A DNA stretch of 64,000 bases from Octopus bimaculoides (taxonomy: Eukaryota). The number at the start of each line of letters is the position of its first letter. Positions within the stretch are counted from its first letter, which is position 1. The stretch spans positions 90,540,739-90,604,738 of the forward strand of contig NC_068986.1 in NCBI RefSeq assembly GCF_001194135.2. Reading direction: 5' to 3'. The translations under genes and the position numbers were made by a program. The notes beneath the pieces are model-generated. The model saw only the letters and a list, made by a program, of their open reading frames with translations. It was not told where the DNA came from and did not search any database. This document shows, one piece after another, positions 1 to 64,000 of the stretch.

Positions 1-351
1 TTCCAGAGTATGGACCAGACAACCCAAGACGGTCCAAGAGAACCCGTAAAACCCAAGAGAGACTTTGCTGTTGATACTTCTTGTGTAGCATCAATTTCAG
101 TGGGGAGGTGTTATATGGACTGTTAGATATGTAATTCGTCTGACGTTCCGTGTGTCATGTGGTTCGTCTGAGTTCATTGTTTCATTGTTGTTGTCTTGTG
201 GGACTGTCGTAGTAAAAGGTCTTTGATATATATATGGCGGACATGACTTTTGTTTATTCATAACGAACATTGGGTGAGTGCGTTCTTTGTATGTAATTGA
301 ACAATAAATGTAATAATTAAATTATATAACTCGTTGTGTTATCTCTGCGAG

Positions 352-717
352 TCACCCGAGGGAAACATAACAGTTTTCTATTACCGATTTGTGTGTCCAA
401 GATGTCCTGAGAAAGTGGCCCACAAAAGCCAAAAACTTCGAAGGCGGAAGATGGACTTGTTGCAGAAAAGTGTTCTTAAACATAGATACGGAGTACTCAC
501 ATTCTCTTTTAGCCTGCCGACGTCGTCGCACCAACTTACGGCAGCGCCACATGTTTGTCCCTTTGCGCAAAATACACGGGGTATTGCAGGTCGGACAATT
601 CCGAGTAAGTGGCAGGACGCCGTGTTCGGTTAAAAACGCAATAGATGCTTCATCATTCTCGTAGAAACGCCGAATACCGTCATATAGAGTGATATCACAA
701 GAGTCGCAGCGAGCCAT
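352..717 (-). mobile_element. Merlin (IS1595/ISXO2-like) DNA transposase, N-terminal fragment
   Basis: ORF has FLTEHGVLP..CPTC...WRC...C.YSVS.FKNTFL..HL...F..HFL, which resembles the N-terminal zinc-ribbon region of Merlin transposases. It stops before any DDE core. TIRs were not identified. Confidence 0.65.
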
Positions 718-868
718 GCTATAGTAAGTAAGTCTTCGAAAATGAACAACCTTTCAGAAGTGAACCAATTCGGACGATCCTATTGGCTATTCACCGCAAT
801 TTAAGCACACTCAAACAAACTCACGTGTGTAAATGTAATTTTTTTTTTTGGGGGGGGGGGGAAATCAA

Positions 869-1066
869 TTCTGAATTGACGGGCACCACTTGTTTTCTTA
901 ACAAAACACTTTCAAACTGGTAAAATGTGTCATATAAAACATCTTTTACAAAAGTTTTTATCTGTTCTATAACACAAAATATACAAGTATACGAAGTTTG
1001 AAAGTGTTTCGGTACCAAAAACACTACATAAAACATAAATGAAAAGTGGTGCCCGTCAATTCAGAA
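869..1066. repeat. Small inverted-repeat (MITE-like) element
   Basis: Perfect 23-bp inverted repeat TTCTGAATTGACGGGCACCACTT at 869-891 and 1044-1066. The interior (about 897-955) resembles 56138-56200. Confidence 0.7.
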
Positions 1067-2099
1067 AGATCCTTTTTTTGTTAGACAAATGCACAAAATT
1101 TTTTTTTTCCGTTAATTTTTTTGTTGGAAGTTATGAGGCAACAAACTCGTGGGATGGGGTACTCATCTGCAGTTATGCCACATCTTGCTTCTTAAACTTT
1201 TTTTCCATTACTCAAATATGTTTATTGGGAGAAAATATTAAACAGACAGGGAAGGTATCAAATGGTCGTGAGATGTACTAAAAACAACAGCTAAATCGCC
1301 CTTAACTTTCTTTCCATAGTGAAACCATATTCAACACTGTATTTATGAATTTGTTTCTCTCATCATAATACATGGTATCTTTTTTAAAACGTTTTGCTAC
1401 TGCTCAAATGAAAAATAAATTAATCTTAAAATTTTGTATCAAACTTTTTCAATAACACTCAAGCTAAAAAATAATTTATGAATTTCTTTCTCTTCGAAAG
1501 CCCTCTTCCCACACCCACGGAAAAAAATTTTCCCCACAAATTTCTTTATAATCGTAATCTATGCAATTTTAAAGGTATTTATATAAAATTTCATTGAAAG
1601 ATATCCATTTTCCTAAAAGTTATGAGAGAAAAAGTCGGATCGTGTAAATATCCCGCCGCGGTTCGTTGGCGCAAATTTTTGTTTTCATATTCGTTTAATA
1701 CACGCTTTTCTACACCTATTACACTTTTTTTTGTGTGACTCTGTTTAAAATAATAACCAAAATTTTAACCGTAATCACTTTCATTCAGTTAATTTATTAA
1801 AATATTCCGTATTGTAGATTCTTTCTCCAAAAAAGTTTTGTTAATCATTATTTAATATTCGAAATAAGTCAATCTATTCAGGCGAGACGAGTAAATCGGT
1901 ATCTAAAAAACACAGCTTGGTATCTGAGATATACTGAAACGAAATAAAAGAAAATATTATCGAAAATGCTCCTAAATTAGCAGAATGTGAAAATCTGAGT
2001 TAACGCTATATAATTATTGTTGACATTAGCAGAAAGCAATAGTAGAGAGGATGTTAATGTATGAAACATGTTTGACAATGTTTCTCAAACTTACGATTA

Positions 2100-2136
2100 G
2101 TTTTGTCTCTACATCCGGTCAGCCATATTTCGCTGT
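2100..2136 (+). promoter_or_regulatory. Conserved ETS/YY1-like promoter block, putative promoter of ZNF gene 1
   Basis: 31/37 identical to 18274-18310. Contains ACATCCGG (ETS-like GGA(A/T) core) and GCCATATTT (YY1-like). Confidence 0.55.
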
Positions 2137-2265
2137 TTCTTTGTTGTATTTGTTGGTTTAGATGAGTTTATACTGATTACTATGCCTTTTGTATATAGAG
2201 AGGGTATGTACTACAAAAGAAGACTGTATTCGTGGGATTGAAGAGAAAGTAAACAATATGAAGAG

Positions 2266-2271
2266 GTAAGA
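2266..2271 (+). other. Candidate splice donor of a non-coding first exon (ZNF gene 1)
   Basis: GAG|GTAAGA about 130 bp downstream of the conserved block. An alternative GG|GTATGT lies near 2204. Confidence 0.35.
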
Positions 2272-2739
2272 TAGCTTTCGTTTGACATGAAAGTTTATAT
2301 TGTAAGTTTATGTTGGTAGTTTTCACTTGTTAACAATTATCTCAGTCATCCTTGTGTATCGAATGAAGAAAATGAAAAACAATATTTACTGTTGAGCTAG
2401 TTGTTGGGCCATCCCTTTCGAACCACAAATCAAATTGATCCAGCAAACTTATGATCAAATGTGTTCTACCTGTGTCCACCCTGTCTTCTGTTGTAGGTCG
2501 ACATTGTCGAATGATATTCTTTTTTTATGAGATTATAAAGAGTAATTTGTTGAAAATTTGGCTGTTGTTTCTAGTAGGTGAAGCTGCCATAGAGTTTCGC
2601 ACAAACTTTTAAGATAACGATCCACCTAAGCTTTTGCATGATAAAACACCTGTGTATAATAATTTAACATAGGTTTTCCATAGGTTGCTTGGCTTGATAG
2701 GAACCTGCAACTGCAGGGTACATTGAGCTCCAGTGTCAG

Positions 2740-2860
2740 CTATGGTTGGATGCCCTCCCTAATGTCACCACTAATGCCAGCCACTTTGTAGGGTGTACGA
2801 GGTGCGTTTTTTTTTCTTTTTTTTTGTGCCACTGGCATAGTAAGGTCGCCAAGAAGAGGA
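2740..2860 (-). mobile_element. Degraded RTE-type 3' tail fragment
   Basis: GGATGCCCTCCCTAATG...CCACTTTGTAGGGTGTAC resembles the RTE 3' UTR at 4742-4930. Confidence 0.45.
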
Positions 2861-3431
2861 AAATGAAAAAATATGTCCCTTCCACTTAATGGAAGGGAGG
2901 TATTTGAGCTAGGGAGATGGCTTTATGTCAGGTGTTGATGAAACAAGCGCAAATGTCTTGCTACAGAGAAAATACTTAGCTACTTTGCATTATATAAGGG
3001 TAGATGAAAATAGCTGGGTAGAAGATAAGATGGTTGTGATGGGGGTGCCAGAACAAACTCTCATGATACCAGAAGGTGAACATAAGAGAGGATACGGACA
3101 GTAGATCAGGAAGAAGGCTTGGGTAGTTTAGTAAGTGAGGAGAAACTGATAGATGGTTAGAAATGGGGTAGAGTGAGTAAACAGAAGTGGGTGTGAGAAA
3201 AACCAGTATAGAGAGGGGTTAAGGTGAGAAAGATAGGAGTCTGTCAGAATGTTGGGGAATGATATACAAGTTGAAGGAGATGATGGCTATCGTGAGTGAG
3301 ACGTGACGGCACATATGAGAGGGTGCTGAGAATGATGGCAGATATGAGAGGTGTTAAGATGAAGTATGGCAAAGGAGAGGGAGAAAACTGAAGGCACGGA
3401 CGGGAAGGTGATTAGTGATATACACACATGT

Positions 3432-3570
3432 CATTATCCTCATTTAATGTCAGTTTTTTGTGCAAGCCAGAAGACAGTGCCAAGCTCTACTGTCTGGTTT
3501 GGTGCAGTTTCTACAGCTGGATGTCCTTCCTAACATGAACCACCTTACAGAATGTACTGAGTGTAGTTGC
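3432..3570 (-). mobile_element. Degraded RTE-type 3' tail fragment
   Basis: TTTCTACAGCTGGATGTCCTTCCTAAC is the reverse complement of the family-B/RTE tail motif. Confidence 0.55.
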
Positions 3571-3611
3571 TTTTGACATGGTACCAGCTTCATGTGTGTA
3601 TGTGTGTATAT

Positions 3612-3920
3612 AAGTGGCTGTGTGGTAAGAAGTTTGTTTTGTGACCAGATGGCTCTAGGTTCTGTCCCACTGTGGGGAAGGCTACTGTAACCCTGGGCTG
3701 ACCAGATCCTTTTGAGTGGATTTGGTACATAGAAATTGAAAAAAGCTTGTCATATACATATGTGTGTGTCTTTGTTTTTGTTCCCCCACCACTGCTTGCC
3801 AACTGGTGTTGGCTTGTTTACATCCCCATAACATAGCAGTTCAGCAAAAGATTCCCATAAAATAAATACAAGGCTTTAAAAACAGTAAGTACTGGGGTTA
3901 ATTCACTCAACTAAAATTCT
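3612..3920 (+). mobile_element. tRNA-derived SINE, family A (degraded)
   Basis: GTGGCTGTGTGGTAAG head, internal (TA)/(TG) spacer, and the family-A tail with AGAATAAGTAC-like motifs. Confidence 0.7.
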
Positions 3921-4480
3921 TCAAGGTGTAGCCCCAGCATGCCCACAGTCCACTGACACACACACACACACGCACATATATAGATAGACATATAATCGTT
4001 CATCATGTATGCGTGTGTATGTGTATATATATATATATATATATATNNNNNNNNNNNNNNNNNNNNNNNNNNNNNNNNNNNNNNNNNNNNNNNNNNNNNN
4101 NNNNNNNNNNNNNNNNNNNNNNNNNNNNNNNNNNNNNNNNNNNNNNNNNNNNNNNNNNNNNNNNNNNNNNNNNNNNNNNNNNNNNNNNNNNNNNNNNNNN
4201 NNNNNNNNNNNNNNNNNNNNNNNNNNNNNNNNNNNNNNNNNNNNNNNNNNNNNNNNNNNNNNNNNNNNNNNNNNNNNNNNNNNNNNNNNNNNNNNNNNNN
4301 NNNNNNNNNNNNNNNNNNNNNNNNNNNNNNNNNNNNNNNNNNNNNNNNNNNNNNNNNNNNNNNNNNNNNNNNNNNNNNNNNNNNNNNNNNNNNNNNNNNN
4401 NNNNNNNNNNNNNNNNNNNNNNNNNNNNNNNNNNNNNNNNNNNNNNNNNNNNNNNNNNNNNNNNNNNNNNNNNNNNNNNN

Positions 4481-4710
4481 GGCACATAAAAGACACCATT
4501 TCGAGCGTGGCCGTTTTCGTGCGGGTGACACGTAAAAGCACCCACTACACTCTCTGAGTGGTTGGCGTTAGGAAGGGCATCCAGCTGTAGAAACTCTGCC
4601 AAATCAGACTGGAGCCTGGTGTAGCCATCCGGTTTCACCAGTCCTCAGTCAAATCGTCCAACCCATGCTAGCATGGAAAGCGGACGTTAAACGATGATGA
4701 TGATGATGAT
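4481..4710 (+). mobile_element. SINE/LINE-tail family B (RTE-like 3' end, (GAT)n tail); 5' part in gap
   Basis: GGTTGGCGTTAGGAAGGGCATCCAGCTGTAG...CCCATGCTAGCATGGAAAGCGGACGTTAAAC(GAT)n. Matches 12168-12310 and 19535-19785. Confidence 0.8.
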
Positions 4711-4741
4711 ATATAGGCATATAATCTAATCATTCATCATG

Positions 4742-6785
4742 TATGTCATCATCACCATCATTATTCAATGTCCATTTTCCATGCAGGCATGGGTTGGACT
4801 GTTTGACAGGAGTTGGCCAGCTGAAGAGCAGCCCATGCTCCAGTCTGTTTTGGCATGGCTTCCACAGCTGGATACCCTTCCTAATGCCAACCACTTTACA
4901 GAGTGTACTGGATGTTTTTATGCAGTAACAGCATGGGTACTTTTACGTGGCACCAGCATGGGTGCTTTTTATTTGACTCACACAGTTTGACTCACACAGT
5001 TAGGAACCCTCAGCTGGCAAGGGGTGCGGAGGATACCCTGTATGCAAAGACAACCATGTTTTTACTTGACTTGACATGCCTTTTCAAACACAGCAAACCG
5101 CCAGGAGTCTCAGTCCCCTGTTATCCTCTGTGTGAGTCCCAATATCTGCAGATCCTTTCTCACAACTTCTCGGGTCTACCCCTTCCACATGTTCCCTCTA
5201 CAATTAGAGATCGGCACTTCTTGAGTCAAGTGTCTTCATTCATATGCATTACATGGCTATACCAGCACAATCTTCTCTCTTACCCAGGTTTTTTCTTCAA
5301 TCACTTACACTCTGTTGTATATGCACACTGACATTACCCATCCAATGGAGCATACTGGCATCATTTCTTTCAAGCTTTCACATATCCTCGGTAGCCTCAG
5401 CCTACTCACTGCTGTGTAGCATAGCTGTTTGTACACAGGCATCATACAACTTGTCTTTCACTCTGAGGGCGAGGCTCCTTGTTTCTAACAGAGGGAGTAA
5501 CTCTCTGAATTTCGCCCAGCCTATTCTTATTCTAGCCATCATTCTTTCGGAACAACCTCTCCCACTACTAACTTGGTCACTTGAGTAACTGAAACTGTCT
5601 ACTACTTCTAAGGATCTCCCCTGATATTTGGGGGAGTCTATTTTTTGTACATTCCTGGTGTTTACTGTACCTGTACATCTACCAGATATAAAGACTACTT
5701 TCTCTGTTAGTCTTCCGCTGTTACTGCTGCACTTCTTATGTGTCCATGGCTTGCACTGGATACACCTTATGGAGTGTCTCCTGACACCTTTTTTTACATA
5801 TTGAGCAGGGCCATTTCCCTGAAGGGATCTACTTATCAATATTTTGTTTTTTGTTAAATTAACTCTAATGCCACTTTGATTCTAGTCCGTGCTTCCATAC
5901 CTGAAATTTCTTCTCTAATTGTGGTAGTGATTCAGCAATAGGAGCAAGTTCATCAGCCTAGAGGAGCTCCCAAGAGCAGCAGGTCTTAAATTCCTCAATT
6001 ATAGCTTGGAGGACCATCATAAATAAGAGGGGGCTAAGAACCGAACTCAAGTGGACTCCTACTTGTACACTTGCTGTACTTATTGGTGACTCTCACCTTA
6101 CTAACAGTATCCTTGTACATGGCTTTGTCATCTCTCACTAACCACTCATCTATCCCTAGCTTCCATATTGCCCACCAGATAAGGGAGTAGGGGACCCTGT
6201 CAAAGACTTTCTCCATATCAACAAAAGCCAGATACCGAGGTTTATTTTTGGCCAAGTACTTCTCTTGCAGTTGCCTCAGCATGAAGACAGCATCAGTGGT
6301 GCTTCTCCCTGGTGCAAATCCAAACTGCATCTCATCTATGCTAACTCTCTTTCTAATTAATTGAGCTATGACCCTTTCTCCAACTTTCATCACCTGGTAC
6401 AACAATTTGATGCCTCTGTAATTATTTTTGTATAGGGCATTATTTTTGCCTTTGTAGCAGTTGATTATAATGCTGCTACACTAGTCATTGGGTATGACTC
6501 CTTTGTGGACAATTTGATTAACTATACAGGTGACCAGGTTATATGCTGCTTGCCATATATTTTAAGCATCCCAGTGTTGATTCCTGATGGGCTGGAGGCT
6601 TTCCCTGTCTTCATATCCTCAATTGCTTTATCTACTAAGCTACTGTCAGTTTGAATAGTCAGCCCCTCTGTTGGGTCCACATTAGGCAGGCTCTCTTCCC
6701 AAGCATTCTCTACATTCAGCAGCCTTTCATAGTGGCACTTCCAAGCCTCCTTCTTTGCAGAACCACTAACTGACACGCATGCATG
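4742..6785 (-). mobile_element. RTE-clade LINE, 5'-truncated, decayed RT
   Basis: Fragments KTGKASSPSGI, QFGFAPGRSTTDAVF, AFVDMEKVFDRVP, GVH.SSVLSPLLF, ELL*ADEL (YADD hit by a stop near 5949-5960), SLEVVDSF.Y and RIRIGWAKFRELLPLL. A PHD-like finger lies at 5675-5807, and the 3' UTR ends in a (GAT)n-like tail. Confidence 0.92.
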
Positions 6786-6804
6786 CATATATACACTTTA
6801 TGTA

Positions 6805-8016
6805 CAGGGTGTTTTGGCTAAATTTGACTGTTTGCATAAAAGGTAAAGAAAACACTATATCCTATCCAAAAATAAAAGTATTTAAGAAATATCAAAAAAT
6901 ATCAACTCGATCATGACTGGAAGATAACAGTTTACTCAAAGTAACCATCCTCAGCTTTCACCACTGCCTCGTGATATCTCTGGAACCTAGTGCATGCATT
7001 CCTCTGTCTCTGAGATAATCTTTGAACACCTTGATTTTAGCTACCAGCTCAGCCTTGGTGTTGCAGGCAGAGCAGTTAGTGTTTTTATGAACCATGCTTC
7101 ATAGATAGTAATCCCTAGGATTACTATCAGGGGAATTAGGAGGTCAGGAATTGGGGCTGGTGAAGTTATAGAAATTCTCTGTCAACTACTTCAGACTCTT
7201 TCTGAAAGCATGCCATGGAGCCAAATCCTATAGCCACACATATGGCCTTCTCCAGCCAGATTTTGATCACAGTCTCCATCAACTTCATATAGCTGTCTGA
7301 ATTAAGCCTAAGGCCCTGTTCCAAGATGTGGGGTAATATGATGTCAGCCTCACTGGAGACACACCCAAAGACAATCACAGATTTAGGGAAACTTGGCTTT
7401 CATCATATGTGTGGCACCACTTGAATTGTAAGCAAGGCACCTGTTGTTCTGGATGTTTTGCAACTGGTCCTGGTTGAAGTTCTTTTCATCTGAGAAGAAC
7501 CAGATCATCCCCAGCTCAGCAGGATGCCACAGCTTATTCAAGAGTTTCTTGGCATTGGCTATCAGAATTTGTCCCTTGCACCCCTTATATGTGTGGTAGT
7601 AAAGATCCTTATTCAGTACCAACTTCATGGTGGCGATTCCAACACCCATCTCTCTCACTAAAACCTGGATTCCCTTGTTCAGATCTTCCATCACCTTGTC
7701 CTGCTGTTGTATGAATTCCAATGTTTTGACACAGTCAGAACGCCTGCTATGTCCTGTTCTGCTGGTCATGGCTTTGTAGTCTCCATTGCAGTTGTTCGTG
7801 TCATATCTGCTGCCTTTACAGTGTTCACAGAACATTGAGCAGCAGTCATGATGTTGACAGTGTGAATCATCAGAATACAAGTTTCCCTTTTCCGATATTC
7901 AGATAGCTCCCAACCGTCCATGTCAGCTATCTTTTTTCTCAGCCACAACTTTAGTTTCAAGCTGTTCTTGAAAAAAGGAGACACAAAAAAATGCCAAATT
8001 TAGCTTGAACACCCTG
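6805..8016 (-). mobile_element. Tc1/mariner element, DD37D (maT) type, full-length but decayed
   Basis: TIRs CAGGGTGTT(TTG/CAA)GCTAAATTTG with TA on both sides (6803-6804, 8017-8018). Motifs FSDEKNF, VFGCVSSE and *PPNSPDSNPRDY. Counted 37 residues between D2 and D3. Confidence 0.9.
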
Positions 8017-8053
8017 TAATGTGTGTCTTTTTTAAGCCACTATATTTAAAAGT

Positions 8054-8420
8054 GTGGAGGCCCAGTGGTCAGGGCAGCAGACTCGCGGTCATAGGATTGC
8101 GATTTCGATTCCCAGACCGGGCGTTTTGAGTGTTTATTAAGCGAAAACACCTAAAGCTCCACGAGGCTCTTGCAGGGGATGGTGGCGAACCCTGCTGTAC
8201 TCTTTCTCTCACTCTTACTTCCTGTTTCTGTTGTACCTGTAATTTAAAGGGTCAGCCTTGTCACACTGTGTCACGCTGAATATACCCGAGAACTACGTTA
8301 AGGGTACACATGTCTGTGGAGTGCTCAGCCACTTGCACGTTAATTTCACGAGCAGGCTGTTCCGTTGATCGGATCAGCTGGAACCCTCGACGTCGTAAGC
8401 GACTGAGTGCCAACAACAAC
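8054..8420 (+). mobile_element. tRNA-derived SINE, family C, with 10-bp TSD
   Basis: A-box/B-box-like head and (CAA)n tail. ATTTAAAAGT is duplicated at 8044-8053 and 8421-8430. A second copy lies at 17762-18129. Confidence 0.9.
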
Positions 8421-8682
8421 ATTTAAAAGTAAGGCATAATAAATTATATTTAAGTTGAACATCTAAAACAGATATATCTATCCAAAACTTCTGTTTCACT
8501 AATTGGTTAATAGAACTGACATAGTTCTTTTATAGTCTTTTAACTGCCAAGTCAGTATTTTAAAATTTCTTCCTAAGTGAAATCTACCTTTTAAGTGAGC
8601 ATTGCAAATATAATTCATCATTATGTCTCACAGATACATAAATATAATGCCACTTTCAATCTTGTATCATATGAAGTTACAT

Positions 8683-8709
8683 GCTAATAATGGTTTTCTT
8701 TAATTTCAG
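8683..8709 (+). other. Branch point and splice acceptor of the ZNF gene 1 coding exon
   Basis: CTAAT followed by TTTTCTTTAATTTCAG|, about 290 bp upstream of the ATG. Confidence 0.55.
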
Positions 8710-8999
8710 AACATTTGTGTCAGACTGTGGAGTTCTACCTGATAATGCCATCATTCAGTTGTGTTTGCTGAAATAACCAGTGTGTGGTGTTTATTAAAGT
8801 TGTCTGAGGATAGTGCGATGTAAGACAAACATATCTACAGTGAACAGTTATAATATATCTGATATTAGTGTGAAGTTAATGTTACATCAAATGCAAATTA
8901 GTTAATGGAAATGAACAGTTGACCAATGAAACATTTTTTTGTATGTTCTACATCACTTGAATAGAGACATCATTGTTATAAAGTTCTATTAATCTGACA

Positions 9000-10613
9000 A
9001 TGTTTGAACCGGAAGAGAAACCATATAGATGCGATGTTTGCGGGGAGCTGTTTTCTATAAAGAGTAACTTTGATGCTCATAAGTGCACTCAAAAAGGTAA
9101 AAAAGTGTACCATTGTGAATATTGCAGGAAAGTCTTTTATCGAAAGTGTACATTAACAGATCACACACGTATTCACACAGGAGAGAAACCCTATGGCTGT
9201 GAAATCTGTGGGAAAGCATTTTCTTTTAGTAGTAATTTGTCCCGTCATATACGCATTCACACTGGAGAAAAACCACACAACTGTGATATCTGCGGAAAGG
9301 CATTTTCTTGTAACAGTGCGTTATCATATCACAAACGCATTCACACAGGAGAACTACCACACCACTGTCAAATCTGTGGAAAAGGATTTTCTTTTGTTAG
9401 TAAATTAGCTATTCATGTGCGTATTCACACTGGAGAGAAACCTTATAATTGTGAAATTTGTGGTAAAGCTTTTTCTTGTAATAATAAATTAACATATCAC
9501 AAACGTATTCACACAGGGGAAAAACCCTACCACTGTGAAATTTGTGGAAAAGCATTTATTTTTAATAATCATTTAGCTTATCATAAACGAACTCACACTG
9601 GAGAAAAACCATACCAATGCAAAATTTGTGGAAAGGCATTTTCTTGTGGTAGTTATTTAAAAGATCATAAACGTATACACACAGGAGAAAAACCATATGA
9701 TTGTGACATTTGTGGGAAAGCATTTTCAAGTAGTACACAGTTATCCAGTCATAAGCATAGGCACAGTGGAAGAACACCGTATCACTGTGGATTTTGTGGG
9801 AAAACATTTCCTCTGCAGAGTCAATTATCACTTCATAAAATTATTCACACAGGGAGTGAACCATATTCATGCGAAATTTGTGGAAAAACATTTTCTTTGA
9901 AGAGTAGATTAACTTTCCATAAAGTCGTTCACACAGTAGAAAGGCAAGGTGATAGTGGAATTTGTAGAAAAGAGTTTTTACAAAAGGTTCAGTTGAAAGA
10001 TCAGAGGTTTAATCGCATTGAAAGAGTTTACCGTTGTGAAATATGTGACAAAGTATTTTCTCATAGCAGCAACTTAGCGGCCCATAGACGCCTTCATACA
10101 GGAGAAAATCTTTACCATTGTGAAATATGTGGGAAAAAATTTTCCTGTAACAGTAAACTAACAGATCATAAATGGAGTCACACGGGGGAAAAGCCATACC
10201 ATTGTGAAATATGTGAGAAATCTTTTTCTCGAAAGTCAAATCTGTCTCGCCATAAACGCACTCATACTGGTGAAAAACCATATCAGTGTGAATTTTGTGA
10301 AAAAGCATTTCATAGAAAATGTCACTTATCAGAACATACGCGTATTCACACAGGAGAAAAACCATACCAATGTGAAATTTGTGACAAAACATTTTACAGA
10401 AAGGATCACTTGGCAGAGCATACACGTATTCACACAGGAGAAAAGCCTTACCAATGTGAAATTTGTGACAAAGCTTTTTCTAGTAGTAGTCACTTGTCAT
10501 ACCATATACGCATTCACACTGGAGAAAAACCATACCAGTGTGAAATTTGTGGTGAAGCATTTTCTAGGAATAGAAATTTAATACGTCATAAACAAATTCA
10601 TACAAGAAAATAA
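9000..10613 (+). CDS. Tandem C2H2 (Kruppel-type) zinc-finger protein, 537 aa, 19 repeat units (17 canonical), no effector domain visible
   Basis: Uninterrupted ORF of Y/H-x-C-x2-C-GKAF-x5-L-x2-H-x3-H units with TGEKP linkers. Unit 1 lacks the second His, and unit 12 lacks one Cys and both His. Confidence 0.95.
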   Translation: MFEPEEKPYRCDVCGELFSIKSNFDAHKCTQKGKKVYHCEYCRKVFYRKCTLTDHTRIHTGEKPYGCEICGKAFSFSSNLSRHIRIHTGEKPHNCDICGKAFSCNSALSYHKRIHTGELPHHCQICGKGFSFVSKLAIHVRIHTGEKPYNCEICGKAFSCNNKLTYHKRIHTGEKPYHCEICGKAFIFNNHLAYHKRTHTGEKPYQCKICGKAFSCGSYLKDHKRIHTGEKPYDCDICGKAFSSSTQLSSHKHRHSGRTPYHCGFCGKTFPLQSQLSLHKIIHTGSEPYSCEICGKTFSLKSRLTFHKVVHTVERQGDSGICRKEFLQKVQLKDQRFNRIERVYRCEICDKVFSHSSNLAAHRRLHTGENLYHCEICGKKFSCNSKLTDHKWSHTGEKPYHCEICEKSFSRKSNLSRHKRTHTGEKPYQCEFCEKAFHRKCHLSEHTRIHTGEKPYQCEICDKTFYRKDHLAEHTRIHTGEKPYQCEICDKAFSSSSHLSYHIRIHTGEKPYQCEICGEAFSRNRNLIRHKQIHTRK

Positions 10614-10716
10614 TCAAATTTGTGAAAGTGCCTTCCATTTAAATATAGATGAAATGTGCAAAGATTTAACACTAAAATTTGTGATATATTTTCTCAAAAT
10701 TGTTCCTTATTTTTTT

Positions 10717-10722
10717 AATAAA
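10717..10722 (+). terminator. Possible polyadenylation signal of ZNF gene 1
   Basis: First AATAAA after the stop codon. The context is AT-rich, so support is weak. Confidence 0.25.
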
Positions 10723-11104
10723 TTTATTAAGGAAAGAACACTTACTGTGATGTTCATAGAAAAAAAGCCTGCTTGGTTACTCTTGTACTTAATACCACAT
10801 ATTACCTTGCATTTGTTCCACTCAACCATTATTCAAATGTCAATTTAATAACATAGCTTATCATATACTATTGCCTGTATATTACATAATATGGTGACAG
10901 CAGTAGTGCTTAATTATAAATTTTTCATATTTATATTTCAATGCTTCATATTTGATTATTTAGCTCCTACTGATCATTTTCATTTTCTCCCAACTCCCTT
11001 TATCCTACTAGATGTAAGTAGCCAAGCAGATCCCTCTTCAAGAACCTACTCCCCCCCGACTTGGGGTTGTGTAAGCTGCATTGCAACCTCAATAGTACAG
11101 GCAG

Positions 11105-11280
11105 CACAAAAGAAGCTCCTGGTCCTCACTGTAAAGTGGTTGGCATTAGGAAGGGTATCCAGCCATAAAAACCATACCAAAGCAGACATTGGCTATTGAT
11201 GCTGTCCTTGGACACATCAAAGCCTATCAAATTGTCCAACCCATGCCAGCATGGAAAATGGATGTTAAACAATGATGAAG
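11105..11280 (+). mobile_element. RTE-type 3' tail fragment
   Basis: GGTTGGCATTAGGAAGGGTATCCAGCC...CCCATGCCAGCATGGAAAATGGATGTTAAACAATGATG. Confidence 0.75.
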
Positions 11281-11555
11281 AATAAACACTACTTCTTGAT
11301 TGGATAAACCTGTTATTCCTTGACTGAATGTTATAATTTCTCTTATTTAACTCATTGTTTTTCTATACATATTCATAGATAATTTTATAAGGAAACTTTA
11401 CAGGAATATATCTCAAAACCCTACTGTTTGATTTTGTTTGCTTTATGAAACTTCTATCATTTAGAAATCTGTTGGGAGTTAGGCTTTTGAAATAGTTTAT
11501 AAAATGAATTACATCCCTGGTATTTAGTCAAGGTTTTTTAATATATTATTAAGTA

Positions 11556-12308
11556 GGCGCAGGAGTGGCTGTGTGGNNNNNNNNNNNNNNNNNNNNNNNN
11601 NNNNNNNNNNNNNNNNNNNNNNNNNNNNNNNNNNNNNNNNNNNNNNNNNNNNNNNNNNNNNNNNNNNNNNNNNNNNNNNNNNNNNNNNNNNNNNNNNNNN
11701 NNNNNNNNNNNNNNNNNNNNNNNNNNNNNNNNNNNNNNNNNNNNNNNNNNNNNNNNNNNNNNNNNNNNNNNNNNNNNNNNNNNNNNNNNNNNNNNNNNNN
11801 NNNNNNNNNNNNNNNNNNNNNNNNNNNNNNNNNNNNNNNNNNNNNNNNNNNNNNNNNNNNNNNNNNNNNNNNNNNNNNNNNNNNNNNNNNNNNNNNNNNN
11901 NNNNNNNNNNNNNNNNNNNNNNNNNNNNNNNNNNNNNNNNNNNNNNNNNNNNNNNNNNNNNNNNNNNNNNNNNNNNNNNNNNNNNNNNNNNNNNNNNNNN
12001 NNNNNNNNNNNNNNNNNNNNNNNNNNNNNNNNNNNNNNNNNNNNNNNNNNNNNNNNNNNNNNNNNNNNNNNNNNNNNNNNNNNNNNNNNNNNNNNNNNNN
12101 NNNNNNNNNNNNNNNNNNNNNNNNNNNNNNNNNNNNNNNNNNNNNNNNNNNNNNNNNNNNNNNNNNNAGGGGTATCCAGCTGTAGAAACTCTGCCAAATC
12201 AGACTGGAGCCTGGTGTAGCCATCTGGTTCACCAGTCCTCAGTCAAATCGTCCAACCCATGCTAGCATGGAAAGCAGACGTTAAATGATGATGATGATGA
12301 TGATGATG

Positions 12309-12340
<32 letters not shown>

Positions 12341-12530
12341 CTGTGTTTGTTCCCCTAGCATTGCTTGACAACCGATGCTGGTGTGTTTATGTTCCCGTCA
12401 CTTAGTTCGGCAAAAGAGATCGATAGAATAAGTACTAGGCTTACGAAGAATAAGTCCCGGGGTCGATTTGCTCGACTAAAGGTGGTGCTCCAGCATGGCC
12501 ACAGTCAAATGACTGAAACAAATAAAAGAG
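11556..12530 (+). mobile_element. SINE A head + gap + family-B tail + (AT)/(GT) + SINE A tail (nested or composite)
   Basis: GGCGCAGGAGTGGCTGTGTGG at 11556, N gap 11577-12167, B tail 12168-12310, A tail about 12335-12530. Confidence 0.75.
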
Positions 12531-12859
12531 TATTAGTAATTAGTAGCTGTATTTGTGTTGTCTGGGTTAAAATTTTCAATACCAATCTTATTGAAACTGC
12601 TTTTGGGACTGCATATTTAAAGGGCTACTTGATGTATCATTAACCCACGAAAAAAAAAGAGTTAAACTATAGAGTCATTGTTATGATTATATAATTAAAG
12701 CAACTCTATATGTATGTAATTTGGGATTGAATTATGATTTGCCTTGTTAAGATTTAACCAATTTCAGATGAATTGCTAAACATTTGTCATCCAATGACAT
12801 GAGTTGTCAAGGCAGACACAGCTTCAATGAATAAAAAAGTTAATGATACACACAGTATA

Positions 12860-13010
12860 GGCGCAGGAGTGGCTGTGTGCTAAGTAGCTTGCTTACCAAC
12901 CACATGGTTCCAGGTTCAGTCCCACTACNNNNNNNNNNGGCAAAAGGGACCGTTAGAATAAGTACTAGGCTTACAAAGAATAAATCCCGGGGTCGATTTG
13001 CTCGACTAAA
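12860..13010 (+). mobile_element. SINE A (gapped)
   Basis: Head GGCGCAGGAGTGGCTGTGTG...GGTTCAGTCCCAC, 10-N gap, then tail AGAATAAGTACTAGGCTTACAAAG. Confidence 0.8.
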
Positions 13011-13420
13011 GATATGTTACCTGAATAAAAAAAATAAATAACCAGGATGCTTTTAATCATAGGTTTGCTCAGTTAGGGCTGACTGGGAGCTAAACTAAAT
13101 TACCTATTAGTTGTGTTAGCCCTATTCCAAATGTAGAAGCAGTATTGCATTGTGGGTATTTCCTGTGCCTTGTGAAGGGTTAACAGTTGTTGGGTGATAA
13201 AGTATTTTCTGATTTTGAAGAGTAAGAGCAGCTTTTGTCAAGATAGTGCTTGTTACATTGAGGATGTGCTTTCAAATGGAAGGATTCTTAACTCTTTCTT
13301 TACTTAGTAATAGCGTTGCACTGCCTTCTAGGTTATAATCGATTATATTAACCCCAGAAGCATAAAAGTGGATTTGAAGGAAAGCACTCATGCTCACAAG
13401 CCATATAGAGTTAAACTATA

Positions 13421-13512
13421 GTAGAAGACGCCCAAGGTGCCACGCAGTGGGACTGAACCTGGAACCATGTGGTTGGTAAGCAAGCTACTTACCACACAGC
13501 CACTCCTGCACC
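13421..13512 (-). mobile_element. SINE A head fragment
   Basis: Reverse complement of the family-A head. Confidence 0.8.
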
Positions 13513-13619
13513 TATATATAACTTGTATTGAAGAATTCCTTTCATTAGTTGTCAATTTGAGATCACAATAATTCAGGCACCTTTTGACAGTAATTACTCC
13601 AACAGTACAGAACAGCATT

Positions 13620-13627
13620 GCCTGTCG

Positions 13628-13660
<33 letters not shown>

Positions 13661-13855
13661 CTGTGTTTGTCCCCCCAACATCGCTTGACAACCGATGCTG
13701 GTGTGTTTACGTCCCCGTAACTTAGCAGTTTGGCAAAAGAGACCAATAGACTAAGTACTAGGCTTACAAAGAATAAGTCCTGGGGTCGATCTGCTCAACT
13801 AAAGGCGGTGCTCCAGCATGGCTGCAGTCAAATGACTGAAACAAGTAAAAGAGAG
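13620..13855 (+). mobile_element. SINE A 3' half
   Basis: (TA)n spacer followed by the complete tail ending CTGAAACAAGTAAAAGAG. Confidence 0.85.
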
Positions 13856-14539
13856 TATAAGATATAATATAACATACAGAGGGTTATTTTAGCTCTATTT
13901 GACTTTACTGACAACCATTTCCAATTAGTGAAGAGATGCTAAGATAAGCACCAAATTTGTTTTCCTATCTTTCATATTACCATGCTCATTCACTACTTCA
14001 CATTCTAATATGTTACATCTGCTCTTTTTGATATGCTCCTGTTCTTTTGAATATTTTTCTCTCCTAGTTTGGGGTTTATGATGTGCAAACTCAGCCCCAC
14101 TTTCTCCACCTATACTGAAAATCTTTTTTCTCTTCTTCGATAAGTAAAAAGCTTCTGTAACTGTCAGAGATCATATTGCTTCATGTACCAGCCACAGTTT
14201 CTACATCAGCATGCTGTCAATGATGGTAAAAAAAAAAATCATAGCAAACACTCATAACACTAGTAATGTTAACAACATTAGAAACATTTATTATTTATTG
14301 ATAATAGTTGTAAGCTACAACTTTGGTGGCAGAATTAGCGAGTGTTGAATGAATAAATAGATAGTGGCAAACTAAATGGGAAGGCATGTAATAATCTCTG
14401 TTAATCTACCATCTGCTGGCAAACTGACACAACGTTTCTTATTCTTCACTGGTGCAAATGTCGTCAAGTAGTTATGGAGCAACAAGCAAACACTCTTCCC
14501 ACCAAAGATATATCCTCTCTTTCAGTACATTTCGAAATT

Positions 14540-16030
14540 TTAGGGGTGCAACCATAAACACAAGGGCGATGAAATGTGGGTCTGGTGCGATCGTAGAAGC
14601 ACTGAGTGGAGACGAATGGATTTGTGCTGTTTGCAAAAGGTAAGATGGAAAAGGTCCTCATCCAAAATACTCACAGGTAGAGGAAGCAAAATAAATTCTT
14701 CTGGGTGAGTAGTTATAACAGCAAGGGTGGAGTAGGCATACTGCCTGCTGAAAATGAAAAAGTAATTGAGGTAGTCAGGGTGTGCAAATAAGATAATTAA
14801 ACTGGGACTAGTTATAGGCAACTTGACAGCGATCATTATCTTTGTACTGGCCCACAAATGGAATTGATAGAGAGACCACTTCAATGAGACCTTTCTGTAG
14901 ACTAATGATTGACAGCAATTTCATCATGGCTGGTGACTTGAAAGGACATGTTAGTCCTGATTGAGGACTTCTTTGATACACATGGATATGATTCAAGTAA
15001 TGTAGATGGTATAAAGCTTCTAGAGTTCTGTGATGTAACTGATCTAACAATTTGCGAAACACAATTCAGGAGATGAGCTAACCATCTCATTACCTACTAA
15101 TAATCTAGTGTACCCACAAGTCAGATTACCTTTTCACCAGGAAACTGGACAATAGGGTCATTGTAAATATCAAAACCTTTCCTGGTGTAGAACGCACTAC
15201 ACATAATAGTTTAGTAGTTGGTGACTTCACAATCAGAGTGAGGCAGACAAACAAAAGACGATGTGGAAAATAAAGGATTCTGCAATTGGGAATAGATTTA
15301 CAGAAATTCTAATTGAGGCATATGGCCATAAGGAGAAATGTTTAGAAACCTATAGCATAGATGACAATGGAATTTTTATGAAACAGCCTACTTAAGGCTA
15401 TAGACATGTAGATGGCGTAAAACCCCAACCAAGCCGAGAGTAACGATGATGAATTTGGTATGTGGGCAGGAATCCATCCATTTCAGTACTCAGTGCTCAC
15501 CAGTTCATCTCTACAAGCCATCCAAGAAACGCTAAGACTGAATGTCTCTAGGAACGACGAAGCTGATGATCTATTTCTCATAGCTGAATTTATAGGAGAA
15601 TCAGAATAGAAATTCCAGTTAGAAAAACTAGACCTAGACACAAGGGCTCTTAGTTTGAACTTAGCAATTATGAAAGATTTTAGCAAGTGGGAAAGAAGAC
15701 AGGATTTTGGTATCGTCTGAGAAACGGCCTTGCTCTATATGTAGAAAGAGTGTAGTTCCATGTGCTTACCCATTGCAAACTATGGACACACAAAAGGTGT
15801 ATTGGAGTCACAGGCAAACTAACAGAGTATGTAAACTTCAAATGTGATAAATGCACTGGAGTATTATGAATACACAGGAAAAGAATTTTCTTAAATACCC
15901 GGATGCCTCACTAGAAGTAGTGGACAGCTTTTGTTACCAAAAAGAGATGTAATTAGCAGGGAGGGGCTTGTTCTGAAAGTATAGCATTTGGGGTAAGAAT
16001 GGGCTGAAAAAAGTTCAGTGTACTACAACC
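14540..16030 (+). mobile_element. RTE-clade LINE remnant (APE endonuclease + RT 3' part), internally deleted
   Basis: APE motifs KVRWK, GGVGIL, MAGDLKGHV, KLLEFCD..DLTICETQF and KTFPG. The sequence then jumps to EADDLFLIAE (YADD), a PHD-like finger at 15731-15854 and SLEVVDSFCY. Confidence 0.85.
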
Positions 16031-16640
16031 AGCATTTACCTCTTTATAAGTTTTAATTCTATCAAAGTGCTTAGACTTTTCATTCTACTTATCTTATAGT
16101 CCTCCATATGCCTCTTTCCCAACTCTTTCTCTTCATCTCACTACCTCATGCATACAGATGATCTGTTTACATACACTACCTCAGATTATATGTAATCTAC
16201 ACTGTGTTTGGTCGTCTGATGTTACCTGGAACTCGGCTGAATGTTTTTACAAACAAAACCTAATAGGAGAAAATTTTCTCTGAGACAAAATCCTACAGCA
16301 AGTACCATTCACATTTCAGTGTACAAGAATGTGTTAAATATAAAAGTACACGTCTTTTTTTTTTATCATCACTGCTTCGTGTGCTTATACTAAACTAATT
16401 CCAGCTTGGCAAGCTTCATTACACACCAGTAAATGCATTGTTTGCTGTTTTCTTATAGGAACATAAGTTCTGGCTCAAATCCAGATGATAAAGAAAATAT
16501 TTACCACTGAGTTTGAGAAATCACGCTGAAAAACTGTGTCCAATAGTCGGCTGATGTCACTTGGGGCTCAGCTTCACATTTTTTCAGACAGATTTTTCTT
16601 TGAGACAAAATTCTACAGCTCATGCTTTTCACGTCCTAGT

Positions 16641-16986
16641 AGATGTGGCTGTGTGGTAAGTAGATTGCTTACCAACCACATAATTCCGGGTTCAGTCCCA
16701 CTGCGTGGCACCTTGGGCAAGTGTCTTCTACTATAGCCTTGGGCCAACCAAAGCCTTGTGAGTGGATTTGGCAGACGGAAACTGAAAGAAGCCCGTCGTA
16801 TATATGTATGTGTTTGTCCCCTCAACATCGCTTGACAACCGATGCTGGTGTGTTTACGTCCTCGTAACTTAGCGGTTCGGCAAAAAGAGACTAGGCTTAC
16901 AAAGAATAAGTCCTGGGGTCGATTTGCTCGACTAAAGGCGGTGCTCCAGCATCGCCGCAGTCAAATGACCGAAACAAGTAAAAGAG
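16641..16986 (+). mobile_element. SINE A, near full length
   Basis: Head, short (TA) spacer and tail all present. Confidence 0.9.
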
Positions 16987-17424
16987 TAGATCTTTATTTT
17001 GATCCCTCCTGTTTCCTTTGCTTACATTACACCACGCGTGCGGGCGATGAACACACAGAGAGGCATACATAAATACACATGAAAATGCCGTTTTCATTGC
17101 ACTCAGTATCTTGTTTGGCAAAAAACCTTCCTTTTGCCGACGCTATTCATTTATATATTTGTATTCCCACTTTAAATCTTCTCGTTTGTCTCAGCATCAA
17201 GTAATGTTTCTTCCCTTTTCTCTGTATCTGTGCACAATACCAAATCTCTCTCTCTCTCTCTTTTTCTTCACACATCACTTAGGAATCTCTCTCCTCTCGT
17301 AATACTGTATTTCCTGCGCTCTATTCATGCAACACTAAATTCTCTCTCTCCAAAGTAGGTTATAATATCTCCAATTTTTTTGAACAGGTCTTGCAACCAT
17401 TAAGTCATTTAAAAAAAGGCTGCA

Positions 17425-17620
17425 AGCCGGACAAAATGCTTAGTGGTATTTCTTCCGAATTTTACTTTTTTTGAATTCAACTGTCGCCGAGGTCGACTTT
17501 GCCTTTCATCTTTTGGGACCGATAAAATATGTATCAGCTGAGCACTGAGGCCGATGTAACCAAATAGCCCCACCCCACAAAATCTCAGACCTTGTGACTA
17601 TAGAAGAAAGAAAAGCAAAA
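17425..17620 (+). mobile_element. tRNA-derived SINE, family D (degraded)
   Basis: GCCGAGGTCGACTTTGCCTTTCATC...CGATAAAAT motif shared with 28390-28623. Confidence 0.7.
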
Positions 17621-17761
17621 GATAATCACTTAAAAAATTTTTAAAAAGACCCACCAAATTGAACACAAGATTGGGCAGAATNNNNNNNNNNGTTGTTCTT
17701 TATTTTCAGAGTTCAAACCTCCTCGAGGTCAACTTTGTTGTTTATCTTTTCAAGGTCGACA

Positions 17762-18129
17762 GGCTGGCACTCCGTCGGTTATGACGACGAGGGTTCCAGT
17801 TGATCCGATCAACGGAACAGCCTGCTCGTGAAATTAACGTGCAAGTGGCTGAGCATTCCACAGACACGTGTACCCTTAACGTAGTTCTCGGGGATATTCA
17901 GCGTGACACAGTGTGACAAGGCTGACCCTTCGAATTACAGGCACAACAGAAACAGGAAGTAAGAATGAGAGAAAGTTGTGGTGGAAGAATACAGTAGGGT
18001 TCGCCACCATCCCCTGCCGGAGCCTCGTGGAGCTTCAGGTGTTTTCGCTCAATAAACACTCAAAACGCCCGGTCTGGGAATCGAAACCACGAGTCCGCTG
18101 CCCTAACCATTGGTCCATTGTGCCTCCAC
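17762..18129 (-). mobile_element. SINE C inserted into a family-D SINE, 12-bp TSD
   Basis: Reverse complement of 8054-8420. TCAAGGTCGACA is duplicated at 17750-17761 and 18130-18141. Confidence 0.9.
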
Positions 18130-18273
18130 TCAAGGTCGACAAAATAAGTACCAACCAACAACCGGCATTGGTTTAAGATTCTTATATAACATCTCAGATG
18201 TGAAAACGTAAATAGAATGGTAAGGGATGACTAACCGAGTATTTATGTCAGCTGTGTTAGCGTTTATCAATTC

Positions 18274-18310
18274 GTTTTGGCTGTACTTCCGGTCAGCCAT
18301 AACACGCTGT
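18274..18310 (+). promoter_or_regulatory. Conserved ETS/YY1-like promoter block, putative promoter of ZNF gene 2
   Basis: 31/37 identical to 2100-2136. Contains ACTTCCGG (canonical ETS) followed by TCAGCCAT. Confidence 0.55.
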
Positions 18311-18388
18311 CTTCACAAGATTGAGGGAACGTGAAGTGGACTCTAGTGATTATTTACAATTTAGAAACAGTTCGGTAGGATCTAAAAG

Positions 18389-18394
18389 GTATGT
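18389..18394 (+). other. Candidate splice donor of a non-coding first exon (ZNF gene 2)
   Basis: AAAG|GTATGT about 80 bp downstream of the conserved block. Confidence 0.45.
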
Positions 18395-18689
18395 GTTGCT
18401 CTTGGGTTATGATGAATTATAAAGAAGAAGAAAGTGAGAAGCTTGAAGCAAGTTAAGCTCTGTTGTCGACTGTTGCTGTGAATTGATGCTGGATGTTGTT
18501 GACTCGCTCCAGGTCAGTTCTGATCGAATAGATCGAAGATCGAAGGCGTGACAATAATTGTTCTCTGTATAAGTTTGTTTTGAAGGTAATTTAGCTGCCT
18601 TTTCTAGCTGGTCGAAAAGCCACATAGAGGCTCCTCCGTTAGCTGGTAGCTTGCACATGTTAATTACTGTTGCCTGTTTGAATCCTGTG

Positions 18690-19050
18690 TTGTGAAGATA
18701 GAGTATTTAGTGTTAAGCGAGGACAGAGAGCGAGAACCTTTATTTAATTACATATATATAGAAAAAGAGAGAGAGATTATTTAGTGTTGTGAAGAGAGAG
18801 GGAGAGAGAGACACACACATTAAGTATGTGAATACAGAGATTATTTACTGTAGTATGAAGACCAGGAGAGAAAGAAAGGCATTGTTTAGTGCTATGTGAA
18901 GACATTATTTAGTGACATGTAAAGAAAGAGAAGAGGATATTACTTTTAATGTTGTGTGAAGACAGAGAAGAGAGAGAGATTGTTTTTATTGTTGTGTGAA
19001 GGTGGAGAGAAACACTTAGATATGTGTGAAAACTGCGACTGTATGAAGAC
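18690..19050. repeat. Degenerate GA-rich minisatellite
   Basis: Recurring GAGAGATTATTTAGTGTTGTGAAGA-like units. Confidence 0.6.
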
Positions 19051-19534
19051 ATAATATTGTGTCATTTGTTTAGCTTAAGTTCTAAATATACACCTATGAT
19101 ATCAAAAGGCATTCCAACCGTGACTATCTCATCTTTTTGATTTTAGGCACAGTTATTATTAAGTTGATTCTGCAGCTTTGTGGTTTCTGGTTTAATTCCA
19201 CTGCAACATCTTGCATTGGTGGCAGTTTTAAACTAGAAGAATCCCAACTCTGAGAGCTCCTGCATGGTCGCCTGACATGCCGAAAATAGTAGCCAAGTTC
19301 CTTCGTATTATACACTACTGTCTTAAAAAAAAGATTGGATGACATGCTTGGAATGCCTTACATGTCTGCTCTGTCAGGGCTGACCACAGCTAAACGACTC
19401 CATAAAGACGACAATTTGCATTTGTTATTAGTCTTTCACAGGACAGTTATATATTTTTAAGCTCCTCAAGTTTCAAGATCTTAATTTACCAATTTAATTT
19501 TATGTCACAGTTCATTTGAAACTATTTTTGACTG

Positions 19535-19785
19535 TGCAGGTGACACGTAAAAGACACCATTTCGAGCGTGGCCGTCGCCAGTACCCGCCTGACTGGCCCT
19601 CGTGCCGGTGGCACGTAAAAGCACCCACTACACTCTCGGAGCGGTTAGCGTTAGGAAGGGCATCCAGCTGTAGAAACTCTGCCAAATCAGATTGGAACCT
19701 GGTGTCACCTCCTGGTCCACCAGTCCTCAGTTAAATCGTCCAACCCATGCTAGCATGGAAAGCGGACGTTAAACGACGATGATTG
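19535..19785 (+). mobile_element. SINE/LINE-tail family B
   Basis: Same body and tail as 4481-4710. Confidence 0.85.
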
Positions 19786-20201
19786 AAGCAAAATGACAAT
19801 GAAGGTTTTACAAAACTATACACTAGATATATGGTTAGTGAGAGCAGACCAATAATTTAAGATAGTTGCCTGAGTTTGGAATGGACTACATTATCTGATG
19901 TGTCCTGCTTTTTAGAAGTTGATGTGTGATTTAAGGATAGGTTGGCTTCTATTTTTTGGAGATCTAATGACTCCATAGAAGCCCCCATTTCTGCTTGCTG
20001 TTGCAAAGTTCCATTTGAAACAAGCAGACATTCTTTACATTGCTATATGCAAAATATAGACTTGAGTTAAGAAATTTATTTTGTATATATGTTTCTTTAA
20101 TGACACTGACAGAAATATTTATTTAGATAAATATCTTGTTTTTACTCTTGGCCAACACTGATCTTCAGATCCATGATCAAAGACCTAGTTTCACTCATTT
20201 G

Positions 20202-20450
20202 TGGAGGCGCATGGCTTAGTGGTTAGGGTGTTAGGGTCATGACTGTAAGATTGTGTTTTCGATTCCTGGACCAGGCAACACATTGTGTTCATGAGCGAAA
20301 CACTTCATTTCATGTTGCTACAGTTCACTCAGCTGGCAAAAATGAGTAATCCTGTGACAGGCCAGCTTCCTGTCCAGACGGGGGAATTTACATGCCAGGA
20401 AACCCAGAAACTGGCCCTTATGACTTTGCATGACTTGAGAAGATAACTTC
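20202..20450 (+). mobile_element. tRNA-derived SINE, family E (CORE/V-like central domain)
   Basis: GTGGAGGCGCATGGCTTAGTGG...TTCGATTCC head, then TGTGTTCATGAGCGAAACACTTCATTTCATGTTGC..CACTCAGCTG. Confidence 0.7.
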
Positions 20451-20590
20451 ATCTCATGTTGCTGTAGTTCACTCTTTCTAACAAGTTAAAAATGAATTAA
20501 AAATACTTTCAGTTCAGTTCTTTTTGAAATCAAAAGTAAATTAAAACTAACTATTTCTAATTTCACACTTTTTAATGTTATATTGTTTAA

Positions 20591-20616
20591 CTGACAATAG
20601 TTTTGTTGTATTTCAG
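20591..20616 (+). other. Branch point and splice acceptor of the ZNF gene 2 coding exon
   Basis: CTGAC followed by TTTTGTTGTATTTCAG|, about 190 bp upstream of the ATG. Confidence 0.55.
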
Positions 20617-20808
20617 GAAATTTTCCTGTAATGAAAAGCTGATTTCAAAGAAAGATGTTCTCTGTTTATATACTGTGAGAGAAAAAAAAAATTAAATTTA
20701 AATGTTGAAAATGAAAAATGGAGCTTCCTTGAGACCAATTTCTCTTCCTTGGCATAGCAATAAGAAAAGATGAATATATTATATCATTGTGATTGCTGAT
20801 GTGAATCC

Positions 20809-21543
20809 ATGAGAAAATATATCAAGATAATGGAGGACATGATTGATACACGGGAGAGACCTTTTCACTGTGATATTTGTGATAAAAGATTTTTACGGAT
20901 AACTCATTTGACTGAACATATAAGGACTCACACGGGAGCAAAACCATACAGCTGTGAGGTTTGTGGGAAAGGGTTTTTATATATTTCACACTTAACTGAA
21001 CATATTCGAACTCACACAGGAGATAAATCATTCTCTTGTGAAATTTGTGGGAAAGCATTTGCAAGGAAAGATTGTCTACGTAATCATAAGGCAACTCACT
21101 CCAATGAGAAACCACACCACTGTGAAATTTGTGGTAAAGCATTCACAAAGAAATATTACCTACGTAACCATCAAGCAATCCACAGTGTAGAAAAGACCCA
21201 CTATTGTGAAATCTGTGGTAAAGCATTCACATGTAGAGGCTACCTTTCAAAACATAAACTGGTTCACACAGGACAGAGACCTTATAAATGTGACACATGT
21301 GGTAAAGAATTCTTACAAAATGCTAATTTAAAAACCCATAAATTAACTCATACAGGTGTAAAACCCTATCCCTGTGAAACCTGTACTAAAACGTTTTCAT
21401 CAAAAAGTGACTTAAAAAAGCATGAATTGGTTCATACAGGAGAGAAACCATTCCACTGTGAAATCTGTGGAAAAGCATTTTCAATTAAAAGTAATCTGAA
21501 GAAACATAAATTTATTCATATTAAAGAGACTTTGGCTCAGTAA
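20809..21543 (+). CDS. Tandem C2H2 zinc-finger protein, 244 aa, 8 fingers, no effector domain visible
   Basis: Eight canonical C-x2-C-x12-H-x3-H units with TGEKP-like linkers. The start could be any of three Mets. Confidence 0.93.
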   Translation: MRKYIKIMEDMIDTRERPFHCDICDKRFLRITHLTEHIRTHTGAKPYSCEVCGKGFLYISHLTEHIRTHTGDKSFSCEICGKAFARKDCLRNHKATHSNEKPHHCEICGKAFTKKYYLRNHQAIHSVEKTHYCEICGKAFTCRGYLSKHKLVHTGQRPYKCDTCGKEFLQNANLKTHKLTHTGVKPYPCETCTKTFSSKSDLKKHELVHTGEKPFHCEICGKAFSIKSNLKKHKFIHIKETLAQ

Positions 21544-21579
21544 TGATTGTGGAAAACTAACCAGTGTGATATATGCTTT

Positions 21580-21890
21580 AACAGATACTATATGATGTGT
21601 TATGAAGGATAACATACTGTATAGTGTGTTTTAAGAGAGAATAGACAGTATATATTGTGTTATATAACATACCGTGTAGTTTGCTATATGAGCTGATAGA
21701 CACTATATATTATATAACGATTACTATGTAGTGTGTTATGACATCATAAATACTATGTAGTGTGCTATATGATATAATAGATACGACATAGTAAGTTATA
21801 TAGAATGACAGATACTATACTGTATGTTATATGAAATAACATAGGATGAGTTATGTGGGAATGTGCATAGTGTGTTATATGGAATAATTG
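21580..21890. repeat. Degenerate ~30-bp minisatellite just downstream of ZNF gene 2
   Basis: Repeats of about GACAGATACTATGTAGTGTGTTATATGA. Confidence 0.65.
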
Positions 21891-23134
21891 AGATTAGATT
21901 GAATAAGTAATTTTTTTTCTTTTTTGCTGAATTTTACCCAAAATGTTAAAACAGTAAAGTGTAAAAGAATTACTTTTAACAACTCAGGACCTTGATAGCC
22001 AGTGTTTGGTTGACTGAAAATGGAAAATATTGAAATTATATTTCAGATAGTTTTCTGTAATATTTTGTTGAAGATCCAGGATTCAGTTCAAAATTCATTT
22101 CAGAAGGGATATATAGAAAAATTGTTTCAGGTAGTAATGAATGAGACAAACATGAAACTAGATGTGACCTCCACACATACTAGACGTTTTGTAAAGGAAG
22201 AAACTGAATAGATTTGATTTATCATTTGGTTGTGAAATCCTAAAATACAACTAGAACAGCCATTACAAAGTATTGGTCATAGATATCGTTAACAACCCTT
22301 ATTCTATCATATGAATTACAAATGCTTTTCAGAAGTTGAAATAACGCGTTACCAAAGTAGATTTAACAAAAAAAGAATCACTCACATTCTTTTTTTTTTC
22401 TTTTTTTTTTTGCTCTTAGCAGACTGTGTCTGCTAAAGTTTGAATTCATTTACTCAAATTTACAACTGTTTTGAAATGCAATTTTAGGGAGATTTTTTTG
22501 TCCTTGAAATTTTAATCAAAGTGTTGTTCCAAAGACAAATGCAGCATGAAAGACTCACATTGCCCATTCACAAAACACACCAAAACTATTAACTTCACTT
22601 AAACATTTATTATTTAGTGTCAAAATTGTTTGACACTATGAGTTTTTGGATGGTCAATATGTGCCTTTGACACTAAAATTGCTTTGGTTTCAACACAGTC
22701 TCAGATCAAATCACATGCCGAGCAAATTCATCTCCAAGATTATTTTAAAGAAGTTTTGATCAACTCATCACATTATAAAAATGTAGAACTTATCAAATGT
22801 TTTCAGAATCATGCATCATGTTGGTATCAACAATACGGGTCGCAAACTGACCAGTTGCTTCTTGAGTTCCTTGTTAACAGCCCTAAAAATATTCACATAA
22901 TATATTGTTATTTACAGTGTGTGTGTACACAGTAGTGGATATGAGCTGTTTTGGCATAAGCATTTTGGCACCACTTACTTGACGTCACTGATTTGGCACT
23001 GACTTATTTGACATCAACCTTTAGCATTTAAACTGGCCAGATCTGGCCCAAATATTCTACGTGTTTTATATTCAAACTGGCCAGATCTGACCTCTTACAC
23101 CCATCCTACAATGTCACTCCAAAAATAAACACTC

Positions 23135-23400
23135 ATCATCATCATCGTTTAACATCTGCTCTCCATGCTGGCATGGGTTGGACAGTTTGACATAGAGTTG
23201 GCTAGCAGGGTGCTGTCCAGACTCCAACTGTCTGTTGTGGCGTGGTTTCTATGGCTGGATGCCCTTCTTTACACCAACCACTTAGCAGAGTGTGCTGGGT
23301 GCCTTTTACGTGCCACTGGTACGGGTGCATTTACATAGCATTGGCACAGATGTGTTTTCACAGCGCTGGCATGGGTGCTCGTTAAGTGGCACTGGCATCT
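23135..23400 (-). mobile_element. RTE-type 3' tail fragment
   Basis: (CAT)nCGTTTAACATC...CCATGCTGGCATGGGTTGGAC...GGCTGGATGCCCTTC. Confidence 0.75.
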
Positions 23401-24708
23401 GAATGGACATTCCAAAACTATGAGGTATTGTGTGATTAATTGAAAACGATGTGAATAAATAAGCATTACATTTCACAGAGTAATCTGAATGCTAATGGGT
23501 TAATCTTTCCTCTCTTTGTCCACTCCCTGTGTTTTATGTATGTGAACGTATTTCTTTATGTGTATGAGGAGAGAGAAAGTGCTTATGTTAATCGTGTTCA
23601 ATCAATAAATAGTAATGTCTCTCTCTCCCTCCCTCTTTCTCACAATGTGTGTATATTTCTTGATGCATGTGTATGTGTGTGTGTTTGTTTCCATTGCCAC
23701 AACGTAGTGTCAACAAAACAGACAGAATGCCCAATCAGCCTGTACCAAATCATCAGCTCCAAACAGCTGCGCCCAATTATCTCATTCCACACAATGCTAT
23801 TCTGCATCTCTACAACACAGTGTACAGGTTGTCACCCAAGTTTCTGTGAAACATTACTAATTAAATATTGAATATTCTCATAAAATTGAAATCTCATCTT
23901 TTTCCTGGCCATCTCTCTTTAAAAACTGAAGATGTCAACATTATTAAACTACCAAGTAACCTTAACAGAATTGTTAAGGGACAGAATAGTAATTATTATA
24001 AAACATTGTTTTGTCTTTCTTTCATTTCTAGTCATTATTTACTTCTGTCAAGGCTGTGAATTGCCAGAATTGGTCGAGTGATTACTTCAACATCCTGTAT
24101 TTTCAGTTCTTATCTTACCATGGTCAGCTTTCCATTCCATCCTTCTAGAGTTGATACAATAAGTTTTAGCTATGTATTGCAATTAATTCAGTCAACTGTA
24201 TCCCTTTTTCTACATATCTGTGGCTTGTGTCAGTGGAAGAAAAAAATTGTTTCATTAGCTATTGTGTAACAGACCATAACATCAGCTGTTATGTAACTAA
24301 AAATAGCATCAGTTTCATATAATGAAATCATTAATTATTATGTAAAACACGTTAACTATAGCTATTGCACAAATTATAATATAAACAATATGTGACAAAG
24401 TATAACATCATACATATGTTACTAATTATATCATTATATCTAATTAAATATTATGTAACAGATAATAGCATCAGTTATACTTAACTGTAGCATTGATTGT
24501 GTAATTAACTATAATGACAATGAAACACTTTCCATTTGCAAATTATTGTGCAATCTTAGCTAAAGTTAATCAAACAGCCTTTTTCTTGTTGCTAATTAAG
24601 TTATGGAGTCATTTTTGACTGAATAAACTTCAGCTAAAATTAAACCCCTCAACATTTCTGCCTTTCTTTTGCAACCATTCAACCAAATTACAAAACACAT
24701 TCATTAAT

Positions 24709-24863
24709 TACATTATTTACATTATTTACATTTGACGGATATTTGTCCTCATCTTGTTTGTTGTTAACACGTTTCGGCTGATATACCCTCCAGCCTTCGT
24801 CAGGTGTCTTGGGGAAATTTCAAACCTGGGTTCTCATTCCTAACGATGTTACTATTATTATAA

Positions 24864-24900
<37 letters not shown>

Positions 24901-25026
24901 CAGGTCGCTGACGAAGGCTGGAGGGTATATCAGCCGAAACGTTGTGTTAACAACAAACAAGATGAGGACAAATATCCGTCAAATGTAAATAATGTAAATA
25001 ATTCCTCATCTCTTAAATATAGAACT
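24709..25026. mobile_element. Penelope-like (PLE) terminal-repeat foldback with 12-bp TSD and hammerhead-like motifs
   Basis: About 95-bp inverted arms (24709-24803 and 24908-25002) around a (TAT)n-containing spacer. ACATTCATTAAT is duplicated at 24697-24708 and 25027-25038. Each arm has CTGACGAAGGCTG...CAGCCGAAAC. Confidence 0.75.
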
Positions 25027-25694
25027 ACATTCATTAATGTTATTAAAAATATGTATATACTAACGTTAAGCCAGTGTTGAAGAATTTAGTCTGGTATAAA
25101 TAAATACTGGTTCTGGTGCTTCCCATTTTCACTCATTGACTGTGACCACTGCTGGCAGTGTTAGACTATCACAGTTAAAATCAATTCATAAAACTATAAA
25201 ATGTGAACTACTTAGGAGAGTATTGTAGTTCGCTTGAAGCATTGTGTATTGTTTGTAAAGAATAAAAAAACTACATCATATGAGATACCTATATATTTTA
25301 AAACTACAGCTTTGTTGTTGCCTTTGGCAGTTTTTGACCAGGATTGGCATCTTACAAATTCAAAATGATTAACTTAGGAGAGAAACCATATGGCAGTAAA
25401 AGGACAGCATATTTTGTACGTATATAAACTTATAATTGAAATAAATGCAATGATACTGAAAGTAAAAGGCATTTCTGTTGATTTCTGTGTCAGAAGTTAT
25501 TGTTAACATTTAGTTGCTTGATTATTATGAAAGAAACTATATCTTTTATTTGTGGCAATGACTTCACTGAATTGTGGCATATTGCTTGGGAAACACCCTC
25601 CTGCATTTGTGTTATATATATAATGAAAGATTAATTATGAAGTAAAAGCTACTCTCAAAGGACTTAAGATGGGGTTAGATATTGAAAGTAATAT

Positions 25695-25850
25695 GTGGCT
25701 GTGTGGTAAGAAGTTTGCTTCCCAACATCATGTGGTTCTGGGTTCAGTCTCACTGCGTGGTACCTTGGGCAAGTGTTTTATTATAGCCTCAGGCTGACTG
25801 AAGTCTTAGTGAATTTGGTAGATGGAAATTAAATGAAGCCCATTATATAT
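25695..25850 (+). mobile_element. SINE A head
   Basis: TGTGGCTGTGTGGTAAG...GAAGCCC(AT)n. Confidence 0.75.
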
Positions 25851-25860
25851 ATATATATTA

Positions 25861-26376
25861 CATAAAAAAATGTGAGCATGAAAAGTAATATTCTTAAGAT
25901 TATAAACCTGGAAAAGTACAGGATAAGTTATTACACATGGAAAAGTATAGGACAATCTATTACTTCTAGTAAAGTAAAGAATAAGAAACTTTTTACTTAA
26001 AATATTGCAGCAAAGAATGCCAATTCTTCTAATTTATCACTCTTTACATTTCTCATCTTTTAAATTTATTGTACAAAACTGTTCAGCTTGACGGATAAAA
26101 GTTTATCTAATTAGTCACTTTTTTCTGTATTTAAGGTAGTAAATTAGCCAAACTCTACTTAAATAAGTATAATGTTATTTGTAAACTATAATAAAATAAT
26201 TTTTAATAATCAAATTTTAATTTTAGCTGCAATATTTTAAGTAAAATGTTTCTTATTCTTTACTTTACTAGAAGAAATAGCTTGTCCTATACTTTTCCAG
26301 GTGTAATAACTTGTCCTATACTTTTCCAGGTTTATAATCTTAAGAATATTACTTTTCATGCTCACATTTTTTTATG
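25861..26376. mobile_element. MITE/foldback with ~155-bp TIRs, probable TA TSD
   Basis: Arms at about 25857-26011 and 26226-26380 are near-identical inverted copies. Each has a doubled CTGGAAAAGTATAGGACAAG-like subunit. Ends are TA|CAT...ATG|TA. Confidence 0.8.
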
Positions 26377-27329
26377 TAATTCATGATTTTTCGAGGCATT
26401 GCTGTTATAAGATAATNNNNNNNNNNNNNNNNNNNNNNNNNNNNNNNNNNNNNNNNNNNNNNNNNNNNNNNNNNNNNNNNNNNNNNNNNNNNNNNNNNNN
26501 NNNNNNNNNNNNNNNNNNNNNNNNNNNNNNNNNNNNNNNNNNNNNNNNNNNNNNNNNNNNNNNNNNNNNNNNNNNNNNNNNNNATAATTAAAGATTTAAA
26601 CTTATAAAATACTGAAAGATAATATTTCAATTTTTCCATGGAAGTGATGATAATATTTCAGTTTTTTTCATGTTTAAGTTAAATATATGTTGTGATTGAA
26701 TTATTTGCTATTACCCATCTGCACCAAATTAATGGCAGGGAATTTTACCATCTTGTTGGTTGCATCATCGCTCACCAAAAGTTGCAAACAACAAGACCCC
26801 AAAACCATCAGTTACCATTCTCACCTTAAGTAACCTAGATTTTGAGTTGGTGATAATAGCACTGACTGCTGCTAATCTAGATGTATCAATAATTATTCAA
26901 TACAACAGTAATTATAAAAGCATATCAGATATACACAAGTTAAAATTACCTACACCCCATTAATATAAATTTGATTTATGAAAAATCCCTTTTAATTAAT
27001 TTTGAAATTTAAAAGATAAATTTAGAATATAAGCACTTTTAACCAGTGCCTTTTGTGGACAGCCTTACTACATGTCTTCAGGTCTGCTCATAGAGACACA
27101 GCCAAAAATGACTATATTCCTGCCCCAATAAATTTAGATGCACATATCTGAAGCATATCACAAATTAATGAACTAGCCTGATTAAATAATTAACTAAAAA
27201 GAAAAGTAAAGCAACTGAAAAGGAAAAGCAAAAAAAGTAGAAAGAGAAAATTAATCATAAAAGTTAAACTTACCCTAATTCAACAGCATATTAAAAATTA
27301 CTTTATTAAAAAAAAAATACATGAAGGGT

Positions 27330-27425
27330 AAAGTTGACCTCAGTGGAATTTGAACTCAGAACGAAAAGACAGACAAAATACTGCTAAGCATTTCACCCAG
27401 CACACTAACATTTCTGCCACCTTGC
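27330..27425 (-). mobile_element. SINE D head fragment
   Basis: GTTGACCTCAGTGGAATTTGAACTCAGAAC...GCTAAGCATTTC. Confidence 0.65.
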
Positions 27426-27912
27426 TGTGTTAGAATGTAAACATTCATTTTAGAAATATATTCTTATCTTAACATTATTGGGGTGTTACTTACTTCCTCA
27501 CTTACTGACAATAAATTTCATGACATTTTACCTCATAAGTTTTTTTCTACTAATTTTTGTTCAATGCGATTAACGATGCTGAATTCCTCATTCATTTTTC
27601 TATCATTTAAGCCTAAGAAAAGTATACTTTTATTTTAAAATAAAAAAAATTTATGTTAATTGAAGATGAATAGTATAAATACTGCCCACCTTTAGCCCTG
27701 ATATATTTTTGATGTAACTGTTTTTCTACTGAAATAAATCTCAAACTATTTATGCCAAAGTGTAGCTGAGGAAGTGTCCTCTTTAAAACTGTTAACAGTT
27801 ACCAATTTAGTTGAGAACTGAATTAGTGAAGCTGCTGCGATTGACGAAATATGGTGGACTTACGAATATATTCAACCACTACTGTGGTTGAATGATATAT
27901 ATATATATATAC

Positions 27913-27951
<39 letters not shown>

Positions 27952-28389
27952 CATACATATATACATACATATGTATATATGTGTCTCTGCTTGTTCTTTG
28001 CCACTGCTTGACAACTGGTGTTGGTATGTTTACATCCGTGTAACTAGTGGTTCAGCAAAAGACTGTAATAGAGCAATTACCAAGATTAAAATAAAACTAA
28101 GAACTGGGGTTGATTTGTTTGATTAAAGTTCTTTGATGTATTTATGAATGTGTGGTTGTGAGTTATATAGACAAAGAAATAGTGTGAGTTGCAGTGATGT
28201 GAAATTATTCTCCTTAATGAATGTATGGTGTCATGGTTCACAGCTCATTAGAAACATACTGTGTAATCTTTTATGACACTTCAAAGATGAATTTTAAGAG
28301 CAGTAATACAATCCTGTACTGACAGCAGTTACATTTGTTATTGTTGATGACATTGTGCAGTACATATAGACTTTGGCTTCTTTTAGCTT

Positions 28390-28623
28390 CTTATTTCTTT
28401 ATTGCCCACAAGGGGCTAAACATAGAGGGGACAAACAAGGACAGACAAAGGGATTAAGTCGATTACATTGACTCCAGTGCGTAACTGGTACTTAATTTAT
28501 CGCCCCCGAAAGGATGAAAGGCAAAGTCGACCTCTGCGGAATTTGAACTCAGAACATAACGGCAGATGAAATACTGCTAAGCATTTCGCCCGGCGTGCTA
28601 ACGTTTCTGCCAGCTCACTGCCT
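28390..28623 (-). mobile_element. SINE D, full length
   Basis: tRNA-like head, GGTCGACTTTGCCTTTCATCC core and tail GTGGGCAATAAAGAAATAAG. Confidence 0.85.
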
Positions 28624-28627
28624 TCTT

Positions 28628-28768
28628 TTAGTTTCTGTCTATGAAATCCACTGTCAAGGCTTTGGTCTGTTAGGGGATGTAGCAGAAGATACTTGCTCAA
28701 GATGCTGCACAATAGGAGTGAACTAGAGACCACATGGTTGGGAAGCAAGTTTCTCAACCACACAGCCA
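28628..28768 (-). mobile_element. SINE A head
   Basis: Reverse complement of the family-A head, abutting SINE D. Confidence 0.7.
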
Positions 28769-28944
28769 AGTCTGTGTCATCTTCATAGTTAAAATATACA
28801 AGTTTAAATTGTTAGAAATGTCAACTGTATTTTAATTGATTTGAGAATTGTTTTAGAAGATGGTAAATATGATGAATATTTTGTTAAAGCTGTCTAATTT
28901 AATAATCTTTTCTAAGCACAAGGCTTGAAATTTTTGGGGTGGGA

Positions 28945-29105
28945 GCCAGTCGATTACGTCGAACCCAATACGCAACTGGTACTTAATTTATCGACCCTGA
29001 AAGGATGAAAGGCAAAGTCGACCTCAGCAGAATTTGAATTCAGAATAAAGACATGAAATACCGCTAAACTTTTCGCCTGGTGTGCTGTTTCTGCCAGCTT
29101 GCTGA
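28945..29105 (-). mobile_element. SINE D (partial)
   Basis: Matches 28390-28623. Confidence 0.75.
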
Positions 29106-29472
29106 CTTGAATTTAATAATGAGTAACTTCCAACATTGGCACAATGCTACATATCTGAGAACTGAGACAGGGAGTTAGCAACACATTTTTTTGACACATG
29201 GATCTTATAATAATTTGGGAAAGAGGATACATAAAGGTGAGGCGCTCAGTTAAAAGAATTGATTTGGAAATAAAAGCAAAAATTCTACAAAGTATAAAGA
29301 CTCAAATGGAAAAATGTGTCGCTCAAGAAGGACTTCAGTTTGAACAATTTTCATGTTTCATATTTAGATGCTTTTATTAAATTCATTTAGTTTTTAAACA
29401 TAAATAAATCTTGGAATTAAATGGTTTTGATTTAGTGTCAGGTGACTTTTGGCCAACACTGTATGTCAAAAG

Positions 29473-29881
29473 TAAAGATTATTTGCCAACATAACATCCT
29501 GGTTTAGGACAAATGTTGCTGTAATTTAGCCCCAGGAGACATCGTCTCCAGCTGGCTATACGACACGATCTGTGTTCTTATATTTTTGAACAAGGGCATT
29601 TAGTACCCCCACTCAGCTCAAAACAATATCTGTGTATCGCGATTTCCAGGTTATTTCCCTTCATCAGCTCAGAAATTGCGATACACAAATATTGTTTTGA
29701 GCTGAGTTGGGGGGTGGGAGTAGGGGTAGGGGGCTAAATGCCCTTGTTCAAAAATATATATATATATATATGACACAGATCGTGTTGTATAACCAGCTGG
29801 AGATGATGTCTCCTGGGGCTAAATTACAGCAACATTCATCCTAAACCAGGATTGCCATATTATGTTGGCAAATAATCTTTA
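29473..29881. repeat. Long hairpin (palindromic MITE-like) element
   Basis: Inverted arms 29473-29646 and 29672-29881 with a 25-bp loop. The right arm has extra G-rich and (TA)n inserts. Confidence 0.85.
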
Positions 29882-30649
29882 TTCTAGAGAACTGTTGCCG
29901 AATATCTCTCATTGAGAGATTTACAAATAGTAATTTCCTGTATATCAAGTTGAAACTGAATGTATATTTAAACTGTTTATAATAATGTGTTTTATGCAAC
30001 AAAAGAAAAGTACCTATCATTTATCTTTAACTTGTTTCAGTGATGAACTGTAGCCATGCTGAGGCATTACCTTGAAGGGTTTTGGGTCAATCAAATTAAC
30101 CCCAGAATTTAATGTTTTGAAGTCTGGTACTTATTCAGTAAGTCTTTTATGCTGAACCACACAGTTACAGGGATAAGAACAAGCTCACACCAAGTGTCAA
30201 GCAGTGGTGGTAGTGTGATAAACATGGACACACACACACATATACAACAGGCTTCCACAGTACTTGTCTACCAAATTCATTTAAAGTCATTGGTCAGTCC
30301 AGAGCTATTGTATAAGACACTTGCACTAGGTGCTGTACAGTGGTACTGATCCTGAGATAGAAATTGTGTGGAAGCCTGCTTTTGTGTGTGTGTGTGTTAA
30401 TGTTTATTTCCATGTCATGTTATAATCACACAACTATGCTTGCACCTATGTTTAAAACGTTGGATTAACCCCAGCCAAATTTCTTTCAAATAACACCCTA
30501 TGTTCTTGGAAAGGGAAAGATGTGTTTAGAATATTATTGAAAAGTCCAAAATACTCTTGAAATTACAAAATGGTCAAAGCTGGAATGCTTTTGATTATTA
30601 GTCAGTTTAATCAGGATTTTGTTGGTACACCATGAACTTCAAATCACCA

Positions 30650-30785
30650 GGTGCAGGTGTGGCTGTGTTGTAAGTAGCTTGCTTACCAACTACATGGTTC
30701 AAGGTTCAGTCCCACTGCATGGCACCTTGGGCAAGTGTCTTCTACTATAGCTTTGGGCCGACCAAAGTCTTGTGAGTGAATTTGG
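30650..30785 (+). mobile_element. SINE A head
   Basis: GGTGCAGGTGTGGCTGTGTTGTAAG...GAGTGAATTTGGT. Confidence 0.8.
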
Positions 30786-30791
30786 TCGGTC

Positions 30792-30998
30792 AAACAAGGG
30801 AGATAATTAAAAAATCCTGAACATTTTGTCCAAGAATCACAAACACTTGGGTAGGTTTTTTATTATTTTCCCCCATCTCTGGAAGGAAGTTTGAAATCGG
30901 GGGTTCAGCATTTCAGTTCATCACTTCTATTATTAATTTTTTAATTATTGGATCATATATTTTAATCATATACCTCATACCTATTCAATCAAATGTTT
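30792..30998 (+). repeat. Dispersed or duplicated segment; second copy 35291-35860 interrupted by a SINE
   Basis: AAACAAGGGAGATAATTAAAAAATCCTGAACATTT...TACCTCATACCTATT(C/G)AATCAAATGTTT occurs at both places. Confidence 0.8.
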
Positions 30999-32149
30999 NN
31001 NNNNNNNNNNNNNNNNNNNNNNNNNNNNNNNNNNNNNNNNNNNNNNNNNNNNNNNNNNNNNNNNNNNNNNNNNNNNNNNNNNNNNNNNNNNNNNNNNNNN
31101 NNNNNNNNNNNNNNNNNNNNNNNNNNNNNNNNNNNNNNNNNNNNNNNNNNNNNNNNNNNNNNNNNNNNNNNNNNNNNNNNNNNNNNNNNNNNNNNNNNNN
31201 NNNNNNNNNNNNNNNNNNNNNNNNNNNNNNNNNNNNNNNNNNNNNNNNNNNNNNNNNNNNNNNNNNNNNNNNNNNNNNNNNNCGTCACACAATTATGTTA
31301 AAATTACTTCCCTTTGATCAAAAATTTGCATTTTTGGACGTTAGCGTTGGGAAAATAATTATTCGCGTCACTTCAATTATTCTAAAATTTTTTATGCCAG
31401 AATAAAGGAATTTCGTGCAGAATATTTTTTTCTCAACAGTCATTAACTGCTGGATATTTTGAGGCTAACATGTTAAAACAAGAATATATGAATATTCTCA
31501 TACAAAATTATTATTCCGACTACACGTTCTCTTCAATTACTCTATATCATTATTATGTATTATATTTTATACTTTACTTGTTTCACTTGTTGAGGTACAG
31601 CTTTGAAGGATCTTAAAAGAAATTTTGAGACCGTATTTGTTAATAATTTTTATTTTGTGATTTAATTAAATAATATTGTTATGTTTTAATTTGTATTTCT
31701 AAATTTATGATACAAAGCAATTCTAACAGAATTTTATTTTATTCAGGAAGATCTCTAGGATAGACATTTCTTGTTCTACGTTTGATGCTCTTTTGAAAAG
31801 CTGTCTTCCCTAACACGCAGGAATCTCACATAGTGCTGGTGATGAAAGAAATATGGTCTTGTCAATTCGATTCCAGCAACTGTCTCCACTCATCAGACAT
31901 GAACTTCTGAATTCTACCTTCTTTCATTCTGGATTTATTCATTCTGGACTGTTTTATTCTGAACTCTACACTCTCCGGTTGCACCTCTCCTACCCATGGA
32001 TTACACTGGACCCATCTTCTGATATGAATTATTATCCCCGACACGTATAGATCGTCAGTGTCTCTGGAAGGTAGTATTGTAATTAAACGGTAGAGTGCCT
32101 TAAGAAATATGATTTGATATCAATATATACGATTTTAACTGAAAGACAG

Positions 32150-33590
32150 TACAACAACAAAAATATCTTTTCTATATTTCATGGTGTCTTAAACTACTTT
32201 ATGAAATCATGATTTTATTAGCCGAAGAATTTAAGCAGCCCATTTAAATCTCAGATATCTCCTGCGCAATATTCATGAACCAATCTAATTTTAAAACAGT
32301 TGCTTAATGTGCCAATGCAACATATCACGAAGCTTGTTAGAGAAGAGACTTCGTGGAAGATGATTAAAACTGGAACAGTATCTTATAAGGAGCTGCAGTC
32401 TCATACTCTCCCAGCAAGAAGAAGATCCTCTTCGCTATTCATTATGCCTGTTCACCATCCGACCCTTAGCATGTTTGACAAAAACAAAAGGACATCATGA
32501 CAAAAAAACATACTGTATCAAGCACGAGAGTAACACCCCACTTTGAGTCTATCTCTGCTACGAGTAACCCAGCCCTGAATCTCAATAAAAATATTATGTG
32601 GCCCAAGGCTGACAAGGATCTTGAATTATGCTTTCAACTCCATTATGAAAGGAAACTGCAACACGAGAGATTCTTTAGGGACAAGCTATGATATACAACT
32701 GGAATAACAAGTCTACACAAGGGAATTAGTCTTGGTTTCTGATTTAAAAAAAACCCAACTTATACAAGGATTAATTCATTAGTAACATCTGATTCGGGAA
32801 GATGTGTCTGGTGGAACAGACAAAACATTTTTGATCAAGTTAATTTTGGCAAAATGTTCCTTCACTGAAGTAGACCATAGCAATCGTCTCATATGGAATT
32901 GCTCCAACTTTACTCTCAGGTGACAGGTTCTAAAGCAGTCCGAATTAAAGTATGGGTGCGCAATATCTCACAGACTTGCATTTGGGGCTATGAGGCTTTA
33001 CAAGGTGTCAGAGGTTTAAACAAAATCATGAGTGGAGTCACACTCTTGCTCCCCGATGACCTTTTGGCCAACTGCCTATCATTCAAAAGGGTACATCTAC
33101 TGATCAGTTGAGAGAACAGATCTCAGAAAGATCTTTGGAAACGCGATGAAAAACTTCAACTTTTTACCCATATGAGAGTTGTATTTGATGAAGATGTCTC
33201 AGCACCCGAGTTTGCAAAAGTTTTAATTCATATCTCAGTTGACAAAAAGGGGAGATGTAAAAAAAGAAGTGGTACTGAAAGTTTATCGTAACCCGCCACA
33301 GAATTTCTAGAAACCACTAGTAACTCTTTAAACTTGCAATCTGAGCTCTTCAAAACTGTCACTATATAGGATATTAATGTCATCACTATTTAAAAGGTAC
33401 CAGCCAACCCCAAATAGTATTAGTCAATTAACACTAAAGTTAATCTTAACGATGCTCTTAACAATCCAACAGTGTTTCTCAATTTTTTCCATCCTACTGC
33501 TGTCCCTTCTCGAAATCTTCAAACGAAAGCAGGAGCATCCATTTGAAATTCGGATACATCAAAAACTCTGTAACTATATAAAACTCTGAA
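32150..33590 (+). mobile_element. Helitron Rep-helicase (PIF1-like) remnant, heavily decayed
   Basis: Hand translation gives LRYLLRNIH, TYHEAC..DFVEDD.NW, GGTDKTFLIKLILAK (Walker A), YGIAPTLLSG, LQGVRGLNKIMSGVTLLL, LQLFTHMRV and VPSRNLQTKAGA..LCN, in Helitron order. Confidence 0.8.
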
Positions 33591-33699
33591 ACCGCCAAAG
33601 TAACTGGTGATAATTTCATTGATATGGTGGAGGATGTAGTAGTGTTCCGTCACTGCATTGATGAGTTCGTGCGGGATTGGCCCGTTTACGTTGGTGAGC

Positions 33700-34450
33700 T
33701 AAACGACCGCTTGATGCGATGAACAATGATGAGCGATTCCTACAGAACATTGTGTTCAACGATGAGGTTACGTTCCATGTGTGTGGACGTGTTCATCGTT
33801 ATAAAGTCATGATATGAGCTTAGAAACCATAACATGCCTTCATTGAGCACGAGTGTAACAGCTCCAAAGTGAATGTCAGGCGTGCACTCATACATGGTAG
33901 AGTTATTGGGACGTTTCTCTTTACCGAGCTGAATGTGACTTAAAAGACTACTTTGATATGTTGGACCAGTATGCAGTGTCACAAATACGGGATGTCGGTG
34001 CAGGTATCTTCTTTGAACACGATGGGACTCCCCTGCAATACAGCAGAATTGTCCGTGACTTTCTGGATAGGACATTTCCACAGCGGTGGACAGGGAGGGA
34101 TGGATGAATGCTATCGCCTCCACGATCGTCAGACCTCACGCCATTAGATTTTTACCTGTGGAGCTGTCAAGCAACGAGTGTACAGTGTTCCTGTTAGCGG
34201 TAGTGAGCACGTGAAGGAGAGAATCAATGACTGTCCAATCTGTTGCACCTGATATTCTTCGTTGTGTGAAACTAAAACTGGAGTTCCGATTAGATGTGTG
34301 CAGGGCAACGAATGGAAGCCACAGTGAACTAAACTGCTCTAAACTGTATGTAAACTTTATTAGTCTGTCTCGTATTCAACAAGTACATGAAATCTGTAGT
34401 GTTGCAAGTTACATCAATAAATAGTTTTTAAATCACACCATGATTTTACG
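33700..34450 (+). mobile_element. Tc1/mariner transposase remnant, DD41D (rosa-like)
   Basis: VFNDEVTFH, KVNV...IG.FLF, HDGTP and RWTGR.G..SPPRSSDLTPLDFYLW. Counted 41 residues between D2 and D3. TIRs not clear. Confidence 0.8.
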
Positions 34451-35324
34451 GACTCAGTCTCTGTGTGTTGTGTATGCATGTATGTATGTATGTACGTATG
34501 TATGTATGTATCGATGGATGGATGGATGGTTGTATGCATTATGTTGAACGAATGAGAGGAGTACGCAATGCAACTTGTAGAATATATGGTTTATTGAAGC
34601 TTCTATAAACATAATTTATCAACTTTAGCCTCTCTTAAAAGTAAACAAAGTGATTACATTTCAATTTTTTTCTTATTTCTCTGAGGACAAAAAGAAAAAA
34701 AAATTGGGGTCGATGTGTCTGCCTTGTAGTGTTTTGAGAAGTTCATAAAACATTATACTCATTTGTCCTTATAAATAACAATAAAGTACATTTGTACCTT
34801 TTAGCTATTTAAAGACTAGGACACAGTTTAACTAGCTCGTCTAATTTGCATTATAGTGCATGCGCTGAAATGTAAAGTATACGTTCTTGTGATAAACATA
34901 CAGTTTTATACTCGATGTGAAAAATAATGCTGTTATACTACAGTTTCTGCTTTTAGCTTGCAGTTTTTCATTAAAATATCTTTGTTACAAACAGTCTAGT
35001 TATATCACTAATTTCAAACAACATGTTATACATTACTGACAACAGAGAGATTAAAGAGCATCGAAAATAGAATTTGCAATTAACAGCCTTTCAGTTCTTT
35101 AGAAGCCATTTCATCCAAGATCGGTTCCTTCCAGGTTGCGTAAATGTGCTGCATCGTGCAAACTGGAAAATAAGACAATATTTAAAAATGCAATTCTAAT
35201 TAATTTGTTCAGCATAGAAAGGAATATTGATCACAATGAATTAGAGTCTCATGAACTAAAACAGCGGAAATTATCGGGGATTATGATAAAAACAAGGGAG
35301 ATAATTAAAAAATCCTGAACATTT

Positions 35325-35528
35325 GACTGCGGCCATGCTGGAGCACCGCCTTTAGTCGAGCAAATCGACCCCAAGACTTATTCTTTGTAAGCCTAGTACT
35401 TATTCTATCGATCTCTTTTTGCCGAACCGCTAAGTTACGGGGACGTAAACACACTAGCATCGGTTGTCAAGCGATGGTGGGGGGGGGGNNNNNNNNNNNN
35501 NNNNNNNNNNNNNNNNNNNNNNNNNNNN

Positions 35529-35566
<38 letters not shown>

Positions 35567-35722
35567 GACGGGCTTCTTTCAGTTTCCGTCTACCAAATCC
35601 ACTCACAAGGCTTTGGTCGGCCCGAGGCTATAGCAGAAGACACTTGCCCAAGGTGCCACGCAGTGGGACTGAACCCGGAACCATGTGGTTGGTAAGCAAG
35701 CTACTTACCACACAGCCACTCC
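35325..35722 (-). mobile_element. SINE A, both ends clipped, no TSD
   Basis: Reverse complement of family A with an internal gap. Junctions are microhomologies with the host segment. Confidence 0.88.
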
Positions 35723-36009
35723 TGGGTAGGTTTTTGATTATTTTCCCTCTTCACTGGAAGGAAATTTGAAATCGAAGGTTCATCACTTATATTATTAATT
35801 TTTATCATTGGATCATATATTTTAATCATATACCTCATACCTATTGAATCAAATGTTTTACATTCGAGTCCCTAGATTGATTCGAATTTTTTTTAATTAA
35901 CTAATCCCGTAATTTGTAATTGAACGGTAGAGTGCCCATCCAGACTATTTGATGTTGCTGTGCACCGCTGGTCACAATGCTCTTTCTTATATTGTAGCTT
36001 TCGCATGAT

Positions 36010-36145
36010 ACTACTCTTCTGGATAGCAGGTTTGCAGTTGAATAGACGGGAAGTGAAGTGTTTTGCTCAAGAACACTACGCACCACTGGTCTAGGAATCG
36101 AAACCACGACTATTCGATCATCCTTAGTGCAACACCTGAACCATG
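36010..36145 (-). mobile_element. SINE E-like head fragment
   Basis: AAGTGTTTTGCTCAAGAACAC...GGAATCGAAACCACGAC. Confidence 0.6.
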
Positions 36146-36528
36146 AAGAATTTCAGTCGGACGAATCGATCCTAGTCTTTCTTTTCTTAAAACCTGGTAC
36201 TTGTTCTGTTAGTCACTTTTGCGAACCACCAAATTTTGGGGAGCTAAACACACCAACACGAGGGACAAATACAGACGCTAAACACACAAACACACACAGA
36301 AAGTATGCAACAGTTTACTTACCCAAATTTTTGTCTACACGAATCCGCGCAATAGTCTTCTTCGTAATGCTGCAGGTAAATGTTACACAATGATTCTTGA
36401 AAATACCAGGCAGTTTATCACCATCTTTCAAGCAATTTCCTTTATTATCTTTACAAACTGAAAACACGATCGAAAATTATCGTTATGACCTGCTGAGATA
36501 TGCACTTGCAAAAATGGATAGCGATCTC

Positions 36529-36603
<75 letters not shown>

Positions 36604-37519
36604 NNNNNNNNNNNNNNNNNNNNNNNNNNNNNNNNNNNNNNNNNNNNNNNNNNNNNNNNNNNNNNNNNNNNNNNNNNNNNNNNNNNNNNNNNNNNNNNNN
36701 NNNNNNNNNNNNNNNNNNNNNNNNNNNNNNNNNNNNNNNNNNNNNNNNNNNNNNNNNNNNNNNNNNNNNNNNNNNNNNNNNNNNNNNNNNNNNNNNNNNN
36801 NNNNNNNNNNNNNNNNNNNNNNNNNNNNNNNNNNNNNNNNNNNNNNNNNNNNNNNNNNNNNNNNNNNNNNNNNNNNNNNNNNNNNNNNNNNNNNNNNNNN
36901 NNNNNNNNNNNNNNNNNNNNNNNNNNNNNNNNNNNNNNNNNNNNNNNNNNNNNNNNNNNNNNNNNNNNNNNNNNNNNNNNNNNNNNNNNNNNNNNNNNNN
37001 NNNNNNNNNNNNNNNNNNNNNNNNNNNNNNNNNNNNNNNNNNNNNNNNNNNNNNNNNNNNNNNNNNNNNNNNNNNNNNNNNNNNNNNNNNNNNNNNNNNN
37101 NNNNNNNNNNNNNNNNNNNNNNNNNNNNNNNNNNNNNNNNNNNNNNNNNNNNNNNNNNNNNNNNNNNNNNNNNNNNNNNNNNNNNNNNNNNNNNNNNNNN
37201 NNNNNNNNNNNNNNNNNNNNNNNNNNNNNNNNNNNNNNNNNNNNNNNNNNNNNNNNNNNNNNNNNNNNNNNNNNNNNNNNNNNNNNNNNNNNNNNNNNNN
37301 NNNNNNNNNNNNNNNNNNNNNNNNNNNNNNNNNNNNNNNNNNNNNNNNNNNNNNNNNNNNNNNNNNNNNNNNNNNNNNNNNNNNNNNNNNNNNNTATATA
37401 TATATATATATATATATATTAACCATAAGGACTCACTTTTACATGTATATAAATATTCAATCCTGAATATTTGCTGGTGATTGTGTGTGTGTGTGTGTGT
37501 GTGTAAAAATAGGAATAGA

Positions 37520-38480
37520 ACTAAATGATATAGACGCTACCTCATATAGGCCAGGAATGGAAGCACATTGTACGCCGTTCCTAGAAGAAATCGCAACCTG
37601 ATTGTTTTCATTTTCTACAGCACGTTCCATGATAGCTTCCCTTGCCCATCTGTCCCACATGTCACCCATGCACATTGGCTTCTTAAACTTGATTGAAGTA
37701 GTGGCACGCTCCTCCTCTTCCATATAGCAATATCCTTGGTCACAACATCTCAAATGTTCTTGTTTAGGCAAATTATCCATTGGTTCTGCATGTCCTACTC
37801 TTGTCCTTGTGTCTTTCACCGCAATTACCAATTTTTTCTTTTCTAAGGTGATCTCTGTCACCTTATCTTTTTACACATACCATTCCATTCCTGACAACAT
37901 CTGGACTAGCGACAAGAACAATATCAGAATGTAAAAAAAAATCTAATGTTTTGTCTTATCAGTGCATGGGAAACTGACCCGTAAATATTTATTCAGTCAA
38001 CACAGACAACTTAGGGAGTCTTTTTTTACTCTTCTAACCATGTTGAATGAAGCTCCAAATCATTTGAGCAGGCTCAGGAACAGACGCGTTTATGAATTAA
38101 TTCAGTGGCAGGAACTTTGACATCCTTCTTGTCAGCAAACCATAAGATATTTCACTCCCTTTATTTTGAGTTAGAATGTCGGGCTTAACTAATCGAACGA
38201 CGATATCATCTCCTTTCTTATGCATCTCTCTATTAAGCCCCAGTCCTGCTTTGCTGCCCCGTTTCCCAACGATCTCTACAATATGCTGCTCAACTATACT
38301 CTGGGATGCTCTGGCAATATTTGTTAAACTTGTATGATGTATCACTGTTACCTGGGGTACCTTTAGATCTCACCTTCGCAAACATCTCATCTCCTTTGAT
38401 TTTGAAATCTGAACGGTTGAAATGGATCTCAGGCGCTGGTGAGAACAACTCCTCAGTGAATAGATGTTGGGGGACACCAT
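37520..38480 (-). mobile_element. R2-group (Hero/NeSL-like) non-LTR retrotransposon remnant, internally deleted
   Basis: Hand translation gives KVRSKGTPG..SYKFNKYC, LLTRRMSKFL, AQMIWS, NIYGSVSHALIR...FF (RT domains 1-3), then WNVL.KM..IRLRFLLGTAYNVLP (C-terminal region). Confidence 0.7.
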
Positions 38481-38599
38481 GAAGAGTTTCTCAATTTATT
38501 TTTTCTTGCCAAATATTAAGAAAAAGACCATCACGAAATATAATATCTGCTTCAACACACGATTTCACATCAGGAATCTTGCAAAACAAATTCATAATC

Positions 38600-38638
<39 letters not shown>

Positions 38639-40705
38639 CACACGCACGCACGGGCGCACAAACACAAACGCACACACACACACACACACATACATGTGTG
38701 TATGTGTGTGTATATATATATATATACATACATACTATATATAAATGTATATAAATATATATATACATATATCATACATACATATATATGAATGTAATAA
38801 AAACAGACGAATGAGTTGTTCGGTATTGCTACAATTGTGTTGTTGAGAGTATTTATTGTGACGTATGCATAGTACAACCAACTATATGCATAATACCCAT
38901 AAGATTACGTAATATGTCACGCAACTCCGCAAGTTGCTAAATAAACAAGCGAGCAATGACACGGTGATTAATCAACAGATCAACAACAATGAAAATTTCT
39001 TGTCAGATTTACCAACATTTAAGAAATGTAAAGCGGGTTTTGATCAACGAAAATGGATAACAAGGTAATGCTGTAAAAGAAAAAACGGTTAAAGTTATTT
39101 ATATTCTATCGATGTCGTTCAACTTAGCAACTTCATTCATCAAAGCTTGTAGTAGCAGAACGTGTTTGTATACCGGCACCAAGCGTGATATCTGACTCAA
39201 TCAAAATATGTTGAAAGAATAGCCGCCGACCCAATTCATAAAAAACTATTTACAGTGTTGTATTGTTTTGAAGTTATCTACATTAAAAATTGACCTGGTT
39301 GATAAAATCCAGTGTTACTTATTCACTCAATTAACCTTGATAAACGTGCTTCGATAATTAATACTGAATCAATAGAATATTAGCTTTAATCAATGGAGGA
39401 TCAGTTAATTATAATTCAGGAAGAATGGCTTAAAGAAAGCCGTAGTTTAACGAAGTTCCCTCGAAATTTAAGAGAGGGAGGGAAAAGAAGAATATGGAGG
39501 AAAAAGAAAAGAAATAATAGAAAGGTAATACAATAAATTAAATAGAATGACTGGTCAACACATTGACAGGAAGGTGATATTGGCATAAACGAATAATTAT
39601 GCATCGTTGACTAATGAAAGTATTATAGGCAATAATCGGTGCTAACTTAGATATATGTCAATAAATTTGCGCACTTATTTTAGTTAGATATCGAGATTTA
39701 TAAACATCAGTTATTTAGCAGCAGAGAAGTTAGGAGCTGAATGCCCTAAATAATAAAGAAGGAAAACAGAACAGAAAATAATGAAAAACTATTGACCCAC
39801 CGTTTCTACTGATCAATATTGTCACAATATTATTTAGAATAAAACTAGCCAAATAAGATAATACATGTTCAGTAGATCGCTAACACACTACTATAAATAT
39901 TTAAAACTATTGAGAGTAATGAGAAAAAGTTAGAGAGCTTATAAAAATCATAAAGAATTATAAAGGCCATACATGCTAATTAATGGTAAATTAATTTGTA
40001 GGACTAAAACAAATTATAAAGAATTTTAAAGGGAGATAATGCAAATATTATTCGTATATCGTCTAAGGCTAGAAGTAAATAGAAAAGGTTAAATAAATTA
40101 TATTAAATATCGATCAAGTCGATACATTCTTGATATTAGTTGTTAGAACTAAGGGAAGGCAAAAATAGCTTAAATATGATCAGTTACAAACATAATAGCA
40201 TAGAAGATGCTATCTAAAATTATCCATGAATCTTATTATTAGTGATAAGGTCTATATTACAGGGATATATACATACGCATCTGATACTCAGGAGAGACTT
40301 TATAGAGTCGATTTAAAGCATTAGAAAGTACTTTGGATAGAATGCAGGCATTTCATCCTTAATTCATCTGACCTATTAATAACACCACCCGTGTATTTTA
40401 AGAGTTTCGCTTCGTCTCTTCTTTTAAATGTATGGCGATGATTACGTCATCTTGATGTAAAAATAGAAGTGGATCCCACGTAAGTGAAAGCACATTGATT
40501 AATTTTAACGTTACATTTATATATTGTATTTTTATCCTAGCGGACATTGAGATTTATTCCTCCAGTTACATAATATAGTTACTGTTGAAGTGCAAATATT
40601 ATGGGTTACATAATCTGCACCAATATACGGTACCCAATCATAATCAGTAGAATTGTTATGCGTGGTAACCACTCCATCGACAATATATTACCAAAATGCA
40701 TATGC

Positions 40706-40746
<41 letters not shown>

Positions 40747-43039
40747 GTGTGCCGGTGATATGAATTCGAGCAACAATGACGTAGAAAAGTATATTACATG
40801 GCATACAAGATAAACTCTTCATCTATTGTGAATTACCTTCCCTTCTAGGGAAAGTAAACAAGTACCTAGCTTCAGTGGTAACTGACTGAATGAGAAGAGT
40901 AAATTTTCCCAAGCAATAACAAATCTCCAGAAATTAATGCGCCGTTAAAGATGTTGCAACAAGTGCGAAATTCATATCTGTCGCAGTTGCGGTCGCTTCT
41001 GAAATTATTTCATTTCACCTAGCTCTGAAGTATAGAGTGTTTTATAACACAATACGTGTTTAAAAAGATTTTTTTCCGGGCACAAACTGCCGCTTTTGCT
41101 GTTTCAACTATACAGATATATATTTTGTATGTATAGAATTGCTTCTATTACATAATTTGAATTTGTTCTGCTTATGCTAGTGTATAGTTTATATACAAGT
41201 TGTATATACTTCAGAGTAGCTGTTTCGATTTTGTTTCGGGGCTGAGAGGAGTACATGAAATGATAAACTACAATAGCAGCGAAATACGTGACTGTCGACC
41301 TCACGGTCACTTCTGGGACGGTTTCGTTTCCCCTAGCTGTGAAATATATTATGTGTTTTTTTTCACACAATACGTCTGTAAACAGATTTTACACAGACGA
41401 AAACCGCAGGCTCTGGCGTTTCACTCACACACACACACATACATAAATTAAGCTTGTTGTATAGATAGCACACACACACACACACACACACATACACACA
41501 CACACATGCATACACGCACGCACACACATATGTATATAGTGAACGAATGAGATCCAGAGATTCTCAGTATAGATAACACTTTTATAGCGCTCAAATGGTT
41601 TCAACTTAATGAGGGACCATTTCTGCGGGAGTGAAGAGTGGCTATAAGAGGAATGAAATGGAGCAGATATGGAGGCTATCATACGGTAACGAAATTAAAT
41701 ATAACAGCTTGTGTGTGTGTGTGTGTGTGTGTGTGTATCTATTTATGTATACATGCAAGCAGAAAGAAACCAAAGACTGAAGATTTTCAGTTGATGAATA
41801 TTTATATATAAATATATAGATATCTATATATTAATAGATCAAACTTACACAAAGTACAAACGGCAGCGAATATTAAAGTGGAGAAATTAAGATGTTTTAA
41901 GTCCACCAACTGAGGGCTCGGAGGTCCATTTTAATGTTGGTAGATGTAGTTCACTAAAATATGCAGTCAGTAATGGAAACAAATAGGCATTGGATAAATC
42001 GAGCCACCATCATCAGAGTAGAAAAAAAAAATTATATTTTAGATCATGATGTTGAAAAGTTTAAAGGTGGGATCACCTTTAAACCAGAACGTACAATATT
42101 TTCCCCGCCTATAAACATGCCATCAATCCACTTCCTACGAAACCATATGTAAGGTCGACCGTGCGAACTCAAAAAGGAGAAATGGTGACGAATGGAAAAA
42201 CAGGACTCCTTTTATTTAAACGTGTCACACGGTCGAACACACAAATATTATATCTATGATGATATACTAATAATATGTCATGCTACGATAACATAGATGA
42301 CCAGTAATGAAAGACCACAACCGTATAAGATGAATAACAGAGATATTTATTGTGGCATTAAAGTGTACGTCTGTGTGAGAGTGTGAATGCGACATATAAG
42401 AACATAATCAAAGACAGGCCGTCGTACAAAGAAAAGTGTGTATGTGAGTGATACATGTGTGTGTACGTGAGTTATTACAGCAGATGGAAAGAGAGTCAAT
42501 AACACGTGAGCATTTATACCAGTTCTTTAGTACACAATAGTATGAGTCTGTATGTGATTCTTGTTATNNNNNNNNNNNNNNNNNNNNNNNNNNNNNNNNN
42601 NNNNNNNNNNNNNNNNNNNNNNNNNNNNNNNNNNNNNNNNNNNNNNNNNNNNNNNNNNNNNNNNNNNNNNNNNNNNNNNNNNNNNNNNNNNNNNNNNNNN
42701 NNNNNNNNNNNNNNNNNNNNNNNNNNNNNNNNNNNNNNNNNNNNNNNNNNNNNNNNNNNNNNNNNNNNNNNNCATAGAAAGTCGTGTAGACGCTGGTGGT
42801 GAAGAGGCTGCTTGGTAGTAATCGTGTTGGTCATGACGATGATGCTGGTTAGTAGTAATCGTAGAATCGTGTTGGTCATGACGATGATGCTGGTTAGTAG
42901 TCGTAGACTCGTGTTGCTGATGTGGCGACGGCGGTGGTCATCGTTGGCTGGACGAAGCTGTTGAAGTGGTCGCTGACTGATTGTTGCTGCTGCTGTCGTG
43001 TGGTACACGGAACAGTCTCTATAGAGAAACTGGACCGAG

Positions 43040-43210
43040 ACGAATTTGGCCGCCGAGTTAAAGCTATTTATAACACACTTTCGGCTCCCGAAGGCTTCAG
43101 AAACATACTCTATCACGTGACCTTATTAGGGGCCGTGATTGGTCAGTTTGCGTTCTGGCGGGAACGGTTCGAAGAAGTTGCCGCTTCGAATATTAATCAG
43201 TCACGTGATG
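43040..43210 (-). promoter_or_regulatory. Pol II promoter-like module (TATA, E-box, CCAAT, E-box) in a CpG-rich island
   Basis: On the minus strand: TATAAATAG 43064-43072, GTCACGTGA about 43113-43121, CCAATC 43137-43142 and TCACGTGAC 43200-43208. Confidence 0.5.
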
Positions 43211-44814
43211 ACAAGGAATGGGTTCCCTGCTACGCTCGCGTTTGTTTATATTTAAATGAGAAGATTGTATGTAATGGCGATAGTAGTTTTGTATCTAATG
43301 GCGATAGGTAGTTTTGTATGTAATGGCGATCGAGGTGTTAGTTTCACTACACATATTTTCGATCGAGTGTGCATAACTGAAATTTTTCATGATAGTAAAT
43401 TCAACCACTTCTGTATATTCATCAATTTATAAGTACCAGGAATAGTTATAAAATCATAATTTCAACAATTCAAGTCGCATATAATACAAGAAATCTAGAA
43501 AGTGGTAAATAACTATTCAAGAAATTATAAAAGCGAAACCTGTAGAAAACTATTTGGAATACAATTATGTTAAGGAACATTTTAACTTTTACTTACACGT
43601 TTCCAAAATCGATATTTTGTTTTTAACGCATATTAATTTCTTACATTCATACAATGTTCTAAATATGCCAAACATATCATTACAAATGCACATTCCGTAT
43701 AAGTAACATCCGTTACATACTGTAAAAGAAATAAAAGGCAAACATTATGTCTATGCTTGGAAGGTGAATAGGCATCTATGATTAGCTTCAGGTTTTGTAT
43801 ACTTGAAATGCTGGTGAATTGAATTCACTCAAATATGAACTTAGATTTCTGGATGTCAGTAATGTTAAAAGGAAATGTAGAGAAAGTTCGAGAGGGATAA
43901 AATGCGCGATAGATATGAGAGAATGTAATGTATAAGGTATCAGGAATTTAAAACGCGAGTAAAAGGACGGAAGTAAAATGGGCAGTAAATTTAGAAAGAC
44001 AGATTTAGAAAGACATAGATTTGGGAATATTTTTTACATTAATCTTTTTTAGAAGACTTTGCTTTGTAGTGAGTGGGCCAACGGTCTAACAAAAAAAAAT
44101 TATTATAGACATGTGTAACGGCTTTAGAAGGGTTACAAAAAAGACAAAAGGGAAGGTGATCCTGTGTCTTTTCTTGGATTGGCGACGTCTGTCGCTTTAA
44201 ACTAATATCCTTCTCAACGTAGTCAAGTTTGCTAAGATACCATTATACAGTTGGAATTTTAAAAATTATATTTTCGAGTACAATTACGTCTTGCAAGCTT
44301 AGAACTCCAGTGATTTATTATTGAGTCATAGTTTAAGCTTATTTCCATTTCCTTTAAATTCAGTACAATATCTGGAGATTTTAATATATTGGAGTGGACG
44401 GATAAACGGATAAAGAAGAGAGAGAGAGAGGTGGGCGGAAGAGAGATTATGGTTCTTATGTTAGTATCGTAGTATAAAGTTTGCAAGTTCAGTGGTATAG
44501 ATATTATGATAGGAGTTTAAGAACATTGAAACATACCCGCAGGTTGATATTGAATCGCAACATCAATGGGAAGGACTAGGAGTGAAAGCAAAACTTTTGA
44601 AAATGTATTATACATCTGTAAGTAAAATAGAATAAACACACGTAAAATATATACACGCCTTTTCATTTAATAAGGATTATGCGTTGATTTATTCTTTTAT
44701 TCTTTAACTGGTTACTTTTACAGGACTGCGGTCATGCCGGGGTACCACTCTAAAATGATATAGACGATCGTATCGACCCCAGTATTTATTCTTCATATCT
44801 ATTTGTCGAAACTA

Positions 44815-44994
44815 CGAGGGGGTGCTGAAAATGTTCTGGCTTCCCAATTCTTTTTACGTGGCTTAGAAAAGCTGAAGGACCACTGCAATAAGTGTGTGAA
44901 TCTGAGAGGGGAATATGATGAATAAAATCATAATTACCTGATCTTCCTGTATTTTCTTTTACCCCCAAACCAGGAACTTTTCAGCACGCCCTCG
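44815..44994 (+). mobile_element. 180-bp mariner deletion derivative (MITE)
   Basis: TIRs CGAGGG(G/C)GTGCTGAAAA with TA on both sides (44813-44814, 44995-44996). The interior encodes ..GLEKLKDHCNKCVNLRGEYDE*, a mariner C-terminus. Confidence 0.85.
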
Positions 44995-46254
44995 TATAAA
45001 TTGCGGAACATAAAAAGATGGATGCAAATACATACACAGCACACTCAGATGTACACGTATATATGTATGTGTGTATACATACATACGTACATACATACAT
45101 ACATACATACATACATACATACATACATACACACACACAAACGCACATAGATATATACGTGTTGTATGTATGTATGTGTGTGTGTGTGTGTGTGTGTGTA
45201 TTACCTCCCNNNNNNNNNNNNNNNNNNNNNNNNNNNNNNNNNNNNNNNNNNNNNNNNNNNNNNNNNNNNNNNNNNNNNNNNNNNNNNNNNNNNNNNNNNN
45301 NNNNNNNNNNNNNNNNNNNNNNNNNNNNNNNNNNNNNNNNNNNNNNNNNNNNNNNNNNNNNNNNNNNNNNNNNNNNNNNNNNNNNNNNNNNNNNNNNNNN
45401 NNNNNNNNNNNNNNNNNNNNNNNNNNNNNNNNNNNNNNNNNNNNNNNNNNNNNNNNNNNNNNNNNNNNNNNNNNNNNNNNNNNNNNNNNNNNNNNNNNNN
45501 NNNNNNNNNNNNNNNNNNNNNNNNNNNNNNNNNNNNNNNNNNNNNNNNNNNNNNNNNNNNNNNNNNNNNNNNNNNNNNNNNNNNNNNNNNNNNNNNNNNN
45601 NNNNNNNNNNNNNNNNNNNNNNNNNNNNNNNNNNNNNNNNNNNNNNNNNNNNNNNNNNNNNNNNNNNNNNNNNNNNNNNNNNNNNNNNNNNNNNNNNNNN
45701 NNNNNNNNNNNNNNNNNNNNNNNNNNNNNNNNNNNNNNNNNNNNNNNNNNNNNNNNNNNNNNNNNNNNNNNNNNNNNNNNNNNNNNNNNNNNNNNNNNNN
45801 NNNNNNNNNNNNNNNNNNNNNNNNNNNNNNNNNNNNNNNNNNNNNNNNNNNNNNNNNNNNNNNNNNNNNNNNNNNNNNNNNNNNNNNNNNNNNNNNNNNN
45901 NNNNNNNNNNNNNNNNNNNNNNNNNNNNNNNNNNNNNNNNNNNNNNNNNNNNNNNNNNNNNNNNNNNNNNNNNNNNNNNNNNNNNNNNNNNNNNNNNNNN
46001 NNNNNNNNNNNNNNNNNNNNNNNNNNNNNNNNNNNNNNNNNNNNNNNNNNNNNNNNNNNNNNNNNNNNNNNNNNNNNNNNNNNNNNNNNNNNNNNNNNNN
46101 NNNNNNNNNNNNNNNNNNNNNNNNNNNNNNNNNNNNNNNNNNNNNNNNNNNNNNNNNNNNNNNNNNNNNNTGATAGAATAAGTACTAGGCTTAAAAAATA
46201 AGTTCTGAAGTCGATTTGTTCCACTAAAACCCTTCAAAGCAGTGGCCCAGCAGA

Positions 46255-47844
46255 GGTTAGTAATAAAGTCACAGTTTTGACTTGGTAAAAAAAGTTACAG
46301 GAAAAATGTTACAATTAATTTATGGGGGCTGGTAATAAAGTCACAAGAAAAAAGTCAAAATGCCATCATATTTATATATGTTGGTATTACATGTATGAGA
46401 AAAAAAAAAAAGATTCACGTTTTGTTCATATCTTAAGCACAGTAAGGTAATCAAACAAAAAAATTTAAGTCAGCATTTTTTTGAAAGTACATGGCATGTA
46501 CAGATTGAAAACAACTTACATAATATCGTGGCATTACATGTATATTCAACGTTTTTAATGATGATGATTAAGACAAATATTCCAGCCAACGCCACGAAGA
46601 AATTCTGTCACAGTCTTGTGGTCCCCCTGTCGAGCAACACACAAGTTGTGAAGGCGTTCTTGTAGCTGCACATAGCGTCGACGAGCTCTTCTTTGAGTGG
46701 GGTTGCCAACAGCGTCCTGCTGGATAATGGTGCTCACTGTCGCTTCTTCACGTTGAAACTATGCAATGACGCGCCAGAGTGAAGGATAGTAGTGAGGTTC
46801 AGGAATTTATTATTCCACCCTTCACAGCTGGCGTTGTTGTTCACGGCATTGTTCATGTTGTTCACAAGCGTTGTTGTTCATGGTGGCGTCCTGCACATTC
46901 TGTAGGTGAGGGGCAAACATTGGTTGAATGTGACGCATTCTCAGAGGTATCAGAGTATCACCTGACATGGCAACTGGAGCCACTAACATTAAGTACAATC
47001 GAAGTACATGAGCAACTCCTCGGCTTCAAGTGGATCTTGTGGAATGACAGTTTTGAGGTATCTCATACTTTCATTAACGTCTTCAAGGGGCAAAAAAGCT
47101 AGAGCATCAATCATGTCACAAAGCAAACGAAACTCAGCATTGGTATTTTAATGTGTTCCCAAACCCAGTTCCTGGATCTTACGCCAAGTAGACTGCGCAA
47201 GATGATAGAAACAACCTTTGTTCTCTACGTCGGAGCCAAACATTGCAAGAACAGCTCTCAATACACCATCTTCAAAATCAGTCACCACGGTTTGCACATT
47301 AATAGAATAGCTTAGGTCTGCATACTTATCAACTATAGCCTGAAAGAGTTCTTCGTAGGTGGCACGAGTCTTGTTTGAAAGAAGAGCATACACTGAAGTA
47401 ACAGATGTAAGACCGAAAGGGACACGAATGGCATAGATCTATTTGAAAATATTTGGAACCTAGCAAAGTTGCCATCCATATATAGAGTATGAACTCCAGC
47501 AAAGAGTCTGAGGCCATCACAAGTACCATACACTAGAATGAGGTTTGCATTTGGTCCGTTATCATAGAGTAAGAACTCTTCGGGATTAGGGCCAACTGTT
47601 ATAGTATAGACAGTAGGAAGTTCATTTAGATTTTTTAGCAAACATGGTACAGGAAGAGTAGGCTGTTTGTTGCGCAGAGTTCGTGACTCATTAATTTACC
47701 ATCAGTTCTGCATACATCTTTATACAAATTGATTGACATATTAACCTTAAAACAGTGAGAATTCTACAGTTAGCCTTTCTATTAAAGAAAGACGCAGAAA
47801 TAGTGCTAACGTTGCCTTCTTTAAAATTATTTTTTCCTGTGACT
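46255..47844 (-). mobile_element. Mutator-like (MULE) DNA transposon, decayed
   Basis: LYMDGNF, YALLSNKTRATY, VVTDFE, GCFYHLAQSTWRKIQELGL and CEGWNNKF. AAAGTCACAG/GTCACAGGAAAAA-type terminal repeats occur at both ends. Confidence 0.85.
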
Positions 47845-50800
47845 ATATATATACATACATATACATATATATATATATATATACATATAATTCCTCAACA
47901 TTAATTCCTCAACATTTTGATAGTAATAAAATGACCTGATACTACTATGACCAGTGAAACCTCTAGATTCTAATACTTTTATAGCCTTGTCCATGCATAC
48001 TGCTTACACCTTCCCTCTCTTTAGAAGTAATTGTCCCTCTGCTATCACCACTAGATAAGAAACAATAGAATTCTGAGACAGTTAAAACTTTTGTCTAGAA
48101 TCAATTACTAGCCTGATAGACTCCGCTATGTCAAGATGGACTTATATATTCTTCCTCACATTTGGATTTTATGTATGCTCTCTCCCACTTGGATTTAATA
48201 TGTTGCCACATTTATAATATGTCTTTTTTTCTGCATTTTCGTGCAGCTGAAGATTGCTCTTCATATTGCATTTAAGGTAATGCTCACATTACTTAAATAA
48301 ATTGAAGTAGCATGAAACGTGCGTACTGCAATCACTTTTGAAATCCGTGTTGCTTATTATTTGATTTTAATCACCCATCCTTTTGGGATGCGATATTCGG
48401 GTGCCTTCGCATAAGTACCATATTCAAGCCTTGAATCTATATACATATATATATATAGTTTAAGGATAAATACATGCTTATATTGAATTTTCTACGCACG
48501 TTTCCCCATTAAAATAGTTTGGAGTGCTGCGATATACGTACACATATATGTACATATAAATGTCCATCCATAATGAGGGCGCTATTCAGCACCAGCATTG
48601 CTAGTAATAAGAGTCAAAGCAATTAAAAATGTAGAATGTTCAAGTACCTAATTAAGAAGTAACCCCCCCCCCNNNNNNNNNNNNAAAGCATACAAGATCG
48701 CGATGTAATGAATGTGATTTAGTTATGTTATTCCAGATGCGATTTAACATGAAATGAAAATAAAAAGTCGATATAGCTCACAGAATGGATCCTTAGAACT
48801 TTTCTGTCAAGGGATCCCGATACCACCGCTACTCCCTTCTCCACGTTTGCCAAGTCTCACCTTAAATATTGCTGTCCACCATAATCTCCGTACACAAAAT
48901 TAAACGTTGAGAATCGAAGTACTCCAGAGATCAATGCTAATAAATAAATGAATAAATATCATGATAGGTTCTCGTTATTGGAATCACCTGAGAAAGCTCT
49001 ATTTTCTCCAACACCAACATGAAAGCCACATGAATGGGGAAAATATTTCATTAACGCTGTCCAAACGATACTGGCATGTAGCTCAGAAGTCATCCAAAGC
49101 TAGGCTCCCGTGCCATATGCTCTACAAAAATCTAGATCATATCACTTAACATTTCAACAACTTTTTTTTTAAATCTCAACTGGTTCCGCATTTTTCAACT
49201 GTGTCTCGAAATAGATAAAACACTCAATAACATTCAAGTAATATCTGAATAAATTCCTCCAAAATAATACCAGGAAAATCACAGACAGCCAGTTGCATTT
49301 CGAGATGGCTATGGCGTCCCAAAACATGACTTAGAAGATTCCTTCAGATGGCACTATTAATGTTAGACACGGCCTGGGCCAAGACTCAAGTCATAATCAC
49401 CAATATAGCTAAAAATCTAGAATGTTCAAGTACCTAATTAAGAAGTAAAAATGCGAGATAATACCTTTGGTAATTCTCTTAAACATCTATAGTTTTATAT
49501 CTATATGCGATATATATCTAGTGCATGTGACATCCATGGATTATTCTCTAAAATTCCAGCCTTGAGAAGAGAAAGGAAGAGAGAAAGAGAGGGAAAGTGG
49601 GAAAGAGAGAAACGAAAAATTATCATACCACAAGAAAAAAATGTCAAGATGAGCCAGGTATCTATTTAGTATTGTAATTCTCTTAAGTTACTAGATACCT
49701 ACGTGAACTTAAATTTTACAACATATTTTAAACAAATTTTACAAAAATATTCAAGTTTCTTACCTTCTAATCTTGAAGATGATATCTACGTTTAGAAATA
49801 CAGAATGATATAAGTAATTTTCAAATATCCTTGGAATGGTGGTGTTGAAGACACCAGCTGTTATCATACAGATTTTATTGAAAGTCATTGTTGTAACTTA
49901 ACGTGTGCTGTTGATTTATCATGTGAACCATGACATGTTATTGGGAAATATTACAAAATGTTTAGAAATGCGTTTCTTTTCTCATTTTCTTTATTGATCT
50001 GGTCTAGAATAAGGGGGACTTTCATAGATCTCTCGAAACCGATGAAATCGAGGTGATTAATATTCCTCTTAATGGCAACAGAAAAAGAATAGGCAAGAAG
50101 GTACCAGACGGCCTTATTTTCTGAGGAGGAAGAACAATGTTTTAGCGGTTAGTGAGTAGCCTTTGAAAATAAATATGGTCGACAAAAGGAAGAGAGATAA
50201 GAGAGTGAGTTTGGAGTGGCAGAGTGGAGGTGGCACGAGGCAATTCCTACATGGGACAGGGACCCCAGAGTTAGTTTTTTACTCACTAGACTCCTCAATC
50301 TCTCTCTATTTCTACTACTCTCTACAGGAATCTAGTTTGATCTTTGGAAACAGAGTATTCCATTCCCCCAAAAAGAAGCCACTCTAAATCTGTCAATCTT
50401 CCTCCTATTACACTCATTTCGAATATCTATTAGGTAATGGAGCCATTAACAACAACGTCTTCAAACGCTTTGGATCTAGTACTCTTTCGTTCTCTCCTCA
50501 CTCACTCCTTAACGATCATCATGGTTTTTATAAAGCCAGATTCACAAGTGATCTGTTCTTCTGTGTCAAACTCCTGTGGGTTCTTACATTAAAGCAATAT
50601 TGTTACCCTTGACACCAACAAAATTTTCAATGCATCTGGCATTTAGTCCAATTGCTTGTTAGTATGATAAGTAGATTGATAGACTAGAAGAAGAATTGTC
50701 ATAGAAATAAAATCCATTCTATTATAGGGGAAAGACCCAAAGAATTTATGGTAATTTTCGAACCTTCGTATGACAGAATGCCGAAGTCCATTTTGAAGTT

Positions 50801-51109
50801 AATTGTAATAACTGCATAGCTAAGACAGTATTAAGTCTAACTATAAATAAGGAAACCAAAAAATCAAAGTTCTAGTCTAAACCTAATGGGAAAGAAATAA
50901 ATTCGTTAAAGTGGCTAGATAAGAGTTTGGAGGATGAAATTGAGTATAATCTACTCAGTAATCAAGATAAGGCAGCGACTATATTCATAAGTGAATAAGA
51001 GGGGGGAAGGGAGAAGGTATTATAGGGTGATTGGTAAATATAGAGCAATAAGTATCGAAGATCTGGCCTTAAAGTGTAAGACGAAGAGAGTATATATATA
51101 TATATATTT

Positions 51110-51260
51110 GTATATATATGGGAGAATGTACGAAAAAACAACAGACGAGGACAGGTGGTGTAAATAACAAAAGGATGTATTAGTATGACGCTCAGGAATA
51201 CGGAAAGTCTTTGATGTTTCGAGCTACGCTCTTCAACAGAAAGAATACGGAGACAAGAAT
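51110..51260 (-). mobile_element. Penelope-like terminal fragment (second family) with a hammerhead-like fold
   Basis: Minus strand TCTTT-CTGTTGA-A-GAGC-GTA-GCTC-GAAA-CATC-AAAGA at 51208-51244. Confidence 0.55.
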
Positions 51261-51769
51261 ACTTGTCCCATTGACGTTGGTGTGCTTACGTTGCCGTAAC
51301 TTAGTGGTCCAGCAAAAGAGACAATATTAAGTACTAGGGGCGATTCTTTCGACTAAATTTCCCTTCAAACAAACAGATTACGATTCATTGTAGGCATCAT
51401 TTAAAACATTACTTCTGTAGATTTTGGTTAGTCTATAATAAGCACTTGATCTCTATTTAAAAATCTCAATATAATTGGATTCTTCATCAGTTAAGCTTTT
51501 ACCGTGTAAAATGACTACAAAATGAGTTTTTGTTTATTATCTACTGATTATAGTTGTTGAGTTTTTCATAACACTAAGTTTAAATTGACGCTTCTTTTCT
51601 TTTATCTTTTACTTGTCTCAGCCATTATGCTGCGGCCATGCTGGGACAACACTTTGAAGGGAAATTTAGTCGAAAGAATCGACCCTAGTACTTAATATTG
51701 TCCATTTTGCCGGACCACTAAGTTACGGCAACGTAAACACACCAACGTAAAAATAGAAGTTGAAAATGC

Positions 51770-51853
51770 AGAATTGTTAGCACGCCGGATGAAATGCTTA
51801 GCGGTATTTTGTCTGCCGCTACGTTCTCAGTTCAAATTCCGCCGAGATTGACT
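51770..51853 (+). mobile_element. SINE D head, truncated by a SINE A insertion
   Basis: TTAGCACGCCGGATGAAATGCTTAGCGG...TTCAAATTCCGCCGAG. Confidence 0.75.
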
Positions 51854-51855
51854 TA

Positions 51856-52256
51856 AGCGCAGGAGTGGTTGTGTGGTAAGTAGCTTGCTTACCAACCACA
51901 TGGTTCTGGGTTCATTCCCACTGCGTGGCACCTTGGGCAAGTGTCTTCTACTACAGTCTCGGGCCAACCAAAGCCTTGTGAGTGGATTTGGTAGACGGAA
52001 AACTTAAATAAGCCCATCGTATATATGTATATATATATATGTGTGTGTGTATATGTTTGTGTGTCTTTGTTTGTTCCCCCAACATCGCTTGACAACCGAT
52101 GCTGGTGTGTTTACGTCCCCGTAACTTAGTAGTTCGGTAAAAGAGACCGATAGAATAAGTACTAGGCTTCCAAAGAATAAGTCCTGGAGTCGATTTGCTC
52201 GACTAAAGGCGGTGCTCCAGCATGGCCACAGTCAAATGACTGAAACAAGTAAAAGA
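51856..52256 (+). mobile_element. SINE A, full length
   Basis: Head, (TA)/(TG) spacer and tail ending CTGAAACAAGTAAAAGA. Confidence 0.9.
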
Positions 52257-52261
52257 TTTAA

Positions 52262-52751
52262 CCGGTTTCACAGTTTACACTGATTTTCAAAAAGTTCAAA
52301 TAGAAAGACGTGGCTTATGTCGCAGTTGTCTTTGCTTCTGACTAGTCTTTGAAGCTTGCAAAATATACTGTCACATGATACTAACGCACGGGAAATGTAC
52401 AAAAGGTTCTAATCTTAATCATGCGTTAATTCTTTATAAACACTTGACAGAAGACTTTCAGAACATTGATTATTTGGACATGTTCAGTCAACCGTGTCAG
52501 CCTTAACTTACGATTACAAACATTGTCGCTTGTAATCACGGACGTAGCGAGGAACCTACAAAAATTCCTAAAACCAGTCAGGTGACTATTCTCTACCAAT
52601 CAAATCCCATTCAAAACATACTAATTTGAGCCATGAACTTCCTATAAAAATAGAGCAAGCTTCATACACTAGTCAGAAGTAAGACAACTGCGACATAAAC
52701 CACGTCTTTCTATTTCAACTTTTTGAAAATCAGTGTAAACTATGAAACCGG
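52262..52751. mobile_element. Non-autonomous piggyBac-like MITE (~98-bp TIRs, TTAA TSD)
   Basis: TTAA|CCGGTTTCA...TGAAACCGG|TTAA. TIRs at 52262-52359 and 52655-52751. Confidence 0.75.
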
Positions 52752-52860
52752 TTAAATCTTTAAATATGATAATAAAAAATATATTTTAACTATTTTCAGT
52801 GCATTTTCAACTTCAAGTTTTCCTATATTTCTACCCGTGTGGAATAAAATAGCTTTGTTT

Positions 52861-52901
<41 letters not shown>

Positions 52902-52994
52902 TAAATAATACACANNNNNNNNNNNNNNNNNNNNNNNNNNNNNNNNNNNNNNNNNNNNNNNNNNNNNNNNNNNNNNNNNNNNNNNNNNNNNNNN

Positions 52995-53034
<40 letters not shown>

Positions 53035-53035
<1 letters not shown>

Positions 53036-53205
53036 GACATCTTCTTTCTGTTTCCGTCTACCAAATCCACTCACAAGGCTTGGCTCATCCCGGGGGTGGT
53101 GGTGGATATAGTGAAAGACACTCACTAATGATGCCCGCAGTGGGATCGAATCTAGAACTATATTGGTGAGAAGCAAACTTCTTAACACACATCCACGCCT
53201 CCGCC
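53035..53205 (-). mobile_element. SINE A-like head
   Basis: TTTCCGTCTACCAAATCCACTCACAAGGCT...CACACATCCACGCC. Confidence 0.7.
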
Positions 53206-53224
53206 TGCTTAATTATGAGACTTA

Positions 53225-53680
53225 TTTTAAGTTTAAAATATCAATATTTGTGAAAATATAGTTGTTTCCTGGTTATGAATATTTAAAGAGCATAACATTG
53301 CCGAACTTGTTACCTAATGTGTTTTTAACATATTTAGATTAGTGCTATAAATTGTTACTTTCTGTCGACGCTCTGTCATACATTTTGGCTGAACTATCGA
53401 AGCGTGAATCGATAGTTAATGACAACACTCATTTTTTTGCTATTATCAATATTTGTTGCTGGCATTGGGCCAAAATTTGAAACCAATATTATCAATATTT
53501 GTGAAAATGTATTTGTCTCCCTCTTCATGAATATTTGAGGTACATAATGTTACCATACTTGTTACCTAATGAGATTTTTATTTTAATTTTAAATATCAAT
53601 ATTTGTGAAAACATATCTGTTACCTCTCTTTATGATTTTTTAGATATACACTGTGTAACCTATCTTATTACTAAGTGTGT
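53225..53680. repeat. Degenerate ~100-bp unit repeat (3-4 copies)
   Basis: TATCAATATTTGTGAAAA...TTGTTACCTAATG recurs near 53235, 53490 and 53595. Confidence 0.65.
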
Positions 53681-54809
53681 TCACAAGACATCTACTTCAG
53701 GTCAATGCACTATGGTATATTTTAGCTAAAAGCTGAATCCAACTATTACAAATGTACATTATGATGGCAATCTACTATTAGAAGTGAAACCGGTATGGAG
53801 TATTGTACTTTGGAAAAATGTGAATAATTACAACACAAAAGGAATCGGGAATCTTTTTTATTATTATTTTGTCTATATCTTGTGATTTGTGCGAAATGTT
53901 TTAAACCTTTTCCTATACACACACATTAACTTTGCAGATAACAATTTGAAAAGAATGTTCACATTCTTTTTTTGTTGTTTTCGTCTTCATCTATGTCCAT
54001 TATAGTCACTTAGTGTTTATGCAATAAATGATTACCAAAAACTAGTTGTTTGACAAATAACAAACTTATAATTCTTCACTTAAAAGTTAATATTTATCTT
54101 AACAAATCATGAGAAACACAGGTAAAGACAGATTTACGATTGCAATATACTACCTGTGTCAGTTGTTTATTGCACTTTATAACGGTGACTTTTTACAATA
54201 TATAAACATCTGTTGTCTTTGGAATTTTTATAGTAACTGAAGGGTTAACACTAAGTTGAATGTATAATAAACCAAGTCTTAGGATCTGGGATGGGGTTCG
54301 GGAATAGAAGTACAGAATCATAATGTACGAAATCTGAAAATATAATCAATAACAATAATTTGCTCTTGTTCTGGAACACTGGAAATGACATTAATTTTGT
54401 GAGAGCAGACAGTAACCTGTTGTCAAATGTTTCACAGGGTTTCTCAAGGTCTAGATGTTAAGTACTTAACACCCAAGTAACAATCTCAAAATCCTCGCTC
54501 TCCCCAATACAGTAGTTTTTGCTTTGAGTCCTGAGTTTCTCAGCTATTGTTGGGATTTTGCTTTGTCTATTTCTTTTCTTTTTAGCTTAAGCCAATATTT
54601 GCCATGTAGGAGCTTTTCTTGCCATCGTTTTATTATGATACGTTGCTGTTCCAGTTTTAGTTTGGATTTCAGTTGTTTTACAGCTTTTGTTGTTTCTTCT
54701 TTTTCTTCATAGTTGTTAGGTACTATGACTTCTTTTCTGTATTGGTCAGCTTCCTTAAAAACAGAAAGCAGTTTTTTGTTTTGTTCGTGTTTTGTGGCTA
54801 TTGGTATCA

Positions 54810-54838
54810 GTTATTATTATTATTATTATCATTATCAA

Positions 54839-54878
<40 letters not shown>

Positions 54879-54955
54879 GTCATCATCATTGTTGTTATTA
54901 TTATTGTTGTTGTTGTTGTTGTTGTTGCCGCTGCTGCTGTTGTTATTATTTTATC
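54810..54955. repeat. Compound trinucleotide microsatellite (TAT)n(CAT)n(TGT)n(GCT)n
   Basis: Directly visible. It forms the 3' tail region of the adjacent R4-like LINE. Confidence 0.95.
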
Positions 54956-55250
54956 TTTAATACAGGTTTTCTTGGAGCTCCTGGAGCCTTGCATGCATAG
55001 TGGGCTTGCTGCCTGCAGCCTACGGTACCATGCTATCTGTTCTTTTCAGCTATCAAATACTTTCCTGATTATCCTGGCTGTGCCAAGGAGGGAAACCTGT
55101 TATAACAGTTCTACTGGGCACTCTATTCCAATTTCCTGTATATTCCTCTTGATGCCTTCTGATACTGTTCGCAAGGACCCAACAATAATTGGCACTATCT
55201 TCACATTCTTCATTTTCCATAACCGGGCTATTTCGTACTTAAGAAGGTTG

Positions 55251-55285
<35 letters not shown>

Positions 55286-55960
55286 TCACCTTCCTTCTGG
55301 ATTATTCGTGGGTCAAAGGGGCATGCAACATCAACTATATAGCATATGTGGTGCACCTTGGCCACCACTACTAGGTCCGGTCTGTTATGCTCTAGCACCT
55401 GATCTGTTTGGACTGGGAAATCCCAGAGGATTTTGCTAGTCTCCGACTCTGCCATTCCCTGTGGTTTGTGTTCATACCACGTCTTGCCTCTCTCTAGCCC
55501 CCACTTTTCGCACAGTTTCCAATGTAACATTTTCGCTACCTGGACGTGTCGCCACAACTTGTATTGGTTTTGGGAAAGTCTAGGGCATTTGTTCGTGATA
55601 TGGGCAATGGTTTCATCCACTCTGTTACAGATGCGGCACAGCGGAGACACTTGCTCATTCCTCAGGTTGACCCACCACTTCGTGGCCAGAGCTTGGTCCT
55701 GCGCTGCCAGTATAGTGCTCTCGGTCTCTTTTTTTAGGGTTCCTTTCACCAGCCAACCCTACCTATTTTTTCCAGCAACTTCTGTTGGCTGTGCCTACAT
55801 GGAATTGATTGCGTAGTGCCTTCTGGCGAAATTTTTCTTCATGCCCTCTTTGTACTTCTTCCTTTGTTTTCCCTTTTTTCTCTGCTTTCAATACTCCCTC
55901 GTTCCTAACTATCACTAGCAAGGTTTCCTTACTTTGGGCTAGGTATCTCATTAAGCTCTC
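54955..55960 (-). mobile_element. R4/Dong-like non-LTR retrotransposon, 3' portion (CCHC knuckle + restriction-like endonuclease)
   Basis: ETESTILAAQDQAL, CRIC...ETIAHI..C, ILWDF..QTD....HNRPDLVVV, IVDVACP, KEGEKIDR and VPIIVGSL..LLGTARIIRKV, followed by a 3' UTR and a simple-repeat tail. Confidence 0.88.
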
Positions 55961-55964
55961 GAGT

Positions 55965-56105
55965 TCGATTTGACCTTTCCTCCTTTCTGGGTCAATAAAA
56001 TAAGTATCAGTTATGCACTGGGGTCGATATAATCGACTAGTCCCCTCCCCCAAAAATTTCAGGCCTTGTGCCTATAGTAGAAAGGATTATTATTATTATT
56101 ATTAT
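55965..56105 (+). mobile_element. SINE D-like 3' fragment with (ATT)n tail
   Basis: GGGTCAATAAAATAAGTATCAG...GGGGTCGATATAATCGAC...AGAAAGG(ATT)n. Confidence 0.65.
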
Positions 56106-56109
56106 TGGA

Positions 56110-56386
56110 TCTTTTTTAAAACGGGGGCCACATTTTTCATTAACGAAACACTTTGAAACTTGGAACACTGGTAGAATGTGTCATATAAAACATCTTTTTC
56201 TCTTAGTCTTCTTAAAAAAAAAAGAAATCCATAAATTATTCCATGTTAAAGTTGTCGTATTTCTGTAATTTCAACCAATCATTGACGTCCATTCAGCCGA
56301 TATACATTAAGTGCCGACTACATAAACAAACGATTCTGAAACAATTAACCCTAACCCTAACCCTAACTCTAACCCTAACCCTAACC
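56110..56386. repeat. Dispersed repeat ending in an interstitial telomere-like (TAACCC)n tract
   Basis: About 7 TAACCC units (one TAACTC) at 56346-56386. The body shares sequence with 897-955. Confidence 0.7.
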
Positions 56387-57159
56387 ATCACAAAAGCCAA
56401 CAACAGCGGAAGCAACAGCAGCAAAGAGAACAGAGAACTCACCAACATTCATCGCTTCCACATACCAGACAGCAGCAAAAACAAGAACTTTATTATGAAC
56501 AGAACAATAGCAAAAAACCCCTCCTCAAGACATGCCCCTTCTTTGTTCGGATCAGTCGGACATGTCCTGCAGTGAGGGGAACGGCGAAAAGCCTAAATTG
56601 CTAAAAGTCGGCAGATCTAACAAGGGAAAAAAGAATTAAAAACATACCGATATCAATACAAAAATCTAGCAGGTATGATCAAATACCACTCCAACAGCAG
56701 CCTTACAAGCACCGTTGACAACATGATCCCCATCACAACCATCACCACCACTCCTTTCACAGTCGCCATCATCACAATCACAATTCAGTTCACACATACA
56801 ACTCTCAGATCGTACATCCCAACACCAATAAAATTCAAACATCATTAACTACACAGCAATAAACACGAACAATAAAGAACTGATGGAACACATATATAAC
56901 CATACAGACATCACACACACCGATTTTATCACACCAGCAAACAACATACCAACACACAAAATTCGTCCAAACATCACAAAACGCATACAATGTAATACAA
57001 CTAAATATTCCGAAGGAGTAAGGGCTTTCAGGAGAAATATCAAAAGACTGTACAAAGAACTGATCGTGGAAGCAAACGATTGGGAGGGGACATCCTTCTC
57101 AAAGTCACCAATAAAATTACTGTAAGTGACATTTTTCTCATCTATTCTTTAATCTGATA

Positions 57160-59940
57160 TACCCCTGCTTAAGATTGGCAGTATAAAAGTATGTGGTCTA
57201 GGATCATCTTGGAAAGAAGGTCATCTATTCAACGACCTCAGGTCACCAAGTGTAGATGTTGTAGTTATCAGTGAAACTAGACTTTCCGACCGACAAGCGT
57301 TCATGTCCATTTTCGGTGGGTATGAGATCTATTTATCTCCATATCAACCAGAACGGGGTGGGGGTGGAGCTGGAGTGTTGTTCCTGAGAGATCTGGGTCT
57401 CAAGAATGTAAGATGGCGGTCCTGGATGTGCACAGCAATGACGAGGGTGCCCCAGACTGGTGGCTGTTTATGCTCCAACAGGAGCAGGATAACCAGATAA
57501 CAGTGGTGTGGTGGATCAGGTTGAAAGGGCTGAAGACAGACACTTTTTTCTTTGGCCAAACCATCATAAATTTTTTCAAGTTTCACCTGGAAAGGAAAAT
57601 GAGGGTAGAGAGGAGAATGCTACCTCAAAGCAATTCTTTCAAAAGGTGGGTGAATGTAACGCGCAGTATGCGCCTCTAGATCGAGAGATGATGAAGAGGA
57701 CAGGATACTTGCCTTAAAGGTCAGGGTGATCGTGGTTTCTGTGGGGTTTTCACGAACAACTTCTCGACTTTTATAGTGTTAGTGAGCGACTGGAACGCCG
57801 TCTAAGAGCAACGTTTGAACTGTGTGGGGCTAGTGAATAGAAGACGGGGTGGGAAAGCCTCGCAAATCTTCCCAACTGTTTGGACGGGTATCGACTAGAT
57901 TTCCCGAATGTGTCAAAGTGGACCGCACCGGATCATCCAGGTCGTATCTAAACAGAGCATTTTATAGGCCAGTAGATAAGGATAGTATAAGGTTGTCAAC
58001 TTTTCAAAAACGCCCACCACATAGGCTTAGATAGGCTTAGAAGGCAAGAACCCTGTTACCGGAAGCTGAACGCGTAATTACCCGGGTACCAAGGTTACAG
58101 AGACCAGATTAAATAATTAGTGAAGCGGGCGTTGAAGTGGGCAACCCTCAATAACAAATGGTAGTTTGCCCTGAAAAGAACAATTAGAGTGGAATCAGTT
58201 AGGTTTAGTAATGCATTAGTGATAGGAAGAAATAAAAACAGAAGGGAACTTAATTAGAGGCGCTTAGGAAAGGCGTTGCAACAGACGTGCTGGCCGCGAG
58301 ATTGACCCTGGACCAATTCTTCAACGCTAAACACGAAGGTTGCATAGTCAGAGCTAAGATGCGTGTTCTAAGACAAGAAGGAAAGAAAGCCAGAGTGGTA
58401 GAGGCGCAACGTGTCAACAAAACTACAATTCGGTCTTTGGTGGACCAAAATAGATCACATTATTCCAGCCCGAGCAGATGAGTGCGGCATTTCAGCAGCG
58501 CTTCGCCCAATGAAGTCTAAGATGGACTTCATTGCCTACCACAACTTTTGGTGGGGGTAGGGGTCGGAGTGATGCGAAATGCCGATAACAGACGCAGAAA
58601 TATGGGATGCGATGATGGGTTGCACAGGGAGAAAAATCGCCTGGTTTGGATGATCTGTCCTATGAGATTTATTTTTATAAGACAGATTTGCTTGATGGCC
58701 TTTTAGCAGATATCTTCCACAACTGGCAGTAGAACGAGATAATTCCTAATTCTGTGAGTCAAAGAGTGGTGGCGCTGCCAAAAAAGGACCCAATTAAAGG
58801 GCATCAAATAGAAAATGTTAAGCTCATAACGCTGCTGAACGCAGATTTCAAATTTGGCCGAGATGTTTGCAAAGAAGTTGGCGCTTGTCGTCGAGGAACT
58901 GATTTATGATATTCAAACATGCTCAGTCCCAAGTAAATCTATCTACGATAACCTCTACCTCATGCGAGAAATCATAGACAGGGTGGGTAAAGAAGCTAGC
59001 ATGGGTTGGATCAGCCCAAAGCCTTCGATACAGTCGACCACCAATACTTGGCGGCTGTTTCCACGGCGGCCGGTTTCGGCCCCGTTTTCCGTGACTGGAT
59101 TGCCGCAGTGTACAGCAACATCTGCTCGGTAGTTTGGGTAAATGGTTACTTGTTGGAACCATCCAGCACCATGCATTCAGAGCATCAAGAGTGTCTGCTT
59201 TCGTCTCTTCTGTGTGTCCTGGCTCTAGAACCACTATTGCAGAAACTGGGGGCGTTGAGAGGTATTCCATGCGAACTAGGATGTTGGAGAATAGTGTCGG
59301 CATACACAGACGACGAGGTCACTGTCATAGTGTCGAACATCAAGTACATAGACCTGGTCGGCACTGCTCCGAAAAATACGAGGCAGTGACAGGAGCAAAA
59401 GTTAACCAAAAAATGTTAGTGGGCAAAGCGACGAAACTGTTTTGTACGCCCCATCCAGTGCCTGAGTATTGTTGACTTGTGGGTTTATGTCGAACACTGT
59501 CGCGTGTAGGACGGATTCGGTTATCGGTCGAGTCTATCGTGAAGATCGCCCCGCTTTCCTTTGGCCGGGAAAGGTTGAAAGGGCTGAAGACAGACACTTT
59601 TCTCTTTGGCCAAGCCATCATAAAGTTTTTCAAGTTTCACCTGGAAAGGAAAATGAGGGTAGAGAGGAGAATGCTACCTCAAAGCAATTCTTTTAAAAGG
59701 TGGGTGAATGTAACGCGCAGTATGCGCCTCTAGATAGAGAGAAGATGAAGAGGACAGGGTGATCGTGGTTTTTGTGGGGTTTCCACGAACAACCCTTGGA
59801 AATTTCCTACTTAATGGGATTTTAATTGTTTTCATTGTTATTCTTTGTTTACGTTTCAATTCCACTCTGTTTATATTGTATTGTCCTGTACTGTCTTCAA
59901 TGTTTTAATATGAAGCCTCAGTAGCTAATAAAGAGCAAAT
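57160..59940 (+). mobile_element. Tx1/L1-clade LINE ORF2 remnant (APE + RT), rearranged
   Basis: VCGL...DVVVISETRL, RLVAVYAPTG, VSDWNA, SRSYLNR, KSPGLD, ITLLNADFK, SIYDNLYLMR, DQPKAFD.VDH, VLALEPLL..L and SAYTDD. The C-terminus is RLKGLKT...RWVNV. Confidence 0.88.
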
Positions 59941-60354
59941 TGTTATTTTTGTTCGTAAAGTTGAATAATGTCTTGTATAGTGTCTTTGCACTTGGCTAGA
60001 GTAAAGGTGTTACATATTTGGGCTTTGTTAAATTTTAATCGTAACAAAACTTTTAATTCCTCCAATTTCTCACGGATTTGGAATATCATGGACTGTATCA
60101 ACCAACTGTAGCGTCTAAAGCCATTGAATATTGCACACATAGAAGCATATGATGCATTTTAGTTGTTACACTTCGTATTATTTCATAATATATTAGCTAA
60201 TATTTAAACTTTGTACGCAGATTAACATCAAGTTATTGTGTATCTCGAAACAGGTTGTGCTATAAGAATTAATGTAAGAATTTCCATTGTTGGATTTTAT
60301 TTAAACAAATACTCACTTTAAAAGTAAAAAATAGCTTTAGAATGAGTTGATATA

Positions 60355-61608
60355 TCAGGTCACCCCATAAGTTCTGTCCGATTTTACCTTTTTTAAAATT
60401 GAATGAAATTTAATAGTATTTTAGAATGTCTAATGGAATTAAAAATTATTTTTATGCATTTGTGTACATTTAAACAAATTATATATTATTTTACAGAATA
60501 ATAGAATCAAAATTTCTTTGATTAAAACCCTTTCTAACATGGAAGTATCCAAAGAGCATTTGAGGNNNNNNNNNNNNNNNNNNNNNNNNNNNNNNNNNNN
60601 NNNNNNNNNNNNNNNNNNNNNNNNNNNNNNNNNNNNNNNNNNNNNNNNNNNNNNNNNNNNNNNNNNNNNNNNNNNNNNNNNNNNNNNNNNNNNNNNNNNN
60701 NNNNNNNNNNNNNNNNNNNNNNNNNNNNNNNNNNNNNNNNNNNNNNNNNNNNNNNNNNNNNNNNNNNNNNNNNNNNNNNNNNNNNNNNNNNNNNNNNNNN
60801 NNNNNNNNNNNNNNNNNNNNNNNNNNNNNNNNNNNNNNNNNNNNNNNNNNNNNNNNNNNNNNNNNNNNNNNNNNNNNNNNNNNNNNNNNNNNNNNNNNNN
60901 NNNNNNNNNNNNNNNNNNNNNNNNNNNNNNNNNNNNNNNNNNNNNNNNNNNNNNNNNNNNNNNNNNNNNNNNNNNNNNNNNNNNNNNNNNNNNNNNNNNN
61001 NNNNNNNNNNNNNNNNNNNNNNNNNNNNNNNNNNNNNNNNNNNNNNNNNNNNNNNNNNNNNNNNNNNNNNNNNNNNNNNNNNNNNNNNNTGCAAAGGAGT
61101 AATTCACTTTGAATTGTTACCACCTAATGCAACAATCAATGCTCAAATCTACTGTCAGCAATTAGAGCGTTTGAACCAAGCTTTGAAGAAAAAATGACCC
61201 GCTTTAGTGAATCGAAAAGGAGTGATGTTTCATCAGGACAATGCGTGATCCCACACTACAAAGATCACATCACAGAAGATCGAGGAGTTTGGTTGGGAAA
61301 AAATTCCTCATCCACCTTATTCTCCCGATCTTGCTCCTTCAGACTACCATTTGTTTCGTAGTTTACAGAATAATTTGGGGGACATAACTTTCGCAAGCCA
61401 GGAGGAGGTCGAAACTTACATTTCAGAGTTCTTCGCTGTGAAACCAAAAGAGTTTTACATTGATAGAATTAAAAAGCTTGTAAATAGACGGAAGGAAGTC
61501 ATAGATAATCAGGGAAAGTACATTGATGATTAAATTTCAGTTAAATATAACATTTGATCACTTGTTTTCTTTATTCAAAATTCGGACAGAACTTATAGGA
61601 TGACTTGA
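60355..61608 (+). mobile_element. Mariner element, DD34D, gapped and decayed
   Basis: 26-bp TIRs TCA(G/A)GTCA(C/T)C(C/T)ATAAGTTCTGTCCG with TA on both sides. Motifs FHQDNA and HPPYSPDLAPSDYHLF. Counted 34 residues between D2 and D3. Confidence 0.93.
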
Positions 61609-62639
61609 TAGGATTTCCAACGAATAAAGTCATAACATGCAACTAGAGTTTTTTTCAATTCTTGCAGTTTGTTTTTCAAATTCTTACTAATTTGGAATAA
61701 GCGCTGGTTAAAAGTTAATTACAAAATACTTGAATATTTTGTTATTCTTTCTGTTTTCGTCCCCTGATGCCATTGTTAATTCAATAAAAGATCTAATGTT
61801 TGAGAACCAATTGTTTATATTTCAATATTTGGTCTGTGAATTCTGATGGATTTGCATTGAGTTTCTTCTCATTTCTTTTACCTCTCCCCTTTGTATTTTA
61901 AGTATATTATTATTTTATACGCTTTTTCCATTACGCTCACCACTATCTATACACTGGGTACTGAAATATAGGGGTTGATATTTATTATGTTTATTAGATA
62001 AATTGGTTTGCATTATAAATCAATAACTGCAAAGATATTGTAAATATGCACAAAGATATTGTAAGTATGCATGATATCAATTATGAAATTGTACTAACAG
62101 CTGGTGTCTGCAAGCGCAACTTTCTTCAGTCTTATTAAATTTTTACTTATATCAGACTGTTTTTTCTGAACATAAGGGTCATCTTTATGCTCATAAGGTA
62201 AGTGAATGTTTGGAAAGTTATATTTAATGATTTAATAGAATTGTATATTTATCTTAACGTTTCGGATAGCTATGATAATGTTTTAGTTTTTCTTTTTCCT
62301 GGATTCTGATTTCATTTAGAATATAATATTTAGACGTTACATATTTATGAATAAACATAACCGCTAAAAAACGAACCGGTGTGTTAAGAACATAATGAGC
62401 TGGCATTTTTCTTAAATGTTATAAAATTTTCAATAAATTTAACGAAAGAAACATAGTGTACTCGCAGACTTGATAAATATAATATAAAACATATCCGAAA
62501 AATGATAAACCAACGCTTTAATAATAAACCAACGTTGTAATGATAAACCAACGTTTTAATCTCTTACTCTCTACAGTATACTCTTGCTCTCTACAGTACT
62601 TTCGGTAGGATATTTCAGTGTGCCCCCTTTCAAAGTAAG

Positions 62640-63400
62640 TTAATCCTTCCAAACCAAACAACTATCATCCCATTGCTTTCACTTCCAACGTCTTCAAAAT
62701 AATGGAGACAACTATTGACAATGACGCTCTCCATAACTTTGAATCTCTCGCTCCTCATCGACTACTTGCACGGTGTCCACAGAACCAGATCCACTGGAAA
62801 TTTATTCTCTTGTGTCACCCAAAATCTTTGAAGAATTTTGGCAAAAGCAATGTTGTTGCCATAGACATCAGCATAGCCTTCGACCGTGTCTGGTATGCCA
62901 ATCTCCTATCAAAACTTGCCGCATATCTTCGTTCGGTATCTTTATATCACATTGCGATATTGTGGCGTGTGTGCTCATAGAATTTCGGACCCATTCTGAA
63001 TCAATTCTGTTGTTCCCCATGGTTCGATTCTGTCCCTATCCTCTTCCTTCTATACATTAATGATATACTTACCACCACATCTAACACTATTACACAGATG
63101 ACAAGACCATTCACCACTTCCTAATTTTCTCTGACCATGCTCCGTTCACACGCAACTTACACACACGTCGAACCTGCATTAATTCCATAAGGAGAGTCCC
63201 TGAGAGCATCGCCAGCCTTGTCTCTTTTACCAGCCCCAAAGATCAAATACTAGTCATATCAAGAATACACCACTGCACTACACCTCTTCTAAACATGTTT
63301 GGTACTCAACTAGAGCTTTCATAGTCACTCCAAATGCTGGGCTTCTCCTGGCGAAAGCACATCCTTAACATAGCTAGGATCTCATTCTAAAAAAATGACC
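62640..63400 (+). mobile_element. CR1/Jockey-group LINE RT remnant
   Basis: RSTGNLFS.VT, VVAIDISIAFDRVW..LLSKL, VPHGSILSPILFLLYIND and TDDKT. Confidence 0.75.
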
Positions 63401-63413
63401 CATCTCTCTAGAG

Positions 63414-64000
63414 CAGTGGTTCCCAAATTTTTACGAGTTATCGCCCCTTTGGCTCCTAGATTACATTCCTAGCGCCCCACTCCATCACCATAAACATAGA
63501 TCCCTTTCTATTGCAAATTCGAAACAACTATATTCCACATATAAAACTTAATCTAGTTAACCCATTATTTTATTGTTTTTACAATATTAAAGAGCAAATT
63601 TACATTTCACCTGTAACTATGTTGTTTTATATTTTTACTGCGATGGTTGTACTTTGTGCAGGGGCATCAGCTTCCCAACATCAGGCTGAAAGACACTAAG
63701 AAATAGTCTTAGATTCAATCTGGTTTTACCTTGCTTAGAAAGAAGCTGGGCTCGCTTAACTGAATATGACATTAGGAAGGCAATAAAGTATATTTTGACT
63801 TTGTTCCACAGTGCAGGGTAGCAGTCAGCAATGTTCTTTTCAGTAAAAAAATTCCGATATAACGTTTAAAGTTTGGCCTCAGCTTAATGTCATTTTAAAG
63901 TGAAACTAGTTCCTCCTCCACTAGTCTTGTTTCCTCATTACAGATATCTAGGAATCACCCAGACTAGTATTTTAAGCAAAAATAGATATCCTGAAGTTTG
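63414..64000 (-). mobile_element. hAT (Charlie/Buster-like) transposon, 3' end; continues beyond the window
   Basis: Terminus CAGTGGTTCCCAAA preceded by CTCTAGAG (63406-63413). The minus strand reads EEELVSL.NDIKLRP..YPALWNKVKIYFIAF..SY...DVGKL...QPSQ* with the stop at 63635-63637. Confidence 0.82.

What the first reader, a model, noticed from the sequence alone, without database searches (positions are those of the whole stretch)
2100..2136. Same 37-bp ETS+YY1-like block upstream of both zinc-finger genes: a candidate shared promoter for the ZNF cluster
Seen: GTTTTGTCTCTACATCCGGTCAGCCATATTTCGCTGT (2100-2136) and GTTTTGGCTGTACTTCCGGTCAGCCATAACACGCTGT (18274-18310) match at 31/37, in the same orientation. 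They lie 6.9 kb and 2.5 kb upstream of the two ATGs. Each is followed within about 130 bp by a good GT donor, and each coding exon has a branch point and AG acceptor. I could not align the flanks by eye, and the block matches none of the window's repeat families. Established: ACTTCCGG/ACATCCGG is the ETS core and GCCAT-N-TT is the YY1 core; octopus genomes carry a large clustered C2H2 expansion (Albertin et al. 2015). Inference: the duplicating unit of the ZNF expansion includes a conserved core promoter and a non-coding first exon, which could co-regulate many genes.
Basis: partly seen in the sequence, partly recalled or inferred. Interest (0 to 1): 0.72.

Follow-up and report, generated by a model that had tools for sequence, protein, structure and literature searches.

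The report
Conserved ETS-site block upstream of two ZNF genes
Two old, diverged octopus zinc-finger genes keep the same ~40-bp non-coding block at what looks like the start of a non-coding first exon, most likely a retained promoter-proximal element with an ETS site; this is an ordinary kind of feature, and the claim that it serves the whole gene cluster could not be tested.

Summary
2100-2136 and 18274-18310 match at 31/37 on the same strand. BLAST extends this to 41 bp at 83% (E=3e-5 between the two upstream regions, 0.002 window-wide). The flanks share nothing, and the block belongs to no repeat family in the window. The window is Octopus bimaculoides chromosome CM046606.1. It holds exactly two C2H2 genes, both on the + strand, each with one copy of the block upstream.

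The genes are old paralogs: about 50% aa identity, 61% nt identity, saturated dS. The block is therefore conserved as well as the best-kept linker codons. Each copy contains the only ACCGGAWGT (ETS consensus) site in the 64 kb. Each is followed within 135 bp by a strong sense-strand donor (joint chance about 0.004). The proposed acceptors align in register, and stops sit just upstream of both ATGs.

The YY1 reading fails: GCCATnTT is present in copy 1 only.

Best reading: a selectively retained promoter-proximal or TSS element with a non-coding exon 1. It is not proven, because no transcript data were available. The cluster-wide and co-regulation claims rest on n=2 and were untestable, since octopus DNA outside the window was masked. 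This is an ordinary kind of element, of modest interest.

The parts
2096..2136 (+). Block copy 1 (ATTAGTTTTGTCTCTACATCCGGTCAGCCATATTTCGCTGT), 6.9 kb upstream of the ZNF1 ATG
18270..18310 (+). Block copy 2 (ATTCGTTTTGGCTGTACTTCCGGTCAGCCATAACACGCTGT), 2.5 kb upstream of the ZNF2 ATG
2111..2119 (-). ETS consensus ACCGGATGT inside copy 1. It is one of only two ACCGGAWGT sites in the window.
18285..18293 (-). ETS consensus ACCGGAAGT inside copy 2
2122..2129 (+). GCCATATT, a YY1-like GCCATnTT, in copy 1 only. The equivalent in copy 2 (18296-18303) is GCCATAAC and fails the consensus.
2007..2013 (+). TATATAA 93 bp upstream of block 1. It is a possible TATA box, but the statistical support is weak.
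18183..18189 (+). TATATAA 91 bp upstream of block 2
2263..2271 (+). Candidate exon-1 donor GAG|GTAAGA (G of GT at 2266). It scores 10.3 with a rough PWM, a score reached about once per 5.3 kb.
18386..18394 (+). Candidate exon-1 donor AAG|GTATGT (G of GT at 18389), score 8.9. An alternative is CAG|GTCAGT at 18513, score 9.7.
8684..8709 (+). Candidate branch point, T-rich tract and AG acceptor; exon 2 of ZNF1 would start at 8710
20591..20616 (+). Candidate branch point, T-rich tract and AG acceptor; exon 2 of ZNF2 would start at 20617. It aligns in register with 8710.
9000..10613 (+). ZNF1 coding sequence, 537 aa with 17 C2H2 fingers and no other domain. It is a called gene in GCA_001194135.2.
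20809..21543 (+). ZNF2 coding sequence, 244 aa with 8 C2H2 fingers and no other domain. It is a called gene in GCA_001194135.2.

Best explanation
The block is a cis-regulatory DNA element inherited from the common ancestor of two old, tandemly arranged C2H2 zinc-finger paralogs. Selection has kept it while all surrounding non-coding sequence diverged beyond recognition.

It most likely lies at or next to the transcription start of a short non-coding first exon, roughly 2121-2265 for ZNF1 and 18295-18388 for ZNF2. That exon would be spliced over a repeat-filled intron (6.4 kb and 2.2 kb) to a second exon that carries the rest of the 5' UTR and the whole coding sequence.

The likely working part is the invariant 14-mer TCCGGTCAGCCATA. 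An ETS-family activator would bind ACCGGAWGT on the antisense strand. The adjoining GGTCAGCCATA would serve as an initiator-like TCAGCC or as the site of a second factor.

Shown: the conservation, the ETS consensus, the splice-signal geometry, and the non-coding status of anything upstream. Inferred: that transcription starts here, that an ETS protein binds, and that other ZNF genes carry the block.
For: - The match is far beyond chance and is not part of any repeat.
- There are exactly two C2H2 genes in the window, both on the + strand, each with one sense-oriented copy upstream and no copy elsewhere.
- The genes are old paralogs: 46-53% aa identity, about 61% nt identity, third-position identity 44-49%, dS 1.6-3.2. 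The best finger unit reaches only 72.6% nt identity.
- The block's 34/41 is matched by only 116 of 1.09 million 41-nt windows between the two coding sequences. This points to constraint rather than recent copying.
- The only two ACCGGAWGT sites in 64 kb are in the blocks.
- A strong donor follows both blocks within 135 bp. The chance is 0.062 each and 0.004 jointly, and there is no comparable antisense donor.
- The acceptors at 8710 and 20617 align in register, 65% over 74 bp, E=0.016.
- In-frame stops lie 21 and 12 nt before the ATGs.
- The assembly's called genes equal the single-exon ORFs.
- Both CpGs in the block are conserved, in a window whose CpG o/e is 0.59.
Against: - There is no transcript, CAGE or chromatin evidence of any kind.
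- There are only two copies, so it cannot be said which positions matter.
- There is no CpG island or GC rise at the blocks.
- The donor and acceptor scores come from rough PWMs written from memory. The acceptors rank only in the top 6-8% of AG sites.
- A TATATAA at -93/-91 would put the TSS about 60 bp upstream, with the block inside the 5' UTR.
- dS from zinc-finger arrays is unreliable because the fingers align in many registers.
- The genome-wide copy number of the block is unknown.
Confidence: 0.55

Rival explanations
1. The block is transcribed 5' UTR sequence. A TATA box about 92 bp upstream sets the TSS near 2040 and 18215, and the block acts as a downstream promoter-proximal site or as an RNA element in the leader.
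For: TATATAA lies at -93 and -91 from the two blocks. Only 19 TATATAA occur on the + strand of the window. It is the only co-linear shared 7-mer in the 300 bp upstream.
Against: Some shared co-linear 7-mer turns up in 16% of random anchor pairs, and this one was noticed after the fact. There is no conserved RNA fold: z-scores are 0.16 and -0.72, the two copies fold differently, and the 6-bp stem of copy 2 is absent in copy 1. Rfam gives no hit at the blocks.
Confidence: 0.15
2. The block is a conserved regulatory site that is not the promoter, such as an enhancer, silencer or insulator module, or a docking site for a zinc-finger protein. The true first exons lie elsewhere.
For: The conservation itself. 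The distance to the coding sequence differs nearly three-fold (6.9 vs 2.5 kb). There are no CpG-island features.
Against: Strong sense-strand donors close to both copies and register-aligned acceptors fit a first exon. The variable distance is explained by repeats and gaps inside the intervening sequence.
Confidence: 0.12
3. The two copies are fragments of an old or low-copy interspersed repeat that inserted independently, or a short gene-conversion patch, with no function.
For: The homology has sharp edges and 83% identity. About 24% of the window is covered by repeats found within the window. Genome-wide copy number could not be checked.
Against: There are only two copies in 64 kb. Both are in the same orientation, and both lie upstream of the only two ZNF genes. 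Homology is only 41 bp, with no further similarity, and the core has no inverted copy elsewhere in the window. Gene conversion needs flanking homology, and there is none.
Confidence: 0.12
4. Chance similarity, helped by independent convergence on an ETS site.
For: A 14-nt exact match alone between 6.9 kb and 2.5 kb of sequence is not very improbable (my estimate: 0.07-0.2).
Against: 31/37, with matches on both sides of the core, gives E=3e-5 locally and 0.002 window-wide. No shuffle gave two core matches. Position and orientation relative to the only two ZNF genes lower the odds by about a further 100-fold (my estimate).
Confidence: 0.04

Closest known systems
TATA-less core promoters driven by ETS sites (GABP/ELK class, CCGGAAGT) placed at or just upstream of the TSS, described mainly in vertebrates (own knowledge: FitzGerald et al. 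2004; Xie et al. 2005)
   Same: Both copies have a perfect class-I ETS consensus (ACCGGAAGT / ACCGGATGT) next to an initiator-like TCAGCC, with a short first exon downstream.
   Different: There is no CpG island. The organism is a mollusc, for which I found no promoter-motif survey. Binding and the TSS were not tested.
YY1 promoter-proximal sites (GCCATnTT / AAnATGGCG)
   Same: A GCCAT core is present in both copies, and copy 1 matches GCCATnTT.
   Different: Copy 2 lacks the TT (GCCATAAC). The three differing bases fall exactly in the YY1 flank. The orientation is opposite to the usual sense AAGATGGCGGC of human +10 to +25 sites (own knowledge).
Conserved sequence element (CSE) in the promoter of each clustered protocadherin variable exon (own knowledge: Wu et al. 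2001; Tasic et al. 2002)
   Same: A short conserved block sits just upstream of each member of a tandem gene family, while the surrounding promoter sequence is diverged.
   Different: The CSE is documented for nearly every family member and has a known binder (CTCF) and a role in promoter choice. Here only two genes were seen, and no binder or function is known.
Serum response element (ETS ternary-complex-factor site plus CArG box CC(A/T)6GG)
   Same: Copy 1 reads ACATCCGG-TCAG-CCATATTTCG, which is an ETS site beside a 9/10 CArG-like sequence.
   Different: Copy 2 reads CCATAACACG and is not a CArG box. The resemblance is therefore not conserved.

Membership tests
ETS-binding site (class I) | Sequence ACCGGA(A/T)GT with a GGA core | tested here: met
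   2111-2119 is ACCGGATGT and 18285-18293 is ACCGGAAGT, both on the minus strand. These are the only two such sites in 64 kb.
ETS-binding site (class I) | Occupancy by an ETS-domain protein | not testable with these tools
   Needs EMSA, ChIP or DAP-seq with octopus ETS proteins.
YY1 site | GCCATnTT (AAnATGGC) consensus present in the conserved element | tested here: not met
   Copy 1 is GCCATATT and copy 2 is GCCATAAC. The pattern is found at 2122 but not at 18296.
Core promoter / first exon | Mapped transcription start at the element | not testable with these tools
   No transcript contigs carry these proteins. No CAGE or RNA-seq data were available.
Core promoter / first exon | A splice donor shortly downstream, a matching acceptor before the coding sequence, and no coding continuity required | tested here: met
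   Donors at 2266 and 18389 (joint P about 0.004). Acceptors at 8710 and 20617 align in register. In-frame stops lie upstream of both ATGs. The signals are predicted, not observed.
Interspersed repeat / transposon fragment | Many copies, homology running to element ends, terminal repeats or target duplications | tested here: not met
   Within the window there are 2 copies, 41 bp of homology only, and no inverted copy of the core. Genome-wide copy number could not be tested.
Family-wide promoter element (protocadherin-CSE-like) | Present upstream of most members of the gene family and rare elsewhere | tested here: inconclusive
   2 of 2 genes in the window carry it and there are 0 copies elsewhere in the window. 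No other octopus locus could be fetched.
Structured RNA element | A conserved, stable fold or a match to a known RNA family | tested here: not met
   Fold z-scores are 0.16 and -0.72 on the sense strand and the two folds differ. Rfam gives no hit at the blocks.

The most novel reading that the evidence does not exclude
The block is the signature of a family-wide promoter module, carried with a non-coding leader exon by a large share of the roughly 1,800 octopus C2H2 genes. It would be analogous to the protocadherin CSE, giving the expansion a common transcriptional handle, for example ETS-dependent neural or embryonic expression, or promoter choice within clusters. The fact that two paralogs as diverged as any random ZNF pair both keep it hints that it predates much of the expansion.
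Probability: 0.12. Interest if true: 0.6.

Novelty: new member of a known kind. Interest (0 to 1): 0.3.

Why it matters
If confirmed, this gives a concrete candidate core-promoter element with an ETS site for octopus C2H2 genes. I found no promoter analysis of these genes in the literature I searched. It would also show that the duplicated unit included the promoter and a leader exon, which argues for DNA-level tandem duplication rather than retroposition. A genome-wide PWM scan would then quickly say whether the expansion shares one promoter type. As it stands, it is a paralog footprint at two genes. That is useful for annotation (5' exon and TSS prediction) but not surprising.

Tried and rejected
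1. Fetching other octopus ZNF loci.
- The one protein search that ran (ZNF2) returned only generic ZNFs from other animals.
- Three further attempts errored.
- Neither protein is in the cluster collection.
- Two ENA hits were looked up. One is a bacterial contig and the other an unidentified AT-rich eukaryote, and neither has the block.
- Sequence outside the window is masked to N in the fetched locus.

2. Pattern scans of public collections gave 0, 1 and 1 hits. The two hits are chance matches in contigs that look prokaryotic (one is a bacterial MAG), with no similarity beyond the pattern.

3. Flank alignment by local alignment with shuffles found nothing above chance.

4. Coding potential of the block, from my own reading of the sequences, was rejected. 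Two sense frames are open, but nearly all substitutions are non-synonymous. The minus-strand ATG frame stops after 5 codons in copy 1. Stops also precede both ATGs.

5. RNA structure and Rfam were rejected.

6. tRNA- or SINE-promoter origin was rejected. No tRNA was found in 1-22000. The neighbouring ~370-bp repeat ends 158 bp before block 2 and is not adjacent to block 1.

7. A CpG island is absent.

8. The YY1 and SRE/CArG readings hold for copy 1 only.

9. The TATATAA at -93/-91 is kept as a lead, not a finding.

Full report
**Observation.** The quoted sequences are at the quoted coordinates, both on the + strand, and match at 31/37. BLAST with short words extends the match by four bases to 2096-2136 vs 18270-18310, 41 bp at 82.9%. 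E is 3e-5 when the two upstream regions are compared and 0.002 when the whole window is compared with itself. The core TTCCGGTCAGCCATA, allowing up to 2 mismatches, occurs only at these two places on either strand. The expectation is 0.06, and no shuffle out of 100 gave two matches. Local alignment of the 300 bp on either side is no better than shuffles. The block overlaps none of the window's repeats, which cover 24% of it. Among isolated short matches of similar score, only three in the window are not microsatellite, and this is one of them.

**Context.** Both ZNF proteins are called genes on Octopus bimaculoides GCA_001194135.2, chromosome CM046606.1. The window corresponds to about 90,540,739-90,604,738. 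A six-frame scan finds C2H2 fingers in only two places. One is 9000-10613 (537 aa, 17 fingers) and the other is 20809-21543 (244 aa, 8 fingers), both on the + strand. Pfam sees nothing but C2H2 arrays in either protein. So each of the only two ZNF genes has one sense-oriented copy of the block upstream, at 6900 and 2535 bp, and there is no third copy.

**Age of the paralogs and meaning of the conservation.**
- The proteins are 46-53% identical, and the coding DNA is about 61% identical.
- Third codon positions are 44-49% identical, and dS is 1.6-3.2, which is saturated.
- The arrays align in many registers with similar scores, so dS is rough.
- No register shows recent duplication. The best single finger unit is 72.6% identical and the mean is 61%.
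- Only 116 of 1.09 million 41-nt windows between the two coding sequences reach the block's 34/41.
- Apart from the block, the only non-coding similarity between the two genes is a weak match at the proposed acceptors.

A non-coding 41-mer kept at the level of the most constrained coding windows, in otherwise randomised surroundings, points to purifying selection on a functional element. The alternative is a more recent transfer of a very short segment.

**Anatomy of the block.** The identical positions are GTTTTG-CT-TAC-TCCGGTCAGCCATA---CGCTGT, including an unbroken 14-mer.
- On the antisense strand the 14-mer and its flank read ACCGGATGT (2111-2119) and ACCGGAAGT (18285-18293). From my own knowledge, these are the two canonical forms of the class-I ETS consensus. 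They are the only two ACCGGAWGT sites in the 64 kb on either strand.
GCCATnTT is present in copy 1 (GCCATATT), but copy 2 reads GCCATAAC. The three adjacent mismatches fall exactly on the YY1 flank.
- The same applies to a CArG/SRE reading: CCATATTTCG in copy 1 against CCATAACACG in copy 2.
- What is conserved next to the ETS site is GGTCAGCCATA. It contains an initiator-like TCAGCC. This is a resemblance only.
- Both CpGs in the block are conserved, in a window whose CpG o/e is 0.59. There is no CpG island or GC rise.

**Gene model.**
- With a rough donor PWM written from memory, GAG|GTAAGA at 2266 scores 10.3, a score reached about once per 5.3 kb. AAG|GTATGT at 18389 scores 8.9, and CAG|GTCAGT at 18513 scores 9.7.
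- A donor of at least 8.9 lies within 135 bp downstream of a random site with probability 0.062, so about 0.004 for both blocks. The antisense side has none above 5.5.
- The proposed acceptors (exon starts 8710 and 20617) have branch-point-like CTAAT/CTGAC and T-rich tracts.
- The acceptors rank only in the top 6-8% of AG sites with my crude score.
- The acceptors align with each other in exact register, 65% over 74 bp, E=0.016.
- In-frame stops lie 21 and 12 nt upstream of the two ATGs, so the whole coding sequence is in the last exon and any upstream exon is non-coding.
- The assembly's called genes coincide with these single-exon ORFs.
- The sequence between block and acceptor is filled with interspersed repeats and assembly gaps. 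This explains the different distances.

None of it is transcript evidence.

**Alternatives tested.**
- *RNA element.* The folds differ between the copies and are no more stable than shuffles (z = 0.16 and -0.72). The 6-bp stem of copy 2 is absent in copy 1. Rfam gives nothing at the blocks.
- *Coding.* By my reading of the sequences, substitutions in the open frames are almost all non-synonymous, and the minus-strand ATG frame is stopped in copy 1.
- *Repeat fragment.* The window gives no support: two copies, 41 bp of homology, and no inverted copy of the core elsewhere in the window. Genome-wide copy number could not be measured.
- *TATA box.* TATATAA lies at -93 and -91 from the blocks, out of 19 such 7-mers on the + strand. 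However, some co-linear shared 7-mer appears in 16% of random anchor pairs. I keep this as a lead that would place the TSS about 60 bp upstream and the block in the 5' UTR.

**What could not be done.** The cluster-wide claim needs other octopus ZNF loci, and I could not obtain any.
- The one successful protein search returned only generic ZNFs from other animals.
- The proteins are not in the cluster collection.
- Sequence outside the window is masked in the fetched locus.
- Pattern scans of metagenome and prokaryote collections gave only two hits, both chance matches with no similarity beyond the pattern.

**Literature.** I found no description of a shared promoter or motif for cephalopod C2H2 genes. 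The most relevant study reports that paralogs from the same expansion often sit in different co-expression modules (PMC12513265). A shared core promoter would therefore not by itself mean co-regulation. The chromosome-scale paper confirms the large clustered C2H2 expansion in O. bimaculoides (PMC9068888).

**Verdict.** The block is real, non-random and most likely functional. The best-supported reading, at about 0.55, is a selectively retained promoter-proximal or TSS element with a conserved ETS site, heading a non-coding first exon of each gene. The 'YY1' label should be dropped. 'Shared promoter for the ZNF cluster' is an extrapolation from two genes. The fact that two such diverged paralogs both keep the block makes a wider distribution plausible but unproven, at about 0.12 for a truly family-wide module. 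This is a known kind of feature, a paralog footprint at a promoter, in a gene family of current interest. I rate the interest as modest.

Noticed in passing
L005:4212-10669 (ENA ERZ25073768 contig_64): A contig that looks bacterial (Rnf operon, ABC transporter, GST and short-chain dehydrogenase genes) carries three 222-aa C2H2 zinc-finger genes next to a gene with an Anthrax_toxA domain. A hit is named 'C2H2-type zinc finger protein [Endozoicomonas sp. GU-1]'. These are eukaryote-like finger arrays in a bacterium, possibly effectors of a marine symbiont.
   Followed up: no
window 8059-8429 (+) and 17746-18116 (-): Two 85%-identical copies of an interspersed repeat of about 370 bp. One lies inside the putative ZNF1 intron. 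The other ends 158 bp upstream of block 2. ARAGORN finds no tRNA in it.
   Followed up: partly
window 2007-2013 and 18183-18189: TATATAA lies 93 and 91 bp upstream of the two blocks. It is the only co-linear shared 7-mer in the 300 bp upstream. It is suggestive of a TATA box, but the statistics are weak.
   Followed up: partly
window 60353-60385 and 61578-61610: An isolated inverted 33-bp match at 88% flanks an assembly gap (60566-61089). These could be the terminal inverted repeats of a small DNA transposon.
   Followed up: no
window 48603-48662 and 49389-49448: An isolated direct 60-bp repeat at 82%, with copies about 790 bp apart.
   Followed up: no
window 55270-55749 (-): A 159-aa ORF with a weak zf-RVT match (E=4e-5, below Pfam's cutoff). 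It is probably a fragment of a retroelement reverse transcriptase.
   Followed up: partly
window, 13 runs of N (e.g. 4047-4480, 11577-12167, 36604-37394, 45210-46170): Assembly gaps total 4109 N. At least three of them are bordered by TA/TG/CA microsatellites. Two lie between block 1 and the start of ZNF2, so intron and intergenic lengths are approximate.
   Followed up: no
L001:1-1001: The 1 kb of chromosome fetched beyond the window start is returned as N only.
   Followed up: yes
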